Of a stretch of DNA of 35,218 nt, positions 1 to 35,218 are shown piece by piece. The position numbers were made by a program, and so were the translations under genes. The notes under the pieces were generated by a model. That model worked only from the letters and a program-made list of their open reading frames with translations, did not search any database and had not been told where the DNA came from. Position 1 is the stretch's first letter, and each line of letters begins with the position of its first letter. Origin of the DNA: a virus (taxonomy: Duplodnaviria; Caudoviricetes); the IMG/VR virus record IMGVR_UViG_3300037751_000551, positions 1 through 35,218 of that record. One strand, written 5' to 3'.

Positions 1-780
1 TGCGCCACACCCACTGCCGTGCCCTCCGGGCTCCAGGCGATGCCAGAGCCGTTATTCGCCGGGAGCGTGACGGGGTCGGCGTACTTGGCGCCGAAGCCCG
101 CGGCCCACGGCCACACCGTCGCGCACGGCGTCGCGTCGTGCGCCACCCCCAAGGCCGTGCCATCCGGGCTCCAGGCGATGCCACGGCCGACGCCCGCCGG
201 GAGCGTGACGGGGTTGGCGTACTTGGCGCCGAAGCCTGCGGCCCACGGCCACGCCGTCACGAACGGCGTCGTGTCGTGCGCCACCCCCAAGGCCGTGCCG
301 TCTGGGCTCCAGGCGATGCCACGGCCGATGCCCGCCGGGAGCGTGACGGGGTTGGCGTACTTGGCGCCGAAGCCTGCGGCCCACGGCCACGCCGTCACGA
401 ACGGGGCGGTGGCGTGCGCCACGCCAAGCGTCGTGCCGTCAGGGCTCCATGCGATGCCAAAGCCGATGCCCGCCGGGAGCGTGACGGGGTTGGCGTACTT
501 GGCGCCGAAGCCGTCCGCCCATTCCCACGCCGTCACGAACGGGGCGGTGGAGTGCGCCACGCCAAGCGCCGTGCCATCGGGGTTCCATGCGATGCCGTTG
601 CCTTGGCCCGTCGGGAGCGTAGTTGGAGTGGCCACCCGGTAGATGAGCCGCCCGGTCGCAGGATCGCGCCGGTACACGGACACGAAGGGCGTCGTGGCGT
701 GAGCGACGCCCATGTAGCGTCCGTCCGGCGAGTAGGCGATGCCATTGCTCAAGTTCGCCGGGAGCGTAAGTGGATCAGCG
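1..780 (-). repeat. 138-bp (46-codon) tandem repeats in the tail fiber gene
   Basis: Anchor GGGAGCGT recurs at 61, 199, 337, 475 and 613 (138-bp period) and at 760 (divergent first unit). Confidence 0.95.
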
Positions 781-1280
781 ATCTTCACGCCGATGGCCGC
801 GCGGGCGGCGATGATGCCGCTCGCGTGCAGCAGCTCCACGGCGGCTACGGTGCCGGGCGCGATATAGGAGACCGGCGCACCGTCTTTCCACTCCACGTCG
901 CCCGGCAGATAGGCCCGGAAGGCCGTGCTGCCGTCCTGCACCAGCAGCAGCGTGTAGCGCATGCCGGGCTGCGGGTTGGCGAACGTGATCAGGCAGTGCC
1001 CGGTGAGGGTGAGCTTCTGGTAGGGGCTGTCAGTCCAATCGATGGTGATGGCGGCGCCACTGTTTCCGGCGTCGAACAGCACCCGGCCCAGCGCCCTCCC
1101 GAGCTGATCCTGCTGCCCCTTCACCAGCGCGATGCCGGCGCCCTCGATGACGGTGGCCAGCTCCTCCTGCACGTCGTTGGACCAGTCGTCGGTGACCGTC
1201 GTTGGGGCCACCCCCATCTGCGGGTCGCCCTCGGTGAACAGGTTCTGCGCCGTAGCGCCGGGTCCGTCGATCCTGTGCAT
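1..1280 (-). CDS. Tail fiber / receptor-binding protein with tandem WD40-like beta-propeller repeats (3' end beyond window; absent from the ORF track)
   Basis: Hand translation from ATG at 1280 gives MHRIDGPGATAQNLFTEGDP...VTDDWSNDVQEELATVIEGAGI, a typical Mu-like fiber N-terminus. The frame is open to position 1 and follows the gp48-like gene. Repeat unit: LPAGIGRGIAWSPDGTALGVAHDTTPFVTAWPWAAGFGAKYANPVT. Confidence 0.9.
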   Translation of the reverse strand, partial: MHRIDGPGATAQNLFTEGDPQMGVAPTTVTDDWSNDVQEELATVIEGAGIALVKGQQDQLGRALGRVLFDAGNSGAAITIDWTDSPYQKLTLTGHCLITFANPQPGMRYTLLLVQDGSTAFRAYLPGDVEWKDGAPVSYIAPGTVAAVELLHASGIIAARAAIGVKIADPLTLPANLSNGIAYSPDGRYMGVAHATTPFVSVYRRDPATGRLIYRVATPTTLPTGQGNGIAWNPDGTALGVAHSTAPFVTAWEWADGFGAKYANPVTLPAGIGFGIAWSPDGTTLGVAHATAPFVTAWPWAAGFGAKYANPVTLPAGIGRGIAWSPDGTALGVAHDTTPFVTAWPWAAGFGAKYANPVTLPAGVGRGIAWSPDGTALGVAHDATPCATVWPWAAGFGAKYADPVTLPANNGSGIAWSPEGTAVGVA

Positions 1281-1301
1281 TGGGTTCGCTCGCTGGTTGT
1301 G

Positions 1302-1350
1302 ACCCTCTCCTCTTGGAGAGGGTGCGCCGGCAGAGCCGGCGCGGGTGAGG
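1302..1350. repeat. Short double-hairpin palindromic (REP-like) element
   Basis: ACCCTCTCC-tctt-GGAGAGGGT followed by GCGCCGGC-aga-GCCGGCGC and GGGTGAGG, in the intergenic gap before the tail fiber gene. Confidence 0.6.
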
Positions 1351-1881
1351 CTACGCGCTCCAGTCGAAGGTGACCGCCGTGTGCGACGGCTTGAGTTTGA
1401 CGAACAGGGCCTCCAGCTCCGCTTGCAGCTCCGCCGGCGTGGCGGCCGGGCCGCTGACCAGCCAGGTGAAGCGCCAGGTGCCATTGTAGAGGGCCTCGCC
1501 CACGGTGCTGCGCCCCACCTGGAAGGGCAGGTAGGTGCTGATCGTGATCGTCACGCCGGCCGCGGCCGCCAGGCCCAGAAAGTACGCCACGCTGACCCCG
1601 CCCTGGGCATTCATGGCCGCCACGATGGCCGCCCGGCGCTCCGCGTCCGTGCCCTCGCCGGCGAGGCCGAAGTCCAGCTCCCACTCGGGCAGCAGCTCGC
1701 CGGCGGTGCGGGGGTCGGCCTCCTCGATGAGGTCTCCCGCGCGCGCGTCGGCCCGCGCGAACTCCTCCGCCCAGCCGTCCAGCAGCGCCGTCAGCACCGC
1801 GTCCTCGTCCCGCGGCCAGGCCGCGCCCGGGGGCAGCAGCCCTTGCAGCATGCGCCGGTAGTCGGCCTGGGCTATTGCCAT
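1351..1881 (-). CDS. Baseplate wedge protein, Mu gp48 / YmfQ (DUF2313)-like
   Basis: LLPPGAAW and EADPRTAGELLPEWE motifs, C-terminal KPSHT; follows the baseplate J gene. Confidence 0.88.
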   Translation of the reverse strand: MAIAQADYRRMLQGLLPPGAAWPRDEDAVLTALLDGWAEEFARADARAGDLIEEADPRTAGELLPEWELDFGLAGEGTDAERRAAIVAAMNAQGGVSVAYFLGLAAAAGVTITISTYLPFQVGRSTVGEALYNGTWRFTWLVSGPAATPAELQAELEALFVKLKPSHTAVTFDWSA

Positions 1882-2936
1882 GTGATCACCCCCGGCACGG
1901 CTAGTTCATTTGCGCTATGCACGACGTCCGCGACCGGCGAGACCAGCGTGTAGTTCGTCCAGCCCTCGGCGGCGGCGATGGCCCGGTGAATCTGCGCCAG
2001 GTAGAGCGTCGCGCCGGGCACGGCCTCGTCCTGGAGCATGTCCTCGATCTCCGTCTCGATGGCCGCGCGCAGCTCCGCGGTGTCGGGCGCGATCTCCAGC
2101 GTGAGGTCCAGCGCCACGGCCACCGGGGCCAGGGCGTAGACCGTCGCGGTGACCGGCGCGCGCTCGTCGATGTACGCCTGCACGGCGTCCACCAGGGCCT
2201 GGTCGGGGATCGGCCCGCCGGGCGCGTTGTCCGCCGCGATGAACACGCCCACCGTGCCCCCGCCCAGCCACAGCGGCTCGACCCAGGCCCGCGTCACGCC
2301 GGCCACCTCCAGCGCCCAGCGCTCGTAGTCGTGATCGGCGCCGCCAGCGGGCGGGTTCTGGAGGCGCTGGAACAGCCGCGCGCGCAGCTCGTCGTCGCTC
2401 TCGATGTCGAAGCCGCCCGTGAGGCCGTCCACGTCCGCCGTGGCGTCGCTGTCCACGCCGGCGATGGGCGAGACCAGGCTCAGCGTGGAGCCCGCGTCCG
2501 TGTTGCCGGCGAGCCCCGCCTCGACTGCCTCCACCGGCACCGTGGCCTCGCCCGGCGTGGGATCGCCGATCTCCGCCGCGGCCGTGCTGGCGAAGCGCGC
2601 GCCGTCCGAGCGCTGCCACTCGGTGCCCAGCGGGATCGCGGTCGTGTCCGTGCCCGTGGCCACGATGTCGCCGGCCGCCGGCACGGCCACCTTGCGCACG
2701 ATCCCGTAGGGCGCGCAGAGCCGCTCCAGGTAGGCGCCCTCGGCCGTGGCCGCATGGAGCTGGCGCGCCAGGAAGTCCAGGTAGCCGTACACGCTATGCT
2801 GCCCGCCGGCGTTGACGCGCGCCAGCACGTGCACGTTGCTGCGGCGCAGGCGCGCGTCCGTGCCGGGCAGGTGGGCCTCCAGGTCCGCCTGGGTGCGCTC
2901 GATCAGCGCCTGCAGCGTCGGTCTCGCGAAGGGCAT
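1872..2936 (-). CDS. Baseplate J-like protein (Mu gp47)
   Basis: MPFARPTL start, GGFDIESDDELRAR, PPAGGADHDYERWALEVAGVTRAWV. Confidence 0.93.
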   Translation of the reverse strand: MPFARPTLQALIERTQADLEAHLPGTDARLRRSNVHVLARVNAGGQHSVYGYLDFLARQLHAATAEGAYLERLCAPYGIVRKVAVPAAGDIVATGTDTTAIPLGTEWQRSDGARFASTAAAEIGDPTPGEATVPVEAVEAGLAGNTDAGSTLSLVSPIAGVDSDATADVDGLTGGFDIESDDELRARLFQRLQNPPAGGADHDYERWALEVAGVTRAWVEPLWLGGGTVGVFIAADNAPGGPIPDQALVDAVQAYIDERAPVTATVYALAPVAVALDLTLEIAPDTAELRAAIETEIEDMLQDEAVPGATLYLAQIHRAIAAAEGWTNYTLVSPVADVVHSANELAVPGVITWQ

Positions 2937-2937
2937 C

Positions 2938-3408
2938 TTAGACGGCCTCCCAGACCCGCTCGAAGCGGTAGCGCGCCGGGGGCTGGCCCGGGCGGTGAAT
3001 GATTGCCAGCAACGCCAGCGCGTGCGCGTGGGCGGGATCGGCGGGCCGCAGGTGCTCCACGATCACCTCGACGCGCTCGGCCACGCCGTCCTCCACCAGC
3101 CAGGCCAGGGCCTCCTCGGCGTAGGAGCGGGCCAGCGCCAGCACGGCCGCGGTGCCCTTGCTGCGGCTGAGCAGCCACAGCCGGCTCCCGAGACGGTCGC
3201 CGACGGCGGCGGGGTAGGCGTCCGCCCACCAGCCGCGGCGGTCGTCGCTGCCGTCCGGGGGCGCCTCGTCCGGCTCCGCGCGGCGGTCGCTGAACAGGCT
3301 CAGCAGCACGGCCGTCTCCAGCGCGGCGTCCTCGGCCAGGCCGGGCGGGGCGATGGCGTAGTCCATGCGCCGCGCGGCGGCGTCGTAGGCGGTGCGGATG
3401 TCGGGCAT
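2938..3408 (-). CDS. Baseplate protein, Mu gp46-like
   Basis: LETAVLLSLFSDRRA, RRGWWAD, GSRLWLL and YAEEALAWLVEDGVA motifs. Confidence 0.93.
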   Translation of the reverse strand: MPDIRTAYDAAARRMDYAIAPPGLAEDAALETAVLLSLFSDRRAEPDEAPPDGSDDRRGWWADAYPAAVGDRLGSRLWLLSRSKGTAAVLALARSYAEEALAWLVEDGVAERVEVIVEHLRPADPAHAHALALLAIIHRPGQPPARYRFERVWEAV

Positions 3409-3411
3409 GGT

Positions 3412-3567
3412 TTATAGCACCGGGTCGCCGCCGGCCGTGCCGGTCTTGACGTAGTCGTCGATGGCGGTGGCCAGCTCCGCCACGACCTCCTCGGCCGTGC
3501 GCTCGGGGCCGGCGGCGGCGAGGATCGCCAGCAGGTCCGCCTCCAGTTGCGCCTTGTTCAGGGCCAT
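3412..3567 (-). CDS. Small hypothetical protein (51 aa) between the spike and gp46 genes
   Basis: MALNKAQLEADLLAILAAAGPERTAEEVVAELATAIDDYVKTGTAGGDPVL; GGAG RBS; fills the gap between the two genes; too short for the ORF track. Confidence 0.75.
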   Translation of the reverse strand: MALNKAQLEADLLAILAAAGPERTAEEVVAELATAIDDYVKTGTAGGDPVL

Positions 3568-3570
3568 CGC

Positions 3571-4107
3571 CTACTCCACCTTGTGCTGGGCGCTGAGCAG
3601 CGTCGCGGCCAGTCCGGGCACCGTGGGCACGCCCGTGGGATACCCCAGGTTGCCCAGGTGCACGTGGTTGTTCTGCCACGCCAGCAGCGCGTCGCCGAGC
3701 GGAATGGGCTCCGCGGCGCCCGCGCCGATCAGGAAGTTCGTGGCCTCGATCACACAGGAGCCGTCCGCCTTGAAGTGCAGGGAGCTGCCCGACTTGTGGT
3801 AGACCGCCACTTCGCCCGCGGCCAGGCCGGTCTTGCGGTAGCGCCGGTCGTCCAGGGCGATCACCACGCGGTGCCCGGCCGAGCCGCCCACCGCCAGGGC
3901 GATGCCCTCGGCGCCGGCCTCCGGAACGCTGGTGAAGCCGTACTGCTGCACGCGCTCGAGGCCCTGGGTCTCGCCGGCGAGTAGGGTCACCTGCACGCCC
4001 TGGCGCGCCAGGGAGTCGTCGATCAGCGCCAGCACGCAGCGCGCGACCATGCCTTGCAGGCGCCGTTGAACGGGCCTGAACAGCCGTTGCAGTGCGCTTT
4101 GCGTCAC
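3571..4107 (-). CDS. Baseplate central spike (Mu gp45 / gpV-like)
   Basis: GTG start overlapping the upstream stop; QQYGFTSVP, DRRYR, GLAAGEVAVY motifs; C-terminal HVH metal-binding motif. Confidence 0.9.
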   Translation of the reverse strand: MTQSALQRLFRPVQRRLQGMVARCVLALIDDSLARQGVQVTLLAGETQGLERVQQYGFTSVPEAGAEGIALAVGGSAGHRVVIALDDRRYRKTGLAAGEVAVYHKSGSSLHFKADGSCVIEATNFLIGAGAAEPIPLGDALLAWQNNHVHLGNLGYPTGVPTVPGLAATLLSAQHKVE

Positions 4108-5165
4108 GACGCCCCCCCGCCCATGTTGGCCCACATGGGCACGGTCTCCGGCGGCAGGGCGAGGCGCTCGAAGGCGCCCGGGCGGTACAGCGTCAGCTCG
4201 GCCAGCGTGCCCTGCTCGTTCCGGCTGAAGACCACGCCGGCCAGGTGCAGCTCCTCGGCGATGCCCAGCGTGCCGTCCTCGACGTACACGCGCGTGTTGG
4301 GCTCCCACAGGCCGGCCGCGTGGTGCCAACCCACGGTCGTGATCGTCACCCGCGCGCTGCGGCCGCGGCGCACGTTGCGCTCCCAGAAGCCCCGCTCGGC
4401 GTAGCGGCCGGGCAGCAGCCCCGCCTCGGCGGACACCAGCAGCGGCCGGTAGCGGCCCACCCCGGCATCCTGCACCCGGCTCTCCGGCCCGACCAGGGGC
4501 GCCCCACTGAGGCTCGGCCCGGCGTCCTGGCCGCGCACCACGTACAAACCGAAGCGTTCCCGGTGGCTGAGGGCCACGTGGGCGCGCAGAATGTTCGCCC
4601 CCCGCAGCAGGGCAGTCGGCGCGCGCTCGGTGCCTTCGCGGGCGATCTGGAGCCCTCCCCGGCCGTCGCTGACGATGAGCACGCCCGCCAGGCGCGCGGC
4701 GCGCTCGAGGGCCTCGTAGACGGTCTCGCCCGGCTCCAGGGTGAAGGCCGCCAGCGGCTCCAGGCCGCCCACGCGGTCGGTCACCGCGATGCCGAAGGGC
4801 ACGCACAGCACGGCGGCCAGCGCGGGCAGCGGGATCTGCTCGAAGTCGTTGGGCGGGGGCAGGGCCGCGCAGTCCACCAGGTCGCCGGCGGCGTCCCGCC
4901 CGCGCACGGTCAGCTCCGTGCGCTGGGCATCCAGCTGGGCCTCCACGTCGTCCACGTACCCGGCGATGAGGGGCGTGCCATCCACGCGCACCTCGCAGGC
5001 CAGGCCCGGCCGCAGGGCCTGGGGCAGGGCCGCCCCCGGCTCCGGCTCGGTGGCCACGCGCAGCTCGAAGGCGCCGGCGAGCTGCTCGATGGAGCGCTCG
5101 ATGCGCACCGCGAGCCAGCCCGTGTAAATCTGCCCGCCCAGCACCAGCTCCACGTCAGACCGCAT
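4104..5165 (-). CDS. Baseplate hub / tail protein (Mu gp44, P-like)
   Basis: Start MRSDVELVLGGQIYTGW; RSIEQLAGAFEL, GRDAAGDLVDC and GLWEPN motifs. Confidence 0.9.
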   Translation of the reverse strand: MRSDVELVLGGQIYTGWLAVRIERSIEQLAGAFELRVATEPEPGAALPQALRPGLACEVRVDGTPLIAGYVDDVEAQLDAQRTELTVRGRDAAGDLVDCAALPPPNDFEQIPLPALAAVLCVPFGIAVTDRVGGLEPLAAFTLEPGETVYEALERAARLAGVLIVSDGRGGLQIAREGTERAPTALLRGANILRAHVALSHRERFGLYVVRGQDAGPSLSGAPLVGPESRVQDAGVGRYRPLLVSAEAGLLPGRYAERGFWERNVRRGRSARVTITTVGWHHAAGLWEPNTRVYVEDGTLGIAEELHLAGVVFSRNEQGTLAELTLYRPGAFERLALPPETVPMWANMGGGAS

Positions 5166-6351
5166 CGCGCAGCACCTCCAGCTCGATGCCCCCCGGCACG
5201 AATCCCGGGTGGGCCACGCGGTTGCGGGCCACGATCTCGGCCTCGCGCGCCGGGTCGCCGTAGAGCCGCTGCGCCAGCGCCAGCGCCGGCACGGTGACTG
5301 GGGGCGTGAAGCGCACCACGCGGGGCAGCTCGGCGGCCCGGGCGGAGAGGTCCTCGACGACGGCCCCGCGCAGGGCCAGCAGGGCGGCGAGCGCGTCGTC
5401 GTCGCTGGGCGAGCCGTCCACCGGGTCGGTGGCGCCGAGCAGGCCGTCCAGCGCGTCCACCAGCTCGCCTTGCACCGCCAGGGCGTCGGCGCTGGAGCCG
5501 TAGCCGGAGATCTCCGCCGCCGTCGCGCACGCCTCAATCACCGCCGAGCGCCGCACCAGGGCGTTGACGGCCGCCGTGTTGCGGCCGGCCTGGGCGCGGG
5601 TGTCCGTGTCGTAAGGCGGCGTGGGGTCACCGCCGGCGCCAAACAGCCCCTTGTACAGCGCCAGCGCCCGGAACGGCTCGTCGATCAGCGTAGCGATGCG
5701 AGTGATGGCCCCGCTCACCGCCAGGGCCAGCTCGGCGGGCGTGCGGATCAGGTCGGCCGCCGTAGAGGTGATGCCCGCCACGGTCTGCTCGACGGTCTCC
5801 AGCGCCTGCTCCACGGCGCGCTGGGCCCGCGCCACGGCGCGGCCCGCCGCCTTGAACTTGCCGATGAACGCCTGCAACGCGCTCTGCCTGGCGGCCGCGG
5901 CCGCCGTGGCCACGCCCGCCGCGGTGTCGCGGCGCGCGCTCGGAAAGCGCAGCGCGCCGGTTTCCGTGCAGGTGAGCGAGATCGCGGCCAGGCCGCCCTC
6001 GCGCGTGCTCTCGCGGACGCGCACGACGCCGACCTGCACCGTGACGTGGCCCAGGTAGGGGTGCACCAGGCCGCCGGGGCCCTCCCGCTCGCAAGCGGCC
6101 AGCAGGGCGTCGCGCTGGGCCATGTAATCCGCGCCCAGCACGAAGCACTCCAGCGTGAACTGCCGCGCGCGCCGCCCCAGGTCCTCGCTGGCCGGGGTAT
6201 CGCGGCCGGGAAATTCGTGGGTCACCGAGCGCCGCCCGAACTCCCCGCTGGCCCCGTCCACGTGGAAGGGCACGCCGCGGAACGAGGCGGGCTGCAGCCC
6301 CTTGACCCAGGCCCCGGTGCTCTCGTGCGGGGCTCCCAGCAGCTCGGTCAT
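5155..6351 (-). CDS. DNA circularization protein (Mu N / gp43-like)
   Basis: LQPASFRGVPF, HEFPGRD, EDLGR, LVHPYLG and C-terminal HPGFVP motifs. Confidence 0.93.
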   Translation of the reverse strand: MTELLGAPHESTGAWVKGLQPASFRGVPFHVDGASGEFGRRSVTHEFPGRDTPASEDLGRRARQFTLECFVLGADYMAQRDALLAACEREGPGGLVHPYLGHVTVQVGVVRVRESTREGGLAAISLTCTETGALRFPSARRDTAAGVATAAAAARQSALQAFIGKFKAAGRAVARAQRAVEQALETVEQTVAGITSTAADLIRTPAELALAVSGAITRIATLIDEPFRALALYKGLFGAGGDPTPPYDTDTRAQAGRNTAAVNALVRRSAVIEACATAAEISGYGSSADALAVQGELVDALDGLLGATDPVDGSPSDDDALAALLALRGAVVEDLSARAAELPRVVRFTPPVTVPALALAQRLYGDPAREAEIVARNRVAHPGFVPGGIELEVLRDAV

Positions 6352-7856
6352 CGCGCGCTCTCCGGCATCATGGGCCCGGTGTCCACGTCCAGCCCGCGAC
6401 CTTGCAGGCCAGTGACGCGGGCCCGCGTGCCCGGCTCCGCGCGAATCTCGATGGTGACCTTGCCCTCGGGCGCGGCCTGCCCCAGGGCCTGCCGCAGCGC
6501 CTCGACGGTGTACGAGAGCGGCACTCCGCCGGCGCGCGGCTGGCCGCCCCCCGGCCCGGCGAAGCGCTCGAAGCCGCTGGGCCCCAGGTCGACGCCCGCT
6601 TCGGCCGCCAGGCGCGCCTGCTCGGACAGCGGCAAGGCCGGCGCGGCCCGGTTCGCGCGCCAGGGCGCCAGCACGTTCTTCTCCCAGGCCGCCGCGAAGC
6701 CCTCCTCCATCGCCGTGCGCACGAACTCCGCGCCCGTCTTCATGGCCGGGGTGATGCCCTCCTCGATCCTCTTGCCGACGGCGCTGGCCGCCGCGGTGGT
6801 CACCGCGCTGGCCGTCTTGGCGATGCGCGCGGCGTCCGCGGCCGTCTCCCCGCTGGCCTTGACCTGGAAGAACTGCTCCAGGCGGCCCAGCTTGCCGGTG
6901 CGCTGGAATTCGCCGGCCGCGGCGGTGAACGCTCGCAGGGCCTCCGCGTCGAACACCTGGCCCAGCAGCGTCATGCGGCCACCTGTGGCGCGCACAAGCT
7001 CGGCCATCAGCTCGTTGATGGGCCGCAACGTCGTCTCGTCGTCCTCGAAGACGCGGATGCCGTTGCGCTGCAGGACCTTGACCTTGTCCGCGTTCTGGAG
7101 CGTGCGCATCGTCGCCTCGAAGGCGCTCGCGGCCATTTCGGAACTACCGGTGCCCATGCGCATCATCTGCAACGCCGCGCCCATCTCGCGCACTGCCTGG
7201 AGGCCCCCGCGGCCCGAGGCGCTGTAGGCCGCGAACACGCGCGGGCCCAGCGCCGCCAGGTTCTGCAGCGTGAACGCACCCTGCTTGCCCTGGGCGTTCA
7301 GGATGTCCAGCGCCTCCGCCACGGCCTGCGGGCTGCGGATATCCATCTTCTGCAGCTCGGCGGCGAGCGCCCCAATGGCCTCGCCCTCCGCCCCGGTGGC
7401 CTGGATCGCCCGCGCCAGGTTCGCCAGGTTGTCCTCGGCGAAGGCCAGGTCGCCGGTTCTCTCGACGATCTCCTCCACGGCGCTCAGCACCCTCTTCGGG
7501 TCCACGTTGATGTCCGGCCGGAGCGCCACACCCTCCGGCCCGGCGATGCGGTCCCACAGGGCCTGCACGTCCCCGCTGCTGCGCTTGGCCTGCACGCCCA
7601 GGCGCTCGATGCGCTCCTCGGTGGCCATCGCCGCGCGGGCGGCGCTGCGCAAGGCCAGCCCGCCCCCGATCAGCGCGAAGCTGCGCGCGCCGAAGGCCAG
7701 CAAGCCCGAGGAGCTGCCCGCGATCTGGCGATTCATCCGGCTGAACGAGGCCGTCCCCGTGCGCCCGATCCCGCCCACGGCGCGCTGGGCCGCCAGCGCC
7801 CGCCGCTGGAGGTTGCCGGCGAGGTCGATCACCAGGGACGTGCGCAACTCAGGCAT
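6348..7856 (-). CDS. Tail tape measure protein
   Basis: Ala-rich helical 502-aa protein located between the tail chaperone and N genes. Confidence 0.88.
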   Translation of the reverse strand: MPELRTSLVIDLAGNLQRRALAAQRAVGGIGRTGTASFSRMNRQIAGSSSGLLAFGARSFALIGGGLALRSAARAAMATEERIERLGVQAKRSSGDVQALWDRIAGPEGVALRPDINVDPKRVLSAVEEIVERTGDLAFAEDNLANLARAIQATGAEGEAIGALAAELQKMDIRSPQAVAEALDILNAQGKQGAFTLQNLAALGPRVFAAYSASGRGGLQAVREMGAALQMMRMGTGSSEMAASAFEATMRTLQNADKVKVLQRNGIRVFEDDETTLRPINELMAELVRATGGRMTLLGQVFDAEALRAFTAAAGEFQRTGKLGRLEQFFQVKASGETAADAARIAKTASAVTTAAASAVGKRIEEGITPAMKTGAEFVRTAMEEGFAAAWEKNVLAPWRANRAAPALPLSEQARLAAEAGVDLGPSGFERFAGPGGGQPRAGGVPLSYTVEALRQALGQAAPEGKVTIEIRAEPGTRARVTGLQGRGLDVDTGPMMPESAR

Positions 7857-8034
7857 GGCGGGCCACGGTATGAATGGACAGCGTGCGGTGGTAGCGGAAC
7901 AGGTCGCTCAGGGACAGCGCGACGATTTCGGCGCGCGCCCAGCCGGTGTGTCCGGCCAGGCGCAGGATGATCGTATCGAGGTGCTGGCGGGCGCTCAGGA
8001 ACTCCCGGCCGCGCCAGCGGAGCCGGGCTCCCCC
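7849..8034 (-). CDS. Putative -1 frameshift extension of the tail assembly chaperone (gpGT/E'-like)
   Basis: The -1 frame after GGGGGAG (8034-8028) encodes ...IILRLAGHTGWARAEIVALSLSDLFRYH..., and its stop overlaps the tape measure start. Confidence 0.7.
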   Translation of the reverse strand, partial: GGARLRWRGREFLSARQHLDTIILRLAGHTGWARAEIVALSLSDLFRYHRTLSIHTVARHA

Positions 8035-8366
8035 GCGCGCGCCCCTCCCAGGGACGCCGCTTCCAGGCCCAGGGCCGCGCCCTGGAGCGCGTTGAGGTCG
8101 TAGGCCGAGAGCTTGCGCAGCTCGGCCAGGGTCAGCGGCCCGGCGTGGGCACCGATGCGCAGCACCTGGCGCCGCAGCACGTGCAGCCCGAGCAAGGTCT
8201 GGCTGGGCACGATCACCCACTCGCCCTGAGGCGTGGCCACGAGGCGCTCCGCCTCGGCCGTGGCGTCGATCAGGTCGGCGGCAGTGGCCTCGCGCAGCTC
8301 GGCCGTGGTGTGTATGGTCGCGCCCACGGTCAGCCCGTCGCGCAGGGTCAGGGTCGCGGTGGCCAC
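7995..8366 (-). CDS. Tail assembly chaperone (Mu gp41-like)
   Basis: LREATAADLIDATAEAERLV and LRRQVLRIG...LRKLSAYDL motifs; lies between the tube and tape measure genes. Confidence 0.85.
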   Translation of the reverse strand: MATATLTLRDGLTVGATIHTTAELREATAADLIDATAEAERLVATPQGEWVIVPSQTLLGLHVLRRQVLRIGAHAGPLTLAELRKLSAYDLNALQGAALGLEAASLGGARAGEPGSAGAAGSS

Positions 8367-8729
8367 CTAGAGCACCTCGTCCGCGGGTGGGCCCTCGAAG
8401 ATCAGGCGCACGTTGCTGCTGGCGCCGTCGGTCACCTGCGGGGGCTCGGTCAGGTGCGCGTTGGCGATGGAATACGTCTGCCCCGTGTCCGCCTCGAAGC
8501 TGAGCGTGACGGCGGTCGCCTGGCGGAACGTCTCCAGGGACACCTCGGCGGTGAGCAGCACCTGGCACTCCAGGCGCGATTCCTGCGGCTCCTCTGAGTA
8601 GCCCACCACGCGCCCGCTGGACTTGCGGGTGGTGCGCATCACGCCGCCCAGGTTGAGCTGCGCGCCGCCTTCCGTCTCGACGATCTGGCCGTCCATCTTG
8701 ATGAAGGCCCGGCCCAGTACCTTTGCCAT
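8367..8729 (-). CDS. Tail tube protein (Mu gpM-like)
   Basis: 120 aa immediately after the sheath gene; GRAFIKMDG, LNLGG, GYSEEP and FEADTGQTY motifs. Confidence 0.88.
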   Translation of the reverse strand: MAKVLGRAFIKMDGQIVETEGGAQLNLGGVMRTTRKSSGRVVGYSEEPQESRLECQVLLTAEVSLETFRQATAVTLSFEADTGQTYSIANAHLTEPPQVTDGASSNVRLIFEGPPADEVL

Positions 8730-8738
8730 CGTGGCCTC

Positions 8739-10208
8739 CTAGAGCCGGAACTGGATTTGCGTCGCCTGCACGCGGAGCTGGTTGATCAGGTCCGGCGGGA
8801 GCTGCGCGTTGACGCGGTTGGGGTCGCCGGCGTCGCGCTCCACCAGCAGGTCGTCCTTGAACTGCTCGAAGCCCTCCACCAGGCCCGCGAACTCCCAGTC
8901 GCGGAACAGCGCCAGGTACTCCAGGCGCAGGCTGCTGGGCGTGGCCACCGCCTGGCCGGGGGAGAACTGCGTGCCGTCGTCGGCCAGCTTGTGGCGGGGG
9001 AACTTGAGCGCGAAGCGCTGGCGCGTGCTGAAGCGCAGGTAGGCCAGCGTGCGCAGGGTCGTCACGTCCAGGTAGCTCGGATCGGGGATGCCCTGGGTGT
9101 TGAGCTGGTAGGTCGTGATCAGGCGCTCCACGTGCACCGTGCCGCCCGGGGCCACGAAGGCCGTGGCGATCCCGCTGCCCAGCAGCAGCTCGCGCTCGAC
9201 GGCGGTGAAGGCGTCCGCCTCGGCCGCGGGCAGGAGCCCGGGCAACAGCAGCGTCTGGCGCGGGCGGGCGGGGTCGGGCTCGGCCGCGTCGATGCCGGCG
9301 ACGGCCGCCGCCCACACCCAGGGCGCCTCGGGCGCGGCGCCCTCGCCCATCACGGTCAGGAACGGGCTGTTGCGCGCGGCGCCGAAGGTAATCAGCGCGC
9401 CATGCGTGCCGCGCACGGCCGCGAAGGCGTGCCCTTCCTTCATGACCAGCGGCCCCCAGCGCGCGGTCAGCTCCAGCTCCAGCGCGTCCAGGTTGGCGTC
9501 GTCCGTCCAGGGCATGACGAGTGTATGGTACTGCGTGTCGCCGATGGCCGCGATGGCGTCCGCCACGTCGGGGTTGGTGGCGCCGGCCGCCAGCGGCGTG
9601 ATGGCGATGGCGATCCCGGCCGGCAGGGCCTCGCCCTGGCGGTAGTTCAGGCGCAAGTCGATGGCGTTGCCCCCCTCGCCCTTGTGCCGCGCGGTCAAGT
9701 CCGCCTTGAAGTCGTCCACGCCATTGACCGCGGCCGTTACCGGCAGTGTCGTGTCCGCGTTGATGGCGGCCACGATGGCCGCCGCCACGACCGTGGCCGT
9801 ATCCGCGTCGGCCACGGCCGCGCGCACGCGCGTGCCGGCCACGTACAGGCTCACCGTGCCCGCGGCAGTGGCGGGGCCGGTCACCGCGAGCTGGCCGGCG
9901 GCCGTCACTCCGGCCACGTCGTCGTCGAGCGCGAGGCCCCAGCTCTCGGTGCGCGGGTTGGCTGCCTTGAGCGCCCGGAACATGGCCGCGATCATGGAGC
10001 CGCGGCCCCAGGCCACCTCTGCTTGCGCGGCGCTGGTGATCAGCGTGGGCACCTCGGCGGCGACCGGCGTGCCGGCAAGGCGCTGGCCGATCACGAGAAT
10101 CTTGTGCGGCTGGCCGGGCAGGCCGGAAAGCGCGCGGGAGTTGTCGAACTCGATGTAGACCCCGGGCACCCGCAGGTCCACGGGAATCTCGTTGAAGCTG
10201 ATCGTCAT
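8739..10208 (-). CDS. Tail sheath protein (Mu gpL-like)
   Basis: ISFNEIPVDLRVPGVYIEFDNS, DPARPRQTL, FPRHKLADDG and DPNRVN motifs. Confidence 0.96.
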   Translation of the reverse strand: MTISFNEIPVDLRVPGVYIEFDNSRALSGLPGQPHKILVIGQRLAGTPVAAEVPTLITSAAQAEVAWGRGSMIAAMFRALKAANPRTESWGLALDDDVAGVTAAGQLAVTGPATAAGTVSLYVAGTRVRAAVADADTATVVAAAIVAAINADTTLPVTAAVNGVDDFKADLTARHKGEGGNAIDLRLNYRQGEALPAGIAIAITPLAAGATNPDVADAIAAIGDTQYHTLVMPWTDDANLDALELELTARWGPLVMKEGHAFAAVRGTHGALITFGAARNSPFLTVMGEGAAPEAPWVWAAAVAGIDAAEPDPARPRQTLLLPGLLPAAEADAFTAVERELLLGSGIATAFVAPGGTVHVERLITTYQLNTQGIPDPSYLDVTTLRTLAYLRFSTRQRFALKFPRHKLADDGTQFSPGQAVATPSSLRLEYLALFRDWEFAGLVEGFEQFKDDLLVERDAGDPNRVNAQLPPDLINQLRVQATQIQFRL

Positions 10209-10429
10209 TTGTCACCGTCCTTGCCGCCGGCCTTGGGGTTCGGCACCGCTTTCAGGTGTGGGCCCTTGCCGCGCCCGAAGGTGGCTTCCACCACGTCCCC
10301 GTCGCGCAGGCGGCGCACCCAGTACGAGCTGCGCGGCACGGTCTTGCCTGCCGCCGGCAGCGCCTCGCGCGTGACGGGGTCCAGCACCGTGCGCCCTGCT
10401 ACCGGCGTGACGTAGATCGTGCGCTCCAT
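10205..10429 (-). CDS. Mu gp38 / DUF2635-like small tail protein
   Basis: GRTVLDP...LPAAGKTVPRSSYWVRRLRDGDV. Confidence 0.88.
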   Translation of the reverse strand: MERTIYVTPVAGRTVLDPVTREALPAAGKTVPRSSYWVRRLRDGDVVEATFGRGKGPHLKAVPNPKAGGKDGDK

Positions 10430-10438
10430 TGGGCTCCC

Positions 10439-10981
10439 TCAGCTCTGCGGCAGAGTAATGGTGTCCTGCGGATCGGTCGTGTCACCGTCGCCCACCGGCC
10501 AGGTCTGCTGGATCGTCTCCAGCAGGTCCAGCGTCTCGGCGTCCAGCCCGCCCAGGTGTACTCGTTGCTCCCAGCTCACCGCCCACAGGTCGATGCCCGT
10601 CTGCGCCAGGCGCGTGCCGAACAGGTTGTCGGCGCGCATGGCCTGCGGGCGCTCGGTCGTGTCCAGGCCCCACAGGTTGCCGCGCACCGCCTGCAGCACG
10701 CCGTCCACCAGTACCAGTGCTGCCACGTCGCGCGGCAGGGCGGGCGCGTCCCTGGTAAGCACGAACACGCCGGCGCGCACCGTGGCCCGCATCGCGCCGC
10801 TGGCCAGCTCCTGCGCCGGGCTCACGCCCAGCAGCGCCACGCGCGCCGCCGGCGCAGCCGCGCCAAAGCGCTTCAGCTCGTCCAGGTCGAAGCGCCCGCC
10901 GTGGGGCTCCACCGAGCGGAATGCCGGCACGGCGGCCTCGATCCCGGCCACCACGGCCGCGCGGTAGGTGCTGAGGCTCAT
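10439..10981 (-). CDS. Tail terminator/completion protein (Mu gp37-like)
   Basis: Position upstream of gp38 and sheath; VEPHGGRFD, NLF and LWAVSWEQ motifs. Confidence 0.75.
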   Translation of the reverse strand: MSLSTYRAAVVAGIEAAVPAFRSVEPHGGRFDLDELKRFGAAAPAARVALLGVSPAQELASGAMRATVRAGVFVLTRDAPALPRDVAALVLVDGVLQAVRGNLWGLDTTERPQAMRADNLFGTRLAQTGIDLWAVSWEQRVHLGGLDAETLDLLETIQQTWPVGDGDTTDPQDTITLPQS

Positions 10982-11015
10982 CTATCCCCCTCAGGGGGAC
11001 CCGCAAGGGGTGAGA

Positions 11016-11468
11016 TCACGTCAGCACCTGGTCGAGGTAGTCGTCCACCACAGCCAGCAGGTCGGCCTCGTTCTCGGAGCTGAGGCCCAGGTAGGGCCGT
11101 TCCGGGATGGGCAGGCCCACCTCGGCCCCGCCGAACTGGTGGATGGCCGCATAGACCAGGTTGGAGCCCACCTCCACCTGGTCGCCGCTCACCTGGTACT
11201 GGATCGAGTCCAGCAGGTCGCCCTCGCCCTGCAGCAGGCTGTGCCCGGCGTGGCGGGTCTGCGCGTAGCGCGGCGACAAGTCCGGCCAGGGCGTGCCGTC
11301 GGGTGCTACCTTCTCGTCGGCGATGCGCCGGCGGGTCTGGTTCTCGACCTCGAAGCCGATGGCGTGCAAGAGGGAATCGCCGGATGCGCGTTTGCGCGCC
11401 AGGCGCTCGATGCGCCGCGCCAGGCGCTCGATGCCGCGGGTGTCGACTTGCAGGTGCGTGCCGGCCAC
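11016..11468 (-). CDS. Virion morphogenesis protein (Mu gpG / phage tail S family)
   Basis: PDGTPWPDLS, LLDSI and VGSNLVYAAIHQFGG...IPERPYLGLS motifs. Confidence 0.92.
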   Translation of the reverse strand: MAGTHLQVDTRGIERLARRIERLARKRASGDSLLHAIGFEVENQTRRRIADEKVAPDGTPWPDLSPRYAQTRHAGHSLLQGEGDLLDSIQYQVSGDQVEVGSNLVYAAIHQFGGAEVGLPIPERPYLGLSSENEADLLAVVDDYLDQVLT

Positions 11469-11470
11469 GG

Positions 11471-11890
11471 CTACACCCCCTTGAGCGAGTCGCGGGTGAA
11501 CCTGCGCGGGCCGCTGCTGATCTGCACCCCGCCGCCGCCCTGCGAGGGCGGCGAGGGATCGACGCCCAGGCTCACGATTCCGCGCGCGACCCGGTCCAGC
11601 CAGGAGACCGCCTTCTCGTAGCGGTCCTTGACCTCCTCGGTCATGGCGCCCGGGCGCTGGCTGAGACGGTACAGGGCGATGTCCACGCAGACGGGCGGCA
11701 GCACGGCCGGCACGGTCGCCAGCGGCAGTGTGTACTTGGCGCCGAGGTACGAGTTGATGAACTCCGTTGCGAACAGGAGCGCCTCGTCCACCACGCCCGG
11801 GTCGGCCTGGCCGTCGCCGTCGCGGTCGGCCGCGAGCGTGACGGCGTCGGAGCCGTAGGCGTCGATCATATCCTGCTGGGTGGCGTACAT
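11471..11890 (-). CDS. Head-tail adaptor (Mu gp36 / DUF1320)
   Basis: MYATQQDM, INSYLGAKYTLPL, CVDIALYRL and RYEKAVSWL motifs. Confidence 0.92.
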   Translation of the reverse strand: MYATQQDMIDAYGSDAVTLAADRDGDGQADPGVVDEALLFATEFINSYLGAKYTLPLATVPAVLPPVCVDIALYRLSQRPGAMTEEVKDRYEKAVSWLDRVARGIVSLGVDPSPPSQGGGGVQISSGPRRFTRDSLKGV

Positions 11891-12008
11891 GCCTGGCGCC
11901 TAAGAGTTAAGCGGGCCCGCCGCACCCGCGATGCCCGCCCATGCTGGCCGTATGCCTGCCGGGTGGGTGAGCGCCCCGGCCGGCGGCCGTTGCATCCAGT
12001 GCGCCGCC

Positions 12009-12536
12009 CTACTTGGGCGGGGACAGCTCCGCGACCAGCGCGTCGCGCTCCTGTGCGGAGCAGGCGATGCCCAGCGCCTCGCGGGACACCGCCTCGGTGC
12101 GCGGCTTGCCATCCTTGAGCAGGTCGGCCTCGGCCTTGCCTTCCACGACGCGCGTGACGCCGTAGCGCAGGGCGATGGCGCGGAACGCCTCGTTGGCCAG
12201 CAGCTCGTCGATGGCGTTCTGGCGCGCGGTCATGGCCGCGTCCGCCGCGTCCAGCGCCTCCTTGCGGGCGGCCAGGCTGCGCTCCAGGTCGGCCAGGCGC
12301 TCGCGCTCGGCGGCCAGGTCGTCCGCCAGCGCCCCGCTGAGCGCCTTGCCCGCCCGCTCGGAGTCCGTCTGGGCCGGCTCGCCGTCCAGCAGCTCCACCG
12401 TCAGGTGCGGCTCGCCGCGCAGGCGCTTCAGCTCATCCTTCGTAAAGCGGCCGTCGGGGTGGTCCGTGGGCCGGGACGGATGGAACACGCCGCAGCGGTA
12501 GAAGCCCCGGCGTTGCTTGGCGGTGATGCGGATCAT
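12009..12536 (-). CDS. Mu gp35 / HI1506-like protein with a coiled-coil extension
   Basis: IRITAKQRRGFYRCG...FTKDELKRLRGEPHLTVE N-terminal domain; follows the capsid gene. Confidence 0.8.
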   Translation of the reverse strand: MIRITAKQRRGFYRCGVFHPSRPTDHPDGRFTKDELKRLRGEPHLTVELLDGEPAQTDSERAGKALSGALADDLAAERERLADLERSLAARKEALDAADAAMTARQNAIDELLANEAFRAIALRYGVTRVVEGKAEADLLKDGKPRTEAVSREALGIACSAQERDALVAELSPPK

Positions 12537-12551
12537 GCGTCCCTCGTCAGT

Positions 12552-12587
12552 GAAAGAGACGCCCGGCGGCTTGGACCCGCCGGGCGT
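12552..12587 (-). terminator. Probable intrinsic terminator/attenuator after the major capsid gene
   Basis: 11-bp stem ACGCCCGGCGG/CCGCCGGGCGT followed on the minus strand by CTCTTTC. Confidence 0.6.
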
Positions 12588-12623
12588 TCAGCCTAGGGCT
12601 ACCCACCCCTGGGGTTCAGCCGG

Positions 12624-13667
12624 CTACGCCAGCCACGGCACCACGAGCAGCTCCGCCGTGCCCCGCCAGACGTTGGTCGCGCCGGCCGCATCGCGCTCGG
12701 CGTTGAGGATTTCCAGCCCGGCGGCCTCCAGCGCGGGCGGCACGATCAGCAGGCGCGGCATGATGCCCAGCGGGCGTCCCTCGTCGCTCTTCACGCTCAT
12801 CATGGCCGCGCGCGCCGCGGCGTAAGCCGCCGCGTCGAGCGTCTGCTTGGAGGCGTACGCCTGCTGCCAGAAGCCGAAGCCGACGTTCACCCGCGCGTCC
12901 ACGCCGTAGCGGTAGGAGTCGCGCATGAACACCGCCTCGTCGCCCCGGTCGGTCATCGCCTTCAGGTCATATTCCCGGCGCACCTGGTAGATCAGCGGCT
13001 TGAGCGGCTTGCCGGTGTCCAGCAGGTACCACGCCGTGCCCCCGCCACCGCCCGTGTTGCTCACCACGCCGGCTCCCACCGGATGGTCGGTGTCGAAGAA
13101 CGCCTGGCCGTCGTAGCCCAGCTCGACGAAGCCGGCGGCGAGCAGCTCGAAGATCAGCTTGTCCGGGTGCTGCGAGGCGGCGAAGCCCATGCCGTTGACG
13201 ACCGGAGAGTACACGCCGTAGGTGTCGTCCTCGATGTCGTCGCGCGGAATCTCCACCGTGCTCTCGAACTTGCGGTTGGCGATCCGGTAGTCGTGTGCCG
13301 CCAGGCCCTTCAAGTGCCGGTCTCCGATCCACTCCCGCAGTTCCGGCCATTGGCCCAGCCAGGCGTAGTGGTTCTCCCGGGTGCTGGACGGCACCCGCGT
13401 CGCCAGGCGCGCCTGCAGCGACTCCTTCTGGAAGGCCGCGAAGCCCTCCTTGAACTGCGTCTTGAACGCCGTGAACAGGTCCGCGAGGTTGGCCTGGTTG
13501 ACGATCAGCCCGCCCAGCACCAGCTCCGGCAGGTGCAGCGGCGCGTTCAGCAGCGGCCCCGTGGGAGGCACCGGATAGCCCGGCGACAGGCCGGCCCAGG
13601 CGACGACGGCGGCGATGGCAAGGCAGGTGGCCAGCAGGCCGATTGCGAGCTTCAGGAACGTCTTCAT
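12624..13667 (-). CDS. Major capsid protein (Mu gpT-like) with an N-terminal hydrophobic extension
   Basis: YAWLGQWPELREWIGDR, FESTVEIPRDDIEDD, YDGQAFFDTDHPV, KPLIYQ and GFGFWQ motifs; GGAG RBS before the ATG at 13667. Confidence 0.96.
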   Translation of the reverse strand: MKTFLKLAIGLLATCLAIAAVVAWAGLSPGYPVPPTGPLLNAPLHLPELVLGGLIVNQANLADLFTAFKTQFKEGFAAFQKESLQARLATRVPSSTRENHYAWLGQWPELREWIGDRHLKGLAAHDYRIANRKFESTVEIPRDDIEDDTYGVYSPVVNGMGFAASQHPDKLIFELLAAGFVELGYDGQAFFDTDHPVGAGVVSNTGGGGGTAWYLLDTGKPLKPLIYQVRREYDLKAMTDRGDEAVFMRDSYRYGVDARVNVGFGFWQQAYASKQTLDAAAYAAARAAMMSVKSDEGRPLGIMPRLLIVPPALEAAGLEILNAERDAAGATNVWRGTAELLVVPWLA

Positions 13668-13723
13668 TGCCGGGGCTCCGGGTGGAGTCTGGGTTGGGCC
13701 GGCCCGCCTGCGCCGGCCTAGGC

Positions 13724-14572
13724 TTACGTCTCGATGTAGACCGTCACTTCGGCGTTGGCATCCGCGTCGGTGTTGCCGCCGCCCACGGTGACCGAGATCA
13801 CGTCGCCGATGGCCACCACGTTGGCGGCCGTGGGCGTGGCCACGTCCACGTCGCCGGCGGCCGACCCGGCCTGGGCGATGGTGATCGCGCCGTTGGTGAT
13901 GGGTGTCGCGCCGATCTTGCCGGTGAGCGATGCGTCCGCGCCGGCCAGCGCGCCGTCGATCACCGAGTAGATTTTCGTGATGAGGCCCGCGACCGGCGAG
14001 ACCACGCGGTAGACCTTGGCGCCGGCCGCCAGCAGGTCATCCACCACGAGCTGCAGCGCGATCTTGTTGGCGGCCAGGTTGGCCCGCGCCGTGGCGGCGT
14101 CGGCCACGTCGGACAGGTCGTTGGCGGCCAGCAGCGCGCCCGCCGGGCTGCTCACCGGGCCGTAGCCCACGAACACCCACACGCCGTCCGCATCCACGTC
14201 AACGACCATCCCCGCGGGGCTGCGCGCCCCGCCGTTGTCCGTCTTGGCCACGGTCTGGTCGTCGACGATGTAGCAGGTCTCCCCGATCTCGGTGAGAGCG
14301 ATCAGGTCGCCGGCGGCCGAGTTGGCGAAGAGGAACGCGCCGTTGCGAACCTTGACGGTCTTGTCGCCGTCCTGCCCGCCGGCGTTGTCCACGGCCTCCT
14401 GGGCCACGCCCACCGCCTGCAGCGTCGCCGCGACCGCGCCCGGCGTGGCATAGCCCGTGGCGCTCAGGGCCACCAGCGCCCCGGCGTAGATCACCGCACC
14501 GGCGGCGACCGGAAAGCTGAAATCCTCGTTCGCGCGGCGTGGCGTCACGCGGTCTGTCGCGAGTGCTCCCAT
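13724..14572 (-). CDS. Capsid decoration/cement protein (DUF2190-like) with an extra C-terminal domain
   Basis: ALATDRVTP...PVAAGAVIYAGALV...CYIVDDQTVAKT...GVWV domain; lies between the protease and capsid genes. Confidence 0.78.
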   Translation of the reverse strand: MGALATDRVTPRRANEDFSFPVAAGAVIYAGALVALSATGYATPGAVAATLQAVGVAQEAVDNAGGQDGDKTVKVRNGAFLFANSAAGDLIALTEIGETCYIVDDQTVAKTDNGGARSPAGMVVDVDADGVWVFVGYGPVSSPAGALLAANDLSDVADAATARANLAANKIALQLVVDDLLAAGAKVYRVVSPVAGLITKIYSVIDGALAGADASLTGKIGATPITNGAITIAQAGSAAGDVDVATPTAANVVAIGDVISVTVGGGNTDADANAEVTVYIET

Positions 14573-14638
14573 CGTGGCCTGTCTCTCGGTTCGTGGTGGT
14601 CAGCGGTGACCGTCGGCGAGGCCGCCGTGCCGGCGCGG

Positions 14639-15145
14639 CTATTCCGCGCGCGCCTGGGCGAATGCCTCGGTGTCCATGCCCATCGTCTTGCAGATCGCGA
14701 GCTGGTCGGCGGTGAGCGCGGCGGCCCCCTTCTTCGCCGGATCGCCCTGGATCACCTGGTCGGGCGCCAGCACGGGCGCGGCCGCGATGAACTTCTTGAA
14801 TTGCTCCAGCCCACCCGCCTGCGCGCACATGGCGCGGTAGTAGTCCGCCGTCGCCGGCGTGATCTTCTTCGCGCTGACCGCCGCGGAGATCTCCGCGTCG
14901 ATGGCCTTGGCCTGCTCGGCCTTGGCCTGGTCGGCGAGCTTGGTCTCCGCCGCCGTGGCCTTGGCGACCTGCGCGTCGTAGTCGCCGCGCGGCACGAACT
15001 TGTCCAGGGGCGGGGTCTTGGCCTGCTCGGCGGCCGTGGCCAGGGCGGTGTGCTGCTTCTGCGCGGCCGTGACGATCTCCGCGTCCGTGGCCGTGTCGGC
15101 CAGGGCCAGGGCGGCGCACAGCGTCTTGCGTTGCTCGGGGGTCAT
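14639..15145 (-). CDS. Scaffolding protein from an internal in-frame start (Mu gpZ-like)
   Basis: GAGG RBS before the internal ATG (MTPEQRKTL); Ala/Lys-rich helical C-terminal half; Mu I/Z precedent. Confidence 0.65.
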   Translation of the reverse strand: MTPEQRKTLCAALALADTATDAEIVTAAQKQHTALATAAEQAKTPPLDKFVPRGDYDAQVAKATAAETKLADQAKAEQAKAIDAEISAAVSAKKITPATADYYRAMCAQAGGLEQFKKFIAAAPVLAPDQVIQGDPAKKGAAALTADQLAICKTMGMDTEAFAQARAE

Positions 15146-15715
15146 CGTGTCCTCGGGTTGATATTGCAGGCGGTTGAGCGCCAGCTCGGGAAAGGCCGGC
15201 CGGTTGGTCAGCGCCACGGAGGTGATGCGCAGGATGCGCTGGGTGGCCTTGTCGAACAGGAACGCCGGCGACAGGAAGCGGTACTCGCGCGCCCGGAGCA
15301 TGTCGGCGGCGCGCGGCGTCCAGGCCGCTCGTGCCCAGATCGCGCCCTCGCGCAGCTCCAGGGCCTCGATCCATCCCGCGGCCGGGGACGGCTGACCCGG
15401 CGGGCCGATCTCGGACCCGTGCTCGAAGTCCAGCGGCAGGGGCAACCCGTGCGCCCGTGTGGCCGCGATCACCGCGGCGGGGTCGGGATTGTTCCAGCGC
15501 CGGTCGTCGCGGGTCTGCACCTCGGCGCCGGCGGGCATCAGCTTGATCCACTCCGGCACCTGGCCGTCCGCCAGCAGCTCCACCGCCAGCGCCACGCCGC
15601 TCGCCGGCGCGGGCACCGCCTCGCACAGCGCGAGCGCGGGCGAAGAGTCGAGGCCGCCCTCACGGGCGGCTCCGGTCGACGCAACGCAATGGGTGTCGGA
15701 GCAGAGCGGGTCCAT
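14639..15715 (-). CDS. Prohead protease (Mu gpI-like)
   Basis: PEWIKLMPAG, LPLDFEH, PAAGWI, WTPRA, EYRFLSPAF and ALTNRP motifs; start placed at ATG 15715 from promoter spacing (15727 is the alternative). Confidence 0.93.
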   Translation of the reverse strand: MDPLCSDTHCVASTGAAREGGLDSSPALALCEAVPAPASGVALAVELLADGQVPEWIKLMPAGAEVQTRDDRRWNNPDPAAVIAATRAHGLPLPLDFEHGSEIGPPGQPSPAAGWIEALELREGAIWARAAWTPRAADMLRAREYRFLSPAFLFDKATQRILRITSVALTNRPAFPELALNRLQYQPEDTMTPEQRKTLCAALALADTATDAEIVTAAQKQHTALATAAEQAKTPPLDKFVPRGDYDAQVAKATAAETKLADQAKAEQAKAIDAEISAAVSAKKITPATADYYRAMCAQAGGLEQFKKFIAAAPVLAPDQVIQGDPAKKGAAALTADQLAICKTMGMDTEAFAQARAE

Positions 15716-15771
15716 GTCCCGGAGCATGCGGGACGCGGCACAAGGATGTCAGCGTGCAATAGTGCGCAGGG
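15716..15771 (-). promoter_or_regulatory. Putative Mor/C-activated late promoter of the head-tail operon
   Basis: 24-bp CCCTGCGCACTATTGCACGCTGAC (15771-15748), then a -10-like CATGCT ending 7 nt before the ATG; identical copy at 30418-30441. Confidence 0.75.
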
Positions 15772-15967
15772 CGTCACGGGCTGTGCCGGGCAGCCGCAGC
15801 CGGCGCATGAGCCGCGCCACAGCCCGCACCTCGCGCGCTTCCGCCCGGGCATCGAGCGTCGCCCGGTGTGGATCGGGTCTGCGCCACGCCGGTGGGAGCG
15901 CCCGCGCGATCTCCTCGCGCACGGCGCGCTTGGCGCTGAGCGGCTCGGGGGCGAAGGGGTCAGCCAT
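15749..15967 (-). CDS. Hypothetical protein (72 aa)
   Basis: Start overlaps the upstream stop, GGAG RBS; last gene of the accessory run. Confidence 0.5.
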   Translation of the reverse strand: MADPFAPEPLSAKRAVREEIARALPPAWRRPDPHRATLDARAEAREVRAVARLMRRLRLPGTARDALRTIAR

Positions 15968-17087
15968 CCGCGCCGGCGCCGGCGTCCGCCGGCAGGAAGC
16001 GCGCGGCCAGCTCGCGCAGCTTGGCCTCGGAGATCGTGGGCTGCCCCGCCTTGCGCCGCGCGAAGTGCTTCATCAGCCAGGTGTAATCGCGGTCGTTGAT
16101 CCCATGCTCGCGGCAGACGGCGCGCCCGGACCCCAGCTCGTCCTTGCGCTGCACCACCGCGCGCTGCAGCCGCTTCACCAGGAGATCATTCGCACCCAGT
16201 GCTTCAGGCGCTTCAGGCGCTTCAGGCGCTTCAGCCGCTTCAGGTGCTTCAGGTGCTTCAGGTGGGCCGGGTGCTTCAGCGAATGCTTCACAGTCCGGCG
16301 GGCCTGAAGCGGGTGCTTCAGAGCGGCGCTTCGCTTCAGGTGCTTCAGCCGGAAGGGGTGCTTCAGCGGACCGACGCTCGTTTTGAAGTGGGGTCTGAAG
16401 CATCCCGCCCTGTGCTTCAGGTGCTTCAGCGGGTGCTTCAGTCGCCGCTGAAGCGGTTGAAGCCCCCCTGAACCGCCACCCGGACATCCTCAGCACCGCC
16501 CCCGCGTTGGCGAGCTGAAAGGCGAGCAGCAGGGCCAGCACGGGCAGCACCTTGGGCAGCGCGGCCCAGGCGTCGTAGCCGGCCGCGGCCGGGGCGTCCC
16601 GCGCCTCGATCAGCGCGCGGCGCTGCGCGCGCAGGGCGGTGAGGGCCTCGCGCTGGCGCTCGAGGGAGTCCAGCCAGCCGGCGCGCACGGCGCTCTTGGC
16701 CTCGTCCTCGCGCAGGGAGCGCTCGGCGGCGGCGATGTCCTGCTCCAGCGCCGCGATGAGCCCGGGCGCCGTGGCCTGCGTCTCGGCGGCGCGCTCGCGC
16801 TGCGCGGAGGCCTGGCGCCAGGCGGAGTACTCGGGGCCGCAGATCACCCAGGCCGGCACCAGCACCATCACCAGGATCAGCGCCAGGCCCGTGGCCCGCG
16901 CCAGGCGCCCGGGCTGGTAGACCAGGTACAGGCCCACCAGCTCCGCGCCTAGGGAGGCGACCAGGCCCACAGCCGCGCCCATCGTGGCCTGCCAGTAGGG
17001 GATCGCGTGCGCCTGCACCACCACCACGCCGGCGGCCAGGATCAGCGCCGGCAGCAGCACGTTCTCGATCAGCTCCAGGGGTTTCAT
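15960..17087 (-). CDS. Multi-pass membrane protein with a coiled coil, an EAP-repeat linker and a basic HTH-like C-terminus
   Basis: Start MKPLELIENVLL with GGAG RBS and ATGA overlap; 3 N-terminal hydrophobic segments, coiled coil, 4th hydrophobic segment, repeats, then GRAVCREHGINDRDYTWLMK. Confidence 0.8.
   Translation of the reverse strand: MKPLELIENVLLPALILAAGVVVVQAHAIPYWQATMGAAVGLVASLGAELVGLYLVYQPGRLARATGLALILVMVLVPAWVICGPEYSAWRQASAQRERAAETQATAPGLIAALEQDIAAAERSLREDEAKSAVRAGWLDSLERQREALTALRAQRRALIEARDAPAAAGYDAWAALPKVLPVLALLLAFQLANAGAVLRMSGWRFRGASTASAATEAPAEAPEAQGGMLQTPLQNERRSAEAPLPAEAPEAKRRSEAPASGPPDCEAFAEAPGPPEAPEAPEAAEAPEAPEAPEALGANDLLVKRLQRAVVQRKDELGSGRAVCREHGINDRDYTWLMKHFARRKAGQPTISEAKLRELAARFLPADAGAGADG
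16201..16463. repeat. Array of GCTTCA/TGAAGC hexamers in both orientations
   Basis: 16 GCTTCA (seven at 9-bp period, 16201-16260) and 4 TGAAGC (16305, 16396, 16449, 16458), counted by eye. Confidence 0.9.
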
Positions 17088-17881
17088 GTCGTCTCCTGCC
17101 AGGTGTCGCGCGGCACCTTGCGGCCCGCCGCCTTGAGCGCACCGCGCGCCCGCCGTACCGCTTCGGGCAGCCCGATCTTGCGGGCCGCCAGGTCTTTCAG
17201 CAACCGCAGCACGCGGGCGCTGGTCGGGTCTCCCCGCCGTTTTGCCGACGACCCGGCGAGTGCGTAGGCATGATCGTCCGCGTTGACTACCCGCCCGGCC
17301 GCGGCCAGGCGTTGCAGCGCCTTGCCGGCCGTCTCCGGCATACACCCCACGTGCTGCGCGACCTGCAAGGGCGTCGCCGGGCCATCGCGCAGCGCATGCA
17401 AGGCGCCTGCACGGACGGAGCCCCACGCCCGCCGGGAAGGCACCGGCGCCGGCGGCGCAGGCCCGGCGCCATTGCCGGGTGGGAAGTCCCGCGCCACCGG
17501 CGCCGGTGTGGACTTGTGCGCACTCCTCTGTACTTTCGCCCGCGGCGCCCGCGCCGGCCGGGGCGCCGGCTTCGGCCGCAGCGGCGCCTCGGCGCGCCGG
17601 CCCACGTCCGCCATTGGGGAGTCCGCGGGCAGCGCGGCCGTCGCCTTGCGCGGCGCCGGGGCCTGCACGCCGCGCTGCAGCGCCGCCAGCGTGGTCAGGC
17701 TGGGCTCGCGGCCGGCGTCCACCGCTGCGCACTGCATGCACTCCCGGCAGGACAGCGGGCGCAACTTGCCAGCACCTCCGGCACCTCCGGCCCCACTGAG
17801 GCGCAGCTCGCGGTTGCCCTTGCACACGGCGACGGACAGCAGACCGTAGGCGTGGCAGCGGAAGTGGGTACGCTCCGTCAT
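17084..17881 (-). CDS. Hypothetical protein with a Cys-rich N-terminus and a winged-HTH-like C-terminus
   Basis: Start MTERTHFRCH overlaps the mor stop; CRECMQC motif; ALRDGPATPLQVAQHVGCMPETAGKALQRLAAAGRV. Confidence 0.7.
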   Translation of the reverse strand: MTERTHFRCHAYGLLSVAVCKGNRELRLSGAGGAGGAGKLRPLSCRECMQCAAVDAGREPSLTTLAALQRGVQAPAPRKATAALPADSPMADVGRRAEAPLRPKPAPRPARAPRAKVQRSAHKSTPAPVARDFPPGNGAGPAPPAPVPSRRAWGSVRAGALHALRDGPATPLQVAQHVGCMPETAGKALQRLAAAGRVVNADDHAYALAGSSAKRRGDPTSARVLRLLKDLAARKIGLPEAVRRARGALKAAGRKVPRDTWQETT

Positions 17882-18300
17882 TGCCGGATGACCTCGCTCA
17901 CGCGCATGTCGCGCGCCACGATCTGCTGGATGCGCCGCTCCGCCAGGCCGAAGCGGCGGGCCAGCTCGGGCACCGGCGTGCGGCGCTCCCGATACGCTGC
18001 GCGGATCGCGCGGTCGCGCGCCGGGATCGTCGCCGAGCGGAGCGTGGGCACGGTAAGCACCGAGCCGCCCGCGTGCCGCGCCAGCGCCTGGGCCGTCGTC
18101 ACGCCCAGCCGCCGCGCCAGCGGGTGCGCCGCCCCGACCGCGGACGGCACGGTCAGCCGCGCGCCGCTGTATTGCCGGAGCAGCGCCAGCGCCGCCGGCA
18201 GGCCGATGGCCCGCGCGACCTCGCCGTACGCCGCGGGAAGGTCTTCCACCCGCACATCCTCCAGGTACGGTGCCGCCGGCGTCGCCGCGCTCGCATCCAT
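17878..18300 (-). CDS. mor: Mor/C family transcription activator
   Basis: DLPAAYGEVARAIGLPAALAL...RDRAIRAAY...VPELARRFGLAERRIQQIV. Confidence 0.88.
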   Translation of the reverse strand: MDASAATPAAPYLEDVRVEDLPAAYGEVARAIGLPAALALLRQYSGARLTVPSAVGAAHPLARRLGVTTAQALARHAGGSVLTVPTLRSATIPARDRAIRAAYRERRTPVPELARRFGLAERRIQQIVARDMRVSEVIRQ

Positions 18301-18315
18301 GCCGCGCCTCCTCGG

Positions 18316-18669
18316 TTAGAGTCTCGGGCGGAGTCGCCGGAGCTTTGTGCTCCGGCGGTCCTCGCGCATCGCCATGCTCTGGTACCGGGCCAGGGCCCGG
18401 TCGGTCTCGGCGGCGCGCATCCAGCGCGCCCACACCGTGCGCCAGTGCAGGCCGTAGTGCAGTTCCACGCCGCCCGACCAGTCCCGCGCCCGCACACGCA
18501 CCGCGCGCGCGAGGAGCACGCACAAAGCGTGATCGAGCACCAGGCGCCGGAATCCGTGCCCCCCCCTGGGCGGCAGCTCCTTGGACTCGACGATCCGTCG
18601 CAGCGCGGCCAGCCGCTCCGCGTTCGTCAGCGCCACCTCAGGCGTCTTCGGCTTCGGCGCGGGGCTCAT
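18316..18669 (-). CDS. Hypothetical protein
   Basis: ORF in the minus-strand operon with a plausible RBS. Confidence 0.6.
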   Translation of the reverse strand: MSPAPKPKTPEVALTNAERLAALRRIVESKELPPRGGHGFRRLVLDHALCVLLARAVRVRARDWSGGVELHYGLHWRTVWARWMRAAETDRALARYQSMAMREDRRSTKLRRLRPRL

Positions 18670-18877
18670 CGTCCTTCCCGTACTTGCGCGGGCAGAGCGG
18701 GCAGAACACCGTCAAGTCCACGCCGTGCGCCCGCAGGTTGCCCACGAGCTTCTCCACGCACAGGCTGCACAGGCTCCCGCGCCGAAGCTTGAGCAGCACG
18801 ATCCCTGGGCCGGCCCCGCCCCCGCAGTGCAGGCAGCGCGGCCCTTCGACGGGGCTCAGGACAGGCGCGCGGCTCAC
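18638..18877 (-). CDS. Small Cys-rich (three CxxC) hypothetical protein
   Basis: GTGA overlap with the upstream stop; CLHC, CSLC and CPLC motifs. Confidence 0.55.
   Translation of the reverse strand: MSRAPVLSPVEGPRCLHCGGGAGPGIVLLKLRRGSLCSLCVEKLVGNLRAHGVDLTVFCPLCPRKYGKDDEPRAEAEDA
18842..18866 (+). repeat. Short REP-like element, copy 1
   Basis: CCCTTCGACGGGGCTCAGGACAGGC; near match to the reverse complement of 24544-24567. Confidence 0.6.
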
Positions 18878-19347
18878 TTGCCACCACGGCCGATCCCTTT
18901 CACCAGCGGCGCCAGGCGTAGCGCGACATCCGGGTGCAGCGGGCCCTTGCCGATGGGTTCTGCCACCGGTGCTTCCGTCTCGTCCTTGGGCGCCGGCCGG
19001 CGCGCGCGATGGGTCTCCAGCACGCGCCGGAGATAGTTGTGGTTCGTGAGCGGCCGGGCCGGCTCGCGCTCGCGCTTGGCGTGGATGGCCTCCACGGTCT
19101 CGTGCACCGCCACGCCGAGCAGCTCGTCGTCCGTCTCCAGCGCGGTCACTTCCTGCGCCAGCCGCAGGGCGCGCTCCCAGGCCAGCGCCCGCGACTTCGA
19201 GCGGAACAGGCCCAGATAGCTGGCCAGCGGCCGGGAGACATGCGCAGGTTTGCCGGCGAATACCCACATCAGATCGCGGGCGGCGCCGTCCTCCAGCGCC
19301 GTCTCCAGCGGGAAGCGCGCGTGGCAGCAGGGGCAGTGGAGGATCAT
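18874..19347 (-). CDS. Conserved Mu-like prophage hypothetical protein
   Basis: MILHCPCCHARFPLE, YLGLFR and PLTNHNYL motifs; ATGA overlap. Confidence 0.8.
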   Translation of the reverse strand: MILHCPCCHARFPLETALEDGAARDLMWVFAGKPAHVSRPLASYLGLFRSKSRALAWERALRLAQEVTALETDDELLGVAVHETVEAIHAKREREPARPLTNHNYLRRVLETHRARRPAPKDETEAPVAEPIGKGPLHPDVALRLAPLVKGIGRGGK

Positions 19348-19604
19348 GCGTCCCCGGGCAAGAGAGCCTTGATGTCCACGATCTCCGTGTCCAGCAGGGC
19401 TGCGCGTCCCAGGTGGCCTTTCTGGCCGGACGGGAACGGCCGGGACCGGCACCCGCCCGCGCCGAGCACCTGGAGCTGGATACTTCGCTCGCAGACCAGG
19501 TAGGTCGCGTTGCGGTAGCCCACCAGGCGGAACCGCGTGCCTCCGCACTCGGGGCAGGTGCGGTAGACCACCACTTCGGGCTGGGGTTGCTTTGCGCTCA
19601 TCAA
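19344..19604 (-). CDS. Hypothetical Zn-ribbon protein
   Basis: CPECGG motif; ATGA overlaps at both ends. Confidence 0.6.
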   Translation of the reverse strand: MMSAKQPQPEVVVYRTCPECGGTRFRLVGYRNATYLVCERSIQLQVLGAGGCRSRPFPSGQKGHLGRAALLDTEIVDIKALLPGDA

Positions 19605-19777
19605 TCCCCCGCCTGGTAGGCATCCATCAGATCGCGCTCCCCGCAGTCATCGCAGAGGTACTGCTCGACCGGGTGCCCATCCACGTCGTTGGTGCCCAGG
19701 TGGTAATCGCGGCTTTGCACCCAGCGCCCGCAGCTCACACAGTGCGCGGCCAGCCGATCCAGATAGGTCTCGCTCAT
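19601..19777 (-). CDS. Small Zn-finger-like protein (58 aa)
   Basis: MSETYLDRL...CVSC...CDDC; ATGA overlap. Confidence 0.6.
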   Translation of the reverse strand: MSETYLDRLAAHCVSCGRWVQSRDYHLGTNDVDGHPVEQYLCDDCGERDLMDAYQAGD

Positions 19778-19968
19778 GGTCCCTGCCATTGCGTCACGCG
19801 CCGCGATTCGAGTTCGCCGCGCTCGTTGATGCACTGCGCCAGCACGCCGCGCGCCGTGGAGGCCTGGGCGCCGCGGTCGATCAGGTCTTCCAGCAGCGCG
19901 CGCCAGCGCTCCAGCTCGACCGGGTCGGGAACTGCCGCAGTGCGGATGGTCAGATGGCTGGTGGTCAC
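19774..19968 (-). CDS. Hypothetical protein (64 aa)
   Basis: GTGA overlap, GAGG RBS. Confidence 0.55.
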   Translation of the reverse strand: MTTSHLTIRTAAVPDPVELERWRALLEDLIDRGAQASTARGVLAQCINERGELESRRVTQWQGP

Positions 19969-20183
19969 GGGGTCTTCCTCGCGCGGGCGCCGAAGTTGTG
20001 GGCGCCGTCCAGGGCGTCCGCCAGGGTGTTGTACCCGTTGAGCAGCCGCTCGCCCTGCAGCAGCCGCCATGCCCCACGCACCTGCACGATGCGCAGGCCA
20101 CAGTGCTCGTAGATGCCCGGGCAGAGGCGCGCCACGGGCTCCTGGCAACCGGCCGCCTGGTGCGCGAATAACGTCTTGTTCAT
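19965..20183 (-). CDS. Hypothetical protein (72 aa)
   Basis: MNKTLFAHQ start with ATGA overlap. Confidence 0.55.
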   Translation of the reverse strand: MNKTLFAHQAAGCQEPVARLCPGIYEHCGLRIVQVRGAWRLLQGERLLNGYNTLADALDGAHNFGARARKTP

Positions 20184-20692
20184 CCCCTGGCCCTCCCGTG
20201 GCGCTTGGCATCCAGCTCCAGCGCGGTGATGATCTTGTACAGCTCGCGCTCCGGCACGAAGGCCGTGCGCTCCACCTTGCAGATGCGCTGGGCGAGGGCG
20301 TCCGCGTAGCTCCACGGGTAGCCGGCTTCGGCCAGCAGCGCCTCGATCTTGCGGAGCTGAGCGCTGCGGCTCGTCTCCGCTGGGCCGGGCCGGATGTTCC
20401 TGGGCCGGCCCGGGTAGTCGCGCCCCGGGTCTGTCGCATCGGCCCGGCGCTGCGGGTGCTTGTCCGGCAGCATGCGCGCGAGGCCGTCCGCGAAGGCGAT
20501 CAGCTCCGCGTCGTTGAGCATCTTGCAGCTCCGCACGCCGAAGGCGTCATGGAGCGCCTGGCGGTAGGCGTCGTCGTCCATGCCCAGCTCTTGCTTGGCC
20601 AGGATGTGCACGCGGGCCAGCAGCGCGGGGCGCCTCCGGCCGGCCGCCGTAGCCCCCGTAGAGCCGGGGCTTGAACCCTTCCGCGTCGTCAT
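20180..20692 (-). CDS. gemA: GemA / Mu gp16 (DUF1018) family protein
   Basis: LLARVHILAKQELGMDDDAYR...QLRKIEALL...WSYADALAQRICKVER. Confidence 0.85.
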   Translation of the reverse strand: MTTRKGSSPGSTGATAAGRRRPALLARVHILAKQELGMDDDAYRQALHDAFGVRSCKMLNDAELIAFADGLARMLPDKHPQRRADATDPGRDYPGRPRNIRPGPAETSRSAQLRKIEALLAEAGYPWSYADALAQRICKVERTAFVPERELYKIITALELDAKRHGRARG

Positions 20693-20921
20693 CGCGCACG
20701 TCCTCGAATGTGTCGGCCGACCAGCAGACCCGCCACCACGTTTGCCGGCCCTCGCGGGAGAGCATCGAACAGGCGGCGGTGGCCACCACCTTGCGGTCCA
20801 TCGTGAACTGCAACTCCTCCCCGACATCGGGCAGGCGATCCTTCATCAGCCAGCAGATGCGGCCCCGCGGCGCGAGCAGCCAGAACCCCCGGCGATAGCG
20901 CGGCGGCACGTTGATGCGCAT
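20547..20921 (-). CDS. Hypothetical protein
   Basis: Coupled start (TGATG); 3' end overlaps the gemA-like gene by about 145 bp. Confidence 0.5.
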   Translation of the reverse strand: MRINVPPRYRRGFWLLAPRGRICWLMKDRLPDVGEELQFTMDRKVVATAACSMLSREGRQTWWRVCWSADTFEDVRDDDAEGFKPRLYGGYGGRPEAPRAAGPRAHPGQARAGHGRRRLPPGAP

Positions 20922-21160
20922 CAGTCCTCAAGGCCCGCCACCGCGTCGCCCTCGGGATCGGCGAGCCGGTAGGCGCCATACCCCGTGCGCTCCACGTCGC
21001 CCCGCTGCACCAGCTCGTTGAGCTGGACGTTTGCGCTGCGACGGGTAGCGCCGACCTCGCGAGCCACGGCCGCCGGCGACACTGCGTCCGGCCAGGCGCA
21101 GGCCAGGATGTCCAGCATCCAGCGCTTGCGCGCGCCGAGATTGCCCCTAGGCTTTGGCAT
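20921..21160 (-). CDS. Small winged-HTH protein
   Basis: SPAAVAREVGATRRSANVQLNELVQRGDVERTGYGAYRL. Confidence 0.75.
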   Translation of the reverse strand: MPKPRGNLGARKRWMLDILACAWPDAVSPAAVAREVGATRRSANVQLNELVQRGDVERTGYGAYRLADPEGDAVAGLED

Positions 21161-21359
21161 CGCTGCGTTCCTGTTCCGCGGTGATGCCCAGCTCGGCCGT
21201 GAGCCGCTCGACCGTGCGGGCCTGGCGCTGCACCTGGCGCTGGCGTTCGTGCCACTCGCTCCGGCGCAGCGTATTCTCGGCCGTGGCCGCGTCCCGGGTC
21301 AGCTCCGCCAGCCTGCGGGCGGCGGCGAGCGCGGCCTTCACGCGGGATTTGCGAACCAT
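21147..21359 (-). CDS. Hypothetical coiled-coil protein (70 aa)
   Basis: MVRKSRVKAAL start, GAGG RBS, fits operon packing. Confidence 0.55.
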   Translation of the reverse strand: MVRKSRVKAALAAARRLAELTRDAATAENTLRRSEWHERQRQVQRQARTVERLTAELGITAEQERSDAKA

Positions 21360-21661
21360 CGCTCGTGCCTCTGCAGCGCGTTGTAGAGCGCCTCCCAGCC
21401 GCCGGGCTCCTTGAAGCGCATGCCCGCGGGGGCGATCCAGGCCACCGCAAGGCCGTGCCGTGTCACGACGCACACGCCGGGCGGCACCGTCAGCCCGGCG
21501 CAGTCCTCGGTGACCCGGTGCCCGTTCACGACGAGCGCCCATTCGTGATCCAGCTCGCACACCCAGCAGCCGGGCAGGGCGGCGTAGTCCTTGACGCCCA
21601 GCGCGTCCGCGAGCCGGGCGATCAGCAGCCAGGTCGGGCAATAGCAGGCCGGCCCGATCAC
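21338..21661 (-). CDS. Hypothetical protein
   Basis: GTGA overlap, GGAGG RBS; LPGCW...WALVVNGH. Confidence 0.6.
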   Translation of the reverse strand: MIGPACYCPTWLLIARLADALGVKDYAALPGCWVCELDHEWALVVNGHRVTEDCAGLTVPPGVCVVTRHGLAVAWIAPAGMRFKEPGGWEALYNALQRHERWFANPA

Positions 21662-22020
21662 GCCACGTCCTCCAGCTTGAGGCCCGCGGTGGCCAGGTCG
21701 GCGGGCGGCACGAAGCTGACGATGCGCCCGAAGCGCGCGTCCCACACGGCCACGGCGGGGCGGCCATCCACGCGCACCAGGTGCCAGGTGGTGATGCCGT
21801 CGCGCCGGTAGAGGCGCCGCCCGCCCAGCGGCGAGCCGCCCCGGCCGGCCAGCGCCTGGCGGATCGCCTCGCACAGCGCTTCGTAGCCGCGCGTGTCCAG
21901 GTACAGCCCGTAGCGCTCGCCCAGCCGCTTGCAGGCATGGTGCACGAGCTGGCGCTGCCAGCGCCGCCCGCCGCGCCGGCTGGGCTTGCGCGAGATCGGC
22001 TTCAGCGTCCGCTTGTTCAT
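21658..22020 (-). CDS. Hypothetical protein
   Basis: HACKRLGERYGL motif; GAGG RBS. Confidence 0.65.
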   Translation of the reverse strand: MNKRTLKPISRKPSRRGGRRWQRQLVHHACKRLGERYGLYLDTRGYEALCEAIRQALAGRGGSPLGGRRLYRRDGITTWHLVRVDGRPAVAVWDARFGRIVSFVPPADLATAGLKLEDVA

Positions 22021-22023
22021 GGG

Positions 22024-22557
22024 CTATTCCTCGCCGTCCTCTTCGATGCCCTTGAGCAGGGCCTTGACCAGTTTGTCCACCTCGCTGGCCGTGTCCTTGA
22101 TCAGCACCACGTCCCCGGTCTCGGCGGCCTCGCAGCCGATGCGCCGCAGGTCGGCCACGGGCAGGGCGTTCAGCGCGGCCTTGCGCACCTTCTCGCTGAT
22201 CTTCACCAGGGCCTCGAACTGCTCGGGCAGGTGCCGCCGGATCAGCACGATCACCCGCGCCTCGTCCTCGAAGGACACCGCGCCCTTGCCCTTGACCAGC
22301 CCGACCTTGATGCCGTGGAAGACCTGGCTGCGCGGCTTGTCGAACAGCCCCCGGTGGCCGTCGATCTCCCCGTGCAATCGCACCTGCGCCTCGGCCACGG
22401 TGGCCAGGGCGTTCTTGATGCCCGGCACCTTGCGGCGCTTGGCGTCCTCGATCTCCGCCTGCAGCGCCTCCACGCGCTCGGCCAGCACGGCCCGCGCGTC
22501 CGCGTAGTCCTTGGTCAGGCGCTCAATCGCTTCCATGCTCGTCGGGTTGCTGCTCAT
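22024..22557 (-). CDS. Gam-like host-nuclease inhibitor family protein
   Basis: Coiled-coil N-terminus, LFDKPRSQVFHGIKVG and EKVRKAAL motifs; early-region position. Confidence 0.72.
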   Translation of the reverse strand: MSSNPTSMEAIERLTKDYADARAVLAERVEALQAEIEDAKRRKVPGIKNALATVAEAQVRLHGEIDGHRGLFDKPRSQVFHGIKVGLVKGKGAVSFEDEARVIVLIRRHLPEQFEALVKISEKVRKAALNALPVADLRRIGCEAAETGDVVLIKDTASEVDKLVKALLKGIEEDGEE

Positions 22558-22751
22558 GGCTGCCTCCTGGCTTGGGTTGTCTCCTGCTCGACGATCTCCG
22601 CGATGCGCCGGGCCAGGCGCAGCGCCGGCGTCGCCGGCGGCGGCTCCAGCGCCGAATCCGTGGCGACCGTCACGTCCACCAGCGGAGGAGAACCGCAGTG
22701 CGGGCCCGGCCCGCGTTCCGGCACGTCCTCGATCAGCATCAGGACTCGCAT
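22554..22751 (-). CDS. Hypothetical protein (65 aa)
   Basis: TGATG coupling upstream and ATGA overlap downstream. Confidence 0.5.
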   Translation of the reverse strand: MRVLMLIEDVPERGPGPHCGSPPLVDVTVATDSALEPPPATPALRLARRIAEIVEQETTQARRQP

Positions 22752-23278
22752 CAGGTCTTCTCGTGGGGTGTTGGCGCGCAGGCGCTGCACAGGTCTGGCT
22801 CGATCCACCAGCAGGGCCCGGCGTCGGTCATGCACGCCCGCGCATCCGTGCAGCCGCATTCGCGGCACCGCTGCCCCCGAGGCCCCGCGACTGGGCCCCG
22901 GGGTGGCGGCTTGCTGCGCCCACGGATAGAGGCGGTTGGTTCCGCGTGTCGCGTGGGTTTCGCGGAGGGGCCCGGTCGCTCGGCCGCCCCTTCACCGCGT
23001 TCCTTGCCGGGCTCCACCCGCCGCCCGTTGACGTGCCGCGCGTGCACCCAGCCCAGCGCCGTGCGCACCTTGACCTCATCGCGCAGGATCGCGTCGCCGC
23101 AGCGCGCGCACGTGGCCACGATGGTGTCGGGCCTGGCGGCCTGGCGCAGCAGCGCGTTGCGGTAGGCGTCGCGCAGCTCCTCGGCCGTGTGCTCGGCGAG
23201 GCGCGGGCCTTCGCCGGCCCGGCGCAGCGCGCGCTCGGCCGCATGCTTGAGCGCCAATGCAGGTGCGCGCGGAATCAT
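22751..23278 (-). CDS. Hypothetical protein with a C-terminal Cys-rich domain
   Basis: CRECGCTDARAC...GPCWWIEPDLCSAC; ATGA overlap. Confidence 0.7.
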   Translation of the reverse strand: MIPRAPALALKHAAERALRRAGEGPRLAEHTAEELRDAYRNALLRQAARPDTIVATCARCGDAILRDEVKVRTALGWVHARHVNGRRVEPGKERGEGAAERPGPSAKPTRHAEPTASIRGRSKPPPRGPVAGPRGQRCRECGCTDARACMTDAGPCWWIEPDLCSACAPTPHEKT

Positions 23279-23694
23279 GGCTGCCACCTCACGGTGATCG
23301 AATTGTAGGGCTCGCTGACGCACACCACGTCCGCGCAGTGCTCGCTGGACAGCAGCAGCGTCAGGCTCCACGGGCCGTAGGCCAGTACGGCGCCGCCGCC
23401 CAGGTCGCTCTTGACCGGATTGAAGTGGCCGTCCTCCTCGCCGTCGCGGCGGGACAGAATCTCGATGCGCGCCAGCATCCGGAACCACGGTGCGGCCTCG
23501 AAGGGCGGCTGCTCCAGGTGCAGCAGCAGGCGCCAGCGGTAAGTGCAGTCCACGGCGGCATCCGCGAAGCCGTCGCAGTCGCGCCGGTCGCGGTCGAACC
23601 ACTCCACCTCGGCGTAGGTCTGCGCCCGCGCGGGCGTGGCGGAGGCCAGCGCCAATCCGGCCGCCAGGAGCAGGGCGGTAAGCGCGCGCTTCAT
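23275..23694 (-). CDS. Secreted/envelope protein with a Sec signal peptide
   Basis: MKRALTALLLAAGLALASATPARA|QTY; GGAGG RBS. Confidence 0.75.
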   Translation of the reverse strand: MKRALTALLLAAGLALASATPARAQTYAEVEWFDRDRRDCDGFADAAVDCTYRWRLLLHLEQPPFEAAPWFRMLARIEILSRRDGEEDGHFNPVKSDLGGGAVLAYGPWSLTLLLSSEHCADVVCVSEPYNSITVRWQP

Positions 23695-24056
23695 GCCGAC
23701 TCCTCCAGGTCCAGGTGCAGCTGCGGCCCGAATTCCCTGCGCGCCCAGCGCCGCAACTTGCGGCTCTGGCGCAGGCTCGCCCACGCGCGCGAGTCCAGAA
23801 ACGCGGCGGTGCGCTCCACCTCGTCCGCCGTGGCCGGCCAGTAGTAGCCGCTCTCCGGGTGCGCGCCGACCGGCACGCCGGCATCGCGCAGGGCTTCCAC
23901 GGCCCGCCGCAGCTCGCGCGGCGTCGCGCCGAGCAGCGCCGCCAGGTCGCGCCCGCGGATGCCCGCGGCCGCGCCCCGATGCTCGCGCCGCAAGCGCTCG
24001 CGCAGGCGTTCGGCGAGCGGGCGCCCGCCCTGCGCCAGGTGCGTCGCGCAGTTCAT
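23691..24056 (-). CDS. HTH-domain protein
   Basis: IRGRDLAALLGATPRELRRAVEALRDAGVPVGAHPESGYY. Confidence 0.75.
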   Translation of the reverse strand: MNCATHLAQGGRPLAERLRERLRREHRGAAAGIRGRDLAALLGATPRELRRAVEALRDAGVPVGAHPESGYYWPATADEVERTAAFLDSRAWASLRQSRKLRRWARREFGPQLHLDLEESA

Positions 24057-24328
24057 CGCCAGGCCTCAGGATCGTGCTGGGCGTGCCCCGCCAGCACGGC
24101 CAGCAGGCGCTGCAGGGCCTCGCCGTTCAGCCCGCTGAGGCGGTAGCGATACCCGCCGCGGGCGAGCATCTGGGCGCGCAGAGCCCAGCGCATCTGGGCG
24201 CTCGGCCAGCGCGGCAGCCCGAAGCGGGTGGCGATCCAGGTGTCCCGGCCGTCGAGCACCAGCACGTCGCCCGGCTTCGCGTGCCCGATCTCGACCCGCT
24301 TGGCCGGCTGGGCGCTCGCCCGGCTCAC
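24053..24328 (-). CDS. Hypothetical protein
   Basis: GTGA and ATGA overlaps, GAGG RBS. Confidence 0.55.
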   Translation of the reverse strand: MSRASAQPAKRVEIGHAKPGDVLVLDGRDTWIATRFGLPRWPSAQMRWALRAQMLARGGYRYRLSGLNGEALQRLLAVLAGHAQHDPEAWR

Positions 24329-24573
24329 AGCGGCCTCGCCAGCCCGAGGGCCTGCCGCACCGCGCGGGCGACGGCCCGGCGTTTGAGCCGCCATAGGGCG
24401 CTGCGCCGCTGGACGCGCAGGATGCGGCCGATGGCGTCGCGCGTCCGGCGCCACCACAGCAGGCGGCGCAGCGTGGCGCCGCCCCAGCCCACCAGGCCCC
24501 ACTGGCGGGACACGCCGGTCGGCGTGCCCCAGGTCTCGCGGGAGCCTGCCCTGAGCTTGTCGAAGGGGATCAT
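24325..24573 (-). CDS. Basic hypothetical protein (82 aa)
   Basis: ATGA overlap with the MuB stop, GGAG RBS. Confidence 0.5.
   Translation of the reverse strand: MIPFDKLRAGSRETWGTPTGVSRQWGLVGWGGATLRRLLWWRRTRDAIGRILRVQRRSALWRLKRRAVARAVRQALGLARPL
24544..24567 (-). repeat. Short REP-like element, copy 2
   Basis: Minus strand CCCTTCGACAAGCTCAGGGCAGGC, encoding PFDKLRAG. Confidence 0.6.
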
Positions 24574-25565
24574 GGCTGGCTCCCGTTTGCGTTGCTGGCC
24601 TTGGCGTGGCCGTTGCTGGCGTCCAGCTCGCGCCAGGCGCGCTTGATGTGGGGCAGCTCCAGCGGCTCGCCGGCGCCGCGGGCGATCATCGTGGCCAGGC
24701 GCAGGGCCTTGACCACGCCGCGCAGGGCGCCGGGGGTGCGCGCGATCGACCAGAGGTAGGAGACCGCCTCGCGCTCGGCGATGCCCCAGCCCGCCAGCAC
24801 GGCCTCCACGTCCTCGCGCCGGGGGATGGTCAGGTGCAGGCGCTTGCCGACCCGGCTGTAGAGCTGCGCGAACAGCGCCGCCTGCCCGCTGGAGGAGAGG
24901 CGGCTGTACACGCGCTCGTTGCCGACCAGCGCCAGGCCGATCTCGGCGGCATCGTGGATCGCGCGCACGGTCTCCAGCGCGGCCACGGCCAGGTGCTGCG
25001 ACTCGTCCAGCACCAGCAGGCCCTTGGTGTCCCGCAGGCGGCGGATCAGGGCGCGCTGCATGCGGGCCGCGCCGCCGCCGGGTCCTTCGCGCATCCCCAG
25101 CGCCTCCATGATTTCCTCCAGGCAGGCGCTGGGGCTGGACGTGGCGGGGGAGATCGTGGCCACCCACACGTTGGGGCGCGTGGCCGCGTACTGGCGCACC
25201 GCGCGCGTCTTGCCCAGGCCGGCGCCGCCGTAGATCACGACCAGGTCGGCGGCCATCTGGCCGTAGGCCAACGCGGACAGCACCCGCTCACCCGTGGGCG
25301 TGGCGATCCACTCCGGGGCGTCGGGCAACAGGAAGCCGGTCTGCCGGTCGCGCTCGGCCAGCCAGCGCGCCAGCGTGGCCTCCACGCCCGCGTTGTCGCC
25401 CTCGTACTTGCCGTTGACCCAGCGGTTGAGGGCGCTGGGGGAAAGCCCTGCCTGGCGCGCCACCTCGGCCTGGCTGGTGTCCTTGGCGTCCAGCAGGGCG
25501 CGGATGCGCTCGCGCGTGTCGCCGGCCGCCGGCGGGGTGTCGTGGTTGACGTGCAATGCCTCCAT
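24570..25565 (-). CDS. B: MuB-like AAA+ transposition ATPase
   Basis: N-terminal HTH, Walker A GGAGLGKT, Walker B LLVLDESQHL, ALVGN and QLYSRVG motifs; follows the transposase. Confidence 0.95.
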   Translation of the reverse strand: MEALHVNHDTPPAAGDTRERIRALLDAKDTSQAEVARQAGLSPSALNRWVNGKYEGDNAGVEATLARWLAERDRQTGFLLPDAPEWIATPTGERVLSALAYGQMAADLVVIYGGAGLGKTRAVRQYAATRPNVWVATISPATSSPSACLEEIMEALGMREGPGGGAARMQRALIRRLRDTKGLLVLDESQHLAVAALETVRAIHDAAEIGLALVGNERVYSRLSSSGQAALFAQLYSRVGKRLHLTIPRREDVEAVLAGWGIAEREAVSYLWSIARTPGALRGVVKALRLATMIARGAGEPLELPHIKRAWRELDASNGHAKASNANGSQP

Positions 25566-25652
25566 TGCTAGGCTCCTTCTGACCGCAGTTCCGCCGGCAT
25601 TGGATTCTGCCCGGCGTCTATGGCCGGCGCGTGCCTGCGCCGGCCGTTTCTA

Positions 25653-27608
25653 TCAATCCTTCCAGAACGCGCGCTCCATCAGGCCCACGGCGTTGCGGAA
25701 CTCCGCGTCGTCCTCCTCCGGCTGTGCCGATCCTGCTGGCGGAGCGGCGGGCCCGGGTTCCGCGCGCTGCCCGCGCGCGAAGTCCACCTGCACCACCGAG
25801 GCGCCGGGCAGTTCCGGCGCGTCCATCAGCGGCACCAGCTCCGCGACCTGGTCGATGCCCAGCCGGCGCTCGGCGGCCAGCGCGGCCTTCTGCGCGCGCT
25901 TCCAGTCCCCCTTCGCGCGCGCGTGCGCGCGGGCCGCGTCCACGTCCTCGAAGCCCGTGGCGGCCTTGCACTCCGCGCTGCAGACGTAGCGGCCGTCCAG
26001 GCGGTACACGTGGATCGGCTCCAGCAGGCGCTGCGGATCGAAGCGCACGGTGAGGCGCTGGCCCGCGTGCTCCACCAGCGCCTCCGTCCAGTAGCGGTTG
26101 CCCAGCAGCGTGACCTCGCCGGTGACCCGGTCGCCCCGCACGCCCTCGGCCGCCAGCAGCCACAGGCGGCGCTGCTCGGACGTGGCCTTGCGCACCACGG
26201 CGCGCGCGTACGATTCCCCGAACGTCTGCATGAAGCTGCGCCCGTGGCACACCGCCGCGCGCCGCCCGGCCTGCGCGTTGTGCGCGTGCACCTCGCTCTC
26301 CAGCACCTCCAGGAAGCGCTGCAGCGGCACGGCCTTGCTGGCGTAGTTGGCGGGCTTGGCGGTCGGCTTGTTGCCGGTGTAGGCCCCGGCGAACGCCGGA
26401 TGCGTGGCAATGTGGTTGCAGAAGTCCAGAAACGCCCGTTCGATGGGCTTTGCCTGGCCGCGATACGGGGTCACCCAGTGCACCTCGACGCCGAGCTGGG
26501 TCAGCACGCCGGAGGGCTCCTCGTCCTTGACCTTGAAGCGGTGCCGCCAGGCCATGCGCCCGGTGATCCACTTGCTGGCGAAGCCGCGCCCGTTGTCCAG
26601 GTAGGCCGCGCGCGGGATGCCGTAGCGCTCCACCAGGTCGCCGCAGGACAGGCGCACCAGCTCCGCGCACTCGGTCTGGCCTACGCGGTGGCTGAGGATC
26701 ATGCCGGAGTAGATGCACTGCCAGACCACCGCCACGGGCCGGCTCACCGTGCCGTCCGGCCAGCGCACGAACACGTCGAACTTGTGGCCGTCCGCGTTGA
26801 CGACCTCGAGCGCGGATAGCGCGGAGCGGTCGCGGCGCTGGGCGGGGTAGAGCCGGTCCAGCGCTTCGGCGCCCTCGCGCGCCAGCACGCGCGCGGCGCG
26901 GGGCACCTCGCGCACCAGGCGCCGCTTGAGCGTGATCAGGGAGGGCACTGTCCATCCGCGCTCGGCGGCCGCGCGCTTCAGGCGCTCGTAGCAGGCGGTC
27001 AGGCGCGGCGCCTCCGGGCGCAGCACGTCGGCCTTGAAGCAGTCCCACGCCTCCGGGCTGCACTCCGCCGTGGCCGTGCGCCCCACGTAGCCCGGCGCCA
27101 GCAGAGGCAGCCAGTCCTCGCGCGGCACGCCTCGCACGCTCGCGATCCAGCGGCGCATCGTAGCCGGGCTTTCGCCGGCCGCGCGGGCGGCCTGGCCGTA
27201 GGCCGCCAGCCGGCCCGCGCCCGCGGCGATGCGCCGCAGCACGTCGTCCAGCACGCCCGCCCGCCGTGCCGCCGTGTCCTTGTGCTTTTGGGAAAGCCGC
27301 TCGAAGCGCGCCCAGCGCTCCGCGCGAGCGGCCTCATCCAATGAGCGATGCCGGCCCTCCGTGGCCGCGCCGTCCGTGGCGCCTGGGGCCTCCTGGCCGG
27401 GTGTCCTTTCCTGCACCGCCTTCAACAGGGTCAGGTGCGCGCGCGTCTCCGCCGGCAGGCAGCGCGCGGCGTACTCCCAGCCGCCGCCGCGGGCGGCGCG
27501 CTTGCGTTTCTCCCAACCCTCGCGGCGCGCCAGCTCTGCGACGCGGCGGCGGGAGGACGGCAGGCCGGGCAGGCCGGCCAGCTCGGCGGGGGCATACCAG
27601 TCGGTCAT
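25653..27608 (-). CDS. A: MuA-like DDE transposase
   Basis: Mu HTH N-terminus (WYAPAELAGLPGLP); catalytic motifs NADGHKFDV, YLDNGRGF and AKPIERAF; C-terminal VRFDP. Confidence 0.97.
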   Translation of the reverse strand: MTDWYAPAELAGLPGLPSSRRRVAELARREGWEKRKRAARGGGWEYAARCLPAETRAHLTLLKAVQERTPGQEAPGATDGAATEGRHRSLDEAARAERWARFERLSQKHKDTAARRAGVLDDVLRRIAAGAGRLAAYGQAARAAGESPATMRRWIASVRGVPREDWLPLLAPGYVGRTATAECSPEAWDCFKADVLRPEAPRLTACYERLKRAAAERGWTVPSLITLKRRLVREVPRAARVLAREGAEALDRLYPAQRRDRSALSALEVVNADGHKFDVFVRWPDGTVSRPVAVVWQCIYSGMILSHRVGQTECAELVRLSCGDLVERYGIPRAAYLDNGRGFASKWITGRMAWRHRFKVKDEEPSGVLTQLGVEVHWVTPYRGQAKPIERAFLDFCNHIATHPAFAGAYTGNKPTAKPANYASKAVPLQRFLEVLESEVHAHNAQAGRRAAVCHGRSFMQTFGESYARAVVRKATSEQRRLWLLAAEGVRGDRVTGEVTLLGNRYWTEALVEHAGQRLTVRFDPQRLLEPIHVYRLDGRYVCSAECKAATGFEDVDAARAHARAKGDWKRAQKAALAAERRLGIDQVAELVPLMDAPELPGASVVQVDFARGQRAEPGPAAPPAGSAQPEEDDAEFRNAVGLMERAFWKD

Positions 27609-28450
27609 CGCTTGCCCCGCGCCAGCAGGCACGCCACGCTGCCCGAGGGCCTCCCCATGCGGCGGGCGATCTCCACCGTCCCCAGCCCCTGCGCCTTGAG
27701 CCGGAACGCCTCGGCCCGCTCCGCGTCCGTGATGGGCCGCCGCGTGTGCCGCTCCCGCCGGGTCTTGCGCAGCAGGTCGTTCTCCGCCTTCAGCAGCGCG
27801 ATGTACTCCTCCGCCGGGATCGTCACCGTGCCCGGCTCCGGCGGGGGTTGCGGTGAGGCCTCCGGGGCGGGCGCCCCCGCCATCCCTTCCGCCCGCTCCA
27901 CCAGCGCCTCCAGCGCCTGCACCGCCGCGCCCCGCTTCTCCGCGCCGGCGAGGCGCCGCTCCAGCACCGTCAGGCGGCTGCCCAGCGCGTTCAGCTTGCG
28001 CAGCAGGTACGCCGGCTCTTCGGTCGGGGCCGGGCCGGCCGCGGCCTGGGCCGCCTCCTCCAGCGCGCTGAAGGCCCGCATGATCAGCAGCAGCCGCTCC
28101 TTCGCCGTCCGCGTGCGGATGAACGACGCCAGCATGTTCGCGCCCAGCCGCGTGTAGCCGCGCTGGCCCCGGGCGGTCGCTGTCTTGGGAAGCCGAGGCG
28201 TTTCAGACGCCCCGGCTCTGAGGGCGTCCAGTTCCTCGCGTGTGAGCACGAAGCAGGCGTCCGGCTCCGGGAACAGGTCGTGGTTATGCTGACGCGCCTC
28301 CTTGATTTGCCGAGCCTCGCACTCGTAGGCGGCGGCCAGGTCCCGCGCGAGCATGAAGGGCGGGCGGCCGGGCAGGTGCAGGATCGCGCCCCGCACCGCC
28401 TCCAGCGTGGTCAGTTCCGTGCTGCCGTGGTGTCCATTGTTGGCTGTCAT
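27605..28450 (-). CDS. ORF6N-domain DNA-binding protein (antirepressor-like) with a C-terminal HTH
   Basis: FMLARDLAAAY...NHDLFPE...FVLTREE and GYTRLGANMLASF motifs; C-terminal GLGTVEIARRMGRP. Confidence 0.78.
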   Translation of the reverse strand: MTANNGHHGSTELTTLEAVRGAILHLPGRPPFMLARDLAAAYECEARQIKEARQHNHDLFPEPDACFVLTREELDALRAGASETPRLPKTATARGQRGYTRLGANMLASFIRTRTAKERLLLIMRAFSALEEAAQAAAGPAPTEEPAYLLRKLNALGSRLTVLERRLAGAEKRGAAVQALEALVERAEGMAGAPAPEASPQPPPEPGTVTIPAEEYIALLKAENDLLRKTRRERHTRRPITDAERAEAFRLKAQGLGTVEIARRMGRPSGSVACLLARGKR

Positions 28451-28794
28451 CGCTTGCCTCTCGTGCTAGCGTGGTCGCGCACCCGCAGCAGGAGCGCCCA
28501 TGCCCATGCACCGATACGCCGCGGAAGCAGGGCGGCACGCCGAAGAGTTGCTCGAAGAACTGGAACGGTGCGATGAGGAGGCGCTACGGGCGGAGTGCCT
28601 GCGCCTGGGCTTCGATGGAGCCTTCGACTTCCAGCGAGATCAGCGGCAGGAGATTCTTGCGTACCTCGCTGCCATGCCCGCCGCGCGGCCGAAGCGTGCC
28701 TCATGGCGCGACGAAACGCGGCGCGCTCTGCTTCTGCTTTGGGCTCTGTACTACGCCCGGCAGGCTCATACGCTCCTTGCTGCCATCGATTCAT
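28447..28794 (-). CDS. Possible hypothetical protein, antisense to the 28500-28928 ORF
   Basis: GAGG RBS, and its stop overlaps the ORF6N ATG, but the sequence is Arg/Ala-rich like a shadow ORF. Confidence 0.35.
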   Translation of the reverse strand: MNRWQQGAYEPAGRSTEPKAEAERAAFRRAMRHASAARRAWQRGTQESPAADLAGSRRLHRSPGAGTPPVAPPHRTVPVLRATLRRAALLPRRIGAWAWALLLRVRDHASTRGKR

Positions 28795-28928
28795 TTGGCC
28801 TCGCTCCGGGAGGCGGGTACCGCGACACCACCGCGGCCGCGGCCGCCGCCGCTGCTGTGATCGAGGGCATGTACGACACCCCGCCGCTGTGGCCTTTCGG
28901 CCCGCCCTCGCCCTTTCACGACGACTAA
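28500..28928 (+). CDS. Hypothetical protein oriented against the early operon
   Basis: AGGAG RBS; protein-like helical composition; stop overlaps the ner stop. Confidence 0.6.
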   Translation: MPMHRYAAEAGRHAEELLEELERCDEEALRAECLRLGFDGAFDFQRDQRQEILAYLAAMPAARPKRASWRDETRRALLLLWALYYARQAHTLLAAIDSFGLAPGGGYRDTTAAAAAAAAVIEGMYDTPPLWPFGPPSPFHDD

Positions 28929-29140
28929 GCCGCGCTGGTGGTGGATTGCTGGGTCCACGGGTCCCAGCCCAGGTGCGCCGCGATCACCGGCCGCACCCGG
29001 TAGCCCGTCCGCGCGCCGCTGAGAATCAGGCACACGTAGGCGCGGCCCACCGGGGGATCGCAGCGCCGCCCGATCTCCGCCAGCGAAATGCCTTTGCCGG
29101 CCAGCGCCAGCTTCACCTTGCGTCGCTTGTCTTTGGTCAT
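28925..29140 (-). CDS. ner: Ner/Cro-like DNA-binding protein
   Basis: 71 aa, VKLALAGKGISLAEIGR...IAAHLG; divergent from the repressor and first gene of the early operon. Confidence 0.78.
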   Translation of the reverse strand: MTKDKRRKVKLALAGKGISLAEIGRRCDPPVGRAYVCLILSGARTGYRVRPVIAAHLGWDPWTQQSTTSAA

Positions 29141-29238
29141 GGCTTGCGATACCCGTAAGCGTCGTTTCCGTAAGCACCTGCCAGGGACGGTAATACGCGT
29201 CATGCGTAATTGCAAGAGGAAAAACGCACCATGCGTAA
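29141..29238. promoter_or_regulatory. Lysis-lysogeny switch: early promoter and operators
   Basis: Minus strand TTGCAA-17 bp-TACCGT (29215-29187); dyads ACGCGTCATGCGTAA (29195) and ACGCACCATGCGTAA (29224); CCGTAAGC direct repeat twice. Confidence 0.7.
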
Positions 29239-29890
29239 AACCGCCCTCGAAACGGCCGGTTCCAGGCTCCGCAGCCTGCGAACGTCGCTGCAGCTAACGC
29301 AAGCCGCCCTGGCCACGACCGTCGGGGTGAGTCAGGACACGATTTCCCGGATCGAGCGCACCGGCGCCATCGAGCCCGTGGTGCTGATCGCGATCTGCTG
29401 CGTCCACAAGGTGAGCCGGGCTTGGCTGGAGCGGGGCGAGGGGCCGATGTTCGCCGGCGAGCTGCAGGAGGGGGAGTTCTCACCGGTGCCCCTGGTGAAC
29501 TTGAGGCTGGCGGCGGGGTCCGGGGCCGAGATATACGAGGAGGGGGAGCTGAAGCAGCTCCAGTTCCGCACGGCCTGGTTGCGGGGCGATCTGCGCGCCA
29601 GCGTGGCCAACCTGGTGGCAATGCGCGTGGAGGGCGAATCGATGGAGCCCACCCTGAGCGCCGGGGACGTGGTGCTGGTGGACCGCTCCCGCACCGACCC
29701 CACCCGCGATGGCCTCTACGCCCTGCGGCAGGACAACGCGCTGCTCGTCAAACGCACGCGCGCGGAGGGAGGCCGGGTGCTGCTAGTCAGCGACAACCCC
29801 GAGTTCCCGGCTACCGTGTTTCCCTGGCCGGCGCCCATCCACCGCGCCCAGGTGATCGGGCGCGTGGTGTGGGCCGGCAAGCGGTTCTGA
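29231..29890 (+). CDS. CI/LexA-type repressor (XRE HTH + S24 peptidase)
   Basis: LTQAALATTVGVSQDTISRIE HTH; AAGSG cleavage site; GESMEP (catalytic Ser) and LVKR (catalytic Lys). Confidence 0.93.
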   Translation: MRKTALETAGSRLRSLRTSLQLTQAALATTVGVSQDTISRIERTGAIEPVVLIAICCVHKVSRAWLERGEGPMFAGELQEGEFSPVPLVNLRLAAGSGAEIYEEGELKQLQFRTAWLRGDLRASVANLVAMRVEGESMEPTLSAGDVVLVDRSRTDPTRDGLYALRQDNALLVKRTRAEGGRVLLVSDNPEFPATVFPWPAPIHRAQVIGRVVWAGKRF

Positions 29891-29907
29891 GCCGACAAGG
29901 AGGCGCC

Positions 29908-30405
29908 ATGAGCGCCGTTGCTTTCACGGCTGCGTTCAATCAGGTCGCGAACGAGTTGCGGCTACCCGCGAAGGGACGGGACGCGCTTTGCGCGGAGCTG
30001 TGGCGCACCGTCGATAACCCACGCGAGGGAGCCCGCGCAGTTGAGCGGTGGCTGGCGGATAAGGCTTTCTCGTGGCCGGACGGCGAGCGGTTTCTGCTTG
30101 AATGGCAGAACCGACGGCCAACTTTCAAAGCACTCGCGGCCTTGCTCGCCCACTATGTGGTTGGCAAGTGGAACGTGATGGGCGAATGGGAGCGCCACTC
30201 GCGCGCGCGGGCCACGCATTCATTCGTCAAGCTGTCGCGGGGGCCACTGATCAAGCCCTGCCCGTTGCACGCTGACCGTGAGGGGGCCGTATTCAGCGTG
30301 GATGATCCCTACCTAGCGGACACGCCACTGCGAGCGACGGTGTTCTGTCGCTGCCACATCCGCGGTGTGAGCCGCGAGGAAGCCGCGCGCTTGGGCGTCC
30401 TGTAG
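29908..30405 (+). CDS. Hypothetical protein with a C-terminus resembling the Mu gpF domain
   Basis: AGGAGG RBS; CPLHADREGAVFSVDDP...FCRCHIRGVS. Confidence 0.7.
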   Translation: MSAVAFTAAFNQVANELRLPAKGRDALCAELWRTVDNPREGARAVERWLADKAFSWPDGERFLLEWQNRRPTFKALAALLAHYVVGKWNVMGEWERHSRARATHSFVKLSRGPLIKPCPLHADREGAVFSVDDPYLADTPLRATVFCRCHIRGVSREEAARLGVL

Positions 30406-30417
30406 CCCCTCCCCCGC

Positions 30418-30472
30418 CCCTGCGCACTATTGCACGCTGACGTGCGCTCCCATCCCGCCTAGTCTCGGCGGC
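30418..30472 (+). promoter_or_regulatory. Putative Mor/C-activated late promoter of the lysis-packaging operon
   Basis: 24-bp CCCTGCGCACTATTGCACGCTGAC, then a -10-like TAGTCT ending 7 nt before the endolysin ATG; no RBS. Confidence 0.75.
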
Positions 30473-30976
30473 ATGGACCGCCACCAGCTCACCGCGAATT
30501 TCTACCTGGAAGAGTTCACGCGCTCGGAGATCGCCGCGCGCCTGGGCCGCCCCATCGTGGTGGAGCGGGACTCGGCCGAGTACGCCAACGTGCTGCGGCT
30601 CTGCACGCACGTGCTGCAGCCGCTGCGCGATGGGCTGGGGCCGGTGTTCGTCACCAGCGGGGTGCGGCCCTTGTGGCTGAACACGATGATCGGCGGGTCG
30701 CAGCAATCCCAGCACATCGACGGCCAGGCGGCGGACCTCGTCGTGTCCGGCTTCTCGCCCTACGAGGTGGTGGCCTGGCTGATTTCCTCCGGGCTGCCCT
30801 TCGACCAGGTCATCCACGAATTCGGGCAGTGGGTGCACGTCTCGATCAACCCGGTCGGTCGCCCGCCGCGCGGCATGGTGCTCACCGCGTGGAAGCGCCC
30901 CGACGGCGCCGGCGCCCTGGCCACCGCCTACGCCACGGGCCTGCACCGCATGGCCGAGCTGGAGGCCGCCGCATGA
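30473..30976 (+). CDS. Endolysin, peptidase M15A-like Zn metallopeptidase
   Basis: LTANFYLEEF, VTSGVR, SQHIDGQAAD, FDQVIHE and WVHVS motifs. Confidence 0.9.
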   Translation: MDRHQLTANFYLEEFTRSEIAARLGRPIVVERDSAEYANVLRLCTHVLQPLRDGLGPVFVTSGVRPLWLNTMIGGSQQSQHIDGQAADLVVSGFSPYEVVAWLISSGLPFDQVIHEFGQWVHVSINPVGRPPRGMVLTAWKRPDGAGALATAYATGLHRMAELEAAA

Positions 30977-31395
30977 ACCCCATCGCGGACGTGATCACCG
31001 GCGCCATCGCGCCGGTGGCCGGACTGATCGACAAGCTGCACACCTCCGACGCCGAGCGCCTGGAGGCCCAGCGCGCGTTGTTCGTTGCCGAGGCGGAGCT
31101 GACCGGCAAGGTGCTGGACTACGAGGCCCGGCTGATGGAGGCGCAGGCGTCCATCGTCAAGGCCGAGGCCGCCGCCGATTCCTGGCTGACCCGGAGCTGG
31201 CGCCCCATCGTCATGATGGTGTTCCTGGGCATGGTCGTGAGCTGGTGGGTGGGCTACACGCCGGCCAAGGTCACCGAAACCCTGGTGCTGGAACTGTTCG
31301 GGCTCATCAAGCTAGGCCTGGGCGGCTACGTGATCGGCCGCAGCGCCGAGAAGATCGCGCCGGCCCTGGTGCAGATGGTCAAGGGGGCGAAGTGA
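30973..31395 (+). CDS. Holin (GTA 3TM holin-like)
   Basis: LIDKLHTSDAER...AEA...SWLTRSWRP...LGLGGYVIGRSAEK with hydrophobic segments; ATGA overlap. Confidence 0.82.
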   Translation: MNPIADVITGAIAPVAGLIDKLHTSDAERLEAQRALFVAEAELTGKVLDYEARLMEAQASIVKAEAAADSWLTRSWRPIVMMVFLGMVVSWWVGYTPAKVTETLVLELFGLIKLGLGGYVIGRSAEKIAPALVQMVKGAK

Positions 31396-31616
31396 AAATC
31401 CTGTTCGTGTGGATCATGTTGCTCCTGCCGGGGGCGGGCGACCCGGAACCGGCCCTCGATCACTGGCGCGCGTGGTGCGCCCGGCAGCACGCCGAGGCGA
31501 GCTTTGAGACCGTGCCCGGCGTGACGGTGCTCAACGGCATGCCCGTGCCCGACGTGACGGCCCGCCGCATCGCGCCCGCGCCGGCGGAGCCGGCGGGCCG
31601 CAAGGGGAGCGCGTGA
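31392..31616 (+). CDS. Small protein with a hydrophobic N-terminus (74 aa)
   Basis: GTGA overlaps at both ends; VKILFVWIMLLLPG. Confidence 0.55.
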   Translation: MKILFVWIMLLLPGAGDPEPALDHWRAWCARQHAEASFETVPGVTVLNGMPVPDVTARRIAPAPAEPAGRKGSA

Positions 31617-31930
31617 TCGACCTCCAGACCACCGCCGTCGTCGCGGCCCTGCTGGCGAGCTGGGGCGCCCTGGTCTTGTGGGCCGTCAAGTCCATGCTGG
31701 ATCGCCAGGCGCGCCATATCGACTCGCGCTTTGACGAGATGGCCGTCGAGCGGCGCAAGGAGGAGGCCCGCGTCGGCCGCCTGGAGCGCGAGCTGCTGGA
31801 GCTGAAGGCGGAGCTGCCCCGCGACTACGTCCGCCGCGAGGACGCCATCCGCAACGAGACGGCGTTCCACGCCAAGCTGGACGCCATCTCCGCCAAGATC
31901 GACGCCTGGAGAGCGGAGCGCACGGCATGA
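31613..31930 (+). CDS. Membrane-anchored coiled-coil protein (Mu gp25-like position)
   Basis: N-terminal TM segment; LERELLELKAELPRDYVRRED motif. Confidence 0.8.
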   Translation: MIDLQTTAVVAALLASWGALVLWAVKSMLDRQARHIDSRFDEMAVERRKEEARVGRLERELLELKAELPRDYVRREDAIRNETAFHAKLDAISAKIDAWRAERTA

Positions 31931-32235
31931 GCGTGGACCTCGAGAAAGCGCGCCGCGAAGGCATGCGCTGGCTGCTGCTGGTGGCCCTCAACGCCGGGCG
32001 CCCCATCGGCGCCGGCGAGGCCACGCTCCTCTCCGCCATCCGCGGCGAGTACCCGGACGTCACGCACCTGGAGCTGCGGCGCGAGCTGGACTACCTGGCC
32101 GACCGCAAGTTGGTGGAGATCTCCGGCAAGGACACGCCCTCCTGGCACGCGGAGCTGAACCGCTACGGCGTGGACGTGGTGGAGTACACGCTGCCCTGCG
32201 AGCCCGGCATCGCCCGCCCGACCAAGTATTGGTAG
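31927..32235 (+). CDS. Conserved Mu-like protein (gp26-like)
   Basis: RREGMRWLLL, ELRRELDYLADRKLV, GVDVVEYT and PGIARP motifs. Confidence 0.85.
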   Translation: MSVDLEKARREGMRWLLLVALNAGRPIGAGEATLLSAIRGEYPDVTHLELRRELDYLADRKLVEISGKDTPSWHAELNRYGVDVVEYTLPCEPGIARPTKYW

Positions 32236-32273
32236 CGCCGAGGGCTTGCCCGAAGCGCCAAGGAACCGCCGCC

Positions 32274-32792
32274 ATGCCGCCCCGCCCCGCCGTCACGCAG
32301 CTCCCCGAGCAGGTCAAGGCGCAGCTGGATCACCGCCTGATCGCCGGCGGCTTCTCCGGCTACCGCCAGCTCGCCGAGTGGCTGGCCGAGCAGGGCTACT
32401 CGATCAGCAAGAGCGCGCTGCACGACTACGGCCAGCAGTTCGAGCGGCGCCTGGCCGCGCTCACGATGGCCACCCAGCAGGCCAAGGCCATCGCCGAGGC
32501 CGCCGGCGACGACGAGGGCGCGCTCAACGATGCGTTGATCCGGCTCATCCAGGAGAAGGCGTTCAGCGCCCTGGTGGAAATGGAGGAGTCCGGCGAGCTG
32601 GACCTGATCGACCTGGGGCACATGGCCGCCAAGCTGGGCGGCGCGGCCGTGCAGCAGAAGAAGTGGATGGACCAGGTGCGCTCGCGCGCTGAGAAGGCCG
32701 CGGGCGAGGCCGCGGCCATCGCCCGCAAGGGCGGCTTGAGCGACGCCGGCGCGGAGGAGATTCGGCGCAAGGTGCTGGGGGTCGCATCATGA
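32274..32792 (+). CDS. Terminase small subunit (Mu gp27 / DUF3486)
   Basis: MPPRPAVTQLP, FSGYRQLAEWL...ISKSALHDYG and GLSDAGAEEIRRKVLG motifs. Confidence 0.9.
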   Translation: MPPRPAVTQLPEQVKAQLDHRLIAGGFSGYRQLAEWLAEQGYSISKSALHDYGQQFERRLAALTMATQQAKAIAEAAGDDEGALNDALIRLIQEKAFSALVEMEESGELDLIDLGHMAAKLGGAAVQQKKWMDQVRSRAEKAAGEAAAIARKGGLSDAGAEEIRRKVLGVAS

Positions 32793-34309
32793 CCACTCCT
32801 CCCATCCTCCTACCCTACCAGCAAGCCTGGCTGGCCGACATCTCGCAGGTTAAGGTCTACGAGAAGTCGCGCCGCATCGGCATCTCGTGGGCCGAGGCGG
32901 GGGACGCCGCCCTGCACGCCGCCAAGACCAGCGGCTCGGACGTGTTCTACGTGGGCTACGACAAGGACATGGCGCGGCAGTTCATCGACGACGCGGCCTT
33001 CTGGGCCCGGCACTACCAGCTCGCGGCGGCGGCGCTGGAGGAGGCCGTCTTCCGCGACGGCGACGACGACGGCGCGCGCGACATCCAGACCTTCCGCATC
33101 CGCTTCGACTCCGGCCACGAGATCGTCGCCCTGTCCAGCGCCCCGCGCGGATTCCGCAGCAAGCAGGGCCGCGCCGTGCTCGACGAGGCGGCGTTCCACG
33201 GCGACCTGCCGGGCCTCCTCAAGTCCGCGATGGCCTTCCTCATGTGGGGCGGCTCGGTGCGCATCGTCAGCACGCACAACGGGGACGACAGCGCCTTCAA
33301 CGAGCTGGTGCAGGACGTGCGCGCGGGCAAGAAGCCCTTCAGCCTGCACCGCACCACCTTCGACGAGGCCCTGGCCGAGGGCCTGTACGAGCGCATCTGC
33401 CTGCGCCTGGGCAAGGACTGGTCGCCCGCGGCCGAGGCCGAGTGGCGCCAGGCGATCCTGGAGCAGTACGGGGACGACGCGGACGAGGAGCTGCACTGCA
33501 TCCCCAAGGCCGGCGGCGGCGCCTACCTGTCCCGCCAGCTCATCGAGGCCCGCATGGTGGCCGACTACCCGGTGCTGCGCCTGGCCTTCGGCGACGAGTT
33601 CACGCGCTGGCCGCAGCACCTGCGCGAGGCCGAGGTGCGGGACTGGTGCGAGCGCGAGCTGGCGCCCTTGCTGGAGCGGCTCGACCCCAAGCGCGCCCAC
33701 AACTTCGGCGAGGACTTTGGCCGCTCGGTCGACCTGACGGTGATCGCCCCCGTCGAGGAGCGGCTCGACCTGACGCGCCACGTGCCCTTCCTGCTGGAGC
33801 TGCGCAACGTGCCCTTCGAGCAGCAGAAGCAGGTGCTGTTCTACCTCTGCGACCGCCTGCCGCGCTTCATGCACGGCGCAATGGACGCCCGCGGCAACGG
33901 CCAGTACCTGGCCGAGGTCGCCCAGCAGCGCTACGGCGAGAAGATCGAGCCGGTGATGCTCAGCGCCGAGTGGTACCGCGAGCAGATGCCCGCCTTCCGG
34001 GCGGCCTTCCAGGACGCGACCATCGTCCTGCCCAAGGACGCCGAGGTGCTGGACGACCTGCGCGCAATCCGCATGGAGAAGGGCATCGCCAAGGTGCCCG
34101 ATAGCGCGCGCACGCGCGACGCCAAGGGCGGCCAGCGTCACGGGGACGCCGCCATCGCCCTGGCCCTGGGCCACTACGCCAGCCGCCAGGAGTCGATCTC
34201 CTACGAGTACCACCGCGTCACGCGCGACGCCGCGCCCGATGACGACCCTCCCGAGCGCCGGGTGCGCACGGGCAACGCCGGCTTCGGCCTCCAGCGGGGG
34301 GTGTGGTGA
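32789..34309 (+). CDS. Terminase large subunit (Mu gp28-like)
   Basis: LLPYQQAW, EKSRRIGISW, VLDEAAFH, GEDFGRSVDLT, DARGNG and RHGDAAIA motifs. Confidence 0.96.
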   Translation: MTTPPILLPYQQAWLADISQVKVYEKSRRIGISWAEAGDAALHAAKTSGSDVFYVGYDKDMARQFIDDAAFWARHYQLAAAALEEAVFRDGDDDGARDIQTFRIRFDSGHEIVALSSAPRGFRSKQGRAVLDEAAFHGDLPGLLKSAMAFLMWGGSVRIVSTHNGDDSAFNELVQDVRAGKKPFSLHRTTFDEALAEGLYERICLRLGKDWSPAAEAEWRQAILEQYGDDADEELHCIPKAGGGAYLSRQLIEARMVADYPVLRLAFGDEFTRWPQHLREAEVRDWCERELAPLLERLDPKRAHNFGEDFGRSVDLTVIAPVEERLDLTRHVPFLLELRNVPFEQQKQVLFYLCDRLPRFMHGAMDARGNGQYLAEVAQQRYGEKIEPVMLSAEWYREQMPAFRAAFQDATIVLPKDAEVLDDLRAIRMEKGIAKVPDSARTRDAKGGQRHGDAAIALALGHYASRQESISYEYHRVTRDAAPDDDPPERRVRTGNAGFGLQRGVW

Positions 34310-34671
34310 TGGCTGGCTGCTACGACTGCGGGGTTGAGTACAGCTCCCCTGACTGGATTGAAGCCGTGGTGCCGGATGCCTACTGGCGCCTGATCTCGCC
34401 GACGGCGCCGGAGAACCCGGACGGCGGGCTGCTCTGCTTCCGGTGCATGCGCCTACGCTTTGAGGCGCTGGGCTTCGGCGTGGACAAACTTCCCGTGCCG
34501 TGTCGATTCTACGTTCCCGGAGGCGCCATGCTGAGCGCGCCGTATGCAGGGTTCGACGGCGATACCTGGTTGGATGCGGCCGAGCGGAAACGGTGGATGG
34601 CATTGGCGCAGCCGGAATGCCCGATCCCGGCCAATTTCAATAACCCATCGAGTTGGCGACGCAATGGCTGA
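34309..34671 (+). CDS. Inserted gene 1, CxxC...CxxC putative Zn-binding protein
   Basis: TGATG coupling to the terminase stop; CYDC and CFRC motifs; codon usage less GC-biased than the neighbours. Confidence 0.7.
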   Translation: MAGCYDCGVEYSSPDWIEAVVPDAYWRLISPTAPENPDGGLLCFRCMRLRFEALGFGVDKLPVPCRFYVPGGAMLSAPYAGFDGDTWLDAAERKRWMALAQPECPIPANFNNPSSWRRNG

Positions 34672-34711
34672 CTCCGTCCGCCTCTACGACCTCCAGCGGG
34701 GGGTGTGGTGA
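34664..34711 (+). other. 15-codon chimeric mini-ORF (portal N-terminus fused to terminase C-terminus)
   Basis: Encodes MADSVRLYD+LQRGVW*; the portal starts MAESVRLYD and the terminase ends LQRGVW*. Confidence 0.8.
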
Positions 34712-35028
34712 TGGGGAACCATGACGCTGGCCGGAGCGCCGTGCGCACGGCCGAGGCTATCCTGCGGAGGCGCACAACCGAGACGGCCCTGGCCCTCCTG
34801 GACGAAGCGTGCGGTCCGCTGCGGGATCATTACAGCCCCGGCAGCGGCTGCGACGCGGAGTTCGACGACGAGTGCCTCCCGAACACTGCGTTCGGGAGGC
34901 TTCTCATTGAGGCATTCGCCCCTGGGGAGCGGTTCGAGTCGAAGCCTGGTGATAGAGAATGTGAATGCGAAGATCGGCACTACGAGCGGGTGATTGCGCC
35001 CTTCCGCGCACGCTACCACCTCTGGTGA
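34711..35028 (+). CDS. Inserted gene 2, hypothetical protein
   Basis: TGATG coupling to the mini-ORF stop; atypical codon usage. Confidence 0.7.
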   Translation: MGNHDAGRSAVRTAEAILRRRTTETALALLDEACGPLRDHYSPGSGCDAEFDDECLPNTAFGRLLIEAFAPGERFESKPGDRECECEDRHYERVIAPFRARYHLW

Positions 35029-35035
35029 GCTCCTG

Positions 35036-35218
35036 ATGGCTGAATCCGTCCGCCTCTACGACGCCTACGACCGGCCGGTGAACCTGGCCGCGCTGCGCCG
35101 CGAGCACGCCGCGCCGCAGGTCGCCGGCGTGCGCACGGTGTGGCAGGACACGGTCGCCTCCGGCCTCACGCCCAAGCGCCTGGCCGCGCTGATCCGCCGC
35201 GCGGACGACGCCGACCAC
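35036..35218 (+). CDS. Portal protein (Mu gp29 / DUF935), 5' part
   Basis: MAESVRLYDAYDRPVNLAALRREHAAPQVAGVRTVW...SGLTPKRLAALIRRAD; downstream of the terminase. Confidence 0.88.
   Translation, partial: MAESVRLYDAYDRPVNLAALRREHAAPQVAGVRTVWQDTVASGLTPKRLAALIRRADDADH

Follow-up and report, generated by a model that had tools for sequence, protein, structure and literature searches.

A two-orientation hexamer array inside the gene for a predicted membrane protein of a Mu-like phage: a candidate self-binding DNA-membrane anchor

Why should the gene for a predicted membrane protein of a phage carry, within a single part of its coding sequence, twenty copies of one hexamer in two orientations? We addressed this question for a stretch of 35,218 nucleotides (IMG/VR record IMGVR_UViG_3300037751_000551), hereafter referred to as the window, which was identified as a Mu-like transposable phage by Pfam and PHROG scans of its genes. 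Genes for MuA, MuB, Gam, GemA, and Mor lie upstream of the gene of interest and those for protease I, capsid, and tail proteins downstream on the same strand, with the repressor, lysis, and terminase genes being located on the opposite (plus) strand. The ends of the phage are not contained in the window, and the portal gene was found in a near-identical contig past the end of the window (placement by arithmetic). The late genes of this phage are split, with head and tail genes following Mor on the minus strand and lysis, terminase, and portal genes running from the repressor on the plus strand. An open reading frame (ORF) of 265 amino acids with a weak match to helix-turn-helix (HTH) domains and a Pro/Ala-rich middle lies directly upstream of the gene (17084-17881, minus strand), and a relative of this ORF occupies the corresponding place in the related locus L003. 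A 138-bp tandem repeat (4.3 copies) at positions 1-596 of the window adjoins baseplate genes and probably represents tail-fibre repeats. The features of the gene are as follows.

15960..17087, minus strand: gene for a 375-amino acid protein with a membrane anchor, coiled coil, linker, and HTH; GGAG precedes the ATG
16839..17072, minus strand: predicted membrane helices 1 to 3, residues 6-24, 38-56, and 65-83 (hydropathy, structure model, and conservation)
16593..16835, minus strand: coiled-coil hairpin, about residues 85-165 (model helices 61-132 and 136-163; conservation)
16494..16550, minus strand: predicted membrane helix 4, residues 180-198 (hydropathy)
16201..16463, no single strand: array of 20 TGAAGC/GCTTCA sites, 16 + 4 by orientation, coding for the disordered linker, residues 204-297 (codon nulls and 6-mer cluster scan)
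15990..16196, minus strand: C-terminal XRE/Cro-like HTH domain, residues 298-366 (structure models), with two hexamers inside

No other cluster of 6-mers in the window approaches the array in strength. An initial annotation of this DNA had described 20 exact copies of TGAAGC or GCTTCA, in both orientations and more than one reading frame, in the linker-coding DNA between 16201 and 16463, and all of these were recovered on recounting. On the plus strand, 16 copies read GCTTCA and four read TGAAGC; on the coding (minus) strand, 16 are translated in one frame as x-E-A, three as AS, and one as MLQ. The two dyads that had been reported were also confirmed, at 16305-16320 and, with a spacer of 10 nucleotides, at 16396-16419. 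Two further hexamers are present in the HTH-coding part (16172 and 16067). Outside the array, the window contains 21 copies compared with 19.3 to 19.6 expected, showing that TGAAGC is not enriched genome-wide. A codon null built from 5,930 phage codons and run 20,000 times gave means of 2.6 forward and 0.05 reverse hexamers for the gene, with a highest total of 6, compared with 18 forward and four reverse copies observed; synonymous permutation within the gene (5,000 runs) gave a highest total of 10. Glutamate is encoded by GAA at 16 of 17 positions in the linker, at none of 13 in the membrane and coiled-coil part, and at 9% of positions phage-wide. The constraint on the array in the window gene therefore acts at the level of DNA rather than of protein, as the initial annotation had surmised. 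The extended consensus of the array is CTGAAGC(A/G)C, with C preceding the core in 18 of the 20 copies.

Hydropathy and a structure model agreed with the four transmembrane segments, coiled coil, repeat-encoded linker, and helical C-terminus previously read from the translation. The start position is common to seven full-length homologues, and residues Q25, H27, W32, G41, E49, and P78 in the region of helices 1 to 3 are conserved in the family. In the model the coiled-coil hairpin is placed between membrane helices 3 and 4, with a conserved R135-x-G137-W138 at its tip. Basic residues that follow helices 2 and 4 suggest that the coiled coil is periplasmic and the HTH cytoplasmic. The pLDDT of the model is below 50 for the linker (residues 204-293) and about 90 for the C-terminal helical domain. 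Folded alone, this domain, earlier annotated as HTH-like, was most similar to 2a6c (Z of 6.9, rmsd of 4.7, 67 aligned residues) and to the XRE protein 2o38 (Z of 6.7, rmsd of 4.3, 67 aligned), both values being under the clear range of the tool (Z of 8). Among the best 20 fold matches, 18 are DNA-binding or repressor-type by title, and we assign those matches to the XRE/Cro class. Foldseek with the domain returned no match at an E value of 0.001, with lambda repressor domains heading a weak list (E of at least 2.4). The C-terminal domain of the window protein is, as judged from these models, a candidate XRE-like HTH and a likely DNA-binding tail.

The protein belongs to a family without a name. 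Pfam scanning of the window protein yielded no family and no HTH model, PHROG scanning was also negative, and Foldseek with the full-length model gave only generic helical matches. A tblastn search with the window protein and an HTH-less relative found no match among 50,697 GenBank phages. The clusters retrieved by Atlas searches had no names and were mostly viral, and DUF7343, with a score of at most 0.83, is a lead only. A profile search placed 147 clusters in the family (58 at E of ≤1e-10), and both the membrane domain and the HTH were present in 104 of 150 family proteins. The family has no Pfam or PHROG model; no Pfam family was common to the 94 members scanned, one or two of which showed weak matches to HTH_3 or HTH_37, and the Halomonas members have been named helix-turn-helix proteins by NCBI. 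Sampling of genomes for new members yielded 6 of 401, 4 of 133, 7 of 52, and 1 of 151. The carriers are phages, islands, and plasmids, mostly of Proteobacteria, and the named hosts are mostly Gamma- and Zetaproteobacteria. Some HTH-bearing genes were found in Mu-like phages and some on Halomonas plasmids, and others adjoin genes for primase-helicases, RecT/SSB, integrases, RecD2, TraI, or MobI together with FlhDC-like regulators. Twenty loci contributed 162 neighbouring ORFs, of which 140 were scanned; several loci gave no recognisable neighbour, and all neighbourhoods with recognisable genes resembled mobile elements and often replication modules. Most annotated HTH-bearing relatives do not adjoin Mu-type genes, and their downstream neighbours are not conserved. 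Two gene copies from Halomonadaceae (L044 and L090) have a frame that stops after about 120 amino acids, and L137/L138 is another split copy.

The membrane and coiled-coil domain also occurs without an HTH, recognisable by the motifs QxH..W, WS..E, and NSxxRxGW, and is frequent in the early regions of Mu-like phages (for example, L008, L009, L016, L019, L032, and L062); no Pfam model was found for this form. Given that the domain persists without the HTH in many such regions, it has a role that does not require DNA binding.

We examined whether relatives carry words of their own. In seven close homologues the membrane part is kept and the linker is wholly different, each having its own peptide repeat, and an EAP linker kept with scrambled codons, which the initial annotation had named as evidence against a DNA-level function, was not found among the homologues. 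From 176 loci, 150 with the membrane domain were retained and, after 11 rows with partial or open-ended ORFs had been dropped, 75 distinct genes remained, reduced to 60 by removal of sequences with an identity of 80% or more. Enrichment of a private 5- or 6-mer reached significance (corrected P of <0.01) in 11 of 30 HTH genes and in one of 30 others (Fisher, 0.0025). The lone exception, L014, passed the HTH model, giving a count of 12 of 31 HTH genes compared with 0 of 29 HTH-less genes, a contrast that rests on few independent losses and for which the Fisher value overstates the evidence, because 24 of the 29 HTH-less genes fall into one, weakly supported group of the membrane-domain tree; the tails of HTH-less genes are also short. 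Array-bearing genes are distributed over several groups of that tree. Random flank windows in an earlier round gave a significant word in 7 of 104. Relatives thus carry words of their own, with a significant array being present in 12 of the 31 HTH genes and absent from the other 19, the Halomonadaceae genes included. Inference of words from the protein alone gave 55 of 136 linkers compared with 31 of 136 shuffles and was too noisy to be used as a test.

Words occur in two orientations: GGTTAC in L003 (9 + 5), TCGAAA in L035 (11 + 7) and L061 (12 + 9), TGCGC in L049 (28 + 21), CGTAAC in L027 (6 + 4), and TGAAA in L004 (5 + 3), the orientation counts overlapping for those words that are parts of palindromes. 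The sites are short and irregularly spaced and number up to 49 per gene (L049). In 8 of 12 genes tested the word was also enriched over a codon null in the conserved codons of the membrane domain, again in both orientations (10 compared with 1.2 in L035, and 21 compared with 3.3 in L049); the null for L061 used even codon usage, with no background codons. No such enrichment in the membrane-domain coding region was apparent for L003, L027, L057, L134, or the window gene. About 3 kb upstream of the gene in L092 (gene-oriented positions 1474-1700) is a non-coding cluster of nine TTTCC/GGAAA words beside a DnaA box and before a RecD2 helicase gene, and the linker-coding part of the gene in L092 shows a mild excess of this word.

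Sequence comparison among relatives showed the word to change together with the HTH and not with the membrane domain. L175 and L176 share 46 to 48% identity with the window protein in the HTH and 23 to 25% in the membrane domain, and their HTHs belong to its HTH group; they carry six and three copies of TGAAGC, respectively, in linkers that read VEA or IEA instead of PEA, with the base before TGAAGC in L175 being mostly T rather than C. Conversely, P0003 is 89% identical to the window protein in the membrane domain and 39% identical in the HTH and has a different linker repeat. Similar pairs, P0001/P0002 and L175/P0068, were apparent on the trees. Among 39 labelled genes, 25 of them labelled by eye from linker peptides, the word matched that of the nearest neighbour in 26 of 34 scorable cases when neighbours were defined by HTH identity and in 15 of 34 when they were defined by membrane-domain identity. 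The partial r of the word was 0.40 with the HTH and -0.02 with the membrane domain, or 0.58 and 0.10, respectively, for the 14 DNA-labelled rows alone. Other genes with the same type of helix were enriched in the words predicted from the HTH helix (GTAAC, 10 compared with 1.7; CGAAA, 14 compared with 3.1; TGCGC, 31 compared with 4.5; and TGAAG, 12 compared with 2.8), the helix patterns having been chosen after the data were seen. In the remaining HTH genes the corresponding values were 7 and 9.1, 32 and 18.6, 39 and 41.3, and 17 and 29.8, with CGAAA thus somewhat raised in other HTH tails too. Linker and HTH adjoin and could travel together by recombination. The array is a real, DNA-level feature of this unnamed family of mobile-element genes.

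With regard to function, we consider it quite probable that the TGAAGC array is bound by the product of its own gene. The product would reside in the inner membrane and carry, at the end of a long flexible linker, an XRE-like HTH that grips the array in the linker-coding part of the gene. The cytoplasmic HTH would read the 5- to 6-bp word as a half-site, and several anchored copies would bind together, so that the spacing and orientation of the sites need not be fixed. New copies of the word might arise through slippage and inversion and then be kept by selection, and a private HTH/word pair for each element would prevent cross-binding between related elements. A gene bound by membrane-held copies of its product would tether the phage DNA to the membrane. 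Such a self-binding anchor is the reading that we favour, with reasonable rather than strong confidence, and its likeliest purpose would be to position or retain the DNA of the element through replication and inheritance, in the manner of chromosome anchors such as RicO. The broader proposal, of a widespread one-gene DNA-membrane tether of phages, islands, and plasmids in Gram-negative bacteria, in which the gene would serve as its own centromere, HTH and word would co-diversify into a readable code, and each element would possess a private, ATP-free anchor, seems to us evenly balanced.

A regulatory role for the array is unlikely, although it is the main alternative. The bound HTH would block transcription through its own gene and so limit the amount of membrane protein, with tethering being a side effect; with the same low probability, the real job (for example, exclusion) would lie in the N-terminal domain, perhaps together with reduced read-through into downstream genes. 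Repression is the usual function of XRE-type domains, early operons of Mu-like phages retain membrane domains without an HTH, and the head genes directly follow the gene in both the window and L003, which share the order Mor, gene, protease; in L004, lysis and terminase genes follow the gene instead. In the window, however, there are no sites near any upstream region. Exact copies of the hexamer are absent over 4.9 kb on the upstream side of the array, an arrangement more in keeping with a docking array than with the operator of a promoter. Neither sigma-70 promoter nor terminator patterns were found across 15600-18400. The numbers of short, irregular sites, up to the 49 of L049, would also seem to exceed the needs of an operator, and, again unlike what this reading would suggest, the downstream neighbours are not conserved.

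Still less probable is that the array is neutral, having arisen through slippage and template switching within a linker free of constraint, with word and HTH co-varying as mere neighbours. A simple tandem repeat with a unit of 9 bp accounts for seven of the 20 copies (16201-16262), and one low-depth contig from a different sample contains a one-unit insertion of 9 nucleotides, so slippage does act at the array; the inverted arms, at 19 to 23 nucleotides, exceed the length of the hexamer, and many HTH genes are without arrays. Slippage in a free linker does not, however, explain words woven in two orientations into the conserved codons of the membrane domain, and neutrality is also at odds with the recurrence of one word in genes that have similar HTHs but unrelated linker peptides and with the lack of an array in all 29 HTH-less genes.

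The array might instead be a signal for another protein, either a decoy for a host enzyme of the Eco57I type, an alternative raised in the initial annotation, or a site similar to the gyrase site of Mu or to an origin; we regard this as very unlikely. CTGAAG, presumably the Eco57I site as that annotation stated, is contained in 18 of the 20 copies, but the window has 13 instances of CTGAAG/CTTCAG at other places, the words of relatives are different, and in L175 the base preceding TGAAGC is mostly T rather than C. Transposable phages are not known to need an origin, and a DnaA-box cluster was detected in one of 14 loci checked (L092), where TTTCC words lie beside the upstream box. The strong gyrase site of Mu maps near genes G and I (PMC10052514), and the window gene precedes I; the iterons of lambda, similarly, are described as lying inside gene O (PMC7466680). 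The gene adjoins I in two of four Mu-like loci examined (the window and L003, not L004 or L175), and most annotated HTH-bearing relatives are not beside Mu-type genes, leaving the analogy with the gyrase site weak. Neither the decoy nor the gyrase-site reading is supported, given that the word changes, differing between close relatives and tracking the HTH of the gene itself, and that position is not conserved. Folding of mRNA by the two-orientation repeats, which might, for example, make ribosomes pause once the last membrane helix has been translated, is least probable of all, given that, although the window linker folds better than shuffled sequences (z of -4.35, or -2.7 with motifs kept intact) and 9 of 15 linkers had z below -2 relative to dinucleotide shuffles, L175 and L176 share the word with no excess of folding (z of +0.2 and +0.5), indicating that RNA structure is not the shared feature, L051 folds (z of -2.45) with no array, and pairing alone gives no reason for the word to track the HTH.

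If the self-binding anchor is real, mobile elements of Proteobacteria would possess a self-contained means of holding DNA at the membrane that is undescribed in the open literature searched, and the positioning of genomes within the cell by transposable phages and islands would become testable. Matched pairs of HTH and word, which can be read from sequence, would also make the family a natural library for the study of DNA-recognition codes, and such pairs could serve to build orthogonal locus-tethering tools. No description of the family or of the combined design was found in open PubMed Central and bioRxiv text.

Each element of the design nevertheless has precedent. Transmembrane transcription regulators act on promoters, whereas the candidate sites here lie within a coding sequence. 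They resemble the window protein in combining membrane helices and a DNA-binding domain in one chain (PMC10269533), and the terms "XRE" and "phage" were not found in the main text of that report. For lambda O, the binding sites of a phage protein likewise lie in the middle of its own gene (PMC7466680), but O initiates replication, and its iterons are long and regular and are accompanied by an AT-rich tract, in contrast to the irregular 6-bp sites and predicted membrane protein of the present phage, which carries MuA and MuB. The TraA/TraB-clt systems of Streptomyces plasmids also comprise a membrane-anchored plasmid protein that binds short repeats at or partly in its own gene, the repeats differing between plasmids (PMC3583192); TraA, however, is a 688-amino acid FtsK-type translocase, no more than 16 bp of clt are contained in traA, and no Pfam match to an FtsK-type ATPase domain was obtained for the window protein or 94 members. 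RicO (bioRxiv 10.64898/2026.03.06.710092), RocS, and RacA each bridge a specific DNA motif and the membrane with one protein, as proposed here, but are chromosomal proteins of Firmicutes. In RicO the DNA-binding domain is N-terminal and an amphipathic helix C-terminal, and the sites are located in the region of the origin; the order of domains is reversed in the window protein, which has an N-terminal, polytopic four-helix anchor with a coiled coil, a C-terminal HTH, and sites inside the gene. The initial annotation had suggested a loose likeness to actinomycete plasmid Spd proteins. In SpdA2/sps of the Streptomyces plasmid pIJ101, the site of a DNA-binding protein of a mobile element is located within the coding region for the protein itself, and segregational stability is lowered when either the protein or the site is lost (PMC4170104). 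SpdA2 is a 135-amino acid protein with one conserved palindrome, whereas the window protein has 375 residues, four predicted membrane helices, and an XRE-like HTH, and "transmembrane" was not found in the main text of the SpdA2 paper (PMC4170104). Rather than a single palindromic site conserved across the family, there are many short sites, mostly in Proteobacteria, with a word that differs between members and varies with the HTH. The window protein would work in a similar way to these systems but lacks their defining features where these were tested.
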